From Trichinella spiralis (lineage: Eukaryota), in the NCBI RefSeq assembly GCF_000181795.1, contig NW_003526943.1, forward strand, positions 1,607,647 to 1,671,646: a stretch of DNA of 64,000 nucleotides, written 5' to 3'. Under the pieces are notes generated by a model. It saw only the letters and a program-made list of their open reading frames with translations, was not told the DNA's origin and did no database searches. Positions within the stretch are counted from its first letter, which is position 1; every line of letters starts with the position of its first letter. Positions 1-64,000 of the stretch are shown one piece after another. The position numbers and the translations under genes were made by a program.

Positions 1-732
1 TTCTTAGTGAAAGCTGGGTATGTAAAGCTGGAATGAGCTGCAATAGAACTGCTCAATTCCATTGATAATATAATTAACAAGTGATCAGCAATTATTTCTT
101 GAAATGCATCTGCGTTTTGAAATGTTGTTATTATGCATGAAAGTATTTCTCCTAATGATTTACTGCCTTTTGCTTTAAAAATTCCCTCTGCACAACAAAG
201 CAAGCAAAATCATGCACAGCTGTACATGATAAAGTTGTGAATGAAATTTTGAATTCAAGTCTCCAAACGCTCAACCACTTGAGGCGTGATTAATCATCTA
301 CTCTGATCTTCGTTTTTGCATTCTACTGGGTTACCCTTTATTCTTTTACTTCTACTGAGTTGGATATTCCATTTTTAATTATTGATTAGTTCAGAAAAAA
401 TCAGGCACTGCGTAACAGATTCTGTCGTTGTCCTTTATATTAATAATTAATTTCAATTTTCTGCAGCACCGCATTCTATTCTGTTCATCTGATAAATATA
501 CCAACTGATACTGCTTGTATGACTGAACAAAACAGTTTCAGATATCATTATTTATGCAAACGATATTTTTTGAATATATAATTTATTTAGTAAAAAATAT
601 TAGATATTTTGATCATTTTTTATTTTAATACACCATTTATGTGAATGCATTTATGAAATGTATAATATTACGTGATTATTATTTCATTATTGGTTCCTTC
701 AAAACCTGGGCGATTCTGATATTTTCAGAAAT

Positions 733-3011
733 ATGACGATGAACCTACTTTCAAAAACATTCTCAACAGTCATGAAGAGCAATTCGAATTATGCTGTTGT
801 TCAGCAACGCTACGTCACAAGTGCGACACTTCCGTTATTATGTGGCACGTTTCATGTAAATTATGGAAATTTTTTTTGTTCATTTTTATTGTTGTTCAAA
901 TTAATAAATATTTGCAGTTTAAAATATTATTTTAGCACAAGACTCTTGTTGTTAAAAAAGTTTCTGAAGAAGAGAAGAAGAAAAAATTAAGTGGAAGTTT
1001 TTTGCAGTTTGGTGAAACTTTTTCGGACCACATGTTTATTGTGGGTTGGAATCTGAGGAATGGATGGCAAAATCCTGAAATTACTGCTCTCCGTAACATT
1101 AGTCTGCACCCTGCTGCAAAAGTACTTCACTACGCAGTTGAAGTATTGTTTTTGTTCCTTTTCATTTTTCAAATCAATTAATACTGACTATTTTCTATTT
1201 AAATTGCAATTACTGTAAAGTTAAGAAAAATATTATGGTAAAGATGATAAAAAAAATTTTGCGTTTTAGGCATTTGAAGGAATGAAAGCTTTTAGAGGAG
1301 TGGATGGGAAAGTTCGCCTATTTCGACCACGCTTAAATGTTCTGAGATTCTTGTCCTCTGTTAATCGTTGCTGCATGCCTGTAAGTTACATTTTTTAAGT
1401 AAACGACGTATGTGATGAATCTTTTACATTCTAATTATTTTAGAATTTCGATTCTGAAGAATTTTTAAAATGTTTGATTGAATATATTGGTGTGGAAAAA
1501 GAATGGGTTCCCAAAGATTCCCATTGCAGTCTCTACATTAGGCCAACAATGATTGCGACAGAGGTGAAAGAAATCCACAATAAATTGAAAGCGAGATATT
1601 AGTGTCATGTGAAAAATTCAAACAAAAAAATTTTGTTTTTACTTTCTTTCATTATTTAAAGAAGCTTAATTTTTGATATTTTGAAGTAGTAATTAAAGTG
1701 GCCAGTAAATAATCTAAATAACTAGATAATCCAACAATAACTGAAATCAGTTTAATCGATAAATTGATAATGTAAAGTGAAATTTCTAATTTTGTTCATG
1801 TTGAAAATCACAACGCAATTTATCTAATTTAGTAGCAAAAGCACCAAGGATAATCAAGTGTTTAATGCAATAATCAACATTTTAATGACAATCTTGATTA
1901 AACTCTTTTTAATGAACTTTGACCAATCAATTTTAATCAATAGTGTTTTTTCACAATGCTGTATTTCTTTGTAATAATAAATATTTTCCTGTGTCTTCAG
2001 AATATTAATAAAAAATTTTAGCCAACACTTGGAATTGGTGTTTCGAATGAAGCTCTGCTTTACATAATTGCATCCCCGGTGGGCTCGTATTATGGTTCCG
2101 GATGCCATGATATTAAACCAGTGTCACTGTTTGCCAATCCTGCAGTAGTTCGATCATGGCATGGAGGAGCTGGAAACTTTAAATTAGGAGCGTCAGTTCA
2201 ATAATTAAGCATTGTTTAGGAGAATGTTTAAAGTTTTCAAATAATTTCTAGAAATTATGCACCAACATTATATCACTTAAGCAAAGCCAACGAATATGGT
2301 TGCAGCCAAAATTTATGGCTGAATGGGCCTCAACAAGCAATTACAGAAGTCGGTTCTATGAACATTTTTGTATTTTGGGTGAACGAAAAAGGCGAAAAAG
2401 AACTTATTACTCATCCACTTGACGGTTTAGTACTTCCAGGCATTATCAGGCAGTCTGTTTTAGAGCTTGCTAGAGAATGGGTAACTTGATTTTTTTAATG
2501 ATTATTTACCATTTTCTATTTATTGTTTGGATGCTTTTTAAAGTTGGATATTTATGATCAAATTTTTAGAATGAATTCAAGGTGTCAGAGAAGGAATTCA
2601 CAATGCCTCAAATGTTAAAAGCTTTAAAAGAAAATCGAGTGAGCAAAAATTTATTGCATATTAATATTTTCAGTTGCAATTTTATTGTTAAAATTAATTT
2701 AAACATAAATTTTAAATATAAAAAGAATTCTATTTTTTTCAATTTTGTTTTTCAATTAGATACTGGAAGTCTTCGGTACTGGCACAGCGGCTGTTATTTG
2801 TCCAATTTCAGAAATTGTTTATGCTGAAGGAAGCGTTGTGAATAAATATGAAATACCAACTATGAAAAACGCATTTTTAATTCATCACTTGTATCAAACA
2901 ATAAATGAAATTCAAGTAATTATATTTCAATGCGTAATGCTCTGTAGGTAATTTTTCTTCTTATAGCTTGGTATTAGAGAAAAATCAGATTGGACAATCA
3001 TTGTGGACTAA
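733..3011 (+). CDS. bcat-1: Branched-chain amino acid aminotransferase, probably mitochondrial (multi-exon span)
   Basis: Spliced exons read [44 protein letters not shown] (PLP lysine), [16 protein letters not shown] and [11 protein letters not shown], ending SDWTIIVD* at 3009-3011. The N-terminus is S/T/K-rich with no acidic residues, like a presequence. Confidence 0.93.
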
Positions 3012-3423
3012 ACGAGAATTCATTTGTAATTAACATAATTTCGTGTGCTTGTAAATTTGATGAACTTCTTGTCTTATTAAAGAAAACACTTTTACACGCA
3101 AGTATACTTTTGCATGCATAAATGAGCATTTGAAATAAATTGAAAATTGCAAAACATGAACATCCTCGAACATGAAGGAATTTGTCCAAATAATTGCACG
3201 AAATGAAAGATTGCCAATTTTCACCTGTTACAAAATAAGCCGCCATGTTTGTTCAGCATTGCGGGGTGCTAATCAATTTAGCTTAACTAAGTTTACTTTT
3301 ACGCATTTCAGCGCAAAAATGGCTTTAAAGCAAAGAGCAATTTGCAGTTCCATTGAAATTGTGAAAATATTTTACTCATCCAAGTGAAATTTCAAATTTT
3401 TCGATATAAGTCATTAAATACTG

Positions 3424-5709
3424 ATGACTTGCTCGGAAAGTTTTCTCAGAAACTGCACACATCGCAGCAGTGTCCGTGGAAAATGGAAATTATCACTTTT
3501 TGTTGTATTCATGCTTGTAAAAGATACTATCAGTCAAACGACATGCAGACTTGAAAGTGGAAATACTGTTGACTGGTAAATGAAAAACTTATTCTATTTT
3601 TCTACTCATTTCTATTAAGTTTGCATTATTTTTTATGTACGTCCTTTACAAACCTCCGGGCACACCTGCATTAGAAGAAATAATTCCTTATCAGCAGCAA
3701 CAGCTACAGCCGCAACAGCCACAACATGTACAAGGATGGAGGAGATCACAAGGCGATGTTACTACAAATAACAATGCCATGTATAGAACATTAAGTGGAC
3801 TGTTTATGAACACCATCAGTGAACAAATTAATGGCTTTGCTTATAACAATGATCCACCAATGATGGTTGGCATACGTTCGAAATCTACTGGAAAAGGTGA
3901 ACAACAAGCAGTTTTGTAGTTTGAAAAGTACATATTCTGTTGTAGGAGTTGTTTTGTTCAACAATCAAGAAGAAAACAATGAAGCATTTTGGTTTCTGCA
4001 TACTGTCCCTGGATTTGTTCAAACTTTGGTACAATATGTATGGCCTAATGAACAAACTTCATATGGGCATCTGTTTGTTTGTTTAAATTTTGTCGAATCG
4101 CATTTGAGGCAAATTGGTGCGATTTCTTTTTCCTTTCTTATACAGCAATTATTAAAAATTAATTAATAATTTCATTTTTCTAGCGGAATCATTGACTTAT
4201 CAAGAAGTGATTGTTTATTGGAGCAGCATTTTGCCATCATTTAAAGAAACTATTGTTGAATTGAACAACTTTCTCAATCCAAAATATGAAATTCGAGAAA
4301 CGCCGTTCGCTTATGATGTAGAATTTCAAACAACTTCATTAACCAGTTCATCACGCATCAAGGTTTACAGCAAAACTTCAAGATCACATCTTGGCAAGAT
4401 CAATTTTATTTAAAGTGAAACAATTTTTCTTTAATATAATAAACGTCCAAACTTTACAGACATGTTTGCAAAATACCTAACCAGACGACTTGAAGCAAAT
4501 ATCAGAATATGGACACAGGTGGGTCCCAAAAAGCATTCCACATGCGGAGGCCATGTTGGTTTTGTCCAAGTTATCAAATCGCCAATTACAATAGCGACAG
4601 AAGTTGTCTCTTATAGGGATGACAAAGCAAAGTGGCTAGTTTGTGAAAATAAACAAATGTGGTGCTTTACAACAAGCAATTACTCGGTAATTTTAAACAG
4701 ATACTTTTCTTATTTAAAATCATACACATTTCTTTAAATGACTTTTTATTTAAAATTGAAATTAATTAAATATGAAGAAAAAAACATCTTAAAATGTTTT
4801 TTATTTTAACTACATTATAAAAATGTGTAACTTCAAAAGATAATTATTTTTAAAAATAGTCATTTTTCATATTAAAAATTGTTTTTAATTTTTCATATTT
4901 GACAATTTTATGTTCTGATTCATTATTACGTTGGTATTATTGCTTGTTGGGTAATGTATCATGAAATAAAATGTTTAAAGAATTTTATTCGAACTTATAC
5001 AATATACATTTCTAAAAGATTTTTGAACAAAATGGACTTTTAGGAAGAAGATCTGAAATATTCTGGCGGATCAATATGCATGACAAATCCAACCGTTTAT
5101 TCCACATTTTCAGCGTCAGCAGGTGAAACAACGGAATGCCCTTATAAGTTAGAAAATATCATGATGGGATTCGGAATGTTTGATGCATATCAAAATCAGT
5201 TAGCTATGGGTGGAGGCTATCCATTCATCACTTCTCCCATTGAAGGCGGAGTAGGAGCTCCTGGTGGAGGGTATGAATATCCGTACGGCCAGCAGCAGCA
5301 GCAACAACAAGTTTATGGTCCACAGCAATCACCATATTATCAACAAATGCAACAGCAGCCGTATGGTCAATACGGCCAACAAACCCCTTACGGTCAATAT
5401 GGCCAACAAACTCCTTACGGTCAATATGGCCAACAAACCCCTTATGGTCAATACGGTCAACAAACCTCTTATGGTCAATACGGTCAACAAACCCCGTACG
5501 GTCAGTCATCAGCAGGCTACGGCCAATATCAACCAATGCCTTATGGTCCATCTAATGTATATGAAAGTACAGGATACCCTTATGGACGGAATCGAGAAAC
5601 TACAAATTCAAAAAACAAAAATTTTCCCCAAAATCAACCGAATTCCCCTCAAAACGGATATTTCGCTGCCTTTCAAGATTCGCAATTACAGTCTCAAAGG
5701 ACTAGGTAA
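3424..5709 (+). CDS. Deoxyribonuclease II-like (plancitoxin/p43-type) secreted protein with Q/Y/G/P-rich C-terminal tail; first intron acceptor non-canonical
   Basis: Hydrophobic leader then CRLESGNTVDW/YVLYKPPG, AYNNDPP, STGKG/VVLF, FWFLHTVPGF, YGHLFVCLNF, DDKAKWLVC, WCFTTSNYS and SGGSICMTNPTVYSTF follow the DNase II motif order. Both HxK histidines are replaced. Confidence 0.85.
5359..5505 (+). repeat. Coding 27-bp tandem repeat, (P/S)YGQYGQQT x5 plus a partial unit
   Basis: Directly visible; the units differ mainly at synonymous positions (tat/tac, ggt/ggc, acc/act). Confidence 0.95.
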
Positions 5710-6065
5710 TAACAAACGAAAATGTTTGTGCCTTTTTATAGATTATTGCATTACATTATGTGATAAATGTCAATACAGTTTTTAAATACTATTTTCTTTT
5801 ATTTCAAGCTTCTGAAAGAAAAAAAATTCGCATCTCACTGGAAAATAAAAATTCACATTAAGAATTTTTCAAAATTATTCTGCTATTAGGCAACAGATTA
5901 TTGATTTAAAATAAACTGTCAATAAATTAACTGAAATGTGAAGTTGATAATCTTTTTAAAAACTGTATAATGAAGAAGACCTGAAAATCAATTTGCAATC
6001 TAAAATCTCAACCGTTTGCATAGTTTAAAATATCTGAAAGACAAACAAAACAGTATAAAAGTTTA

Positions 6066-7251
6066 TTATTGAAAAAAATTAAAATCTTGACTATTTATAT
6101 AATCGCACATATCAAGAGCTACCTCACAACTTTCACGAACAACTCTCTCTTTATCTTGCAAAAACTGTTCCAAGATGCGTCGACATTCCAAATTTCCAAT
6201 TGCTCCAAGGGCTTCGGCGCACTCATGACGAACCATGCAATTTTCATCCATTTTACAAAGTCGCCGCTGCAGAACATCCATAGCGACTGGATTTGCCAGC
6301 TGACCAAGGACAAAGGCTACCTCATGCCGTAACAATGCACTGCCGTCACTCTCTAACCCTAAATTACACAAACAAATTAGTATTTTATAATTTTTTCATA
6401 AATAAATAAATGCCTTTGCAAATGCTGCTTATAGCTTCTTCAGTACCGATGTGCTTTAAAGTAAACAGTGCTTGATAGCGATCCCATAGCTTGGCAGTGC
6501 AATCCAATAAAATCATCTCAAGATTTTCAATTGATAGCAACTGACGAAGATGCTCAGGATGTGGTGGAACCGGCTCTTCAAAATACGTAGGTATCAAGCA
6601 TCAAATGTTTTTTCAACATTACAAATGCATACCAATTGTTCTGTCGCCATTCGATAAGCAAACGTCTGGAGACGAATTAATCCATTCAATTCGCTGCAAG
6701 GCAAGTTCGCATGTCTGGGCAATCTTTAAAATATCTTTAAGCTAATAAAAATACAAATAACCAGCTTTAAATCATACTTCCTTTATGGCACTATTTTTAT
6801 ATTGTGATAAGACACTGATTGCAGAAGGATCAGCGATTGCACCAAGTGCTTCTGCTAAAAATATGCAAACGAAATGCTCGCATTCAGTAAACATGATCGC
6901 ATTAAACAAAAACGCAACACTTATATAATAAAATATGACATCAGTATTTTTCGTCTCACCTGCTTCGTGTCGAACGATTGGCTCTTGATTTTCATCTTTC
7001 AGCACTTGCTCAAGCACTGGCTTAGCATATCGGTCTCCCATTTGTCCCAAACAATAAGCTAATTCATGTTTTAATAAAGCTGAGGATGAAGTGAAACTTT
7101 CACAAATTGCATCAATAGCTGCATGACCTCCAAGATTTCGCAGTGTAAATAAAGCTCGGAACCGTTTTTTCATAGGCTCCATTTCAGAATTTAAAATGCT
7201 ACCCATTCGAATCAGTATGTCGCTCTGTTCAATTTCAGGTGCACTTGACAT
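6066..7251 (-). CDS. DOHH: Deoxyhypusine hydroxylase (multi-exon span)
   Basis: HEAT-like repeats with four HE motifs: [52 protein letters not shown]. Confidence 0.96.
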
Positions 7252-8110
7252 CTGTTAAAAACACACAGTGCTAAATATTGGAAAAACAGCTCATACAGTA
7301 ATTTAATATATTTGAAATAATACTGAAGCATGAATAAAATACTTTATTTAAAAAATAACTACAAATAATTACAATAAAATCGAGTTTATGGTTATCGTGA
7401 CAGAATAATCAAGTTCAATTTGTATTTATGTTAGAAAATTTAGAATTGCTGGGACATTGCTTTAGAAATAACAGTAATAATTTGGGCCTTAATTGACCAT
7501 TTTAAATTACTGAAATACGAGCACTCGTTTAATGGCCAAAATAAAAAAAAATTTTAATTACTGTGACAGATTCACAGCGATTAGGCAAACACACTACCAT
7601 CTGATTGGTCAATTTTGATTTCTGGTTACGCCTACATTGCCATTTTTTGTCTGTCCTTCACCTTTGTAGCAGCGTTCACTTGTTTTTTTTCGCAACTGTG
7701 ATGCTGGTTAGCGTTTGTCATATTTTACGCATCATTTTTTAAGATGAAGTATAATATCATGCAACTGTAATTATTGTATAATATTTAATCGCTAAAGTGC
7801 ATACACATTTAATGTTCAGCTTTAAACAACTGATTGAAGTCAGCAATTGTAATTCGATTTAATGTTAGCAATGTTTAAATTTGAAATTAAAAAGAAAGCA
7901 TTAAAACATTTTGATTGAAGCAAAGTACTTTAAAGTACCAACAAAAAATGGTTAACGGGTTGGTTGTTCATTGCGGCTGTGTTCCGTTGTTCAAGCTTTA
8001 GTGCTGCGTTTTCATTATAGCCCACGACGGACATCAGCATATTTCTACGGTTGCTTTTCTCTATCTTTTTCCCTTCTATCTTGTACCTGTATTTTGTATC
8101 AGTTTTAAAA

Positions 8111-10063
8111 ATGGCATCCAATCAACAACAGACTGATTGCATCAAAAAAGCTCTGAAAAGTGATAAAAGTAAAAAACCCAAAGATGATGCTGGTGTTGCG
8201 AAATTGCAGCTACATGTAACGAATAACTGGAAGCATATAAAAAAAATGAAGATGCATATAAAGAAAAGTATTTTTTTTATTTCCTTTATTTTATTTTGTT
8301 ATTATGAATGCAGGTAGTGGCATATCCATTTGGTTATGTTAATAATGAAATGCACATTTTTCTTTTAGATTTATTTAAAAAAAACAAATTCTTTTTTCTA
8401 ATTTATATTTACAAATCTTTTTTTAAGAACGCCAAGAATGTGATAGGGCAATGCAAAAAATTAGAGATTTGCAACTTCAGCTAGACCGAGTAAAAAGCGG
8501 CACCACTACATTAGTTGCAAAAGTAGTGAGTGTACAAAATGAAAGAGGTAACGGATATTAATAAAATGAATAATATCAATTTAAATTTTTTTTACAAATT
8601 TTACAAAGCAGTGCTGATTAAAACTTCTGGAGATGTGCAATATTTGTGCGAATGTTCGAAAGAGTTGGATGTGAACAAATTGAAAAAAAATACTCGAGTC
8701 GGGGTGGATCGCATCACGCTGACCATCACGTGCATTTTACCGCCGGAAGTTAATCCAATCATTTATAACATGCGTGCAAGTGATGAAGATAAAAAAACCG
8801 ACTTTGCCATGATTGGAGGCTTGGATGATGAAATCCGTCAACTCAGAGAGGTAGGCAATCGATCATCATTCGTTGTTGTACAATTAAAATTTTATAAAAG
8901 TAAAATTCAAAAATAATAATAATATGTTTGCATTCAGTAATTTAACATCAGTATTTTACATAAATTTCAGGTCATCGAGTTACCAATGAAAGAGCCTGAA
9001 TTGTTTAGACGTATTGGAATAACACCTCCAAAGGGTGTTCTATTGTACGGACCACCAGGTACTGGCAAAACATTGATCGCGAGATTGGTAGCTAGTCAAA
9101 TTGACTGCCTTTTTTTACAGGTTAAAAAAGGAAATTTTCAAAGAATGCATTTATGGAGTTTCGTAATATTGAATTTTTCAGGCATCCGCAACTACCATCA
9201 CGGATAGCTATATTGGAGAAGCAGCCAAAATGGTTCGTGAAATTTTCACCTACGCCAAAGCAAATTCACCGTGCATAATTTTTCTAGACGAAATTGATGC
9301 GATAGGTAAGAAGAATACGATTATTTCAAACTTTTCATTCAAAAAAGCATTATGCATATTTTTCAAATAAATATTTATTTAAACTTTCACAAAAATATCT
9401 ACTATAAATGAATAAATTCTATTAATTCATTGTGCATTTGTGTTTTTCAGGTAGCAAACGATCTGCTAATGTTCATTCATCTGATCGAGAGGTGCAGCGT
9501 ACAATGATGGAGGTGAAATTTATTTAAACGTGAATGTTGCCTATTTATAATTTAATTTAATTCATTGAAACCTTTGTTTTGCAGATATTGAGTCAAATTG
9601 ATGGATTTGATCCACTGGGACAAGTGAAGTATATCATGGCAACGAATCGTCCTGATGCTTTGGACAGTGCATTACTACGACCAGGAAGAATTGATCGAAA
9701 AATAGGTAACTTTTCACTGAAATATTCTGCATCATTTATTGCAAATACTGAAGAAAAATTCATTTTTGATTCCATATTTATTATGTATTAATTTTTGTAG
9801 AAATTAAACTTCCAAACGATGCTGCACGTTACAAAATTTTACAAATCTACACGAAAGACATGCCCATTGAATCATCGGCAAATCTCGATTCTCTGGTCAA
9901 AATAACGGAAGGATTCAACGGAGCCGACCTGAGGAACGTCGCTACCGAAGCCGCCATGTTTGCTATCCGCCAAAAGCGAAAAATCATCACTCACGACGAC
10001 CTTATGAACGGCGCGAGAAAAATTGCAGATAGCAAAAAAATTGAAAATGGTTGTGAAAAATGA
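8111..10063 (+). CDS. 26S proteasome AAA-ATPase, Rpt4/PSMC6-like, divergent (multi-exon span)
   Basis: [16 protein letters not shown] (Walker A), [11 protein letters not shown] (Walker B), [49 protein letters not shown], and the Rpt4-type tail RKIADSKK. Confidence 0.88.
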
Positions 10064-10499
10064 ACAACAACTTAATAACATTTTTCATTTTTATTCACCA
10101 CGTTTTCAATTTAAATTCCATAACTTTTCCTTCATTTATTATGGTACTCCCAATCATTGAAAAATATCTTCTTTCCTCACATTCACATACATATTTTATT
10201 ACAACTGAATAAATAAAAATTTATACAAAATCAGCAACGAGAAAATATTGCTCTTTATTCAATTCTAAAAAATTCACTTTCAATCTGATCACCTGAACAT
10301 GACCGCAACTGCTTATCACAACAAAAGCATTTTCAAAAATCACAAAAAAATATTGTTAGTGAAGTGAAGAAAACAAACAAAACACAAATATATCATCAGA
10401 ACAGAAAAAGACAAAAAGTAGTAATAAAATTCATTTATAAAAAAATATACTTATAAAAATATGAATAAAAATGAAAAAATTTGATCTTTGAAAATGATT

Positions 10500-13190
10500 T
10501 TAAATTTTCTGAATTTCAAATAGTTGTATATGTGAATCGTACCAAATCGGCGGATCTGTATTGCGCAAATAGATCACACCCCAAAGATAAATTCTGAACC
10601 ATTCGTTTGTGCCACTGTTGCTCTGGTATTTACGGATCAGTATCGGATGAGGAACCGGTAACAAACCGACCAACGTACCGTGCTGGAGAAATTTCAACAC
10701 TTCACCTTCGTCGGTCAACATACGGTCAATGCAAATTTTCTCCACTTGCGGAACCAACACTTGCAACAAGCGCATCACCGTTTGCATAGGGAGTTTCTGC
10801 TTCCAATTATCCACCCATTTCTGCGTAGGGGTCCAGGATTCGCTGGTTCCACTATCACTTTTCGAACTGCCGGCTTTGTTCGACGTTGGCAACACCAAAC
10901 TGGCCACTCCTTCCTGCAAACCGGAGGCGCCTCTCTCAGTCATCGCATTCACATTCGGTGTCTTTGCCAATGAAGCGCTCAAACCGTGGTGACTCTGCTT
11001 TGCTTCAGCTTCTCCTTCTGCTGCTGCTGCTGTTTCTTCTTGTGTTTGGGACAACTTCGTCCCCGCCTCTTGCTGCCCTCCTTGATCTGGACACTGCTCG
11101 TCGTTGCTACTTTCAGTTGGCGTCTTCATGTCAGGCAATGTATTTTTGCTGCCAGTTTGTCGTTTGCGTGATTTCAACGCCACCGAAATCGACGAATCAT
11201 CAGAAGCCAAATTGGCCAATTGATAAAATACTTGACGTTTTCGGATTATTGTATAGACCAAATTATAATTGCCATCAAATTGATATTGGATAATATTGTT
11301 GAATATTTCCAAAAGGAAAAAGACCATGTGGTGATTGTTCGGTGCAGCGTATAGATACCAAGGCGTGCTGAACACTTCCAACAGATGAAGCAACTTGCTA
11401 GCAGCTACCATCGACATCGATTTCAAGTACGGTGACACGTTGACAATGATCGTCAACAGACATTCGAACAAGCTTTGCAATTTTCCATTACCGGAAGTGA
11501 TCAATTTGTGAAAAACAATAATCAACAAATCTGCGTGGGTTCCGGTAAACAATGGAATATCCATAGCCACTCGTGCTGTATAGGATTTGTTCAAACGAAC
11601 GCCGAAATTTCTCTCACCACTCAGCAACAGTATCACAAAAACGCCCATGTGCACTAAGCCAGCTCGTGCTAAAATTGAAGCCAAATAAATAAATAAATAT
11701 ATATATATATATATTATTCCATTTACTTACTTTGGTCATTACGTGAATCATTCAAATAATACAAAATTGGAACCAATATGTCAAGAACAGCGCTACTTTT
11801 CAAAACATGAAAAAGAAATTTCTAAAAACAAATAATAATAATATAATGTTGCTCATATTTATGAAACAAATAGTTGGAAAGGATGCAATTTAAATTTAAA
11901 AAAGGGGAAAAACAAAAATTACCCTGTTGTAATCACAACATTTCCAAAACAGTACCAACAGTTCTTGATGAAAAGCAACTTTCTTACACGAATTTGGCAA
12001 ATAAGTTTGGGTGAGTGGATTATTCAACAATCGTGAAAAGCCTCTCAATATAAATTCGAAATCCTAAAAGTGGAAATTACAAATTATTACACTGGTCCAA
12101 TTATGAGAACAATTCTACATCCATCCAATCAAAATCAGTCACCTCATCTCGATGGACTCTCGACAAATAACTGATGAAAAGATTTTCATTGCTAAAAATT
12201 GCCTGAAATAAAATTAGAAATTGCAAAAATTATTATTTCACAATAAACGTTGCACATTCATTCATTCATTCATACTTCATCTTCTTCGTGTGTGACAGTG
12301 GAATCGCCTCCATTTTGATCCAAAGTTGCAACCAAAACTTGAAGAGCCACCTCCACCAACGGACCTCGACAATCGGAAAACAGCAGATGATTGTACGGTA
12401 GCCCGTAGCCGATTGGATCGTAAGAAAAGACAACGTTCATCAAGCTTGTGAATAATGGCAAAACATGCCTGTTTTCGGCGGATGTGAAATTCGTTAGCCA
12501 AAAGTTTTCATATCCTGACTGAATAGCCGCATTCGACTGATACATGACGTCGGATAAACAAGTCAACAGCAGACGAAGCAGCTCAGTCCGGTTGCAATCG
12601 TACTGAGGATTGTGCGGGGGTGAAATGGCAAAACCGATCCCAGCTTCCCATATGTATTCACAGCTGTCGATGGATTTCAAATTTTCCACCGTTTCCGGAC
12701 CCTTCTTCGACGAGCTCACGGTGAAATCTGGACAGAAGAGCAAATCACACAGTGAATTGAGCAGCAACTTTCCAAGTGGAGGCGTGTCCCCATCTGAACC
12801 TCCACTGGAACCTGGCGTTGAAACATTAGACCAAAAATATCCACGCCAGTCTGGATCTTCAAATATGAACGGCAAGAGACGAGTCAATATGCGGACGCAG
12901 TTCAAAATTTCTTGCTGGTCATTCACCGTATGCGAGCTAGTCTGACAAGCTTGAGACAACCGCTCCACCGCCTTGTAGCACAGCGTGGCCAAATTGTTCG
13001 GCGCATGCTCTCTCAGTTGTCGAATCTCTTCGGACTGAATCAGCGAAAAAATATCTTGCACTTGTTTGATGCTGTTCGGCTGCCAAAATTGTTCCCAAAA
13101 TACATCATCCGACGGTTCGACAGACTTCTTTGTCGACGTCAATTCCACCACCGCTTTGCGGAAATTCAGCTTACTGTCGCTGCCGCCCAT
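10500..13190 (-). CDS. hid-1: HID-1 dense-core vesicle/Golgi protein (multi-exon span)
   Basis: MGGSDSKLNFRKAV N-terminus (myristoylation-type), DSCEYIWEAG, LPLFTSL, LLLSGERNFGVRLNK, GTLVGLLPVPHPILIRKYQ, DPPIWYD. Confidence 0.95.
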
Positions 13191-14645
13191 TCACTTTTAC
13201 CCAAAGAGAATAGAATTCAATATTTCCATTGTTCACTGATTTTTATCATCTGAAATTTTATTTAAAAAATACACCTCAACAAAATTTATTATTACAAATC
13301 ATAAAAATGATATCTGAACACAGTACACGATACGTTTTCCTTTTCAACAAATCAATTAATTGCTTAATTTTACAGTAATCTACAGTTCACAATTCTCATT
13401 TGAAAAGAACATCACATATCATGCTCATGACTAAACGATCTATAATATAATAAAAACTGTGCAGATGCACACAGTTTGAACAATGTTATTCACAACAGAG
13501 ATTAATAAAAAAACAAAATGATCCAATTATCTGCATAACAATTAAATACATGTAAATTAATTTAAAATTAGAAAGTACGAAAACAGAATTCAGCTGCTGT
13601 CCACACGTTGTAAAATAAATCTTTAATAATCTTAATTCATTTTTATACAACGCTACAAACCACAAATACAAATGCACATGATCATAAAAAATTTCCATTA
13701 ACACATTTCAATTTGTTACTAAAAGTAAAATTCAACCAGAAAACTCTAATAAACACTAATAACAAAAACTGTAAAAACTTTTCCCATTAAAATAAAACAA
13801 AACTGCATCAACACAGAAAATAAAAATAAGACACGCCATTTAAAGTAGTGATACAAACACAATTAACATAATCAATATGTACCTATTAAACTAATTTAAC
13901 TACATGCTAAGAAACATATGCTTTCTTTGATGCAAATAATGCTACTAATTGCAATTTAATAATTCTTTAACATACTCATTCCAAAAAATAAGCAAAAAGC
14001 TTACTTGTTCATTGACAATTCTGAAACAAAATGGGAAAAATTAGCAATGATTTCTCCAAAGCATCATCCTAAAATAAAGGCATCAAGGACTACAGTAACA
14101 TATGACAAACAGGTATAAATGTATACTGTGCTATTCAAATAAACCAAATTGCGCACAAATAACACTTCCTACATTATATACTATACGGTAAATGACATTT
14201 GAAAATTCATAAAATTAAATAAAACTAAATAATACGTTCGGATAACATAATTTACTAAATGAAAATTTCAGGTTTAGGTGTGATACTTCGGTCCGTTCTG
14301 CTCGTCATTTTTTTCTTCCTACCTTTTATTGACTTCAGTAGATTTTTTTCACAAGTTAGTTTCAATCACTTGTAGAATATTAAAAAATTTCAAAAACCGC
14401 AGTTAACACCAGCGTGATTTATAATATCTTTATTAAGCTGAAAGATTTCATAAATAAATAACAGCAAGAAAAAGTGTGAAATAATTTCCTTGCAGATTTG
14501 TGGTTCAAGACTAAATACTCATATCTGTTATATATTCTTTTGATTCAGATGTTTAAAAAAAGCATTTCATTCTTATGTTATATGAACATATAAAAGATTA
14601 AATCGCCAGCATTCTTGACGCTGCAAATTAAATATTCGTGGAAAT

Positions 14646-16840
14646 TCAAAGTAAACCTTGACGCCTCAAATCTTCATATGTTTTCTTGTTGACAACATTT
14701 CCAAGTGAATCTTCGTATTCCTCTTCGACTTCAGCTTTGAATCGTACACTTTCTTTCTCTTCTCTGAGTTTATTCCACACTGAAATACAAGTAACAGTGT
14801 TCACCATAAAGTAATAATAACAAGTATTCTGCTTATAAATAGTAAAAGAATTATCTCACAGTCCAAAGCATCAGAAATTGAAGTAATATTGGCAAAATGA
14901 GCTGTATTGGGAATTCCAAGACAACGCATACCATGGGCATGTCGCCATTCCTAAATGAAAAAATAATTAACAACATCACCAATATAAATAAATAAACAGT
15001 ATTTACCGAAAAATGTTTCTGAAATGCTTTTGGTCCTTTGTAAACTTGATTACCACAAATTTCGCAAGGGAAGCTCAAGTTTAACCCATGCAGCTTGTAC
15101 AACCAATATGGAATAGGCTAAAAGCAAATGTCGCCATATAATTTTCTGTACAATACGATCCACTTCATAAAATGACATCAACTTACTTTTCCATCCCAAC
15201 CAAGAGGCAAATTTTTTGGATTATATGGTATATCTTCTTCTTCTTGTTCATCTGAAATGTTGCCAATTTCTTCCTCATCTTCTTCATATTCACCAAAAAC
15301 ACGAGCCTGCTTTCGTTCAACATTTTCTCTAGTCGCTTTTCTTAAATCCTTAAATGAAACACTTCGTAAAAATATTCACTTTCATCATTACAATGTAATC
15401 ATACTTCCACTTGCTGTGCAAAATATGCCAACTGCGCCTCCATTTTGGCAATTTCCTTCTGCCGATCACGTTCACGTTTCATTTGTTCAGCTGCGCTAGT
15501 CTTAGCAAACAGTGAAGAGTCAATTTCATCAGATGTTTTGCCTTTTGTAGAAAATAAGCGCTGTGCTCTTTCGTCAAGCGTGCTTAAAAATTTCACTTTA
15601 CAAAAATCACGAAACATATATACAATAAAAAACTTTCAATATTATACCCTCCGCATTTCAGTCCCAGTGCCATAAGGGCAGATTTCAGTCGATTCAAACC
15701 AACTGTTTTCAGTTCTTCAACCGTCTGGAAAGGCGTCAGATCTAAAAAGGCCCCGCTGTGGGAAAGAGCACTAACAGATTCTTTCGGCCATCCAGGAAAA
15801 GTCCCTTCTTCCCACTGATTTTCAAATTCTTGCTCAGCTTTCACTAAATCCTATAATAAAAATTCTTTTTCTTAACAACTGCATAAATGCACGCGTCATT
15901 AAACAAACTTCGGATATGTCAAGCAATGGCTTGACCCGTGCAATGACATCGACCAAATAATCCATGAGAAAACCTAAATATGCTCGATATTCTGCATTTT
16001 TCTTGCTTTTAGGAATGCTTTGAACGTCATCAAACGTATTAATATATGTTATATAGTCAACTCTCTGCAATTTAAACAACAATTTAGGAAAAAAACAAAT
16101 AAATAAAATTAAAATCACCTCTACACCCTTTAAATTGATAAATTTATCATAGCATTCGTGCAAATCTAAAAATCGTCCATAACCTTCTTCATCTGTAAAT
16201 TCAACCAAATCCGCATCATTTCTAAAAATGTTCAACAAGCTTGGTGGTAATTTGATTTTCTGTCATTATATATATACTGATATAAATCGTTCCCATTTTC
16301 CGTAAAACGTTGAAATTCAACAGATAACGGAATCACAATTTCATTAGGCGCATTACGATGAGCCTCTTTTAGCCGTCGAAAACGAGTGTAAAACTCGGCA
16401 AACTCATTGGGTCCACTAACTGCATTAATTTCAGCCTTTCGCAATCCATCTTCATCCACATAAACATCTTTCAGTCGCAGTGTTGACTCCAAATATTGCT
16501 AAATAAAATCACATAAGAATATAATTTATTTAAAAGTTTTAAGTCAAATTTATTTCACTGCTTTAAAAACAAAATATAGGCCACATAAATCACAACTAAA
16601 GAACAACTGAACTTACATCCACAAACACTTTCAAACGATGTTCTGAATTCACTCTTTCCTTGTACTAAAATAATATCACAGTTTATTTTGTTAAAATAAA
16701 AAAATATATATATATAGATAACAATAAATGACTATATTTACAGAATTTTTAGTTCTCAATGATTCGCGAACCATTGCGCAGATAATTCGCTCACGCTCTT
16801 CGTGCAAACGACGCTGAACTTCCAAAGGCGATTCAGTCAT
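14646..16840 (-). CDS. SF3A3: Splicing factor 3A subunit 3 (Prp9/SF3a60) (multi-exon span)
   Basis: [85 protein letters not shown] zinc finger, ending [10 protein letters not shown]. Confidence 0.97.
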
Positions 16841-17376
16841 TTTCTACAGTAAATTCAATAAAATTAAAAATTAAAATAATTCAAATTAAAAAAAAAACAA
16901 AAAACTAAGTGAGAGTAAATTAAATTTCGCAAATTATAAACACTCAATTCACAAGCATTTCACATAACTGCAAAAGCACCTATAACTACTGCACAATGAA
17001 ATGTGTATGTCTTCAGCTATGGAAGAATAATGATATAATTATAAAAATCAACAGTGCATAAATACGCTACATAAGTTACACAAACTTCACAATTAACCAA
17101 AATTAACACTACTCAAAACATTTAATTACAAAAACTAAAAACAAACTAAGGTATTATTGTGATCTACAGTAAACTAAAGTTAATTTTTTAATTAAGTGAA
17201 AATGATAATTGTTTTTAAAAAATGTGCTAAAAATTAATTTTAATTAATTTTCGTGTTAAAACTCAATAATATATTTTTTTTTTATTATAATTATGTTGTT
17301 AAGAATTTTTTGTTTAACCTTGTAAATCTCTTTTGTAGGTGGACTGTAAGTTTTTATTTATAAATTATTCAAACAG

Positions 17377-17946
17377 TGTCGTAGAATTCAATTTATTTCA
17401 ATATTATACAGTTGAATCAAAAAACGGGGAATGAGACAGTAACTAACGAGTGATTCAAGCATCTGCATGGATAACTTTCTTGCTTGTGTTCCCTCCTCCC
17501 TCCAGACAACAGCAAAGGAACAGTCAAGCGTTTGGATAGATAGCTAGTATATATATCGACGAATATCAAACGGAAACGCAAATATTTACATTATAATTAA
17601 CATGCAGGCTTTTTTGCAGCACTGACAGCAAGATAAGGCATTGTGCGCTTGATTTACTGCCAATATGAAGCACAGAAAAAGCGTATTTTGCGTATGTTAT
17701 TACGATTTATATTGCGCGATGTTATGTGTCAGTTATTATTACGATTTGTTACGATGTTATGTGATCAGAAATATATTTGAAAGAGCACTCAGGAACATAT
17801 TACAGTAGCACCAGCAGTCAATGCCCAGTTTGTAGGTAATGTGCGTGCGAAGTATGCGTGTGCGTTATATATATACATATTTTTCTTGTTACTCTGTTGT
17901 CATTACAAATAAACTCTCTGCACGCATTAATCACTACTCACGCACA
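17377..17946 (+). mobile_element. Candidate solo LTR (570 bp)
   Basis: Begins TGT and ends ACA, flanked by ACAG on both sides (17373-17376, 17947-17950). AATAAA at 17908-17913 near the 3' end; internal short repeats (gatgttatgtg, ttacgattt); higher complexity than the flanks. Boundaries are inferred. Confidence 0.45.
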
Positions 17947-17999
17947 ACAGTCTACTAGGATCCAAGTCTAATATAGTAACGCATGAATATGTGATACTA

Positions 18000-18117
18000 T
18001 TGATGCAAATTGTTACATACGGGAAATGACTGTTGGTTAAAAATATTGGTATTGGAAATGAACTGTCATATTCAAAAATATCTTATAGCTAGTACGACAA
18101 CGCTCAGTAATGGAAAT
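18000..18117 (+). repeat. Diverged direct repeat, copy 1 (copy 2 at 19718-19835)
   Basis: Gapless 118-bp alignment by eye, about 76% identical (ttgatgcaaattgttacatacggg...agtaatggaaat vs ttgatgcacattgtttcatgcgg...agtaatggaaat). Confidence 0.85.
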
Positions 18118-18261
18118 CATGTTCATCACAATATGAGCATTAACGTTATTCCATTCTAGAGAAAATAGCTTCACTACAGAATAAAAACTGACACTTGTTG
18201 TTAGATTCAAAACTGCTACTCCGTATTCGATGAAAATGGCTTTGCTGTGGGAAATGTTCTA

Positions 18262-18737
18262 TGTAAGAACCAAGAGTTCGCCTTTTATGCTCAGGTTCGA
18301 CTGCCTGCCAAACTCATTTGACATGCGGGAAGAGTAGTGGACTGTTCTGTTTTATTGTCCAACCGTTGATATGGTTACTCAAGAGGGCAATCGCGTTGGT
18401 TAAATACAAGTAGTTTCAAGCAAACTCAGACAAATACACGCTCGTTTATTCGGTACAAGTACAGGCTAGAGATGCGCACAACTTCGACAGCAACGAACAT
18501 TCTGGAAGTTGAACTTTACAGTTCCCAAACTTAACTTCCACTTTTAGAGAAGCTCCTAGCGTGTGTAATGATTCGTCTTACTGCTCCTGGTTTCAGGAAA
18601 ACGTTCCTGTATTTTTTCATACGGTTCATCCAGAGGAAAGATACCTTTCCTCATATTTCAACCAGGCAGAGGATCACGCGCACAGCCGTATCCCGCCAAT
18701 GTCGTTATGAACAATTTTCCTACATCAGGTTCCTTTT
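18262..18737 (-). mobile_element. Degenerate LTR-like/interspersed repeat remnant
   Basis: Left end TGTAAGAACC also heads the partial inverted copy at 19856. Minus-strand AATAAA at 18445-18450. The right end is degenerate (ggttcc) and no TSD was found. Confidence 0.35.
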
Positions 18738-19855
18738 TATTGGTGTGATTCTCAATTGGAATCGATATTGTTTTTATTTATTGTTAAAATATTTATTATT
18801 GACAATTTCTTTAATAAAATTTGTGTTATTTTTTAATTATCTAACATATTTTTTCTGCCATTTATTACAAATTAAATAGAATAATGACAATTAATGGTAA
18901 AATTACTGCATTTAATTATTTTTTGTAAATACTGCTGCATCAGTATTATTTATATTGCTTCTCAAGAAAGTCTACCTCATATCATTTATTTTATAATTAT
19001 TCAGCATTTATGGTTACTTTTGTTTTAATTTATTTATTTATGCTTATATTTTAAGCAAACTTAAATGAAAAGCTGTAGGCTGTAGGTAGTGATGCCTCTT
19101 GTAAAAACAAGAATTCGAGTATTATTAATGTTAAAATCATTTTTTAAAAATACCATTAAATAACAAAAAACAAGTAAAGAGAAAATGGCGCACATTGTCG
19201 AACATGTTCTTCAAAACCGTTGGCCAGATCAACCAAATCAGCTTCCTTTCGAATCAACCGCTGCATATAAAATATGCACCGACTGCATGCGGCAAATATC
19301 CTTTTGAAATGTTACTAACGGATTTCAATACTGCAGATTTTTTATTTCAGAAGTTTGAAATTCAGTGGACTGACTATATAGAAAAATAAGTTTTACCTTT
19401 GATGTGTATTTAATAATTTTTAAAAGTATAAAAGTTTTAAAGTTCTTTTACCTATGAGATGTTATATATCGCTAGCATTCCTGATTAGGTATTATTAGCT
19501 GAAATCCTGAGCTATTTATACCAAAAAGAATGTATTTACGTCAGAACAAGTTACAAGTAAATCCGCTTCAGCACAGTCAATTCAAAGTATAAAAGTGATG
19601 CAAATCTTTCGTCAGTTTAACTAAAAGAAAATCTATGGAGCAGTAATCGACACAAAATACGCTAAACCTATTATTATCAACGATTTCTTTTTCTATAAAT
19701 GTGTTATTTGTTTTACTTTGATGCACATTGTTTCATGCGGAAAATGGCTGTCGCTTAAAAATACTGGTATTGAGAATAAAGTGTTAAATTAAAATGTATA
19801 TCTGAGTTGGTACAACAATACCGAGTAATGGAAATGTTGAGGTCTAGTGACAAGA

Positions 19856-19928
19856 TGTAAGAACCTGATGTAAGAAAATTATTCATAACAACAATGGCGG
19901 GATAGGGCTGTGCGCGTGACCTTCTGCC
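19856..19928 (+). repeat. Partial inverted copy of 18664-18732
   Basis: aacctgatgtaagaaaattattcataacaacaatggcgggatagggctgtgcgcgtgaccttctgcct matches the reverse complement of 18664-18731 with 7 mismatches in 68 nt. Confidence 0.9.
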
Positions 19929-20346
19929 TACGTGAAATGTTGAAAATAGTATTACCGGGTAATGTAGTTGACATAGCTCTACTATGTGCTCTCATTGGGG
20001 TACTTAAATTCGTGAATTTCCCGGGACTGATTTGCCTCAAATTTTATTACTTGACGTTGCAATTATTAAAAGGGAACTGTGAAATTAAATTTCCAGGGCA
20101 TTCTTTACATGAAAGCCATTTTCAACCGAATTCAACGTAAATACTTTACGAATCTGCGACTAGACCACTTGCATTTAGCATTTGAAGTAAAGAAACAAAA
20201 CATCAATAACTTTTCATTTATTTATTAATTAAACTGTTGCTTTGTATTTACGCATCGGTTATTGATAATTAAATGTCAAAACCTGCATGGAACAGAAACA
20301 AAAATTTAAAATATTTTATTTAAATAATAATTGCATAAAGGGCAAA

Positions 20347-20840
20347 TTATTCTGGGTATATTTTCGTATCTGTTTCGGTGGGCGGTGATACCAATATAAC
20401 CCCATCTCCACGAATAAAAAGCATTGGAAAAGTACGAGTATTCTTCTAGAAAAAAAAGTGTCAGTATAAAATTTTACATGAAAATATATATTACAGTATA
20501 AACTTCTTCATAAGTTTCATCGTCTATTTCAACAATTGTTTCTATTTCTTCCACATCACCTAGCACCATGTTCAAATGCTGATCATAAGCCTAAAAACAC
20601 ATCTTGCTATATAAATATCACTTAAGAGTTGATTTGCGATTACATGCAGACGACCACGTAATTCCCGATTGCTTCTCAGCTTCACAAAGATCCGTTCATC
20701 GAGGCTAAGACGAACAAGATCCATTGGCTCCTCAACAGTAGTACTGTGTTGTTTCTGAAACGGTGCGCAGACAAACATTAAAACTTTCATCTGCATTGAA
20801 TTTAAAAAATACTTACAGACGATTTCTCATCTTCAGTCAT
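20347..20840 (-). CDS. LSM3: U6 snRNA-associated Sm-like protein LSm3 (4 exons)
   Basis: [47 protein letters not shown]...EIDDETYEE...[17 protein letters not shown]. Confidence 0.96.
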
Positions 20841-21617
20841 TTCATTAAAATTTTCAAATTGTTCTTAAAATAAAAATATAAACAGCTATCAATTTCGTAA
20901 AGAAACAAAATAACAGAAAAAGGCTACAAAAAGAATACATTTAAAAAATCATATATACGAACAGAACATTATAATTATAACCGCGAATGCAAAATCATTC
21001 TACAAACTAAACTACAACTTAAATATTACCAACCCAAACACCATCTTTAAAACTAAAGAATGCAAAAATAAAATTCTTGGTGCGTATACTGTAACTGTTA
21101 TTCAAGTTTCAATTTTTCAGTTTAAAATTAATTCATTTAATTGTTAAATAATTAGTTTATGCAACAATTAAAGCAATTAAATAATTAATAAAACGTATTA
21201 TGCATGTAAAGAAAATTTTATGTTCATATAAAAAGCTAATGTATGAATCATATTATTGGCTATTAACGCTGTCCTGAATACAAAATTGAGTGCCTTACTT
21301 TATTAATTTCACAAAAATAATTTATTAATTTAGTGTGCTTTGAAAAATGATTTCAAAGTCACAATATCACGTAAAAAGTATATTAACCAGAAAACATAAA
21401 TATTGTAAATCAGAATTACAGTATACTCATTTAAAGTTAGATGTGATAAATTAAATAGTAATGTAATCTTCATTTTAATGAAAATTATTTACACCATTAT
21501 ATATAAATATATACAATGCATTTCGGATGATACAAAATTATGTTCCTTGATTATCGTTACCTACAGGAATTGTATTTTTTACCAGCGACAAATAATTTAG
21601 CAATAATAAACGTCGTG

Positions 21618-22760
21618 ATGTACGCTAATGCAAATATTACATCTGAAATAAAATCCGAAAGAACCGATAAATTGTTACAATCTGAATCTTCTGGACGTTT
21701 TACATTTAAAGAAAAAATACTTGAAGTGATTAAAAGATATCCAAATGGTTGCCCAGACAGTGTTTTGAGATCGGAAATTTCAGCGAAGGAAGTGAAAGAC
21801 ATGGCTAATTCTATAAATGAATTGTTAGCTGAACATCGAATCGATCTTCTGAAAAGTGGAAACGAAATTTATTATAAATTCATTAGCGAAAGTGCTGTTG
21901 TGGACTCAATGATACCTTTGGATCCGTTGGAAAAGTTACTTTACCAGTTAATTGCGGACGCTAAAAATATGGGAATTTGGATTGGAGATCTGAAGACCAA
22001 ATCAAACATTCCTCACAGGCGTTTGATGAAAGTAATACGTTCTATGGAAAATCGGAAAATGATCAAAACATACCATTCTATGGCCCATTCAAGGAAAAAA
22101 GTTTGCGTGCTCTATGATTTACAGCCTCATCCTACGATAGTCGGTGGTTCCTTTTTCACTGATGAAATGTTTGATACCGAATTTTTGGCTTCAATATCTG
22201 AATACTGCCTGAAATTTTTGAAATCCAAAGCTGACAGCGCCAGCCACTTTCCAACGTTTATCAATCGAATGAATAAACGTAATGCTACTGTAGAAGAGGT
22301 TAGGAAATTTCATTTTTATCTTTCGCATTGTTGACAGTACTTTTTACTGGAGTATAAATATCATACGTAGCATCTTAATCCTGGAATTAATGTTAGAAAA
22401 TTTAAATTTATAATTATAAAAGTTCATCCAATTATTATTTTATCGTACTTGTTAAATTATTTATTAACGTAGAACGTTTTTTAGATTTGGCAGTTTCTTT
22501 GCAATTCAAAAATATTAAATGTGAACCTTAGCCAGATAGAAGTGGAACGTGTTTTGGAAAATCTGGTGCATGATTCACAAATTGAAAAGAAATTTGAAAA
22601 TGCTAGGCCAGTATATTTTTTAGCAAAGCCATTGGAAAGGAATCAGGGTATTTTGCATTCTCCATGTTTAAGCTGTGAAATAGCGCTAGACTGTGTTAAA
22701 GGTGGAACAATATCGCCTAACACTTGCCAGTATTTTTCAGATTGGCTTTTAGATGAATGA
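21618..22760 (+). CDS. POLR3F: RNA polymerase III subunit RPC6/C34 (2 exons; start inferred)
   Basis: Winged-helix segments (YQLIADAKNMGIWIGDLK, LYDLQPHPTIVGGSFFTD) and the C-terminal Fe-S cysteine motif PCLSCEIALDC...ISPNTCQYFSDWL. ATG 21618 follows an aatttag acceptor at 21600. Confidence 0.93.
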
Positions 22761-22764
22761 ATGG

Positions 22765-22777
22765 TTTATTGAATAAA
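22765..22777. terminator. Back-to-back polyadenylation signals (TTTATT-G-AATAAA) for convergent POLR3F and PIGK
   Basis: AATAAA on + at 22772-22777 and on - at 22765-22770, inside the 39-bp gap between the two stop codons. Confidence 0.65.
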
Positions 22778-22799
22778 AGCTCAAAATGTATAACTGTTT

Positions 22800-24584
22800 T
22801 CATGCTATGTCGGGTTCCAGTTTCTCTTGTAAATATGCTATGTTTCGAACAGAACCAAAAAAATCTGTTATAAGCACTTTTGATGGATCTTTATTGAATA
22901 AATCTGTGCGGACTCCAACCGTTGAAAGACATTTTGATTTCGGGCAACAAGCAAGCTAAAAATGATAGAACTATTAGAGTTAAGAAGTTTCCATGCTTAC
23001 AAACTTACAAATTCTGCCAATGTTCGGTTGCTATTTGGCCATACAGACTGTAAAAATCCTAACGCATAATATGTATATCGGTCAATCATGTACACACCGA
23101 GAGTAGAATCTAGATGATGCTGAAAGCATATTTCATAAAAATATTTTTCTACAGTTAAAATTTTATTACTAATGAATGTCACTTTAAATATAAAATATCG
23201 CTCTGCTATTATTTCCATAAGTATTTAAAACACACTATAACTTATTATTATAAAAAATAATTACCGACAACGAGTCTTCTCCAATCATGCTACTTCCAAG
23301 TGCTATAACATTAGGACTATAAATTTTTTGATACATCGATGCAGCCTGACAAGTGTCAACGATAAGCATCAATTCATGGTATCTGAAAGAGACTGTAAAA
23401 TTCACAATAAAAATGATCATTTCTTGTACATGCCTGTTTTTTTGCCACATTTGTTCAATTGCATCCGCTAAATCAATATTAGTAACTTCTTCGGCGTCTT
23501 GAAATTTTAAGAACCCGTCTCCTCCATGACCTATAAGCTAATATTCCATTAATTTTTATATAAAAAAATAAATGCAATTTTTGTTTGGAAAAACGGCTTT
23601 GATAACTGTAACGTGATCTTCAATTACTGATTCACAACGTATCATTAAAAACAACTAAATTTATTTTGGTTTTATTTTATCAGTGTAATCCGTGATAATT
23701 TACAAAATTATGTACCTGTCATGTAAATAAGTACGTTGCTTTGATAATCCGATAGAAGTCGTTTTGAACGTGAAGTTGCTGTTGGAACACGACCAATTAA
23801 TATTCGTATAAAGTTTTCTACAGTAACTTCGTAACCTCTATAATCGACTTCCACATCTTCGCCATACAAATTAATAGGATGAAAAGCACTATTATATAAT
23901 GCACCTAAAAAATAACATGGTACAATATGGAATGATTTGTTGTACAACAAATTCATTTCATTTGAAATTCAAAATTTCCAAATCTTGTGCTAAAAAAATT
24001 TACCTGGCTTCGGATTCCGGGGATTGCAAGGCATATCATCAGCCAGCATCATAATAATCTGACTAAATTTAAAAGAAAATTTTCTATTTACAATTTCCAT
24101 AATAAGTCAACAATATAACATGTGAAAAAAATTTTAAAGTTTTGTATGTCAGACTTATATTAAATAAATATTTTCTGGTAATTTTAAAAACAAAAGAAGT
24201 TATAAATAATTATAAAGGGCAAGAATTCTAATAAACATCAAAGTTGATGCGTTACCTGTCAGGAATACCCAGCTTCTTCACACTATGATACATAGAAAGT
24301 ACATTTGCTATGTGACGATAATTGAACCAGAATCGTGAAGTACACACAAAAACAGCCCAGTTATTAGTATGGCCGGCGGCATAAAAAAAACCATTAAGTT
24401 TTTCCTGAAATTATATAAATCACAGCCATACTCACATAAATACTAAAAAAGTAAATACATTTAAAATTATTTAAATTTTTTCAATTCATTATTCATTCAA
24501 AAGAAAACTTACATCATGTAAAGCATCCACCGCAATGAAAATAATCCAAATCCATGACAGGTGGGAAATTAAATTCAGCGCCAT
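22800..24584 (-). CDS. PIGK: GPI-anchor transamidase catalytic subunit Gpi8 (multi-exon span)
   Basis: Signal peptide, HTNNWAVFVCTSRFWFNYRHIAN, EVDYRGYEVTVENF, YMTGHGGDGFLKFQD (catalytic His), DTCQA (catalytic Cys), TDFFGSVRN, ending EPDIA*. Confidence 0.96.
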
Positions 24585-24790
24585 ATCACACTTAAAATAC
24601 TTCAGCTGTGATTGTTAAATATTCTTTTTTAACAACACATTTTGTATTGATTTAAACTTCAGTGTTATAAATAAAACCAAATTATCTCATAGCAAGATAA
24701 AATGGCTGAAAGAAATCATTTTCTTATTATAATACAGTAATTAGTAAAATTCAAGCTTATTGAAATTGTACTTTTGAATTTCAATGTTAT

Positions 24791-25062
24791 TGTTAAAGCG
24801 AAATCACAATTTCGCCCTCGAGCTTAGTGGACTGTATAATTGGTTTTCGTCGCAATAACAGTCAATCAAACCAAACGGAGTGTTGACACAGTTTATTAAG
24901 ACAGCTAACTAACAAGCCAAGACAATACAACAGGAAAAGACGCAATATCACACAACACACACAGCCACACACACACGCACTTGACGTCACTACTACGCCT
25001 ACTGTAGTCCTTCCTGATTCGCAGGTTCCCACTACCGAAACCTGGCTGTTACGTCCGTAACA
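24791..25062 (-). repeat. 3' LTR
   Basis: Identical by eye to 28698-28969. Minus-strand AATAAA at 24892-24897; CRE palindrome TGACGTCA at 24982-24989. Confidence 0.97.
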
Positions 25063-28000
25063 TCCTCCCCCGGCGATGGGGAATTTCCTTCCCCATCGAT
25101 TATGCGGGCTGGCTCCAGCACTACCAGTTTAGCGACTGGCCCGGTGATTTCTGAGGTGGACGTGCGGATCCGGGCGGCTCTGCTCACTCCATCTTGGCCT
25201 GGGAATAGCTGGATCACCACTCCCAGAGGGCAGCGTGTTCGTGGACGACTGTCCTCCAGTATCAACACCAAGTCGTTGATTTTTGGGCCAACACCGTTAT
25301 TTCTCCACTTGTTGCGAGGTAGCAGCGAAGCGATGTAAGTGCTCCTCCAACGGCGCCACCATCTTGCCATCAACCGCTGATGGCAGCACCAATCCATCTC
25401 CCGATGTGGGTGTCTTCGTGTACATAGGCCGGTCGTTGCGTGACGGCAACCCGGCCTTCTGTGCTTCGGCTGCCCGCAGCCTCGATCCTCGCGCCTCATG
25501 CGCTCCGTTGGGATCCAACCGCGTTGCTCGATCGCGTTTAACGATCGACGTACCTCTGTGGGCAGCGCTCCCCAGTGCATGGGGCAGATTCGGGTCTCTG
25601 TCCACACGTGCCTCCCTGGAGGCACTGCCGGGTGACCCGTGGACCCCGGCGCGTCCGGATTCTGATCTCTTACCAGCGGTTTCCGAGTTACTTCAGTCCG
25701 GTGCGGTTCCCCTTCAGTCCGCTCAGCGTCCCCGTGTTTGCCCTTTGCCGACGGGTGCCTGCCAGCGAAGCGCGGACGGTGCACGCTGGTTTGCCACACC
25801 CCCGCTGCATTCCCTTTGATCGTTGAATGCCTGGGGTCAGCGGCGTCGTCCATCGTCGACGCCAATTCTGACTGTCTTGATGGGCTGTGTCCCACTTGCG
25901 ACAACCGTGTGGTCCGTCCTGAGCCCTCAAGACCGCGCCGCCGAGCTTGTAGTGGCTCGGCTGGCCATCCGGGTCCCTGCAGCCAGGGTTTCCCGGTTAT
26001 CCACTTCTTCAAGCCTCGCTCCCCAGCGAGCTGTCGACTGGTCCGTTGGACGACGTTATGGAGGCCTCGTTGCCCTGAGTGTCGCGGGAGACTGACCTGA
26101 CTCTTCTCTGCACTAGACGTCGTGGTCTCCTCGCGCTTCTCCATAGCCTCCTTGTTCCCTTCTGGAACGTCTTCTTCCGGGATGATCTCCACTGCCTCGA
26201 TCTCCCCTGTTTTCCGCAACGCGACATCGGCGGATTTCCCAGAATTCGTCAGGAAGGTTTCCACTTCCGCAGTCCACCTGGGGCTTGCTCTCCCACGAAC
26301 TACCCAGACGAATAGCGCCTCCAACGCTACTGGACCGCCGGTCGCCCTGCTCCTCATACGACCGGTGACGAAGCCAAAGTAGTAGTCGACCTCTATCCGC
26401 ACGTCGACTCCTATGGGCGGCCATTGCCGCCGCTTCATCTTGGTGACAGCCGCCTCCTGCGACTTGTCCGATATGTCCATCTCCCCCTGTCGGACCTTCT
26501 CGCGGATCCGCTGGATGGCAAACGCTCCCATGCGGCGACTTGCCACCGGCTGGCCCAAACTGCCAACGGCCCCCGACCGGACGTCAACTTTCCATAGTCC
26601 ACGCTCCCGATCCACGAAGCCTCCGACCTTCCCAACACGGAGATTTCCATACGATCTGTCGAGCTCCAACCTCTTCGACGCCACGGCTCCATCTGCGGCG
26701 GGGTCTCCGGCCGGCGCTTTTCTTGACGACCCAACCTCCCCGAACTTCCGCATGGGGCTGTCATCCGAATCTTCGCCTTTCGACAAGACTTTGGCCTCGA
26801 TGGATCGTCTTCGGGCGGCTCTCCCGCACGTGATCCACCCAAGGCGGGTCTCCACGGCCACTGACCCACCTGTCGCTCTTCGAATGCGACCGGTCACGAG
26901 CTCGTAATAGTAGTCGATGCCGACCAATACATCGACCATGAGCGGCGTCCCTTGCCGCTGTCCCCCCTTGGGTACGGTCCTTGCCGGTGTCCCGTCCGAG
27001 GACTCCGCCGGCCCTGATTTACCGTAGACCCGAGGAATTGCAAGCGCCTTCACCATGGTGCTTGTGTCCGGTCGGCCTGAGCTTCCAACCGCTCCAAGCC
27101 GAAATTCCACTCTACGCCATCGGCGCTCCGGCCCTACACGACCTCCGAGAGTTGTGAGGCGACAACGTTCATGGGGCCCAGTGAGTCCGAGAGCTTTCGC
27201 CACGTCCTTCCGGATGAAGGAGATTGCGGCCCCGGTGTCCAGCAGGCAATTCACCACCACGTGGTTTCCGTTTGGCCCATAAGCGCAAGCACGGGCGGTC
27301 TGGAGTCCTTTCCCGGAGGTGCTTCGCACGACCAAAAGACCCTGGTGGGTGCGGTCAGACTCTGAAGACCCTGTCGATTCCCTCGTCGAGGGCGGATGAA
27401 GGAGCCGATGATGCGCCTGGCGACATCCGTCCACTCCACAGGGTCGACCTCCTCGGCATCCTCTCGCCATATGCCCGGTCTCCAGACATCGAAAGCAGAC
27501 TTCCTTGGTTCGCGCCATGTCTCTCCTCCTGGACAGGTCCGCCTTCAGGAACTTCTCACACTCTGCCGCCTTATGCTCCCCACCACAGAACGGGCTGCCC
27601 TTGGCGGCGACCACTGCCAACGCCGCCGCAGTTGATCTGATGCGATCCCCATATCTCTGTTCAGGACGCGACGGTTGCGACGAGGGCGTCCGTTGTTCCG
27701 ACTTCACTGCAGGTGTTTTCGCTTCTTCTCCATTCAACTTGGCGAGCAGATTCGCCTGCCATTGAGCGAATTCCAAAAATTTCTGCAGGTTGTCCTCTTC
27801 TTCGTCTGCATCCGGTCCGATGTTGGTGTCCCAGGCCCTTATCAATGCCGGGGGAAATTTGTCCAGCAACATCGGCATCAGGACCTCACTTGCGGGGAGA
27901 TGGCCGGCGAATGGATCTCTATCCAAAGCAGTGAGACAACGCAGATGTTTAGTCACTTCGTCCACCATGGACTGGATGCCCCGCTCCGACATCTCGCGGC

Positions 28001-28646
28001 ACGCTGGCTCCCTCCATAGGGCAGCCAAATGCTCGCGTATCACTTGTCTCGGTCGACCGAAACGCTTCTTTAAGATGTCGACGGCCTGGGGGTAGTTCTC
28101 TGGAGTGAGCGGGATGCCTTCAATGGCGTTCCTCGCCGTCCCTTCGGTGTTGGACAACAAGTAGGTGAACTTGGTGGCGTTGTCCAAGTCATTCCGTTTG
28201 TGTACATTGGCCTCGAACTGGGCCCAAAAGGAAGGGAATTCCAACACCTTCCCCGTAAACTTCGGGAGAGTCACCTCCGGCAACCTCCCATTGCTGGACC
28301 GGACCGCCGGCATGCCCGCGCTAACATTGCCGCTACCTATGGGGCCTTCTCTGCGCGCCTCAACCATCCTTGCGCGTGCACGAGCCTTTCCCTCACGGTA
28401 GGTCTGGCGACATAACGCCCAGGCATCTATCGCGGCTTGCCGCTCTTCACCTTCCAGGTCCAGCTCCACTTCGGTTTGGAGCGCGTCTGCGGCCCGGAAC
28501 GACTCCTCCATTAACGAGACCTGCTCTTCCACCTCAAAGACATCGGCGGATCTGATGCACAACTCATCCAGTTCTGCCAACAATCGGTTCAGCCGATCCT
28601 TGAGGGCCACGAGTTTCTTGCTCCGTGATTTCGCAGAGGACGCCAT
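25032..28646 (-). CDS. Gag-protease-remnant-integrase C-terminal fusion polyprotein (~1,204 aa)
   Basis: LPEVTLPKFTG...FWAQFEANVH (BEL Gag/DUF1759-like); knuckles SPFCGGEHKAAEC, CFRCLETGHMARGC and CGVDGCRQAHHRLLH; protease LLDTGA; C-terminal WWRRWRSTYIASL...DLVLI...PLGVVIQLFPGQDGVSR (BEL integrase tail). No YxDD RT motif and no DDE core. Confidence 0.9.
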   Translation of the reverse strand: MASSAKSRSKKLVALKDRLNRLLAELDELCIRSADVFEVEEQVSLMEESFRAADALQTEVELDLEGEERQAAIDAWALCRQTYREGKARARARMVEARREGPIGSGNVSAGMPAVRSSNGRLPEVTLPKFTGKVLEFPSFWAQFEANVHKRNDLDNATKFTYLLSNTEGTARNAIEGIPLTPENYPQAVDILKKRFGRPRQVIREHLAALWREPACREMSERGIQSMVDEVTKHLRCLTALDRDPFAGHLPASEVLMPMLLDKFPPALIRAWDTNIGPDADEEEDNLQKFLEFAQWQANLLAKLNGEEAKTPAVKSEQRTPSSQPSRPEQRYGDRIRSTAAALAVVAAKGSPFCGGEHKAAECEKFLKADLSRRRDMARTKEVCFRCLETGHMARGCRGGRPCGVDGCRQAHHRLLHPPSTRESTGSSESDRTHQGLLVVRSTSGKGLQTARACAYGPNGNHVVVNCLLDTGAAISFIRKDVAKALGLTGPHERCRLTTLGGRVGPERRWRRVEFRLGAVGSSGRPDTSTMVKALAIPRVYGKSGPAESSDGTPARTVPKGGQRQGTPLMVDVLVGIDYYYELVTGRIRRATGGSVAVETRLGWITCGRAARRRSIEAKVLSKGEDSDDSPMRKFGEVGSSRKAPAGDPAADGAVASKRLELDRSYGNLRVGKVGGFVDRERGLWKVDVRSGAVGSLGQPVASRRMGAFAIQRIREKVRQGEMDISDKSQEAAVTKMKRRQWPPIGVDVRIEVDYYFGFVTGRMRSRATGGPVALEALFVWVVRGRASPRWTAEVETFLTNSGKSADVALRKTGEIEAVEIIPEEDVPEGNKEAMEKREETTTSSAEKSQVSLPRHSGQRGLHNVVQRTSRQLAGERGLKKWITGKPWLQGPGWPAEPLQARRRGLEGSGRTTRLSQVGHSPSRQSELASTMDDAADPRHSTIKGNAAGVWQTSVHRPRFAGRHPSAKGKHGDAERTEGEPHRTEVTRKPLVRDQNPDAPGSTGHPAVPPGRHVWTETRICPMHWGALPTEVRRSLNAIEQRGWIPTERMRREDRGCGQPKHRRPGCRHATTGLCTRRHPHREMDWCCHQRLMARWWRRWRSTYIASLLPRNKWRNNGVGPKINDLVLILEDSRPRTRCPLGVVIQLFPGQDGVSRAARIRTSTSEITGPVAKLVVLEPARIIDGEGNSPSPGEDVTDVTARFR
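25063..25071 (-). other. Polypurine tract GGGGGAGGA abutting the 3' LTR
   Basis: Reverse complement of tcctccccc, directly adjacent to the LTR TGT terminus on the minus strand. Confidence 0.9.
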
Positions 28647-28656
28647 GGTATCCACT

Positions 28657-28695
28657 ATCCATAGGTCGCTGGTTCGACTCCGGCTCGGAGGACCA
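28657..28695 (-). other. Extended primer-binding site complementary to tRNA-Tyr nt 38-76
   Basis: Plus strand ATCCAT-AGGTC-GCTGG-TTCGACT-CCGGC-TCGGAGG-A-CCA parses as anticodon 3' stem, variable loop, T arm, acceptor 3' strand, discriminator and CCA. It lies 2 nt from the 5' LTR. Confidence 0.9.
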
Positions 28696-28697
28696 AA

Positions 28698-28969
28698 TGT
28701 TAAAGCGAAATCACAATTTCGCCCTCGAGCTTAGTGGACTGTATAATTGGTTTTCGTCGCAATAACAGTCAATCAAACCAAACGGAGTGTTGACACAGTT
28801 TATTAAGACAGCTAACTAACAAGCCAAGACAATACAACAGGAAAAGACGCAATATCACACAACACACACAGCCACACACACACGCACTTGACGTCACTAC
28901 TACGCCTACTGTAGTCCTTCCTGATTCGCAGGTTCCCACTACCGAAACCTGGCTGTTACGTCCGTAACA
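28698..28969 (-). repeat. 5' LTR
   Basis: Identical copy of 24791-25062, followed by the GTTAT TSD. Confidence 0.97.
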
Positions 28970-29235
28970 GTTATTACTGAAATTACAATGAAATTTAAAA
29001 AATGCTTTACTTTTTTAGTATAAACGTAAAATATAAATGCAATCCTCAATGCCCTATTTTAAATGCTTTTATGTGGATAAAGCCAATTTTTACATAGTAA
29101 ATCTTAATTTTTGTTTACTGTAATTAAGATACCGTGATTGCAAAATCTGATTTTAATCCCCTTTTCTGCATTTCTATTTTGCTTAAACTGTAATGTGTGT
29201 GCATTTATTTTTTATATTTAGAATTTTGTAACGCA

Positions 29236-30734
<1,499 letters not shown>

Positions 30735-31344
30735 ACTTTTTGTTCGCTTCATTTGCTTTGTTTTGAAAAAAATGTTAGCGTACATAAAGAAATAATTTTT
30801 CAAATGCTATACTGGATGCCATTGCTGAAAATAAAAATCAGTTTGAATGCTTAACTTTTGCATTACTTAATTCAGTGATTAAAAATCATATTACTATTTA
30901 TAAAATGGAAGAATAATACGAAATCAATTCAAAATTAGGCATAACTGGTTATACACATGTAAAAATCAGAGATTCTGCCAGAATAACAGCAAACTATTTC
31001 CGATGAGCAGCAGACGTGCTACTTTTGTCGGTACATCCACCAAAAAACATATCTTCTAATCATCTACATATCTGCTGACACAATCTGAGCAGTATCTTAG
31101 TTGTGTATGTGCGACTGAATTTGATGTGATGCCACTTTGGGATGAAAATCACAAGGTAGATCTTAACTGAAACAAATACTGTCCACTATGTTCAGAGACA
31201 AATCAAAATGTTTTTTTTTCATATTCATTAGTAGTAATTTCTTAATTAGCAAAAGTATGTTTAATAAATTAAATCAAAAAACTTCCCAATCATTTTTAAT
31301 AACATACTAAAATAATGTAATAATTGCCAATATTAAAAAAAAAG

Positions 31345-34300
31345 TCATAATTCATGTTCGGGATTTAAGCTTTCCGGTAAAGTATCACAAGCAGCCGGAC
31401 TTTGAAATGTGAGTACATATTCGCAAATTGATGGCTCTGATGAGGAAAGCAGACTGTTTTCAATTCCACATTGAATGATTACCTTAAAAATTACGCATAT
31501 TAAATTCTTTTGCAATTTAATTAATTATTGGTTTAGTAAATTTCTCACCGTTGCTGATCTCGTGGGACCATTCCAGCAAGACATTCCATTTTCATAAATT
31601 TGTTTTAACTTTCCGCCAGTTTTTTCCAACCAACGACCCCAATTTCTTAAAAATTAAAATTAAAAACATTAAAACATGTAATTGCAAAAAATCGAAAATA
31701 TATTTCCCTACCCAAGGTGTACTCTGTGGTCGCCATTTAAGCTAATTTGATAAACATCTTTAAATAAACACAGCTTGTACGTATATTCAGCATCTTTAAT
31801 TTCAAAGCACTGTTTGTTGAGAGGTAAGAAGGCATCTTCTGGGCCAAAATCTTGGTTAAGCAAATCTTCAATATCTCTAAAACATTAAACGATAATAAAT
31901 TTAACAAATACTTTTTTGTATATGATAATTTTGAAAAGTGTAAAAAATGAAATATCCATTTTCAAAATTATCATCGGATATTCAAAGTCCTATTAATAAC
32001 GTGTGTTTTACATTTAAGCTATCCGTGCACTACATAATATATATGCATTGTAGCATAAATGAAAAGATTACCGTATATCACTATCAAGTTGCGATACTTT
32101 TCGTTCGATTTCATAGAATTCAGATCTTGCAACTTGTGCCACTGAAACAAATATGACAAAAAGTGAAAAAAAAACAACGATAAGATTATTAAAAAGTTTA
32201 AAATTGGTTACAATCTATAAGTTGTTGAGTTTCATTGCTGTAAGAAATATTTTCGTCATCAGGTAAATCTTCTTGCGGTAAAAAGTCAAACTAAAAAAAA
32301 TCACAGTAATCAAATTTCACAGCTGCGCAACTGATAAGAATTGAAGTATAATACTGTAACAGAATGTTATTGTTACGTCTTGTCAAGTATAATAATACAA
32401 TTTTCTTCATTTACAAATAACCGCTTCTCAAAAGATTAATTTCACTAACCTTTCTAATTCTTTTGTTAATATTTCTTTTTTTGAACTAAAAAATATTATG
32501 AAATATTAGTAACTGCACTGTAGTAATAAATGTAATTCAAACATTAAATAAGTTTTTCATTACAATATCAGTATTGAATTCGTTTTCCTCTTTTATTATA
32601 TTTTCTTCTAAACTTTCCTGATTCTCATAATCTTGTGTTAATTCCTGAAATGTAATTAATTTAAGATATGCATTAAAAAATTTTTCGGAACATATAGTCA
32701 ATATATTAATTGAAACTCCGGTTCTACCCAGATTGAATAAAACTATTCAGTTTAAATTCGCTTTCGATAATTAATTAGAATATAAAAAATAATTTTAGAA
32801 TAAACTAGAATTAGCAAACACAAATACGGTACTGCTTTAAAGTCAAACTATACGTGGCAATAATAATTTAAAAACAACATCGGCATCATATACATTACTT
32901 TAGCGTCTAAATCGTCAGCTTCAGCATCTCGATAATCTAATTTTGCATCCATTTCAGCTACTGATTCTTCAACAGGAGCAGCAGGCTTTTCCTCATCATG
33001 ACTATCCTCTTCTACCTAAGTATAGCATTTCTGATATTCATCAATAAAAAATTCTGAAATCACCTCTGGTTTATAAGTATGCTCTATAGCGTCCCAAATG
33101 TGTGAAACAAAGTGATCAACTTCTACTTCTGTTTCGTTTCCAAGAAATATCTATTAACATTAAATCATTAAATGTAATAAAGGAAAAAATTGCTTACATT
33201 AGCCTCTTCAACTGTTACTACACCATCTTCATCAACATCAAATTCTTTCCTTAGCTGCATTTCGTCAGTTGTAATTCTAAAATTTTTCCATATAAACTTA
33301 TAAAATATATCAATATAAACTTTCGAGTGATATGATTTTTTCCGTGAATTAGCTATAAAACTTCATCACTCAAGTAGAGCACAAGTGGAAGAATAAGAGA
33401 AAATTAAAGTGTCGGTAAAAAATAATAAATTAATACCTGATTTTTTCATACGGTAAATTTGCTAATTATAAATTTTTATGAGTATTGCGTACAATATGTA
33501 TATGGGATTAATTCAAAATTTTAAGTGATAAACAATACAAGTCAGTTATTATTAACAGAAAAAACATTTCATGTGAAAAATATAAAATTAGTAAACAATA
33601 CAAAATAATTTTTATTTACTTCCCATCTTGATTTACATCCAATGTTTTAAAGGCAACTGACGCTTTAGCCTTTCGTTCTTCTTCTTTTTTCAGTTTTCTT
33701 GCTTCTGTAAAGATAATATAAATTCGCATGCGAAACAAATTTGGGCTTTACCGTTCCATGCTTGCAGTTCAGCATCTCTGGCTTCATTCTCTGCTTTTGA
33801 AGCTTCTTCATTCTTATCTTAAGTATCTTAATTATGGAATTATAAATCAAATTCAACTTACTTCTTGCTTGGTCGTAACTAGCTTGAATAGCTTCCCTTT
33901 CTGCCAGGGCTGCCTCAAGTTTACTCTTTAACAAAATATTTATCATCAGTTTATGCCTCTCAGCAAACCTGACAACTATGTATCACTTTTTTTTCAGTTT
34001 TCACTTGTTCTGCTTCTTTAACAAGACCATTTCGAATAGCATTGCCTTCACGTTGTATGGCCTGCTGTTTCTCGAGCTCTTCTCTCATCTTTCGGCCTAT
34101 CTCTTCGCAAATATTCGGACATTTTACACGTCCGAGCCATTCATCACTTCCATCACAGCAGTCTTAATATAATAAAATAAATGCTGTTCTTATCAAATAG
34201 ATTATACTACTAACCGCAAATCCCATCGTTTACCCAGCTACTGTGTATATTTTTGGATTCCGCTGCAAGATTTACACAATGGAAAAAACCATTCGGGCAA

Positions 34301-34592
34301 GCAGCTGTTCCTGGCTCATCACTTCCATCTTGACAATCGCAATAGTCGTCATTTACCCAATCAAATGAAATTGAAGCTGAGCCATCTAAGCATTTGAAAT
34401 TTTTACTGGGATCATACAAAGGCTTGCCTAAATTTGAAATATATTAAACTTCTGAAAGTGCATTTTGTTCAAAATTAAATAGTCCTCACGGTCAAGAGGT
34501 ATGCCGAACAAACGATCAACAAAGACTGCTGATGCGTGAATTTCAGCGATGACAAAAATTAATTTTAAGAAAACATCACCAATGGTAGCCAT
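31345..34592 (-). CDS. PRKCSH: Glucosidase II beta subunit (multi-exon span)
   Basis: Signal peptide; FKCLDGS...[20 protein letters not shown]...[14 protein letters not shown] (LDLa-like); EF-hand-like DVNQDG/DVDEDG; MRH domain ([29 protein letters not shown]); ends PEHEL*. Confidence 0.94.
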
Positions 34593-35304
34593 TTCAATTT
34601 AAAGGCAGCTATTTCAGACCAGCTGTTTCGTAGAAGGTCCAAATGAGAACAAATAATATGTTTAAATTATCAAAATCATGAAATGTGCATTACGGCAAAC
34701 ATTACAGTATAATGATATGAATGTAAACGCATTATAAATAACCGCTATTAATAATAAATTGATTGATGATTACGTTAAATCAATGTAGAAAAATGTATGC
34801 TTTAAAACTAAGATTATGTCTAACAATCTTGTTAATCGCTTGGATAAACTTGATTAATAAACGCAAAAATTTCATTTCAGAGAAGGCGAACAATGAAATT
34901 ATACTTTGAGTAGCATTTAAAACAATGCATAATAATTATAAGTATCTTTTCTTAACATTTCTACAACACTGCACATGGAAGCAGCGCATGGCGCTAACTG
35001 ATGTTCAGGTAACTTAAGTTCAAAAAGATTAACCAGGTATACTGTATGAAGTAATTGCAAACTAAACAACATCTGTTTTAGCAAATCAGATATTGGCGAT
35101 AGTACCCAAAAGAACTCTTCTGAGGTTCCTGGATATTTAAATTTTCAATACACCGACTTTATAGTAAAAGTTGTGTTTAAGAAACTTTTTACATAAGAAA
35201 ATTTCCATTTGATTAATATTTTTATTAGTCGTATGTAAAACAAACAGTGGAATTGCTTAATAAATTACATTGCCCTTGTAGGGCTACAAAAAATTGTTTG
35301 ATTG

Positions 35305-35383
35305 AACTCAAAATTGCTCCTTTGCACGGAAATCTTTAGTAAAAGGCGAAAGATTTGTTCGTGTATGCAAAGGAGCAAGAGTT
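35305..35383 (+). other. Intergenic hairpin (structured RNA candidate or inverted-repeat relic)
   Basis: TTGCTCCTTTGCA (35314-35326) / TGCAAAGGAGCAA (35366-35378) forms a perfect 13-bp stem, with inner AAATCTTT/AAAGATTT and outer AACTC/GAGTT. Confidence 0.5.
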
Positions 35384-36321
35384 GACTTTTCTTAATTAAG
35401 AATTTCTCTTCATAAATTATATTCTATATGAATATTGGGTTTTGCTACTGTTATGAGATATGGTATGATATTTACATACTAATAATTTATTCGTAATGCA
35501 TTCCATTCCATTTCATATGAATTACTTATTCAGCAAGCAATTTTTTTCAGATTAAGAATAGAAGGCTGTATTTTGAAGATCAAAAAACAGTTTAATAAAG
35601 CTTTCAATTTAATAATAAAATGATGTTTGTCCATATTTAGAAGTGAAAAAAAGCTAAAATGGACACTGTCCGTAAAAGCTAAATAATTGATTTGATACGA
35701 TGCAAAAAATTTGTTTCACAGTTTTTTATTTAAATCAAAGCCTTACAAACTCGACAGCTAACAATCAATCCAGAACACAACGTTTAGTTAAATACTTATT
35801 CGATCATTTTGTCGTTTATTGCCCATTTGTCAAATTCGTTTTCACTCAAAATAAAAATTACTTTCAATATTTTTTTATCGATGAATATAATTTAAGAAAT
35901 AAAGGTTATAAATTTTCCAAATAAAAAATCATTAAAAATGCAGCAGGAATTGACAACAAGACAGACAAACACGTCAGCATTAACAAACAATGGTAATAAA
36001 CAGTGGAACTGGTACCCATGACAAATGAAATAATAAAACAAAACAGCTGAATTAACTGTCCGTTCGACCCAACTGACCAGAAGCAGAACAATTATGTCAG
36101 CAAAATCCTTGACGTGACCAGAAAAATAATAAGCATTGTTTAGCAGACAATTCGTGTAGCGTGATGTAAAACTTTATTTTTGAATTTATTTCTTCTTACA
36201 TTGTTATAAAATCTTTAAATAATATACATATTGCAAACAAGCAATTAATCAGGTAATAATAACAAAATTTATTATGTCAAGCTTTCTTTTTGCGTAATAA
36301 CAATTAAATTATGTGAAATAA

Positions 36322-38667
36322 CTAAATTTTCCATCGCTTGGCGGCAGCTTCGCATTTCACACAGGATTGCACAGTGGGTGACAAATTCAAACTCGGTATT
36401 TGCGCCTGTAAAAAACTGATAGATATTTAAAATCACTTGATAAAATTAACAATTAAAACTACAAACCTGCATCTGGCTTAGAAAATCATCCATTTCAGAC
36501 TCCACGGCAAAACTTAACAACATCTGCGTAACACTCTCGGCTCCTTCTTCTACAATATCCTGAAAAGAGAGATGGAAAAGAAAATTATTCAAAAAACAAA
36601 TCCAAGCTGCTATATTGTAAAACTTGCCATCAAAATACAAGCGAATTTGGAACATTTGTACAAACAACGAATTTCATCAAACGAAACAATGCAAAGTGTT
36701 CGAACAAAGTTGACGGTGCTGCTTTCTTGTCCAAAAAACAAATAATTATCAGTAATAAGAGCACAACACGCCACCAAATCATGTTCATTTGATCCAACAG
36801 TTTCCTGAAAAAAAATTTATCAGATGCATTTATAAAAAATCCAATAATAATAATAATAATAAATCAAGCAAAACCCCCTCAGAAATGCAATGCAAAATAG
36901 CGTTCATCCATTGCATTGCTTCGTGTTTCGTCGCGCAAGCAATTTGTATTGTTCCTGAATCGACAGAAAGAAGCATCTCGAAAGCGAATTCGTAATCATC
37001 TAATTCCACCTCCCTGCAACCGGACACGTCTTCTCTTTATAAATAGATATTTTGAAAAAAAAGAAATTATCAAAAAGAAAAAAACATCAATATAATAATT
37101 ACTTGAACAATGGAACTTACTTTAGATTATAAACGCGTTTCCCAACCTTGCAGCTGGAATCTTCAAATCTGTACAACTTTTGACCTCTGGAAAATTGAAT
37201 TGTGGAAAAATTAATTGAATAAAAAATTCATACAACAATTCACCACACCTCAGCAAAAAATAATCTTGAACCCATTCAGCAGGCTTTTGCCAAACCCGTA
37301 ATTTGGCCATTTCTCTCACGTAAAGGTAACCACTGCGTCCAAGAGTGGACACAATTGAAGAAGCGTTGTCCACTTTGGGACACCAATAAATCAGCGAATA
37401 ATGATGTATAGACAGTGGTGTCTAGAAAAAGTCGTGAAATCCCCTAAACTTCGTGAACAGTTTTCATTTTCATGCAAATTACCGAAGACAGTTCATTGGT
37501 CATCCACTTGGTCAAAGTCACTTTTTGTGAATTGGCATCGATTACAATGCTCGGTGAAACATCTTGGCTAGATTTCTGACGTCGGATGGTAACTTCCAAA
37601 GCGGAAATTATTGTTCTAAAAAAGAAGCACTTGTACAGTCAATGTCCTGTTTTTTAAGCATTAATCATTAATGTGTTGTGCTAATAAACAAAAATATTAG
37701 TTTTTATAAAATTCTAAAAAAACAAATTTACAAAATAAACTTAAGAAAATAAAAATTTTCATAAAATAAATAAATAATGTTTGCCTGGTCACTTGATGAC
37801 TACAAGTGCAGATGATGAACGGCTCTTTACGTTCACGAAAATAAAATGAAAACAGTTGCGAGTTCAGACCGACCGAAATGTAATCAATGCTGCTCAAAGG
37901 TGCACCAAATTCAGCTAAAAAGCGCTGCTGCGTTTCCGTATCCGACACCCGACTGACCAAATAAACAGCTCTGTTACTCAGCACCAAATAACGAACAGCC
38001 GATGTACCCTTGTTATGATCAAAATATACACGAAACATCTACAGAAAATAATTTAAATTTTTCAAGTAAAATAAATTTGCACTATTTTAGAGGAAGAAAT
38101 AAATCAATGCCCGTCTTTCCAAATTATAAAATCAATATATACTTTGTAAAATTGTTCGTCACTTTCGGTAAAAATGTGAACAGCCAATTCAACAATTTCA
38201 CCACTTTCCAACCTGAATAAAACTTATGCATTGGAAAATAATGACAATAAGTAAAAATTATTACATCACTTCACCATCTTGTAAATTCGCCATCTTCACA
38301 TTTGCCACCGCTTCCCCCGTGTGATTCAGCAGATTCGTCCGATTTTGCTCATCTGCCCCTTGATTCTTTTCACAACTGCTTCCACTGAAACTATCCGAAT
38401 ATGTAGTCAGCACATCCGAGACACTTTCCAAATGATCCCATATTTGACGTTCGAAATCGCTTCGTCTTGGAGTGGAATTGTTCTCCAATTCTGCAACTGG
38501 TGAATGCTGACCACTGTTCCCTTTCACCAGTGGTGAAGCAATTTCCGTTGCTGTGCAATCATCATCATCATCCGACGATGTCTCACTTTTACACTGACTT
38601 TCCAAATAATCAAACGCCATCTGAATTGCCATCTCATCATCAACAATGTCAACATTTCTTAAAACAT

Positions 38668-38708
<41 letters not shown>

Positions 38709-40843
38709 TGTTCCAAATATTATTTCAATAATACATAACACAGTAATTTTTTTTGTTTTCACTAACTCTGCATTCTCGGTACTATTCCATCTGTAAGATG
38801 AACCATGTTGAGTTTCATCTGCATCTTCTAATCGTTTGCTTCGTACTGATTCATCAGCGATGTTCATCTTCTCTTGAAATGATGAAATACTGAGTGGTGA
38901 AGGGCAAAATGGAAATTGATCTTCGCCACTACGCAAATGATTCTCCTCTTGAGACTCTTCTTCAATAACCGGGGCTGAAATTTTCACCTTAGTTCTACGC
39001 AGCTCAGTGGACACTTCGTCCTGTGTCGAAGAGCAACCATTTTCCAAAATGTACAACAGCGCATCTTCACAAATCTCGAAACTGTTCACAGTTGCATCTT
39101 CCGATGACCATTGTGCATCTTTGACGGTAATTTCTTGGGATAGTGATTCTTTTTGCAAAGCAACTGGACGAAAAGAATTTCGCTTGCTAATATTGTTCGC
39201 TTCGTTGGATGAATCAATTTTTCGCCCACGAATGCACAAATTTCCCGATTCACTTTCCTTATTCGAAGCCCAACTTCCCATTTCTGATGCCTGAAAAGCG
39301 AAAAATATGATGACGCAAAAATTTTTTTTAATATCGAACCGACCTCATCGAACAAAATTCCTTCAAGTTTCTGCATTTCGTTGAACATTCTGTCAAGAAC
39401 CTAAAATAATTTTAAAAAATATTGTTTTTTATTCAAACAATATTGATCACGTTTGCAAAAGTAGCTTATTTACTAGATCGTCTAAAATTGGAGCACCTTT
39501 ACAGTAAAATAGTTGCCTCCACTTTCTCGAAGATGAGAAACTTTTCAGTTGCCAAATTAAACTTCCATCAGCTAGAGATGAGCAAAGCCACAAGCGCACT
39601 ATAGTAAAAGTTCTGAATCACTAAAAGCTATTTCAAATTAACTGCTTATACAATGAAATAACAATAAATCGATCACAAAGCAAATCACAAATAAAAAAAT
39701 TATTATTCTCAATAAGTTGACTATTAAACTTTCGTAAAATTAAATTATAATAAAAAAATTAACAAATTATAATTTTCTATATATATATATATACATATAC
39801 ATATATAATTAAATAAACAATTATTCTACAAAAAGAAATAAATCAAGTAGTAACATTAATATCATCAACATATACTGCACATCACCATCAAAATATGCAT
39901 GCACATAATTATAAGTTGTTCACAATTTCATACCAATTTTTTCAATCTGACAGATGTGTTTGTATAATTTGCAAAAATTTTTCAGCATAATAATTGCCAA
40001 TTTCAAAGTATTTTCGTTAAAAATGGTTTAGTATTGCAAAAAATTAATTTAAGTGAGTCATTTATTGTTACCAAAATAATCATCCAGAGCAAAAAGCTTT
40101 TCGCACTTATCTACATGTTAAAATAAAGCAAAAATCATGCAAAGAGGCTTTCAGTTGTCATAACACAATTAAAAACAGTTTTAATACATTGAAAAAAAAT
40201 ATACTCCCTTACTACTGCATTTAGCAAAGTAAAAAACTCAGTTCGGTAAAAACAATAATAAATTCACTTATATTTTATTTTAAAACAGCTCGTATTGAAT
40301 TTCCATTGAAATTCTCAAAAATTTTATTCAAAGCAACAAAATGAATGTAGTATATACCTCTATCAGTTCTACATTTTATTTTAGACAAACCAATCAGCTG
40401 ATACCTAGGAATAAACTGACGCACAAAAGGCCAATATGTTTCGTCAGGATTCCTTAATCTGAAAACAAACATATCCATTAAATAAGAATAAAAAGGCAGT
40501 CTTGCTAGCGTAAATAATGTTTCGATGTTTAATTTGATTTCACTTACCCTGTCGATAAAAATAAATTTAACCCACGAATTAATTCTAAGACGTGCACATT
40601 GTGAAAAGATAAACGATGATTCTCACAAGATGAGGAACATGCAGCAGATTTGTGAACCTTAAATAGGAAATAAATGCAATATGTTTCGTAAAAAAATAAA
40701 TCATCCATTACTTCATTTATGGAATCGAAAATAAACTTCTGCAATTTTTCACTACATGAATATTCTTCTGTCAATAATTGCGCATCATTTGAATCAAAAA
40801 TTAAAGAATGGATATCAATTTTAACGGGTGGATGAACAAACAT
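36322..40843 (-). CDS. RUN- and PH-domain protein, PLEKHM2/SKIP-like (multi-exon span)
   Basis: N-terminal RUN-like exons (LRNPDETYWPFVRQF; VRLWLCSSLADGSL...RQLFYCKGAPILDD), acidic S/E-rich linker, RYLVLSNRAVYL...IDYISVGLNSQ, and PH-like GYLYVRE...WVQDYFLLR...EAMQWMNAI. Confidence 0.72.
38672..38704. repeat. (AT)n microsatellite, intronic
   Basis: Uninterrupted AT run inside a PLEKHM2-like intron. Confidence 0.9.
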
Positions 40844-41608
40844 GGTAAAAAAAAATAAAATACTAAATTATTTGTGCCATTCAATACATGCCGCATAACA
40901 GTTGCCAGTCACGTTACAGTATCACTATATAATCATTAAGTAAACTGCTTCAATAATTACTGTATTTGCGTGTATAATATTCACAATTGCTGTATTTGAT
41001 AGAAATGAACAGGCAGAGTTAACCTGACCATTTTCAGTATATACTGAAGAAATTGAATAATATTATTTCTAACAATTTTTTTCTTTCAGAAAAAGTAAAC
41101 AGTTTTTTTAAAAAAATTTTGCAAACATATGGATGTACTTTACAAAATGAGATTTCATATGATATTTCAAGCTAATTCCATATGCTTTTTGAGTAAAACT
41201 GCTTCATCCATTCAAAAATTTTTATACTTTTTATCTATTAATATATTCAAACTTTTTATAATATAAGTAAAAAGTAATTGTTTAATTTATATAAAAAATC
41301 ATCTTCTTTGCAAAATTATGGTTTTTTAACTTTAATAATAACTTTATGTATATAAAATTATTAATTTTTTGCTCATAAATAAATAATGATACTTTGATAC
41401 TTCGAGAATTATAACTTGATTTTCCTCAAAATTTTGTACAAACTGAAATGCTTTCATACTTGTATTTATTTATTTATTTTAAGGGATTTACTGTTTGAAC
41501 GTTGGATAGTTGTTTTATGCGATAAAATTAGAAGCATTTGCTTCACTGTTGTTGTTTTTTAATCGTTAATAAAATTTTATGTCGTTTAATGTGAAAATTT
41601 ATCTACAG

Positions 41609-42743
41609 ATGAATGTTCATGGAAGTTCGCAAATAACGAATCCATTGCACATTCAATGGAACCCACCGTGGAATCCAAATTGGTTAAGTGCTTCAAACGT
41701 ACTGGACTGCTTCACCAATACATTAAATCCTTTCTACGATCCGAATTGTTTAAATGAGCAAGTCAGAATTCAGCGCTTGTCAAGTGAAATACTGAGGTTA
41801 CTTTTATAATTTACAAAAATTACATTAATATTTAATAACTTTTTTTTGAAATTCTTTTCTAGCCGTGTTCATGGAGTGGAATACATTCTTTTACACGCAG
41901 CAGAACCATTGTTTGTTATTCGAAAGCAATACCGTCAACCTAACCAAAATGGTAATGAATAATTTTTTTGCTTTGTAAATCTTTCATGGATTTTGTGAAT
42001 TTAAACTTTTATGAAATTAAAAAATTAGCAATAGTAAGTAAATGGTGGCATCACCTTATTTCAAGGGCTTTTTGTTTTATAAAAACCTGATTGATGTTAT
42101 TGCGATTCTTTGTTATAAATTTTAAATTTCTGTAGTAACTCCTTTGGAGGATTATTATATCATTGGTGGAACAGTGTATCAAGCTCCAGACTTATCCTCT
42201 GTTTTCAACTCTCGATTGCAATCTGCAATCAGCAATGTACGATCAGCATTTGAAGAAGGTATCCGTTTCTTCAGTTATTTCAATGCAAAAGTGACTTGCG
42301 ACTGTTTTTGCATTATAGCAAAATCCTATTACCGCTTTAATACTTCAGATGGATATTACTTTCAGTACAAAAATGAACCACCTGTAGAAAAGGGTAAGTT
42401 GTTTTATTAATTTTTATAGTATTAATTATAAATTTCAGTAGATACAAAGAAAGATGATAAAACAGGTGATGATAAGCGCGTAAGCGTTTTTCAAAAGTAT
42501 CGTATGGATATGCTGTTGAATGAGTTGTCCGAAAAGTTTCCTCCGGCACTTTCGCTTGAAGAATCAAACGAAAATACCCAAGATGGGAAAATGACATCAA
42601 GTTGGTTAGCACATCATCATTGTATTATTTTTTATTTTGCTTTTACAGATGAGGAACCCCAAACAAGTGCACAAAGCAAAAATGATCAAATGGAGTCACC
42701 AGCTTTACCAGCTTCAAAAAAAATCAAATCGGATATGAATTGA
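41609..42743 (+). CDS. MED6: Mediator subunit 6 (multi-exon span)
   Basis: NPLHIQW, NVLDCF..NPFYDPNCLNEQVRIQ, GVEYILLHAAEPLFVIRKQ, PLEDYYIIGGTVYQAPDL, FQKYRMDMLLNELSEKFPP. Confidence 0.95.
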
Positions 42744-43122
42744 TCTAAATTTTAAAATACTGAGATATTATTAGATAACGCTTTTATTTTTAAGAACTTT
42801 AATTTTAAATATTGCCGAAAATTTAAGGAAATGAAGTTGAATATAGTCGTAAATAAAAAAACAAAATTACAGTATGCTCTTCTGAAATTTGCATTTGAAA
42901 ATGAAACCGCGATATTTGAAGAATCAAAATTTTTGCTTGCATAAATTACTTTTCATGTTACGTATGTTGAACATCGTACTTTAAAGTTTCATAACTTTTT
43001 TTCTATATTTAATGATAAAACTTTAAGCATTTGCATTACTGTAATTTTACAATAATACTTAATTGTCTAATTAGAAGGGACTGTGGTAGGATTTTCTTGT
43101 TGGAAATAGAAGTTCACTTTTG

Positions 43123-43314
43123 ATGTCAGACAAGAAGGGGACTCAAGCACCTGCTGAAACCGTTCAGTCTGATAAAAAGCCAAAACCTTGTTGTGCTTGT
43201 CCGGAAACAAGAAAAGCACGTGACGAGTGTATTGTTGAAAAAGGTCCTGATAGTTGCAAGGAATTAATTGAAGCTCATCGACGTTGCATGAAGCAGTTTG
43301 GCTTTGAAATCTGA
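43123..43314 (+). CDS. COX17: Cytochrome c oxidase copper chaperone (63 aa, intronless)
   Basis: [47 protein letters not shown] copper site and twin CX9C. Confidence 0.97.
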
Positions 43315-43328
43315 TTTGTACGCCGAAT

Positions 43329-44039
43329 ATGACTTCTGATAATTCGACGAAAGATTGCGAATTAAGCATTGCTAGAAGCGAATTAACACATTTGGACATA
43401 TCCGTCAAACAGTTGATTCGATATATTCGAGGTTTCGAAGGCTCCAATTCGGACTTGGAACGTCTGTGCCTTCATTGCCGAGCTGACATATTTGCCATGG
43501 AACAACTTCTTGAAGATTATAAGCAAGTGTTGATGTTGAACAAAATCAGTGATTCTGACGCGGAAGAATTCAGATTTGTGACAACTTATAGAATTGAACT
43601 GGAAAACAATATTCAAAGTTTAAGGGAAGCAATCCTTGTTGCTTCGCAGAATGCAGATAATTACGAACGAGAACTCCTATTTTCGCGATATAATGATGAT
43701 GCATGTACTGAAATTTTAAGAAAGCGAAGGATTAATGAGAAGAAGCGAAATGTGAGTGAGGCGAGACAGTTGCAATCTAGTTTAACATCACTGTTGGACA
43801 AAATGAATGATACTGTTCAACAAAGCGAATTAACGTTGAACAAATTAACTGCGTCTTCGACTGCACTCCGCGATGCTACATATGAAATGCACGGAATGTC
43901 ATCATTGATTCACACATCTGGAAAGCTTTTGAAAAAATATAAACGAAGACAATTTAGTGATCGTTTTATAATTTTCCTATGCTTCGGTATTTTTCTGCTT
44001 AGTGCAGCCTACATTGTGAAAATTAGACTTTGGAAATAA
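43329..44039 (+). CDS. SEC20: ER SNARE Sec20/BNIP1 (236 aa, intronless)
   Basis: Helical N-terminus, ERELLF..LRKRR, SNARE-like segment QQSELTLNKLTASSTALRDATYEM...SGKLLKKYKRRQFSDR, and a C-terminal TM FIIFLCFGIFLLSAAYIVKIRL. Confidence 0.88.
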   Translation: MTSDNSTKDCELSIARSELTHLDISVKQLIRYIRGFEGSNSDLERLCLHCRADIFAMEQLLEDYKQVLMLNKISDSDAEEFRFVTTYRIELENNIQSLREAILVASQNADNYERELLFSRYNDDACTEILRKRRINEKKRNVSEARQLQSSLTSLLDKMNDTVQQSELTLNKLTASSTALRDATYEMHGMSSLIHTSGKLLKKYKRRQFSDRFIIFLCFGIFLLSAAYIVKIRLWK

Positions 44040-44253
44040 AACTTTTTTCGCATGGCAAATTCGGTTGTAATTTAAAAATATCTTTACTGTTATTCTGCAT
44101 AATACAATTTGTTACTTAGTATATATAAAACTAGCCCATGCCTAAATAGTACATTAATGTCGATTTCACTGAAAAGAAATTCGAATTTAAAATGCATTTT
44201 ATTATTAAATCCTTATAATTAACATCACATAATAATACTATTTAACGGTTATA

Positions 44254-45112
44254 TTATAGCGCAAAATTTCGGCTCAGTGGAAGCCTATTATAATTCGGGG
44301 GATAAATTGCCACATCGATATAGTCGCCAATTTCGAATTCCAAGTCTCCCAACATTTTACCATCATCTTCTCCAGGCTTACCAGCTGTCACACTTCCAAT
44401 ATCTCTCATTCTATACATAAGTCCTCGATAGTCTGGATACGCTGTAAAAACTGTTACTTAAATTTGTAGTTTTAAAAAGCAGCATAAAAATTACCAATAG
44501 CATAATCATATCTAGTTCCACGCTGTCTTGTTTCGGGTATAGCTTCACGAATTAAATCGCTTAATTCACCTAATGTACAATCTCGCCTAAAATAAAACTG
44601 TGCTACATACTTTATGTCTGCATGCTCTCTGCTTCAATAAATACCATGTGTATATCTGCACTTCGCTAGGTGGTAAGGAGTTTCTAGTGTAATCACGACA
44701 ATAATTATGCCGTCCAATCGATGTAAAAACTCGCAATAAAAACGGGCATATCTAAATAAAAAATAAACATACATAACGAACAGAAAATCTGATTCAATCA
44801 TAAAACAAATAATACATGGTTGTTCCCAAACAATAGCAAAACTGCTACCCTTTACAACAGTATAAATATAATAACAACAGAAGAATCGAATCGAACTGAA
44901 AAAGCATTCTAAGGCAACTTTCAAAATTTCTGATTAAAGTATTTTTCAATTTAACAAAATCATGATTCAATACAACGGTTTTCCAACCTTCAGTCAAATA
45001 AACAGTAAATTTCAAAATTTTACTTTTAAATCAAACATACTTTCTCTCTGTCTGATAACTTTGTATCAATCTTAGATGCAGTATCACTAGGATTCGGGTA
45101 ATTTGCAATCAT
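44254..45112 (-). CDS. SAP18: Sin3-associated protein 18 (4 exons)
   Basis: DREK/ICPFLLRVF, EVQIYTW/RDCTLGELSDLIRE, YRMRDIGSV..G..GEDD...FEIGDYIDVAIYPP. Confidence 0.95.
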
Positions 45113-45851
45113 TTTGTTCAAAAAACATCAAAATAAGAATACAAACACGTTTGACATAGAACAGGAACAGTAAGAAATGATAAGCAGGTATTAATGACTA
45201 CTATTAATTCTCTAAATTATGCAAATAAGTAAAATCATTTATAAAAACTTAAATATATTCATAATTTATTAGATATTATTGTCCATTTAATTAGGGCTAG
45301 AAAATAGCATCTAATTATTTTATTTGAGAAAAACTTTTTATGATGTAACTAGCAAATTTAAAATTTGCATATCAGTTTTTCCAAAACCACAAGCTCTCTA
45401 AACATTTATTCTGATGAGTTCGTTTGAAACTTGTTCAAAATAGAATTTATTTCGTGTGACTCAATGCTAACTTCTGCTTTCTAGATGATACTAAAACACA
45501 ACGTTCCAAAAGTTTCACAGTGTTCTACTCATACGATTTGAAATTCTGACATAGTTTCAGAAATTATTTTGCATACAAAAACTTTCACTAAATAAGTAAC
45601 AATAACTCAGACAACTGAGCAATACACAACTTTATGTTAAAATTTTTTGATATTATTTTTTCTATACATCTAATCTCAATCTTTATCTAAATCATAAAAA
45701 GCAAGCAACGCGAAGCAAGACAACATCATCCTAAAATTTGTTAACAATTAAAACAAAGCTATTTATTTCCTGAAAACATTTACAACATTGAGTAATATTA
45801 TTAATCGCTTTTCCGCATTTTCGCAAATACGTTATTGTAATATTGACAATT

Positions 45852-47200
45852 CTAACGACGCCGCCTTCTACTGGGAGTAGAGACTTTTGATGCAGAAAAC
45901 AATGGACCTCCGAACGTAAACACGGGATTTTGAATTGCTAAAAACAAAATTAATAAATTATTCGTAAAAATTAAAACAGATATAAACATTATTTTATGAA
46001 ACTGAAAGAAACAAAAATCATAAAGTAAGGAAGTTATGCATACTTCCAATCGTTGGGTTAGCGCCTGTGTTGCATCCCGCATTCGGCGTTAAGGTAGAAT
46101 TTGAGGCAGTAGTCGAATCTAATATGAACATTTTAAGTTAGAAAACTTACATAAAAATTAAATATACATAATTTTTCATTTTATTTAATACAAACATGCC
46201 AAAATATATGTTAACTTAATGAAATTAATGTCTCACTTGGTAATGAAGTTGAAGCTCCAAAACGAAACCCAGACGTTGGAAACTGAGAGTTGGTAAAATT
46301 AAAATTAGTAGAAATGATTGGAGAGCTGAATATTGTAGTGGAAGTCGTAAAAGGCACAATACTAGCAGAAGTAGAGGACAATGAAAGACTCACTGCTGCA
46401 CTGCCAAAACAAAATGGCATTGGAGCGCTTGATGCAGCATGTGAAACACCAAGCTGAAATTAAAAATGTCGTAAAAATCGTTTGAATGTAGTTTTTAATA
46501 TTTACAGAAGGTGTAACAGATGTGGTTACAGTAGTAAATGCGGACGTGGAACAATTTGACACTTGTTCAGAAACTGTAGTCCCATTTGTTGCCAAAAATG
46601 AGTTCAGCTGGAATGGTTTTTCAGGATCACTATCTTTCTGAGCTACAACAGCAGAGTCAAGCTGAGAAGGCTTAACTTCACTTAAACCATTCTCAGAAAC
46701 ATCATCTCCACTTAGTTTAACTGTTTTATCAAGAAGCGGCTTTTTCGCTTCTGATGCACACATGTCATCCACAATATCTATACGACCTTCTTTTAAAAAT
46801 GGCCAAAGATTATATTTTTTAAAATTATCAGAGAAAGATTGATGTGGTCTTTTCCGACTGGATCCTTTCAGAAGATGGTTAAATGCCTGCTGTGAGGTCT
46901 CATCAATGACCTTAGAAAACTGCTTTGGTGATGGAGACCTCGAAGACTGAAATTAAATTAAATTTATTAAACAAAAAATAAAATCAAACTACAAATTTAT
47001 CCAACCCGGCATGATCTGGGACTGCTAAAAACGGGTAATTTTAAGCGAACAGAAGTACACAATTTACGAGTGGCATTTTTCTGTTGAATTTTCAACGTGC
47101 TACTATTCAACTTTGAAGAAGCGGGTGATTTCGATCTAGATCGACTCTTTATTATCCGTTTTTCTAACCGGCTTTTATTACAGCAGCCACTGGGCGTCAT
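45852..47200 (-). CDS. S/T-rich low-complexity protein with FxFG-like motifs; possible divergent Nup153/Pom121-type nucleoporin
   Basis: Basic N-terminus and NLS-like RKRPH and EAKKP; PFCFGS, GFRFGAS and VFTFGGPLFSA motifs in an S/T-rich tract; C-terminal RRRRR*. The exon model is uncertain. Confidence 0.5.
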
Positions 47201-48906
47201 TTTAGCTAATACCTATGAATAATAAATACACTTAACACAATTTTTTGAAAATAAAGCATCTTTGTTGCTGCTAACAACGGCATCTTTGATCTGGAATTTT
47301 CAACATTTTAATGAAAAATAGAAGAGAACTGCTTAGAAAGTAAATAAGATTGGTGTTTAAAAAATATATACTATAATGATAATAATAACAATTATCATTA
47401 AAATCATAAAATAACAAGAGCAAGACATTTCACAAATTAAAATATTTAAATAATTTTCTAACTTTAATTAACAGTCAAACTGTTAAACGAATAATTTTCA
47501 ATGCATGAATCTCAATTTTTTATATAAACAAAAATAACACAAAAAAATAGAATGACGTTAAAATAAACACAGATAGCAATATAACAAAGCTTTATATAAA
47601 CGTAAACCTCTCAATCAGTTAAAAACACATTTCAGAGATATAAAATTCACATGCAATGTCTAATATAAAACATTAAAAAAACATATGTCTATCTTTAAAA
47701 TTATAAAGAGCTTAGTATAATAAAGTGGCATCATTAAATAATAACAACATATTAGGCCTCGATCGTAAGCTGCACATTACCAAATTTCGAAATGATCTGC
47801 CGCAAACAGAATGTAGCTGTAAAACTGAATAAATTTAAAATGTATGTGAATATACTTTGCATATAAATAAATAATAAGTTATGCTGAATCGATTTGAAAT
47901 TTTCTAAACTTTTACATGGCCAAATATTTAAAATAGGAAAGATACTGTAATATAAAAAAGTACAATTTTTATTGAAGTTGAAAGATTTAATAAAATTTCG
48001 GTTTGATTTAATAAAAAAATATTTAATATGAATCTGTAGAAGTCAAAGGTTAAAGTCAAAGCTCAAACAAACTGTTATAACAACTCTTTGATATAATGTT
48101 TTTGTTACTTTCATATTTAGGTAAAAATATTTCTTAATTTTTCTTAATGTTGTCTATAATGATAATGTCATGTCACTTAATAATGATGCTTTAGTTGTAT
48201 AAAAATTATGTCAATCATTTATGGAACAAACCTGCTTAAATACACGAAAGTAACTATTTTCTATTAATTTTTTTCATTCAAATTAATATCTTTTAATTAT
48301 AAAAGAATCTCCTAAAACATTATTTGTCATTTTTATTTAAAAATTAAAAATTCAATTTAGAAGTTTGACATTTATTTTTCTAGAACCTCCAGCATACGAC
48401 AATTCGAATTAAATTGAGCATTTATGATAAAGCCTGATCCAAATGTTATACTGTACTTATATACTGTAATGCTTGTATTATTTTTTGCTCATTTTATGTT
48501 TGTTATTCTATAAAAAATTTATTTTCAACAGATTTTATTTTATGTAAAATTTCACTTATTTATTTAATTGTAAGTTGAAATTGTAAATTATGTCAAATTA
48601 TGTTTGTTATTGAGCAGATTATTATGTTAATAAAATTTAAACATAAGTTCATTTATCAATATAAGTTTGCATTTTCTTATTATGAATAATTTTATGAGTA
48701 TCCTAACGTTTTTTAAACATATACTCCTGTTAACGTTTTGCGCACATTTATTTATATTTCAGAAAGTATTTTCGAACAGAAATGTTTAACATTTCTTAAA
48801 TTATGACAATGTTGCATAATAGTGCAAGTTGTATAATTTTTTGCGCTTTCTGATTGTATTTTAATATTAATATTTATTTATTTTACGATAATTTTGTAGT
48901 TCTGAA

Positions 48907-53687
<4,781 letters not shown>

Positions 53688-54358
53688 ATTGGTTGGTGAA
53701 ATGGAAGTTTTGTTTCATTCGAGGAAGCATTGTGTGTGTTCATCGTATCAGGCCAGATAATAATAGAAGAGATTTGTTTTTGTTTTTTCTTTAATGAGAT
53801 TTGAGCGTTGTTTCAAATTGAATTGAGAATTGATTGCACAATATTTGTTCACTACTGATGTTTAAAATCTAACCGATAATCTTTCCTTGAAAAGTGTATA
53901 TTTATTAAAAACTTTTTCCCTCTCAATAATTACTGTTTAATAAGGCGACAAATTTGCACTTTGGTGAATTTGTCCTGTTTGCATGTTGAAGTTCGATAAC
54001 GGTGCAAAAGCATCATCATTGATTATCGAAGGGGATGCTAATTTTTGGAAAAGAAAAGAAAAAGATATTGTAAAGTTTTCAATTTGCATAACATAAATTG
54101 TGCTGAACTGAACAGGGGCAAATGATCACAGTGTCAGTTAGCAGTATAAGTACGCGCCGTGTGGCAAGTTTTCGTGACACACCCATCGCTCGTGTTGATG
54201 ATCCATTGCATTGGAAATTATTTTTGTTTTCTTTTTTTATTTCTTTTAGATTATTTTCCACTACTGTTTGTAAAAGATGACGTGGTGGAATATTTTTTGA
54301 ACTTGCAGTTGAAAAAAAAGCGAATATTACATATATTATTGATACGATCGAAGAAGTG

Positions 54359-57300
54359 ATGTCGAGAAAAGTAACTCCTCCGGGTAGTTTGGTCAGTGCC
54401 GATTCAGTGACTGGGATCAAACCTTTGTCAAGAGCGTTGCAAGTTGCGGTCGTGATCGACTTGCTGATCAAAGATGGTCTGCCGATAAGGCAGCTAGTTT
54501 GGGATGAGTTGCAAAAATTGGACGAATCTACCAATATGAACATGCAAGTAAGTGTGTGTGGGTGTGTGTGGATTGAAAATAGGTATGCAGTGTTTTTAAA
54601 TTTTGTTCCAAATATAGTACATTCCGTTTGAAAAATTGGATTTTGGAGAAATATCCAGTTTGGATATGTTCTACAATGCCGATTTGGCAATTGTCGACGT
54701 GAGCGTCTCTAGCCAACGGACGACGTTGTGCTATCATTTGGGCGTTCGCGAAAGTATGCACCAAGATTACAACATTGTACTTTGCTCTTTCGAAGAGAAA
54801 CGCCAGCCGATGTCGTTCATGTTCATGGTGAATAATTTTTTTTTCTGTTTTTTTCTTCTGTAGTCTTTTTCACTTGTACTATCTTTTCAAGGTTCCATTC
54901 AACAATTACAAACCGCTGATATGTACCACGTCTGATAATGCGCTGATTGCGGTTGAATGCAGCCAATTTTTCCCCGGCATGTCTTCAAACGCGATCTTGG
55001 CCAGCGGTAATAACAGCTCATTTCGGACGAAAATCAAAAAGCTGTTGAAAGACGTGCAAATTGACGCGACGTTAGTCTGTTGTTGTTCGTGCTTCATTGG
55101 AATATGATTTATTTATTTGTTCGTTTGTTCAGTGCACATGTGAAGGAGAAATTTTTGGCCGACCTACGTCAGGCGCGGCAGAAGTGCGAAGGCGGCGAGC
55201 TGAGCGTTGTGCTCGATCGACTGCGAATGCGCCTCGACGATCCGGACGTATTGTCCGTGGATACTGTAGTCAACATGCTTTTGTCGTACAGGTTCAAATT
55301 TTATTTGTACAGTTGTACGTGTTGACATGATAATTGTTTTTTTTCCATTAATTCATTTAACAGAGATATTCAAAATTACAATGCCATGGTCTCTTTGGTA
55401 GAGGACGTTTCCAGTTTACCGTATGACAAAATTCACGAATCACCAGCGGTGCAGTTCAATTATGCGTTTGCGTTGAATCGGTTTGTGTGTGTTTATTATT
55501 ATTATTAATAATATTAATATTATTTTAATTGGATTTTCAATTTAGTCGAAATAAAGATAAAGATCGTGACAAGGCGTTGAGCGTGACTTTGGATTCGTTG
55601 TCAAGCCAAGAGAATCAGGTGCCAGATTTTCTCTGCTTAGCCGGACGTATTTATAAGGACAAATTGGCCGAATCGAACTTTGCCGACGTTGAAGCACGCG
55701 ACGCGGCAATCCACTGGCAAGTTTTATCGATTTATTAATTTATTTTTCAAATTGTAATTTTTTTAAATAGGTATCGGAAAGGTTTTGAAATTCAACCGAA
55801 CGAATACGCAGGAATTAATTTAGCCACGTTGTTAGTGATCGCCGGTGAAACGTTTCAGACGAGTTCAGAATTGCAGCAAATTGGTTATAGTTATTATTTA
55901 AATTTTCCTTTTTATTCTCGAAATTGTTCTATTGTTGTTGTTGTTGTTGTTATAGCTGTGATTTTGAGCGGCTTGTTGGGACGGAAAGGTTCGTTGCAAG
56001 ATTTGAAAGATTACTGGGATGTGGCGACATTTTTTGAAATCAGCGTTCTCGCGGAAAATTACGCCAACTCTTGCCAAGCTGCTTATCACATGTTTTTGCT
56101 CAAGCCGCCCGCCTGGTAATTGAGAATAATTTTTGAAAGAAAAAAAAAGTATTTTAATTGAAAAATTTTATCCATTATAATCTATCAGGTTTCTCAAGTC
56201 GACAATTGGCAATATCAAATTGATCAAACGTTTTCGAGAAACGTTGAATCGAAGCATGCCTGAAAATCAGTTCGACTACCGGCAGTTTTTGTTTTGGATG
56301 GAATTTTTCGTGGAAAATACCAAATCGGACGAAATTTGCACCGATACCAGATTTCCAGTGTTGACCATGGAGCCGAGTAAGGTGAGTGAGAGCTTGGCAA
56401 GCTTAGCCGCTTGCATGCAGACGGATGTCGAATGAATGTTCAGATCTACATACCGAGCTACGTGTTGGTGAATGAGGAGAGCAAAGCGATTTCCCTTTGG
56501 CACGTCGAAGATACGAATCGGAAAAATTTGACGCAGTGGATTTTTCCGGCCGAATCGATCCGGGCCGTCAGTGCGGCCAGAAGAGACGAACGGGCCGTCT
56601 ATTTGTACGTCTATTTAAATAGCGACGATTTTATGCTCTTCTTTCCGTCGGACAATCACCGAAAGCGGTTTGTTGTTTAATTAATTAATTATTTATTTAT
56701 TTTTTTTGCAATTATTAATTTTAATAATTTTTTTTGCACCATCGTCTTGTTGTTCAGGTTTTTGCAACTCGTCGAAGAAATAACTTGTTTCGAAGGGACC
56801 AAATTGCTCGCCAGTTACACCGAACTGCAACCGGTTTTGGTAAGAAAAAATTATTTCAATACACTTTTATCAACATACAAATAACAAAAAGGGTTTTATT
56901 AACTTTAAACAAAAGAGAGAGAGAGAGAGAATGAATAAATGCACACACACTGACTGTGAGTTGTTCAAATCACATATATCAATCACATCATATAAAATTG
57001 TACATATATTTGCTTTATCTTTTCTAATTATTTAAATAAACAATTCTGTTATCTCCATGTTGATGGTAATTTCATTAGTATTATTATTAATATTTTTGTC
57101 GATGATGATTTTTCTTTTTCCATTTTCAATATTCCATTGCATCTCTAGTACGAATACGAGACCGACGCGAACGATCAGAGGGTCGTACTTGGCAAAGGTA
57201 CTTTTGGAACAGTTTACGCCGGAAGGGATTTGAACTCGCAGCGGACAATCGCCATTAAAGAAGTTGAAATTAAAAATCACGAGTGGGATTTTGGATTTGG

Positions 57301-60300
57301 TTTAAAATTTAAAATTTAAATTTAAATTACCATCTTGTAGAGAAGTGCAACCGTTGATGGAAGAAATTCAACTCCATTCCACCCTCGTCCATCCGAACAT
57401 TGTGCAATATTTAGGTTGTGAGGTGTCGGATGATAATCGCATTTTTCGAATATTCATGGAACAAGTGCCCGGCGGTATTTTATCATCTATTCTGCTCTGC
57501 TTTATCTGTTCTTGACTTGCTTTTTGCATAATTCATTTTCCAGGCAGTTTGTCGTTGTTGCTCCGCAACAAATGGGGTCCACTGATCGACAACGAAACCA
57601 CCATTGCCTATTACGCCAGGCAAATATTAGAAGGCTTAAATTATCTGGTAAATTGAAATCAAATTGCAAATTTATATATGCATATTTTTTTTGTTGAATT
57701 TTTAGCATTCGCAAAAAATTGTCCATCGTGATATCAAAGGTGACAACGTTCTGGTCAACACTTACAGCGGTCAGTGTAAAATATCCGACTTTGGCACTTG
57801 CAAACGTCTGGCCGGACTGAATCCCATTGCCGACACGTTCACCGGTTTGTGTTCACCGGTTGTGGTTGGTTGATTTGCACGGTGATATTTCATTCTTTTT
57901 TTTTCCCACCATATTCAGGCACTTTGCAATACATGGCTCCGGAAGTGATTGATCAGGGAATGCGAGGTTACGGTGCTCCGGTAGAATATTATTTTTTTCA
58001 ACTATTGTTAATGCAAATTATTTTCATCTTCATTTTTTGTTCGTTCAGGCTGACATTTGGTCATTTGGCTGTACAATGATTGAAATGGCATCCGGCAAGC
58101 CTCCATTTGTTGAGGTGTTGATTTTTTGAGCGGAAACGTTTAATTAATTAATTAATTAAATTTTATTGTTCAAATTTTAGCTCGGCTCTCCTCAAGCTGC
58201 CATTTTCAAAGTTGGAATGTTCAAAGCTCATCCGCCCATTCCGGAAGGGCTTTCCAATCAAGCTAAACAACTGATCGAAAGGTTTGTTTTGCAGAAAGAA
58301 AAAAAATTCAAAAGCAAACAAAATAATGTGCATATATATATATATGTTTGCTTGTTTTGTTTGGTATTTCAGGTGCTTCGAACCCGACCCGAACAAACGA
58401 CCCACCGCCGTTCAACTTTTGGTCGATCCATTTTTTGAGCAGTATAGAGTTTTTAATTTTTACTATTTACTTATTTGTTTGTTTGTTTGTTTGTTTATAT
58501 GCTAATTTTCAAAAATGGAAATTTTTTTCCCCCGTTTTTCAGAATTCGCTTTCGTCGAATTGCAAAGCCCGCCCTGGAAAGTGGCTACCGTGATTCTAGT
58601 ATTCGCTACTCTTCTGTTTCTATTCCTGAGTCAAATTTTTCTATGTAGGTCGATTTTATGCTCGTTCTATCTCGTGCGTCAATTCACAGTCAGACCAGAA
58701 GCGAGAGTAAAATATTTATTTATTTATTTATTTATTTATTTATGTTCAGTTCATTCATCATTTCGGTTTATTTCTTTTATCGCTTGAGCTTGCTTGCTTA
58801 TTTTATTTTATTTTATTCTATTTGTAAATATTATTTTTTTTCTTGTTCATATTTTTTGGGGATATTATTATTTTTATTGTTGTTGTTGTTGTTTATACCT
58901 TTTGTTTTGTCTTCAACTGCTATAGTATAGTGTTTATCGGTATAAAACTGTTTATTTATAGTTTTGTTTATTATTTTTCTTATAGCTTTTTTACGTATTT
59001 ATTTTTTTATTAGTTGACAAAGTAAAACAAGCATACATATTTGTACATGATAATTACAGTATCAGTTGTTGCATATCATCTCTTGTACGTCTGCGTGTGT
59101 GTATGTATGTGTGTGTATCTGTACATTTGTAGCATGAACAGCAACAGGGTGTTATTATATTATTATCGCTATTGAAAGAATTCTGCATTATTTTTATTAT
59201 CTTCTTATTTCTTGCTATCTTCTACTTATTGTTTTTTATTGCATTTTTACTCGACTAACTTTTTTTACAATTTTTTTGTGATTCAATTTTTGACCAGGAC
59301 TGCAAACGCTATATATTTTCGAACTGATAAATATTTTTTCATAACAATTTATCACAAAATTTCAAAAATTATTTGCATTTTTTAGCATAGTATGTGTGTT
59401 TTTTATTCATTGTTCAGTCGAACGTGTTTGTAAAACTTTGAATGAAAAGAAAAAATAGCGTACTGTTGTAGTCCTGGTCAAGAAAGCTGATTTTCAAGTT
59501 GTCTACTGATTTAGATCTAGTCGGCTGTCTTCGTCGTCTTTGCTGGCTTTGAATGAACTGAGCGACAGTTCGGCCATTCAAGAAAGACATCCGAGCAGTG
59601 CTGGGCACGATTCAGCGGCGTCGAAATTTTTCATGCTCCGCAAAGATTCCGAAAGACGCGACACTCTTGCCACAATAATGACCGAATATGAAAATCAAGT
59701 ATTATTCGATTATTATGCACAAAATTGAAATATTATTTATTTTGAAAAAAAAAATATATTTTTCAGATAATCGATCTTTGGCTATCTTCGATTGGGAGTG
59801 GTGCGAATTCGGATGTTGCAGTTAGTGCGGTATTCGGATCAGAGTTTTATTTGTTGTTTGATGTTGAAAAAAAAAACATTTTTTTTATTTTCATAATTTC
59901 TTCAGAATATACTTAGAACACTGTTGACTTGTATGCGAAAGTACATTTTTGACAAAGATTCCACAAAAGTACGAACAGTTGCAGGTAAGTGATTATTTTT
60001 TCATTTGCAAAATTTGGCAATTGAAGAAAAAAAAAGACAGTTCATTTTCTTTCAAATCTACCTCAACAATTATTTTTCATCATCAGTGGTTCGTTTCCAC
60101 ATGTATAAAATATATTTTGATTGATCGATTTAATGATCATTGCGTTAGAATTTTCTTTTTTTTTATTATTTACTTGATGTTAATGTCACAAGTTTTGGAA
60201 ATGACTTGAAGACAAAACAATCGCATGGTTTTTATTTATTAAAATTAAAATTATTCAGTGTATTTTTTTCAATCGTGGCAACAAACTTTTTTACGTGGAA

Positions 60301-61343
60301 AAATGTATCTAGTTAGTCGTATTTGTTTCATTTCAAATAATACTCATTTGAATATTAATTCATGTTCGATATTATACTTTTTTTTGTTTTTTTTTGATAT
60401 GAAATTGTATTATTTTTATAAATTTGTACTTTGACACTTTATATCTATCCGAAGTTTATGCTTAACTATTTTCAGTTGTGATGGTTGACATTATTTATGT
60501 TATTGTTGTTATTGTTGTTCATTGTGATGGTGTTTTAAATAGTAGTATAATTGCAGGGAATGGACACATTGATCCTCCGATATTTACAGGTTTGAATTTA
60601 AATTTAAATTTTCTGTCTAAATGCACTGACGACTTTTGTAAATTATTTTTCACCGTACAGATTTAGATGTTTTTTTTTGTTGTTAGCAATTTCAAGCTCC
60701 TGTAGATGATCTGCACCTCCTATCCCCTCTTTGTATTTGACGATTCTCTTGACTGAATTATTTCAAAGATGATTTTTTACACGCATACGTGTCTCTGTGT
60801 GTGTAGAGATAGAAATAATGAAGCAAAGCGTACTCACCAATGCTTGCCCGTATTTGCTTCTCTCATATACTAAAACAGTAGAATAAAAATCAAACAAACA
60901 AACAAACAAATACTACACTCTACTGTAGCATATTATTAGTATTGTTTTTCTTGAACTGTGACTCTATTGCTTGCTCGAACTTATTTTGCTTACACCGCTT
61001 AGCCAGTTTAGTTGTACAGTTAGTTAGTCTAATGCGTAGTCTTTACGTAGATACCAAAGCGTATATGCAAAAACACGTACACATATGTATATATCATATG
61101 AATGTTTTTGCTTGTTTGTCTGTTTATTTTGTTATTTGCAAGCTTTTTTTTGGTGACGTGTTTAAAATGCGTAGAATTTTTACATGCATCAGCGTGTAGT
61201 TTGTTGGTCAGTTAGTTAGAATATGGAAAAAGTAATCTTTTTCTTAATGTTTTAGACGAAATAAGATGTTTGATCAGCTCTGGTGCAACGTCAAACACCA
61301 ACATCCGTCTTGCTCTTTACGCTTTTCAGGATGTGGTGAGATT

Positions 61344-61377
<34 letters not shown>

Positions 61378-62742
61378 GTATGTTTCATATTTTCCCACTC
61401 AGATGCATTATGTGCTTCGACAACAGCGCATCAAACCTCACTGGATGTTCGCTTTGGACAATTTGATTCGGTCATGCGTGCAGTGTGTTGTTGAGATGCT
61501 TCTTCCAGGTGAGATAGATGGATTGTTGTTATTGCTTGGATTTGGCTGTTTGAGAAAAAAAAGCATGTTCAGATGCAATATCGAATTTGTCGGTTCAAGA
61601 TTCGGACGGATCATCTTCGTATTCGTCGGTCGTGTCGGCGAAATCACCGATTGTACCGTCGTTCGGTTACAACGACTTTGGCTTTACCAATTCACTGACC
61701 AAGCAGCTTCGAAAAGAGTTGAAAGATTACACGGCCGAAAATCAGAGGTAGACAGATATACAGATATGAGAGGGAGAGGCAGAGGGGGGGAGACAGAGAG
61801 AGAGAAATTTTGCCCCATGATGGGTGATTTATTTAATTGTGAATTTCAAACAGGCTTCTGGGTGAGCTGTTGAAATTGTACACATGTTATCAGAAATTGT
61901 TGAAACCGTTGACCGAGCACATAGAACAAAAGTTGACGGCCACCACCACCACCACCACCATTAAGTGCGCCGGCGGCGGCAGCAGCAGCAGCAGCAACAG
62001 CAGCGGCATTTGTGCTGCTGGAAGGAGCAGAAAAGCCGAAGAGCAGCAGCAGATGATCCGACGAAATTCCGCACCGGCAACAACAAGCTCGATAGCAGCC
62101 GAAACGAGGAAGTTGGTTGCATGCACGCAATTATTGCACTAACGAGGTGATAATGATAATCAGCTTGGTTTCAGATGTTCCCTGATTGTTGAAGAGGAGG
62201 GTGTTGGTGGTGTGGAGTCGTCGGCGTCGGCGTCGTCTTCGTTGCTTGACAACAGCAGTGATGACTACCAGGAAGGCAAATCTTGGACGAAGGATTCATC
62301 GTTACCAAAAAATGAGTAACAGAGCAACATAATTTGTTGGATTTTTTCACTAGTTGTTTTGTCTCATGTGCAAAATTGTCATTCAAATTTTATAGTGATG
62401 ATGGTGGTCGTGACGCTTTGGTCAATTGGTTGAAAGAGTTGAACGTCGACGAACGGTCGATTGAAATTCTGACAAATCATCAGTACACGTTGCAAGACTT
62501 GATGGAGATGGTCACGCGGGAAGAGTTGCTTCACATCGGCTTGAAGTGAGCCAGCTAGCTATAAGTGAAATGGAATCAATTTTGACGAACTGTGTGCATT
62601 GTTTTGCAGAGGTGGTGTTTGTTGTCGTCTTTGGCGAAGCATCGTTTCGCAGAGGAGAAGCTTTTGTGCTAGTAGCAGCACTGCTGCTACTACTGTTGCA
62701 GCAACTGACGAAGCAGACCGAAGAGAAAACAATAATGACTGA
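54359..62742 (+). CDS. nsy-1: MAP kinase kinase kinase ASK1/NSY-1 family (multi-exon span)
   Basis: [26 protein letters not shown] region ([18 protein letters not shown]), PH-like domain, kinase ([33 protein letters not shown]), [21 protein letters not shown], and a C-terminal SAM (LVNWLKEL...[15 protein letters not shown]). Confidence 0.95.
61344..61376. repeat. (TTG)n microsatellite, intronic
   Basis: About 11 TTG units inside a short ASK1 intron. Confidence 0.9.
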
Positions 62743-63102
62743 TTTATCAATAATAATTATATATAAAATGGAATATTATTAAGCAAAATGTAAACGAGCA
62801 TTTTTTGCAGTTTTGCTACCTTCTATATATATATATTATATGCTTATTTTGAACTGCTGTTTTAAAATTAATTGTACAACGAACGCTTGTGAGCTGAGCT
62901 TGGATTAAAACATTTAACACGTTTTTATTGTGTGACAAAGTGTGGGCAAAAGAGAAAGAGATGAATGAAATTTTAAAGTTATATAATGATAACTTTAAAC
63001 TCGACCGTTGTTTAAAGTGAGCATGAACAACCAACAAACACACAACGACAAGTTGAGTCAGAGTTGTACGCGTTCATTTCTGTCTTCTGTCTCAGTTTTG
63101 CC

Positions 63103-63579
63103 ATGTCCGACAACCACGACGACAAAGACGCAGCAAACAAGGAGCAAAATGGCGAAAAATCCCAAACTCAGATGGATGAAGAAGCAAGTGCATCATCATT
63201 TTCTTCATCATCCACTTCGGGTTTTTGATTATTATTTCAATTTCAGTTTTTAAAAATGAATTTCAAATTATCATTTTTTTTCCTTTTTCAAGAAATTTCC
63301 ACCGATGGTGAACAAAGCAACAAAGTGAGCTTTTCCAACCTGGTCGACGTGAAGGACACGCCCACAGACCAGCTAAGACCGCACCGGACGCAGAAGGGTC
63401 GCTTGTCGCCTTGTAACATGCGCAAGCGTTGGGTGATGGCGAAAATTTACAAAATGGGCGGTCACATTCGCGATCGAAAGACCAAATCGTTGATCGAGAT
63501 AAAACCCGGCACGAAGATGCCCGAAGGCAACAGCAAATCCAAACCCCCAGACGATGACTACCTGTTCTATTCTGAATAA
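63103..63579 (+). CDS. Small hydrophilic orphan protein (~134 aa, exons 63103-63220 and 63293-63579)
   Basis: gccATG follows a tctcag acceptor. A phase-1 GT-AG intron joins MSDNHDDKDAANKEQ...SSTS to EISTDGEQSNKVSFSNLV...PPDDDYLFYSE*. Exon GC is elevated and AATAAA overlaps the stop. Confidence 0.7.
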
Positions 63580-63806
63580 AATACTCAACAGACAATCTAT
63601 AAATCGATCTATTTGTCATTTCTTTTATTTATTTATTGTTTACCTAATAACTATTCATTTTTGAATATTGACTGTTATAATTTATTATCAAAATAAAAAA
63701 ATTTAAATTTTATTTTATCTTTAATCCATAACCAACCCGAAAAAGAATACATATTTATCACATGCACATATATATATATATATAGTAGGTATGTATACAG
63801 TTGTCT

Positions 63807-64000
63807 TCTTCCTGTACGTTGGCCATTAGAAGTTACTTTGAATATTTGGGAAGGAAAAAAAATATATATATACGAATTCGTCTTCCTGTACGTTGACCAT
63901 TAGAAGTTACTTTAAATATTTAGAATGAAAAAATATATACGAATTCGTCTTTCTGTACGTTGGGCATAAGAAATTACTTTTGAATATTTCGGATGAAAAA
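63807..64000. repeat. Tandem repeat, ~67-74 bp unit, about 3 copies, running off the window end
   Basis: tcttcctgtacgttggccattagaagttactttgaatatt... recurs at 63807, 63881 and 63948 with a variable A/AT tract. Confidence 0.92.

What the first reader, a model, noticed from the sequence alone, without database searches (positions are those of the whole stretch)
24791..28969. Recently mobile non-autonomous BEL/Pao element keeping one open 1,200-codon frame without RT, RNase H or integrase core
Seen: identical LTRs, intact TSD, PBS and PPT, and only about 3.6 kb of internal sequence. After the protease the frame jumps from a pre-RT remnant (SQVSLPR...HNVVQRTSRQL) straight to a post-RNase H remnant (WITGKPWLQGPGWP). 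It continues through eroded sequence to the integrase tail and stops only inside the 3' LTR. The first Gag knuckle has C to S. Inference: large deletions and heavy amino-acid decay without a stop imply selection for openness (NMD avoidance, cis-packaging by its own Gag, or a Gag-tethered integrase tail), while RT and integrase come from a helper element. High GC lowers stop frequency and may explain part of this.
Basis: partly seen in the sequence, partly recalled or inferred. Interest (0 to 1): 0.72.

Follow-up and report, generated by a model that had tools for sequence, protein, structure and literature searches.

The report
Freeloading retrotransposon keeps junk frame open
A freshly inserted jumping gene of the parasitic worm Trichinella has lost its copying enzymes and so likely borrows them from relatives, yet its family keeps a long scrambled stretch free of stop codons, likely because being translated to the end, not the protein made, protects its RNA.

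Summary
Confirmed and larger than reported. The 4,179-bp BEL/Pao element has identical 272-nt LTRs, a 5-bp TSD and one 1,204-codon frame with Gag, protease and integrase tail; no RT, RNase H or integrase core in six frames. The site is empty in three other sequencing runs, so the insertion is very young. It belongs to a multicopy non-autonomous lineage found in 8 encapsulated Trichinella taxa. Its pol remnants are only 25-43% identical to an RT-bearing relative and vary at dN/dS about 1 (29 missense, 11 silent, 0 nonsense), yet stay in the ancestral frame through 4 large junctions and at least 196 amino-acid changes (about 13 stops expected). Base composition alone gives P about 1e-4. Gag is better conserved (92-93% against 79-80%). 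Best reading: selection on translation itself, probably RNA protection; untested. Works like mouse IAP 1-delta-1.

The parts
24786..24790 (.). target-site duplication GTTAT (left)
   Evidence: empty-site joint 24785>28970
28970..28974 (.). target-site duplication GTTAT (right)
28698..28969 (-). 5' LTR, 272 nt
28664..28695 (-). primer-binding site with an extended tRNA-3'-end-like stretch (tRNA-Tyr by recall only); shared by several related families
   Evidence: Rfam gives only a weak tRNA T-arm match, E 4.8; several different LTRs join at 28697 (loose ends)
25032..28646 (-). single open frame, 1,204 codons, stop 31 nt inside the 3' LTR
   Evidence: 1,199 aa match a public T. spiralis gene model at 99.9% (P0072)
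27387..28646 (-). Gag (DUF1759 core aa 130-274, three Cys/His knuckles), of an RT-bearing family here called A
26802..27314 (-). protease, catalytic DTG motif intact
26214..26669 (-). second, partial protease copy without the catalytic motif; start of the cassette taken from the older non-autonomous subfamily (B1)
   Evidence: double HSPs; alignment
26019..26213 (-). eroded pre-RT remnant (24/65 identical to P0095 635-706), followed by the RT/RNase H deletion
25671..26018 (-). eroded post-RNase H / connection remnant (31/108 identical to P0095 1184-1297)
25428..25637 (-). eroded integrase zinc-finger remnant (23/63 identical to P0095 1350-1414), followed by the integrase-core deletion
25346..25380 (-). 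crossover block shared by the non-autonomous parent and family C
   Evidence: loose ends at 25345 (parental eroded tail) and 25380 (family C core side)
25035..25370 (-). intact integrase tail (DUF5641) grafted from family C
   Evidence: 104/112 identical to P0013, 32-36% to parental tails
25063..25071 (-). polypurine tract
24791..25062 (-). 3' LTR with AATAAA at 24897-24892, about 135 nt after the stop
23268..24584 (-). host GPI-anchor transamidase gene (part mapped); ATG 206 nt from the element
29236..30475 (+). host rRNA adenine dimethylase gene (part mapped); likely ATG 266 nt from the element

Best explanation
This is a very young insertion of a multicopy, non-autonomous BEL/Pao lineage of encapsulated Trichinella that keeps Gag and protease, likely borrows reverse transcriptase and integrase from co-packaged relatives, and carries pol remnants whose amino acids drift freely while the frame stays open, likely because translating to a stop near the 3' LTR protects the RNA from nonsense-mediated decay. 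Shown: anatomy, empty sites, multicopy family, dN/dS near 1 with no stops, in-frame junctions, better-conserved Gag, mosaic origin. Inferred steps: (1) the RNA is translated; its own Gag/protease help package it; (2) a stop after the protease would leave about 1.8 kb of 3' UTR, an NMD trigger, whereas the real stop lies about 135 nt before the AATAAA, so copies with stops or frameshifts yield less RNA and leave few descendants; (3) co-packaging with RT-bearing relatives supplies the enzymes and causes template switches. These switches would explain the mosaic: an older subfamily (B1: Gag type B plus eroded cassette), a derived one (B2: Gag and protease type A joined out of register, duplicating half a protease), and this copy (B2 plus tail and LTR of family C, obtainable by one minus-strand switch because the families share the PBS).
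For: Empty site in 3 of 4 runs with the TSD as overlap. Eroded cassette in 38 of 95 stored proteins (one, P0075, only spans the junction), labelled T. spiralis, nativa, britovi, nelsoni, patagoniensis, T6, T8, T9; that clade began to diversify about 7 Mya (PMC4740406, passages). All remnants align in the ORF's frame. 40 best-supported of 106 variant places in 25340-26120: 29 missense, 11 silent, 0 nonsense, codon positions 14/13/13; neutral silent share 0.28, dN/dS about 1.1. All 6 indel rows there make 4 events of net +9, -21, +3 and 0. Ten copies need at least 196 amino-acid changes in 245 columns (117 shared by two or more); 13.1 (7.8) stops expected, P 2e-6 (4e-4); 9 internal gaps, all whole codons. 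Codon Markov null with the region's own T-poor composition: P(no stop) 0.004-0.008 for 245 codons, 6e-5 to 2e-4 for 430; the other two frames of that strand have 21 stops in 862 codons. Gag more conserved than the cassette in the same pairs: 255/274 vs 180/224 (P 4e-5) and 172/184 vs 123/155 (P 1e-4). Gag core nests with RT-bearing P0003, P0095, P0009 at 99/98 support. NMD substrates include long-3'UTR and transposon RNAs (PMC5765348, passages).
Against: Protein hits are selected for being open and gene models can hide stops in false introns; no between-species DNA was available. 8 of 38 cassette carriers switch frame and frameshift indels occur in low-depth Gag/protease contigs (12 of 55 rows shown). 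Only 40 of 106 variant places were shown, and zero stops in 40 has P 0.16 alone; contigs drop rare variants. Gag conservation may reflect repeated recombination with helpers rather than selection in this lineage. Among the rows the window's Gag differences are 12 missense to 4 silent, and 13 of 40 rows are alleles no run shows, so this copy's sequence may hold errors or unselected changes. No laid contig bridges the tail junction with 31 letters on each side; support is P0075 (60 aa across it, origin unknown) and depth balance in X16 (C-type tail 168.5, C-type core side 5.5, B2 side 225.5). NMD, translation and packaging were not tested. Nothing shows why the cassette is not simply deleted.
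Confidence: 0.6

Rival explanations
1. The frame is selected because the polypeptide tail itself, whatever its sequence, acts in cis: a long low-hydrophobicity extension of Gag-protease that holds the nascent protein on its own RNA or fills the place of Pol in the particle, as proposed for the IAP 1-delta-1 fusion protein.
For: Same data as the best explanation; hydrophobic share 0.18 against 0.25-0.31 elsewhere; IAP fusion acts in cis (PMC6466679, PMC7411935, passages).
Against: T is equally low at all three codon positions (0.12/0.14/0.12), as drift predicts; copies with large in-frame losses exist (P0011, P0090, P0092, P0014), so length is not fixed.
Confidence: 0.22
2. No selection on the frame: T-poor, GC-rich composition or a one-way T>C / A>G mutation process rarely makes stops, and open copies are over-sampled.
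For: GC 0.59-0.61; coding strand T 0.12-0.14; alternative frames stay open up to 179 codons; sampling by protein search.
Against: The null already uses this composition; all 12 kinds of change occur among variants; 39 of 432 codons are one transition from a stop; composition cannot keep 4 large junctions (chance 0.012) and the indels in frame.
Confidence: 0.08
3. The tail-and-LTR swap in this copy is an assembly chimera between a family C insertion and B2 reads; the family-level result stands but this exact element does not exist.
For: Both joins lie in blocks shared between families (PBS; 25346-25380); 13 private alleles.
Against: P0075 spans the junction; depth balance in X16; X1 holds the LTR-flank join and many of the window's alleles.
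Confidence: 0.08
4. The frame is kept to tether an integrase C-terminal tail to Gag.
For: DUF5641 is intact in this copy.
Against: Parental copies in T. spiralis, T6, T8, T9, nelsoni have an eroded tail; the intact one is a late graft.
Confidence: 0.02

Closest known systems
Mouse IAP 1-delta-1 elements
   Same: Non-autonomous LTR element with an in-frame gag-pol deletion, one fusion ORF, needs enzymes in trans, makes new insertions (PMC6466679, PMC7411935; passages. The primary paper, Saito 2008, was not held).
   Different: ERV class II in a mammal; one deletion as described in those passages. Here a BEL/Pao element with several nested deletions, remnants at 25-43% identity, dN/dS about 1, in 8 host taxa, with Gag and LTR swaps.
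TR-GAG elements of plants
   Same: Two LTRs, Gag ORF kept, mobilised in trans (PMC8704663, passages).
   Different: TR-GAG encodes Gag only; here Gag, an intact protease and some 540 further codons in frame.
Defective interfering RNAs of mouse hepatitis virus
   Same: [quoted passage not shown]
   Different: Short-lived RNA-virus defectives, not a genomic lineage millions of years old.
Autonomous Trichinella BEL/Pao elements (P0095, P0003, P0009, P0017, P0018)
   Same: Gag, protease, PBS, frame and stop position in the LTR.
   Different: They carry RVT_1, Peptidase_A17 (Pao RNase H region) and integrase domains.

Membership tests
BEL/Pao LTR retrotransposon (descent) | LTRs of 0.2-1.2 kb, element 4.2-10 kb (PMC3118150) | tested here: met
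   272-nt LTRs, 4,179 bp, at the lower edge
BEL/Pao LTR retrotransposon (descent) | Pao-type Gag (DUF1759) with three Cys/His knuckles and DUF5641 tail (knuckle pattern recalled) | tested here: met
   first knuckle altered in this sequence only
BEL/Pao LTR retrotransposon (descent) | Domain order protease, RT, integrase | tested here: met
   remnants are colinear with P0095
BEL/Pao LTR retrotransposon (descent) | RT-based phylogenetic placement | not testable with these tools
   no RT in the element; Gag tree places it with RT-bearing Pao relatives
Autonomous BEL/Pao | RT, RNase H and integrase core present | tested here: not met
   six-frame Pfam scan; tblastn of full-length relatives
TR-GAG | single ORF encoding Gag only | tested here: not met
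   protease and pol remnants in the same ORF
IAP 1-delta-1-like (works like) | in-frame gag-pol deletion giving one fusion ORF | tested here: met
IAP 1-delta-1-like (works like) | new insertions despite missing enzymes | tested here: met
   identical LTRs, empty site in 3 of 4 runs
IAP 1-delta-1-like (works like) | translation required in cis for mobility | not testable with these tools
   only the evolutionary signature

The most novel reading that the evidence does not exclude
A retrotransposon lineage has carried, for at least about 7 million years and roughly 0.5-0.7 substitutions per site, a 'translation-only' cassette of 350-430 codons whose sole selected property is an unbroken frame, and this cassette outlives its carriers by repeatedly capturing Gag, protease and LTRs from three different helper families.
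Probability: 0.5. Interest if true: 0.75.

Novelty: new variant of a known kind. Interest (0 to 1): 0.62.

Why it matters
It is a natural, long-running case of selection on an open frame with no selection on the amino acids, so a long conserved ORF need not mean a functional protein. It gives a direct test bed for whether NMD shapes non-autonomous LTR elements, and it records helper switching by recombination. In practice these ORFs pollute Trichinella annotation: public models fuse them to host genes (GPI transamidase P0072, KAT7 P0087, LETM1 P0098).

Tried and rejected
No whole genome was held, so there is no copy census and no DNA of other species. Run search: no RNA holder listed on record; runs guessed to be RNA were laid but their kind is not on record. 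Depth is no copy number; the X9/X6 contrast (1160.9 vs flank 105.2; 245.3 vs 105.8) is only a hint. ARAGORN found no tRNA gene; Rfam gave no significant match at the PBS. The bacterial promoter scan is irrelevant to this host. ESM Atlas gave only scores under 0.9. Earlier-findings look-ups returned nothing. A one-way T>C/A>G mutation idea was dropped. The HMMER search of 50% representatives gave 37 hits; the 10 new ones looked up were all encapsulated Trichinella; the rest were not looked up. Saito 2008 and van der Most 1995 were not held. Literature searches (listings only) showed no paper on this lineage; PMC13334664 and PMC7846577 have no 'Pao' in the main text; their supplements and Repbase were not seen and may list these elements. 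No structure prediction was run.
Full report
Observation. The element spans 24791-28969 on the minus strand. Its LTRs are identical over 272 nt, begin TG and end CA, and GTTAT flanks both ends. The internal part is 3,635 nt at GC about 0.6 in a host of about 0.3. One frame has no stop; the other five have 19-38. It runs from ATG 28646 to a stop 31 nt inside the 3' LTR. Pfam finds DUF1759, aspartyl protease and DUF5641 there and nothing in the other five frames.

Host and age. Close homologues are Trichinella proteins, and a public T. spiralis gene model (P0072) matches 1,199 residues at 99.9% and splices them onto the GPI-anchor transamidase next door. The element sits in a head-to-head gap of about 470 nt, 206 nt from that gene's ATG and 266 nt from the likely ATG of an rRNA dimethylase. 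Three of four laid runs (X2, X6, X9) join 24785 to 28970, the precise empty site; X1 holds the LTR-flank join. The insertion is therefore polymorphic and very young.

Anatomy. Against RT-bearing P0095, residues 812-876 match its 635-706 (24/65), 877-992 match 1184-1297 (31/108) and 1004-1073 match 1350-1414 (23/63). The missing parts hold RVT_1, Peptidase_A17 and the integrase core region. Every remnant aligns in the ORF's own frame. Residues 660-811 are a second, partial protease copy. The last 112 residues are 104/112 identical to P0013 but 32-36% to the tails of otherwise close copies. Contigs leave the window sequence at 25345 into an eroded tail and at 25380 into family C sequence, which places a crossover in a 35-nt shared block.

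Family. 38 of 95 stored proteins carry the eroded cassette. Their labels cover eight encapsulated taxa, none non-encapsulated; that clade began diversifying about 7 Mya (PMC4740406, passages), a minimum age if inheritance was vertical (inference). Subfamily B1 (P0006, P0008, P0011, P0014, P0015, P0090) has one protease and Gag type B; B2 (window, P0002, P0067, P0010, P0076) has Gag type A and the duplication. In the Gag-core tree each subfamily groups with RT-bearing elements: the window, P0002 and P0067 with P0003, P0095, P0009 (99/98); B1 with P0021 and P0030 (94/83, not starred) (27 rows, Gag core only).

Is the open frame selected? Within the laid runs, the 40 best-supported of 106 variant places in 25340-26120 are 29 missense, 11 silent, 0 nonsense, spread 14/13/13 over codon positions; the neutral silent share is 0.28, so dN/dS is about 1.1. 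The six indel rows are four events of net +9, -21, +3 and 0. Twelve stored proteins span the cassette in one frame; nine of them plus the window (P0044, P0061, P0067 left out as near duplicates) need at least 196 amino-acid changes, for which 13.1 stops are expected (P 2e-6; shared changes only 117, P 4e-4), and show 9 whole-codon gaps, two confirmed in DNA. A codon Markov model with the region's own composition gives P(no stop) 0.004-0.008 for 245 codons and about 1e-4 for 430. Four large non-homologous junctions are in frame (chance 0.012). Gag is more conserved than the cassette in the same pairs (P 4e-5 and 1e-4). Limits: protein hits are chosen for being open and may hide stops in false introns; 8 of 38 carriers switch frame, as dead copies should; zero stops in 40 variants is not significant alone (P 0.16).

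All four runs read Cys at the first knuckle (27596) at full depth, and 13 of the 40 listed alleles are private to the window; other copies keep the Cys. The integrase tail is a late graft, so it cannot be why the lineage kept its frame. The stop in the LTR is inherited (P0013, P0095).

Mechanism (inferred). The element likely makes Gag and protease, is packaged with RT-bearing relatives and is copied by their enzymes. One template switch from a family C RNA to a B2 RNA during minus-strand synthesis would give exactly this copy, as the families share the PBS; this is standard retroelement recombination, from my own knowledge. A stop after the protease would leave about 1.8 kb of 3' UTR; the real stop is about 135 nt before the LTR's AATAAA. 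Long 3' UTRs and transposon RNAs are listed as NMD substrates (PMC5765348, passages). I put selection on the frame at about 0.85 and RNA protection as its cause at about 0.6 overall; a sequence-independent cis role of the polypeptide is the main rival. X1 behaves like RNA (two spliced host joints, no depth at 28998-29171) and covers the element, a weak sign of transcription; its kind is a guess.

Comparison. It works like mouse IAP 1-delta-1, whose in-frame gag-pol fusion aids retrotransposition in cis (PMC6466679, PMC7411935, passages), and echoes the title claim of van der Most 1995 on coronavirus defective RNAs (reference entry only). It is not a TR-GAG (PMC8704663, passages). By descent it is BEL/Pao (PMC3118150, passages). 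Four searches (listings only) showed no description of this lineage; Repbase and supplements were not seen.

Verdict. Real, young, multicopy; a new variant of the non-autonomous LTR element. The noteworthy part is the family-level signature of an open frame kept under neutral protein evolution, with helper switching. The mechanism is untested. Interest 0.62.

Noticed in passing
window 24584-29236: The insertion falls in the short head-to-head promoter gap between GPI-anchor transamidase and rRNA dimethylase genes; in run X1 a contig runs from the LTR end into spliced transamidase exons, so the LTR may affect that gene.
   Followed up: partly
P0072, P0087, P0089, P0098, P0127: Public Trichinella gene models fuse this family's ORFs to host genes (GPI transamidase, KAT7, LETM1) or give odd automatic names.
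   Followed up: partly
window 28664-28695: The PBS looks like more than 30 nt of a tRNA 3' end including the T-arm, longer than the usual 18 nt; tRNA-Tyr by recall, Rfam match not significant.
   Followed up: partly
P0067 (T6): One gene model holds two neighbouring copies of the same non-autonomous subfamily; the first has a protease segment of family A type, a further sign of recombination.
   Followed up: partly
runs X9 and X6, window 25801-26144: Single-contig depth over the cassette is about 11 times the flank in X9 and about 2 times in X6, a hint of different copy numbers between samples (depth is not a copy number).
   Followed up: no
window 5323-5511: Tandem 27-nt repeat encoding QQTPYGQYG units in a plus-strand ORF at 5044-5709.
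   Followed up: no
window 18000-19938: A 118-nt direct repeat (76%) and a 78-nt inverted repeat (87%), possibly a decayed small transposon.
   Followed up: no
window 63804-64000: Three copies of a 56-nt unit at about 70-nt spacing at the window end.
   Followed up: no

What the first reader, a model, noticed from the sequence alone, without database searches (positions are those of the whole stretch)
28646..28697. Primer-binding site is the whole 3' half of tRNA-Tyr (nt 38-76)
Seen: 39 nt parse exactly as tRNA positions 38-76 including CCA, then similarity stops. Established: a PBS is normally 18 nt or less because copying of the primer halts at m1A58; position 37/38 is both the canonical tRNA-Tyr intron junction and next to a modified base 37. 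Inference: either the RT reads through or meets an unmodified A58 and stops at base 37, or priming uses a 3' tRNA half/exon. The Gag ATG (28646) lies only 10 nt beyond the tract and an out-of-frame ATG (28662) lies within it, so primer annealing could also gate translation versus packaging.
Basis: partly seen in the sequence, partly recalled or inferred. Interest (0 to 1): 0.78.

Follow-up and report, generated by a model that had tools for sequence, protein, structure and literature searches.

The report
Retrotransposon primer site spans half tRNA
A young jumping gene of a Trichinella-type worm, like many of its relatives, carries a primer site that matches the whole 3' half of tyrosine tRNA (39 bases instead of the usual 18), likely because its copying enzyme sometimes runs past the usual stop in the tRNA and halts only at the anticodon loop, an overrun that is a dead end in HIV but would be usable here.

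Summary
Confirmed. Bases 28657-28695 are tRNA-Tyr nt 38-76 with CCA, 2 nt inside the 5' LTR of a young 4,179-bp non-autonomous BEL/Pao element; all close Gag relatives are from Trichinella. The tract is 34/36 identical to an animal tRNA-Tyr 3' exon, and similarity stops at nt 38.

It is not confined to this copy. Other elements in the same runs start their match at nt 38, and gene models from four Trichinella taxa read through the same leader. Sister copies carry it split by small insertions near nt 58/59 and 53-55. Of 122 control sites with a Tyr primer site, 97 stop at 18 nt. Four of 93 non-redundant ones carry the distal part. One (L017) has C at nt 58 and is welded onto pol, as expected of a reverse-transcriptase overrun.

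Best reading: an ordinary tRNA primes; plus-strand synthesis sometimes reads through m1A58, stops at modified G37, and the copy is built in and kept. Priming by a tRNA half is not needed. The translation gate is unproven, and the host tRNA gene was seen only by its likely 3' end.

The parts
28698..28969 (-). 5' LTR, 272 bp, TG...CA
   Evidence: 100% identical to the 3' LTR
28696..28697 (-). 2-nt spacer between LTR and primer site
   Evidence: sequence
28678..28695 (-). canonical 18-nt primer-binding site, complement of tRNA-Tyr nt 59-76
28657..28677 (-). 21-nt extension, complement of tRNA-Tyr nt 38-58
   Evidence: 21/21 to L126 over nt 38-58; shared by other elements
28647..28656 (-). 10-nt linker that repeats the last 5 nt of the tract (TGGAT)
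   Evidence: sequence; the frame-0 peptide across it is kept in relatives
28564..28662 (-). out-of-frame upstream ORF, 32 codons, starting inside the tract
   Evidence: ATG lost in the split sister form
28638..28668 (-). predicted hairpin pairing the distal tract with the Gag AUG (-10 kcal/mol)
   Evidence: computed only
25032..28646 (-). single 1,204-aa ORF: DUF1759 Gag, zinc-knuckle-like Cys/His motif, aspartic protease, DUF5641 tail; no RT, RNase H or integrase core
25063..25071 (-). polypurine tract
24791..25062 (-). 3' LTR
24786..24790 (.). target-site duplication GTTAT, left copy
28970..28974 (.). target-site duplication GTTAT, right copy

Best explanation
The 39-nt tract is the tRNA-Tyr primer site of a BEL/Pao retrotransposon plus a 21-nt extension shared across Trichinella relatives, and it likely arose because reverse transcriptase, copying the primer during plus-strand synthesis, sometimes reads through m1A58 and stops at a presumed m1G37, so that the copy of nt 38-58 is built into the element. 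Shown: the tract, its position, its nt-38 boundary and its spread in contiguous and split forms. Inferred: mature full-length tRNA-Tyr primes from its CCA end; once the extension is present, both the 18-nt and the 39-nt strong-stop DNA can pair with the minus strand, so the overrun is harmless and re-writes the tract from the tRNA; the extension probably also gives the primer extra pairing, which would explain why split versions persist. This copy has no RT, so a helper element must do the copying.
For: (1) The boundary is nt 38 in the window and in 3 of the 4 long-tract control loci (L017, L036, L056; L046 starts at 38/39), with no significant similarity in front of it. (2) L017 is 35/36 identical to an animal tRNA-Tyr 3' exon, its one difference is at nt 58, and BEL/Pao pol homology starts within about 7 nt of the tract with gag and most of pol missing: the expected scar of an overrun followed by misplaced transfer. 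(3) In the split sister form the insertions lie at nt 58/59 and within nt 53-55, near the stops described for HIV RT at m1A58, pseudouridine 55 and m5U54; a minor stop at modified base 37 is also described (PMC13191261, passages). (4) Human or bovine cytosolic tRNA-Tyr has m1G37, a pattern the table extends to C. elegans (PMC7200024, Table 1 passage); m1G blocks AMV RT (PMC8062790, passage). (5) Single contigs of 1,960 and 968 nt match from 28657 to 28695/7 with 3 other letters and nothing else in the stretch. (6) Gene models read through the contiguous tract in T8, T9, T. spiralis and (in part) T. murrelli at 80-83% Gag identity, and through split forms down to 59% and 42%. (7) The contiguous label needs 2 changes on the Gag tree in all 200 bootstrap trees, so the form has switched more than once.
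Against: No strong-stop DNA, RT or tRNA modification of this host was observed. The window has the correct A at nt 58, so it bears no misincorporation mark itself. L017 is a single 1,148-nt metagenome contig from another host and could be an assembly chimera. L093, the same family as L046 (55/55 identical over primer site and LTR end), may hold a worn trace of the distal part, so that pair does not prove a new gain. Insertions in a T run cannot be placed exactly. The nt-38 boundary is also the intron junction in 5 of 5 parsed tRNA-Tyr genes and the point where m1G37 would end base pairing, so it does not single out an RT stop. Leaders of relatives were read from predicted proteins, which may be mis-spliced. 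The direction of change on the tree is open.
Confidence: 0.58

Rival explanations
1. The extension is mainly a selected second docking site for the primer's T arm, variable loop and anticodon stem, like the Ty1 boxes. It evolved by ordinary mutation and small indels, and it ends at nt 38 because m1G37 cannot pair. Read-through plays little or no part. This reading and the best one are not fully exclusive.
For: Split and detached forms keep the nt 38-53 box at 42-91% Gag identity. In 63 non-redundant control loci, separate boxes near the primer site match tRNA nt 2-10 (10 loci against 2, 2 and 1 in control windows), nt 17-25 (7 against 2, 1, 0) and nt 45-53 (7 against 1, 0, 0). Ty1 has such boxes (PMC3592414, passages), and in Ty1 and Ty3 the primer site is not re-copied from the tRNA (PMC5371799, passage).
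Against: It does not explain L017 (tract welded to pol, changed base at nt 58). It does not predict pairing across nt 54-58, where m1A58 cannot pair, yet these bases are kept in the contiguous form and between the two insertions of the split form. A near-perfect 21-nt match is hard to reach by stepwise mutation.
Confidence: 0.27
2. The primer is a free 3' tRNA half or the CCA-bearing 3' exon of tRNA-Tyr, and RT runs off its 5' end at nt 38.
For: All 5 parsed animal-type tRNA-Tyr genes have a 13-17-nt intron between nt 37 and 38, so a 3' exon would begin at the boundary.
Against: Priming needs only the CCA end. 97 of 122 Tyr sites stop at 18 nt, and short sites occur in the same runs as long ones. 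Split forms are not what a run-off copy gives. No RNA evidence for such a half was obtained. An unchecked note of this scan (e1-7882086) reports the same nt 38-76 span for tRNA-Pro, which I recall has no intron in animals; this is a lead only.
Confidence: 0.1
3. A one-off insertion of a tRNA fragment or SINE piece next to the LTR, without function.
For: A tRNA-pair insertion at a primer site is described in Culex cqgypsy_1 (PMC3286476, passages).
Against: The tract is continuous with the working primer site, has no duplication around it, is kept across divergent families and recurs in unrelated hosts.
Confidence: 0.05

Closest known systems
BEL/Pao retrotransposons (Belpaoviridae), e.g. Achilles of the olive fly
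   Same: LTRs, DUF1759 Gag, protease, 5-bp TSD, PPT; Achilles has a tRNA-Tyr primer site (PMC4580426, passages).
   Different: The ICTV profile gives an 18-nt site for tRNA-Arg or -Gly (PMC8742986, whole text) and Achilles has 18 nt; this one has 39 nt, and this copy lacks RT, RNase H and the integrase core.
Primer over-extension sequence of lentiviruses and spumaviruses
   Same: A genomic stretch next to the primer site that matches tRNA beyond nt 58 and lets over-extended strong-stop DNA transfer (PMC13191261, passages).
   Different: That sequence serves products ending near nt 55; the review says the product ending at base 37 is not an active template. Here the match runs to nt 38.
Extended or bipartite primer sites of yeast Ty1 (boxes 0, 1, 2.1) and Ty3
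   Same: Pairing with the primer outside the acceptor end, in segments split by loops (PMC3592414; PMC5371799; passages).
   Different: Ty1 has only 10 contiguous nt, Ty3's segments lie about 4,800 nt apart, the primer is initiator tRNA-Met, and their site is reported not to be re-copied from the tRNA.
Half-tRNA priming of copia and Ty5
   Same: A boundary in the anticodon loop.
   Different: Those prime from a 5' fragment cut in the anticodon loop (PMC5371799, passage); this site pairs with the 3' half and begins at the CCA end.

Membership tests
BEL/Pao (Belpaoviridae) | LTRs of 0.2-1.2 kb with target-site duplication | tested here: met
   272-bp identical LTRs, 5-bp TSD
BEL/Pao (Belpaoviridae) | BEL-type Gag and protease | tested here: met
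   DUF1759 E 7e-27, Asp_protease_2 E 6e-7, DUF5641 E 1e-21; homologs carry Peptidase_A17 and RT
BEL/Pao (Belpaoviridae) | Pol with RT, RNase H and integrase | tested here: not met
   Absent from this copy: a non-autonomous derivative; relatives such as P0004 have RT and Peptidase_A17 domains
BEL/Pao (Belpaoviridae) | 18-nt primer site for the 3' end of a host tRNA | tested here: met
   Present at 28678-28695, but continued for 21 more nt
BEL/Pao (Belpaoviridae) | Polypurine tract before the 3' LTR | tested here: met
   9 purines at 25063-25071
Primer over-extension sequence (lenti/spumavirus type) | Complement of tRNA beyond nt 58 directly next to the primer site | tested here: met
Primer over-extension sequence (lenti/spumavirus type) | Over-extended strong-stop DNA is made and transfers productively | not testable with these tools
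   Only indirect scars (L017)
Ty1-type extended primer site | Separate boxes complementary to T and D arms | tested here: inconclusive
   The window's tract is contiguous and no D-arm box is significant; split forms occur in sisters and boxes in other hosts
Ty1-type extended primer site | Pairing shown by probing and needed for priming | not testable with these tools
   no experiment possible
Half-tRNA priming (copia, Ty5) | Site pairs with a 5' tRNA fragment ending in the anticodon loop | tested here: not met
   Site begins at the CCA end and covers the 3' half
Host with unmodified A58 | Loss of TRMT6/TRMT61A or low m1A58 on tRNA-Tyr | not tested
   No host genome was held; short sites in the same runs argue against a general loss

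The most novel reading that the evidence does not exclude
A clade of nematode BEL/Pao elements has moved its working plus-strand stop from m1A58 to base 37: the strong-stop DNA routinely carries 39 nt of tRNA copy and transfers productively, a product reported as a dead end for HIV. The leaders of such elements would then be a fossil record of where host tRNAs are modified, with breaks at nt 58, 54-55 and 37.
Probability: 0.3. Interest if true: 0.72.

Novelty: new variant of a known kind. Interest (0 to 1): 0.55.

Why it matters
The 18-nt length of primer sites is explained by the RT stop at m1A58. A clade that keeps a 39-nt site shows that the limit can be bypassed, and it offers a natural series (short, split, contiguous) for asking whether retrotransposon primer sites are re-copied from the tRNA, which holds for retroviruses but is reported not to for Ty1 and Ty3. 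The ICTV profile calls BEL/Pao replication poorly understood. Junctions such as L017 also suggest one route to internally deleted, non-autonomous elements. The ingredients (extended pairing, RT overrun) are known, so this extends a known mechanism.

Tried and rejected
No whole genome was held, so no genome-wide count of copies or tRNA genes was possible. No RNA holder was listed.

A strict 34-39-nt pattern found 0 hits in viral and metagenome contigs. The looser pattern then found long tracts that the strict one missed through single differences. Of 83 candidate ORFs, 55 were scanned with Pfam: 30 hit DUF1759, 4 hit only other retroelement domains, 4 hit unrelated bacterial-type domains (chance matches of the pattern) and 17 hit nothing. 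All loci were kept in the counts.

The host tRNA gene was not read in full: one contig leaves the tract after nt 73 into a run of five T, but its matched length was among the 48 pieces not shown, and human-like contigs are filtered. Depth rises steeply over the tract in all five runs, but it sums overlapping contigs and is no copy number.

The idea that other families start Gag at the ATG inside the tract is unsupported: 17 of 195 Met-starting relatives begin with Met-Asp, and their DNA was not seen. A remnant of the tRNA 5' half in front of the tract is not significant in the window (139/2000) or L046 (338/2000). Copying of an unspliced precursor is not supported: no match to fetched intron tails, though the host intron is unknown. 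Rfam gave two chance hits only.

Three older papers (Cer elements, two look-ups; Ty1 boxes, one) were not held.

Full report
The element. The finding lies at the 5' end of a 4,179-bp LTR element on the minus strand (24791-28969). Its LTRs are 272 bp and identical, the target-site duplication is GTTAT, and a 9-nt purine tract precedes the 3' LTR. One 1,204-aa ORF has DUF1759, an aspartic protease and DUF5641, but no RT, RNase H or integrase core. Of 27 homologs of its N-terminal part, 25 are named Trichinella proteins and 2 are distant and unnamed. It is a young, non-autonomous BEL/Pao element in a Trichinella-type host. No host genome was held.

The observation. Bases 28657-28695 parse as tRNA nt 38-76 with CCA, 2 nt from the LTR. 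Six animal-type tRNA-Tyr loci were fetched; five were parsed, and their 3' exons are 32-34 of 36 identical to nt 38-73. All five have an intron between nt 37 and 38. The letters in front of the tract match neither the 5' exon nor the intron tails.

The host tRNA. In run X6 one contig leaves the tract after nt 73, without CCA, and reaches a run of five T four letters later. That is what the 3' end of a tRNA gene looks like, but its matched length was not listed. At nt 59 the window has C. Leader peptides of relatives down to about 40% Gag identity imply the same base, while the split variant seen in X2, X6, X7 and X18 has A there. Two isodecoders would explain this; it is not shown.

Spread in Trichinella. 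In five runs laid (X2, X7, X10, X18; X10, X6), 2-4 contigs per run in X2, X6, X7 and X10 begin their match at 28657 and carry other letters in front. Single contigs of 1,960, 968 and 146 nt match only 28657-28695/7, each with 3 other letters. Other contigs match only from 28679, a short site. A common variant has the whole tract with 3 letters added at nt 58/59 and 2 letters added within nt 53-55. Some gene models read through the leader: P0010 (T8) and P0063 (T9) give the window's 13-codon peptide exactly, P0041 (T. spiralis) with one change, and P0007 (T. murrelli) its distal part, all at 80-83% Gag identity. P0003, P0006 and P0050 (87-91%) give the split form. P0049 (59%) and P0087 (42%), both T. 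zimbabwensis, give other split forms. P0013, P0016 and P0066 keep at least the distal box. These readings come from predicted proteins, not DNA. On a tree of 20 Gag segments the window sits with three split forms (100/99), and the contiguous label needs 2 changes in all 200 bootstrap trees. The direction is open.

Control outside Trichinella. Of 55 ORFs scanned, 30 hit DUF1759. Perfect contiguous lengths at 122 sites were 17 (2), 18 (97), 19 (13), 20 (8), 21 (1) and 22 (1), so 18 nt is the rule. Allowing mismatches, 4 of 93 non-redundant loci score 20 or more for nt 38-58, against 0.1 expected. L017, L036 and L056 begin at nt 38 even when the full spliced tRNA is offered; L046 begins at 38/39, with a non-significant hint of more. 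L017 is the most telling: its only difference from the reference is at nt 58, and pol homology begins directly after the tract. It is one short contig. L046 shares its LTR end with L093, but L093 may hold a faint trace of the distal part, so this pair does not prove a new gain. Separate boxes for the tRNA 5' end, D arm and T arm are enriched in about 11-16% of 63 loci.

Mechanism. In HIV the plus strand stops mainly at m1A58, with minor stops at nt 55, 54 and 37; only the first three products transfer, helped by a primer over-extension sequence (PMC13191261, passages; PMC11251516, passages). Animal tRNA-Tyr has G37, listed as m1G37 for human or bovine with the pattern extended to C. elegans (PMC7200024, table passage), and m1G blocks AMV RT (PMC8062790, passage). 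I infer that a helper RT sometimes reads through nt 58 and stops before nt 37. In an element without the extension, the 21 extra bases have no partner and may anneal elsewhere, as in L017. In an element that has it, the long product pairs in register and re-writes the tract, which can fuse a split form. Extra pairing with the primer probably adds a reason to keep it. None of these steps was observed directly. The main rival, a selected Ty1-like docking site, explains the split forms and boxes as well but not L017. A 3'-half primer is possible only because the intron junction shares the boundary.

Translation gate. The distal tract is predicted to pair with the Gag AUG (hairpin of -10 kcal/mol). 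Blocking 39 nt, but not 18 nt, raises the AUG's unpaired probability from 0.1 or less to about 0.4-0.5 in two folded windows; in the longest window it stays mostly paired. The upstream ATG is lost in the split variant. This remains a hypothesis.

Literature. Ten searches (listings only) showed no title or abstract start on a 39-nt primer site in BEL/Pao elements. I read the ICTV profile whole and passages of PMC13524379 (sites generally 8-18 nt), PMC3286476, PMC4580426, PMC5371799, PMC3592414, PMC8599865 and bioRxiv 073510. PMC3118150 and PMC554778 had no passage on primer sites. Older papers on C. elegans Cer elements were not held; I recall unusual long tRNA-like sites there, unverified. Repbase entries and supplements were not seen and may bear on novelty. 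Two unchecked notes of this scan describe similar long sites (e1-7882086, e1-9535092); they are leads, not support.

Verdict. The feature is real, conserved and recurrent. It is a new variant of known extended primer sites, most likely written by RT overrun to base 37. Interest 0.55.

Noticed in passing
L017:1029-1067: A 39-nt tRNA-Tyr copy with C at nt 58 joined directly to BEL/Pao pol just before the integrase; gag and most of pol are missing. Single contig.
   Followed up: yes
L004, L005, L016, L076, L112 and related loci: Tyr-primed elements in these assemblies carry separate boxes matching the tRNA 5' end, D arm and T arm within 100 nt of the primer site, enriched over control windows: a Ty1-like multi-box site.
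   Followed up: partly
L046:1667-1742 and L093: Same LTR family; L046 has a worn 39-nt tract followed by DNA with no BEL/Pao homology, L093 a short site with at most a faint trace.
   Followed up: partly
L036:1342-1380: A 38-nt tract ends 1 nt before the likely Gag ATG in an unrelated host, so closeness of tract and start codon recurs.
   Followed up: partly
window 25032-28646: The non-autonomous element keeps one open 1,204-codon frame, with a diverged second copy of the region after the protease start (aa 670-864, 38% to P0004 aa 435-626) and a DUF5641 tail.
   Followed up: partly
window 28970-30600: The 5' LTR lies head to head 267 bp from the likely start (29236) of a gene whose exons look like an rRNA adenine dimethylase (DIMT1-like; name recalled, not scanned).
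   Followed up: no
L122-L127: Animal-type intron-bearing tRNA-Tyr genes lie in contigs filed under bacterial MAGs, probably eukaryotic contamination.
   Followed up: no
P0062: A T. murrelli gene model joins syntaxin to this family's Gag, most likely an insertion merged by gene prediction.
   Followed up: no
window 18655-19938: Inverted repeat with 78-nt arms, 87% complementary, 1,128 nt apart; possibly a small DNA transposon.
   Followed up: no
window 5323-5511: 27-nt tandem repeat inside an ORF with no Pfam hit.
   Followed up: no
window 10500-13190, 21531-22334, 43308-44039: Host genes with Hid1, RNA_pol_Rpc34 and Sec20 domains.
   Followed up: no

What the first reader, a model, noticed from the sequence alone, without database searches (positions are those of the whole stretch)
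43123..44039. COX17 and SEC20 look like a true dicistronic mRNA (14-nt spacer)
Seen: COX17 TGA (43312-43314) is followed by tttgtacgccgaat and the SEC20 ATG (43329) in a different frame. The spacer has no AG acceptor, there is no AATAAA in COX17 or the spacer, and the next AATAAA overlaps the SEC20 stop. Both ORFs are intronless among intron-rich neighbours. The COX17 ATG is in weak context (ttgATGt), its only internal ATG is also weak (tgcATG), and SEC20 has A at -3. Established: nematode operons are normally resolved by 3' cleavage plus trans-splicing across roughly 100 nt. Inference: both proteins are made from one mRNA by leaky scanning or reinitiation, coupling a mitochondrial copper chaperone to an ER SNARE. 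Alternative: trans-splicing at gttcag (43162-43167) inside COX17 makes mutually exclusive mRNAs. Unverified recollection: the C. elegans orthologues are also neighbours, which would make the linkage ancient.
Basis: partly seen in the sequence, partly recalled or inferred. Interest (0 to 1): 0.85.

Follow-up and report, generated by a model that had tools for sequence, protein, structure and literature searches.

The report
Two-protein COX17-SEC20 message in nematodes
In a Trichinella worm, the genes for a mitochondrial copper carrier (COX17) and an ER membrane-fusion protein (SEC20) lie 14 bases apart, are covered by unbroken RNA contigs, and are neighbours in distant nematodes too; they likely share one finished mRNA that ribosomes probably read by slipping past the first start, which would be an exception to the rule that worm operons are cut into one-gene messages.

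Summary
COX17 (PF05051) and SEC20 (PF03908) lie 14 nt apart in different frames, with no AG, ATG or AATAAA in the spacer. The worm is Trichinella.

In 6 of 7 contig runs laid, one contig crosses the spacer with no joint. In 5 of those 6 the upstream MED6 gene is on a separate contig. So MED6|COX17 looks like a normally cut operon junction and COX17|SEC20 does not.

COX17 has 0 out-of-frame ATGs where 2.4-3.3 are expected (P 0.003-0.05), and a weak start context. Both are leaky-scanning signatures. Fused gene models place COX17 directly before SEC20 in Caenorhabditis, filariae, Thelazia and Enterobius, so the linkage is old.

Best reading (0.6): a bicistronic mRNA read by leaky scanning. Main rival (0.25): trans-splicing at AG 43129, or an internal start, makes a SEC20-only mRNA; this also predicts the ATG depletion. 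Public COX17-SEC20 fusion proteins look like annotation artefacts. No long reads, spliced-leader reads or ribosome data were available, so a single mature molecule is not shown.

The parts
41609..42743 (+). MED6-like gene, likely the upstream gene of the same operon
   Evidence: Five GT..AG joints in RNA; joined ORF is 243 aa; PF04934 in the fused model P0012; stop to COX17 ATG = 379 nt
42852..42857 (+). AATAAA, likely the MED6 poly(A) signal
   Evidence: MED6 contigs of X2 and X6 end at 42849 and 42846; changed to a variant in organism D, whose contig runs further
42858..43072 (+). A/T-rich intercistronic region, poorly covered by RNA
   Evidence: Raw-read depth 0-0.21; crossed by a contig only in X1; TAYYTT at 42947 and 42977
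43073..43074 (+). AG, candidate trans-splice acceptor or region of the 5' end of the joint RNA (inferred)
   Evidence: Contigs begin at 43074, 43085 and 43091; acceptor score -1.1 against -0.6 to 8.4 for 8 confirmed acceptors; no spliced-leader letters seen
43075..43122 (+). 48-nt ATG-free leader
43123..43314 (+). COX17 ORF, 63 aa, weak start context, no out-of-frame ATG
   Evidence: PF05051; 7 of 7 codon pairs that could spell an out-of-frame ATG avoid it
43128..43129 (+). AG just after the COX17 ATG: the best rival acceptor, which would cut off the COX17 start
   Evidence: Score -1.0; used by fused models; inferred lost where COX17 begins MLH (T. patagoniensis, T6)
43162..43167 (+).
   Evidence: T fraction upstream 0.21 against 0.47-0.74; score -10.1
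43288..43290 (+). Only internal ATG (in-frame Met of the CX9C end; 8 codons to the COX17 stop), weak context
43296..43366 (+). Intron implied by public fused COX17-SEC20 gene models; not seen in RNA
   Evidence: Junction of P0012; no such joint in 8 runs laid; acceptor score -8.1
43315..43328 (+). 14-nt spacer, no AG, no ATG
   Evidence: same length with 2 substitutions in organism D; reads CTPN in the SEC20 frame, as in the N-terminally longer SEC20 of four other Trichinella taxa
43329..44039 (+). SEC20 (BNIP1-type ER SNARE) ORF, 236 aa, A at -3
   Evidence: PF03908 at residues 143-234; named orthologues in other Trichinella
44035..44040 (+). AATAAA overlapping the SEC20 stop, likely the poly(A) signal of the joint RNA
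   Evidence: contigs end at 44048 and 44056
44254..45200 (-). Convergent SAP18-like gene (family name recalled from the translation, not scanned; 5' limit approximate)
   Evidence: Three CT..AC joints and opposite read strand; translation

Best explanation
COX17 and SEC20 lie 14 nt apart under unbroken RNA coverage and likely stay on one mature mRNA, from which SEC20 is probably made by ribosomes that scan past the weak COX17 start. Steps: (1) MED6, COX17 and SEC20 are likely co-transcribed as an operon (inferred from spacing and one read-through contig). (2) The MED6|COX17 junction is likely cut in the normal way, by 3' cleavage after AATAAA 42852 and a new 5' end near 43074 (the coverage gap is shown; the spliced leader is not). 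(3) The COX17|SEC20 junction has no poly(A) signal, no acceptor and no room for either (shown in the sequence), so the RNA runs on to AATAAA 44035. (4) Some 40S subunits would start at the COX17 ATG; the rest would scan about 200 nt that hold only one further, weak ATG and start at the A(-3) SEC20 ATG (inferred).
For: One contig crosses the spacer, with no joint, indel or loose end there, in 6 of 7 contig runs laid (X1, X2, X6, X8, X10, X11; three studies; two organisms by sequence). MED6 is on a separate contig in 5 of those 6. Stranded raw reads of one RNA run cover the spacer (depth about 3) but hardly the MED6-COX17 gap (0-0.21). COX17 has 0 out-of-frame ATGs against 2.4-3.3 expected under four synonymous-codon models (P 0.046, 0.012, 0.006, 0.003). 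ATG is the most depleted of 64 trimers, and SEC20 and MED6 are not depleted. 0 of 23 control COX17 ORFs from metagenomes have zero (65 seen, 71.5 expected). A weak ORF1 context plus ATG depletion are the two signatures reported for leaky-scanning bicistrons (PMC11291117, abstract and section 13). The COX17-then-SEC20 order recurs in fused models from C. auriculariae, Litomosoides, Setaria, Thelazia, Enterobius and Trichinella (7 of the 120 hits listed; order). MED6 stop to COX17 ATG is 379 nt, against a published T. spiralis median of 380 nt; the published poly(A)-to-acceptor range of 74-213 nt cannot fit in 14 nt (PMC7668243 section 8).
Against: Contigs cannot show single molecules and drop rare forms. 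X1 also joins MED6 to COX17, so read-through alone can make a joined contig. Raw-read depth rises from about 3 over COX17 to 7-13 over SEC20; this fits a 5' ramp with 121 reads, but also an extra SEC20-only RNA. AG 43129 scores as well as AG 43074 (-1.0 and -1.1), and both fall just under the 8 confirmed acceptors. A 5' end there would also explain the ATG depletion. Organism D has an AG inside the spacer. The depletion test rests on 7 sites in one gene and on codon usage from few genes. Three other nematode fused models join COX17 to something other than SEC20 (Rhabditophanes, Aphelenchoides, Mesorhabditis). Fused models show adjacency, not spacer length.
Confidence: 0.6

Rival explanations
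1. Two overlapping mRNAs share one 3' end. The long one makes COX17 and carries SEC20 as an untranslated tail. A shorter one, trans-spliced at AG 43129 (or started inside the 5' part of COX17), lacks the COX17 ATG and makes SEC20.
For: AG 43129 has the best acceptor score inside COX17. It predicts the same ATG avoidance, because all 7 avoided sites lie downstream of it. It predicts unbroken contigs too. Depth is higher over SEC20.
Against: No loose leader letters at any site in 8 runs laid (low power). The AG is inferred lost in T. patagoniensis and T6, whose COX17 begins MLH. Depth rises about 230 nt after 43129, not at it. The other internal AGs within COX17 downstream of 43129 score -2.4 to -14.6.
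Confidence: 0.25
2. One bicistronic mRNA, but SEC20 is made mainly by reinitiation after COX17 termination.
For: Stop and start are 14 nt apart. In T. britovi, T. murrelli, T8 and one T. nativa model SEC20 begins MCTPNM, which implies an in-frame ATG overlapping the COX17 stop (DNA not seen). PMC11291117 notes that reinitiation is higher with very short spacers.
Against: Reinitiation gives no reason to avoid ATGs inside COX17, yet they are avoided. A 63-codon ORF is long for reinitiation. No TGGGA motif (recalled from calicivirus elements) in the last 100 nt of COX17. The overlapping ATG needs only one base change in one clade (phylogeny recalled).
Confidence: 0.08
3. A spliced COX17-SEC20 fusion protein, as many public gene models say.
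For: Fused models exist for T. spiralis, T. pseudospiralis, T. papuae, T. zimbabwensis, T6 and five other nematodes.
Against: No such joint in 8 runs laid. Junctions differ between models, even within T. pseudospiralis. The acceptor is AAG, score -8.1, while 8 of 8 confirmed acceptors are YAG. The Trichinella models drop the invariant COX17 Gly60-Phe61. The same models also fuse MED6 or an ankyrin gene. Read-through adds only 5 codons and there is no slippery heptamer. An intermembrane-space protein joined to a tail-anchored ER SNARE is topologically awkward (own knowledge).
Confidence: 0.04
4. An SL1-type operon with no intercistronic DNA: the COX17 poly(A) site abuts a SEC20 acceptor.
For: Such operons exist in C. 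elegans and Ciona (PMC1488885 passages). Organism D has an AG 3 nt before the SEC20 ATG.
Against: The window has no AG in the spacer and no AATAAA in COX17. The organism D contig reads through its AG. It would not explain ATG avoidance in COX17.
Confidence: 0.03

Closest known systems
Bicistronic nuclear mRNAs read by leaky scanning: green algae, and Drosophila stoned and Snapin (PMC11291117; abstract and section 13 read)
   Same: Short leader, weak ORF1 start, ATG depletion before ORF2, short ATG-free spacer.
   Different: This case sits in a trans-splicing nematode, apparently as the uncut end of an otherwise cut operon. There the mechanism was tested by mutation; here it is not.
Drosophila conserved-peptide uORFs with twin CX9C motifs, e.g. 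CG9865 uORF1 (PMC2276209; passages read)
   Same: A small twin-CX9C mitochondrial protein as first ORF before an unrelated main ORF.
   Different: In the passages seen Cox17 is named only as a comparison; the partner here is an ER SNARE.
T. spiralis SL2-type operons (PMC7668243; passages, section 8 part 1, Tables S3 and part of S6 read)
   Same: The MED6|COX17 junction has the typical spacing (379 nt stop to start; about 200 nt from poly(A) region to AG).
   Different: The COX17|SEC20 junction has 14 nt, no poly(A) signal and no acceptor. The locus is not among the 45 curated operons by gene name, and name searches of the supplements found nothing.
SL1-type operons without intercistronic DNA in C. 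elegans and Ciona (PMC1488885; passages read)
   Same: Genes almost touch.
   Different: Those are cut at an AG that abuts the upstream poly(A) site; here neither AG nor AATAAA is present.

Membership tests
COX17 copper chaperone (PF05051) | Pfam match above cut-off, Cys-Cys and twin CX9C | tested here: met
   78 bits against 24.9; invariant cysteines
Sec20/BNIP1 SNARE (PF03908) | C-terminal Sec20 domain with membrane anchor | tested here: met
   70.6 bits against 27, residues 143-234; no solved relative found by sequence
Leaky-scanning bicistronic mRNA | Both ORFs on one mature polyadenylated molecule | tested here: inconclusive
   Unbroken contigs in 6 of 7 runs and raw-read cover of the spacer; no long reads
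Leaky-scanning bicistronic mRNA | Weak start context of ORF1, stronger for ORF2 | tested here: met
   T at -3 and +4 against A at -3; judged by the general purine at -3 rule (recalled), no Trichinella matrix built
Leaky-scanning bicistronic mRNA | ATG depletion upstream of ORF2 | tested here: met
   0 against 2.4-3.3 expected, P 0.003-0.046; neighbours and 23 control COX17s not depleted
Leaky-scanning bicistronic mRNA | No separate ORF2-only mRNA | tested here: inconclusive
   No leader letters or pile-ups of read starts, but depth about 3
Leaky-scanning bicistronic mRNA | ORF2 output falls as the ORF1 start is strengthened | not testable with these tools
   Needs a reporter
SL2-type operon junction (COX17|SEC20) | Poly(A) signal, then 74-213 nt, then an AG acceptor | tested here: not met
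   14 nt, no AATAAA, no AG
SL2-type operon junction (MED6|COX17) | Poly(A) signal, typical spacing, coverage gap | tested here: met
   AATAAA 42852, 379 nt stop to start, gap in 5 of 6 contig runs
SL2-type operon junction (MED6|COX17) | SL2-type leader on the downstream mRNA; Ur motif about 50 nt before the acceptor | tested here: inconclusive
   No leader letters seen; nearest TAYYTT is 97 nt before AG 43074
SL1-type operon without intercistronic DNA | AG acceptor at the upstream poly(A) site, AATAAA upstream | tested here: not met
   definition
Termination-reinitiation element | Overlapping stop/start and an upstream UGGGA motif (recalled) | tested here: not met
   14-nt gap and no TGGGA in the window; overlap only inferred for four other taxa

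The most novel reading that the evidence does not exclude
COX17-SEC20 has been an uncut, leaky-scanning bicistronic mRNA since the last common ancestor of nematodes, nested at the end of ordinary trans-spliced operons. It would then also exist in C. elegans (cox-17/sec-20), where RNAi or alleles of either gene would hit both and the mechanism can be tested at once. COX17 would be a recurrent first cistron in animals, with SEC20 in nematodes and mL48 in another group.
Probability: 0.3. Interest if true: 0.8.

Novelty: new variant of a known kind. Interest (0 to 1): 0.6.

Why it matters
Nematode operons are described as being cut into one-gene mRNAs that are translated singly (PMC2776167 passage). 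A conserved, uncut two-protein message inside such an operon would show that these animals also use translational polycistrony, and would give a tractable case in C. elegans. It would fix the ratio of a mitochondrial chaperone to an ER SNARE by start-codon strength. It would explain why public annotations repeatedly invent a COX17-SEC20 fusion protein. It would warn that RNAi against either gene removes both. Separately, the fast, mostly amino-acid-changing evolution of the SEC20 N-terminal domain in Trichinella hints at a conflict acting on a housekeeping SNARE.

Tried and rejected
No whole genome is held, so no genome-wide spacer distribution, codon table or paralogue search was possible. 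The search of 50% representatives for further SEC20 relatives was still queued at the end, so Trichuris and other clade I relatives are untested.

Run search: no listed holder is on record as RNA. 8 of 24 runs were laid; X12 laid nothing. Spliced-leader ends and poly(A) tails were not seen, but contigs lose them and raw depth was about 3, so this is no evidence. Contig depths were not used to rank genes.

Metagenome scan: 0 of 80 COX17 loci had a credible SEC20 match (tblastn with 3 Trichinella SEC20 queries; three weak hits at E 0.56-0.98, upstream or antisense). None was recognisably a nematode. In the ATG test 38 of the 80 loci were used; 42 were left out as near-duplicates, intron-broken, lacking an in-frame ATG or with doubtful starts. 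The 15 COX17-mL48 loci show only weak depletion (29 against 36.8; 2 of 15 at zero), so they do not support leaky scanning as a general COX17 rule.

Stop read-through, frameshift heptamer, TGGGA motif and strong local hairpins were looked for and not found; the lowest 60-nt fold was -18.5 kcal/mol at 43125, with no shuffle control. The antisense 110-aa ORF at 43067-43399 was not studied; raw reads there lie on one strand only.

Literature: no held paper has both cox-17 and sec-20, or both cox17 and sec20. Searches showed no report of this locus in their listings. Five papers asked for by recalled id (a WormBook chapter on gene clusters, twice, and three nematode operon papers) are not held. I recall that such reviews list a few C. 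elegans dicistronic mRNAs, so prior mention cannot be excluded. Supplements of PMC9984361 and PMC12410068 had no hit; those of PMC1657053 were unreadable; the PMC7986045 archive is held cut. Earlier scan findings held nothing on this locus.

Full report
What is there. The two ORFs are COX17 (PF05051) and SEC20 (PF03908). The closest named relatives are Trichinella SEC20 proteins at 79-87% identity, and a fused model containing both proteins is named from T. spiralis. A MED6-like gene lies upstream on the same strand and a SAP18-like gene lies downstream on the other strand.

RNA evidence. I laid 8 of the 24 listed runs. Seven were contig sets whose RNA status is the tool's guess. Six of them show spliced exons: GT..AG joints in X1, X2 and X6, and loose ends equal to the previous exon in X8, X10 and X11. 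The tool marks X10 as probably DNA. In these six, one contig crosses the spacer without a joint, indel or loose end: X1 to 44048, X2 43085-44056, X6 43074-43947, X8 43091-43894, X10 43263-43889, X11 43158-44022. The seventh (X12) laid nothing. In five of the six, MED6 is on its own contig, ending between 42695 and 42927 (the X11 contig then runs on with 46 loose letters). In X1 it runs through to SEC20. Stranded raw reads of X19 (121 reads laid, about 18% of the run) give depth 0-0.21 across the MED6-COX17 gap, about 3 over COX17 and the spacer, and 7-13 over SEC20. So the two junctions of the same gene row behave differently. Contigs do not prove single molecules, and no leader or poly(A) letters were seen.

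Processing signals. Published T. spiralis operons have a median of 380 nt from upstream stop to downstream start, and 74-213 nt from poly(A) site to acceptor (PMC7668243). MED6|COX17 fits: 379 nt, with AATAAA at 42852 and an AG at 43074. COX17|SEC20 cannot fit. A matrix from the 8 RNA-confirmed cis acceptors nearby scores them -0.6 to 8.4 (leave-one-out). The matrix is small and built on cis sites, so it only ranks candidates.

Translation signature. Seven codon pairs in COX17 could spell an out-of-frame ATG by synonymous choice; none does. Expected counts are 2.4-3.3, with P(0) = 0.046, 0.012, 0.006 and 0.003 under four codon models. ATG is the most depleted of 64 trimers. SEC20 (11 seen, 8-10 expected) and MED6 (15 seen, 11-14 expected) are not depleted. 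None of 23 control COX17 ORFs from metagenomes has zero. With the T(-3) start, this meets the two sequence criteria for leaky scanning in PMC11291117. It argues against pure reinitiation and against an acceptor near the COX17 stop. It does not separate leaky scanning from a second 5' end near the start of COX17, because all seven sites lie downstream of 43129.

Conservation. Run X11 is a different organism by sequence. It keeps a 14-nt spacer with two substitutions, one of which makes an AG; its contig reads through that AG. SEC20 models of T. britovi, T. murrelli, T8 and T. nativa begin MCTPNM, matching the window's spacer read in the SEC20 frame. This implies the same register and an in-frame ATG overlapping the stop (inference, DNA not seen). 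Fused models show the order in T. pseudospiralis, T. papuae, T. zimbabwensis and T6. A profile search for long COX17-containing proteins gave 175 hits, 120 listed. Seven carry both COX17 and Sec20 domains, all from nematodes: C. auriculariae, Litomosoides, Setaria, Enterobius, Thelazia and two Trichinella, with COX17 first in the six of them scanned. That spans clades I, III and V (clade labels partly recalled). Three other nematode models join COX17 to other genes. C. elegans cox-17 is F40G9.2 and sec-20 is F40G9.1 (PMC13216265 and PMC3135481 passages). A published operon prediction lists a two-gene operon at III:188832-191981 whose second gene takes SL2, with no third gene called (PMC7986045 supplement). 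My reading of those ids as ubc-20 and cox-17 is recalled and the prediction misses many operons, so this is only a lead. Spacer lengths outside Trichinella were not seen.

The fusion proteins. These models use different junctions, a poor acceptor, and also fuse MED6 or an ankyrin gene; no laid run shows the junction. They are best read as gene-finder attempts to force one ORF on touching genes. SLOPPR's authors note that operonic genes are often annotated as fused.

Mechanism and odds. Bicistronic mRNA with leaky scanning 0.6; overlapping mRNAs by an alternative 5' end 0.25; reinitiation 0.08; spliced fusion 0.04; SL1-type junction 0.03. Shown: the layout, the missing signals, unbroken RNA cover, ATG depletion, conserved order. 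Inferred: operon transcription, the 5' end, a single mature molecule, the route of translation. A mixed state (mostly long mRNA, some SEC20-only mRNA) is possible.

Comparison and novelty. It works like the leaky-scanning bicistrons of green algae and Drosophila, and like Drosophila messages led by small twin-CX9C ORFs. Membership is not complete, because the single-molecule and reporter tests are missing. It fails the tests for SL2-type and SL1-type operon junctions. The ten paper searches found no report of this pair, but key nematode operon reviews were not held. Papers seen: PMC7668243 (passages, section 8 part 1, supplement legends, Table S3, part 1 of S6, name searches); PMC11291117 (abstract, section 13); PMC7986045 (passages, supplement searches, one part of file 3); PMC2276209, PMC1657053, PMC2776167, PMC1488885, PMC13216265, PMC3135481 and bioRxiv 817130 (passages); PMC9984361 and PMC12410068 (supplement searches only).

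Verdict. A real and old gene arrangement with good but indirect evidence for one two-protein mRNA: a new variant of a known kind, interest 0.6.

Noticed in passing
window 43329-43718 (SEC20 codons 1-130): Against organism D, 25 of the 26 changed codons listed change the amino acid, and each inferred residue equals P0002. pN 0.094 against pS 0.037 (ratio 2.5, P 0.07) and against 4-6 changes in 184 nt of MED6 3' UTR (P 0.001-0.007) (up to 10 further differences were not listed). Across Trichinella the N-terminal part is 66-81% identical and the C-terminal part 92-96%. This suggests positive selection on the N-terminal domain of an ER SNARE.
   Followed up: partly
L004, L008, L016, L020, L021, L025-L030, L032, L033, L037, L038, L043: 16 of 80 metagenome COX17 loci are short intronless contigs with COX17 followed 8-139 nt later by a 203-248-codon Ribosomal_S10 ORF; L004's matches mitochondrial mL48. 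14 of 16 spacers have no ATG. Probably a second conserved COX17-led two-gene transcript in an unnamed aquatic animal group (copepods is my guess, untested).
   Followed up: partly
L002:1501-2808, L005:1501-2469: COX17 is followed 1 nt (L002) or 64 nt (L005) later by a small CHCH-like ORF and then a methyltransferase-like ORF: a possible three-gene message.
   Followed up: no
proteins P0054, P0063, P0083, P0096, P0048: An ankyrin-repeat gene follows SEC20 in four clade III models and follows COX17 directly in Rhabditophanes, so the ancestral row may have been COX17-SEC20-ankyrin.
   Followed up: no
window 41609-44039; proteins P0012, P0013, P0016-P0019, P0008: Public Trichinella annotations fuse MED6, COX17 and SEC20 (one also a transposon ORF) into single proteins with inconsistent junctions; likely annotation errors.
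   Followed up: yes
window 43123-44039: Both ORFs lack introns between neighbours with 5 and 3. Loss by recombination with a reverse-transcribed joint mRNA, or avoidance of decay triggered by introns after the COX17 stop, would each explain it; neither was tested.
   Followed up: no
proteins P0058, P0121, P0113, P0118, P0131, P0015, P0052, P0080: Other animal groups have their own recurrent COX17 fusion models: an NCBP2AS2-like ORF in crustaceans, a METTL6-like gene in tardigrades, PLP-binding or PF08661 genes in flatworms. COX17 often has a very close neighbour.
   Followed up: no
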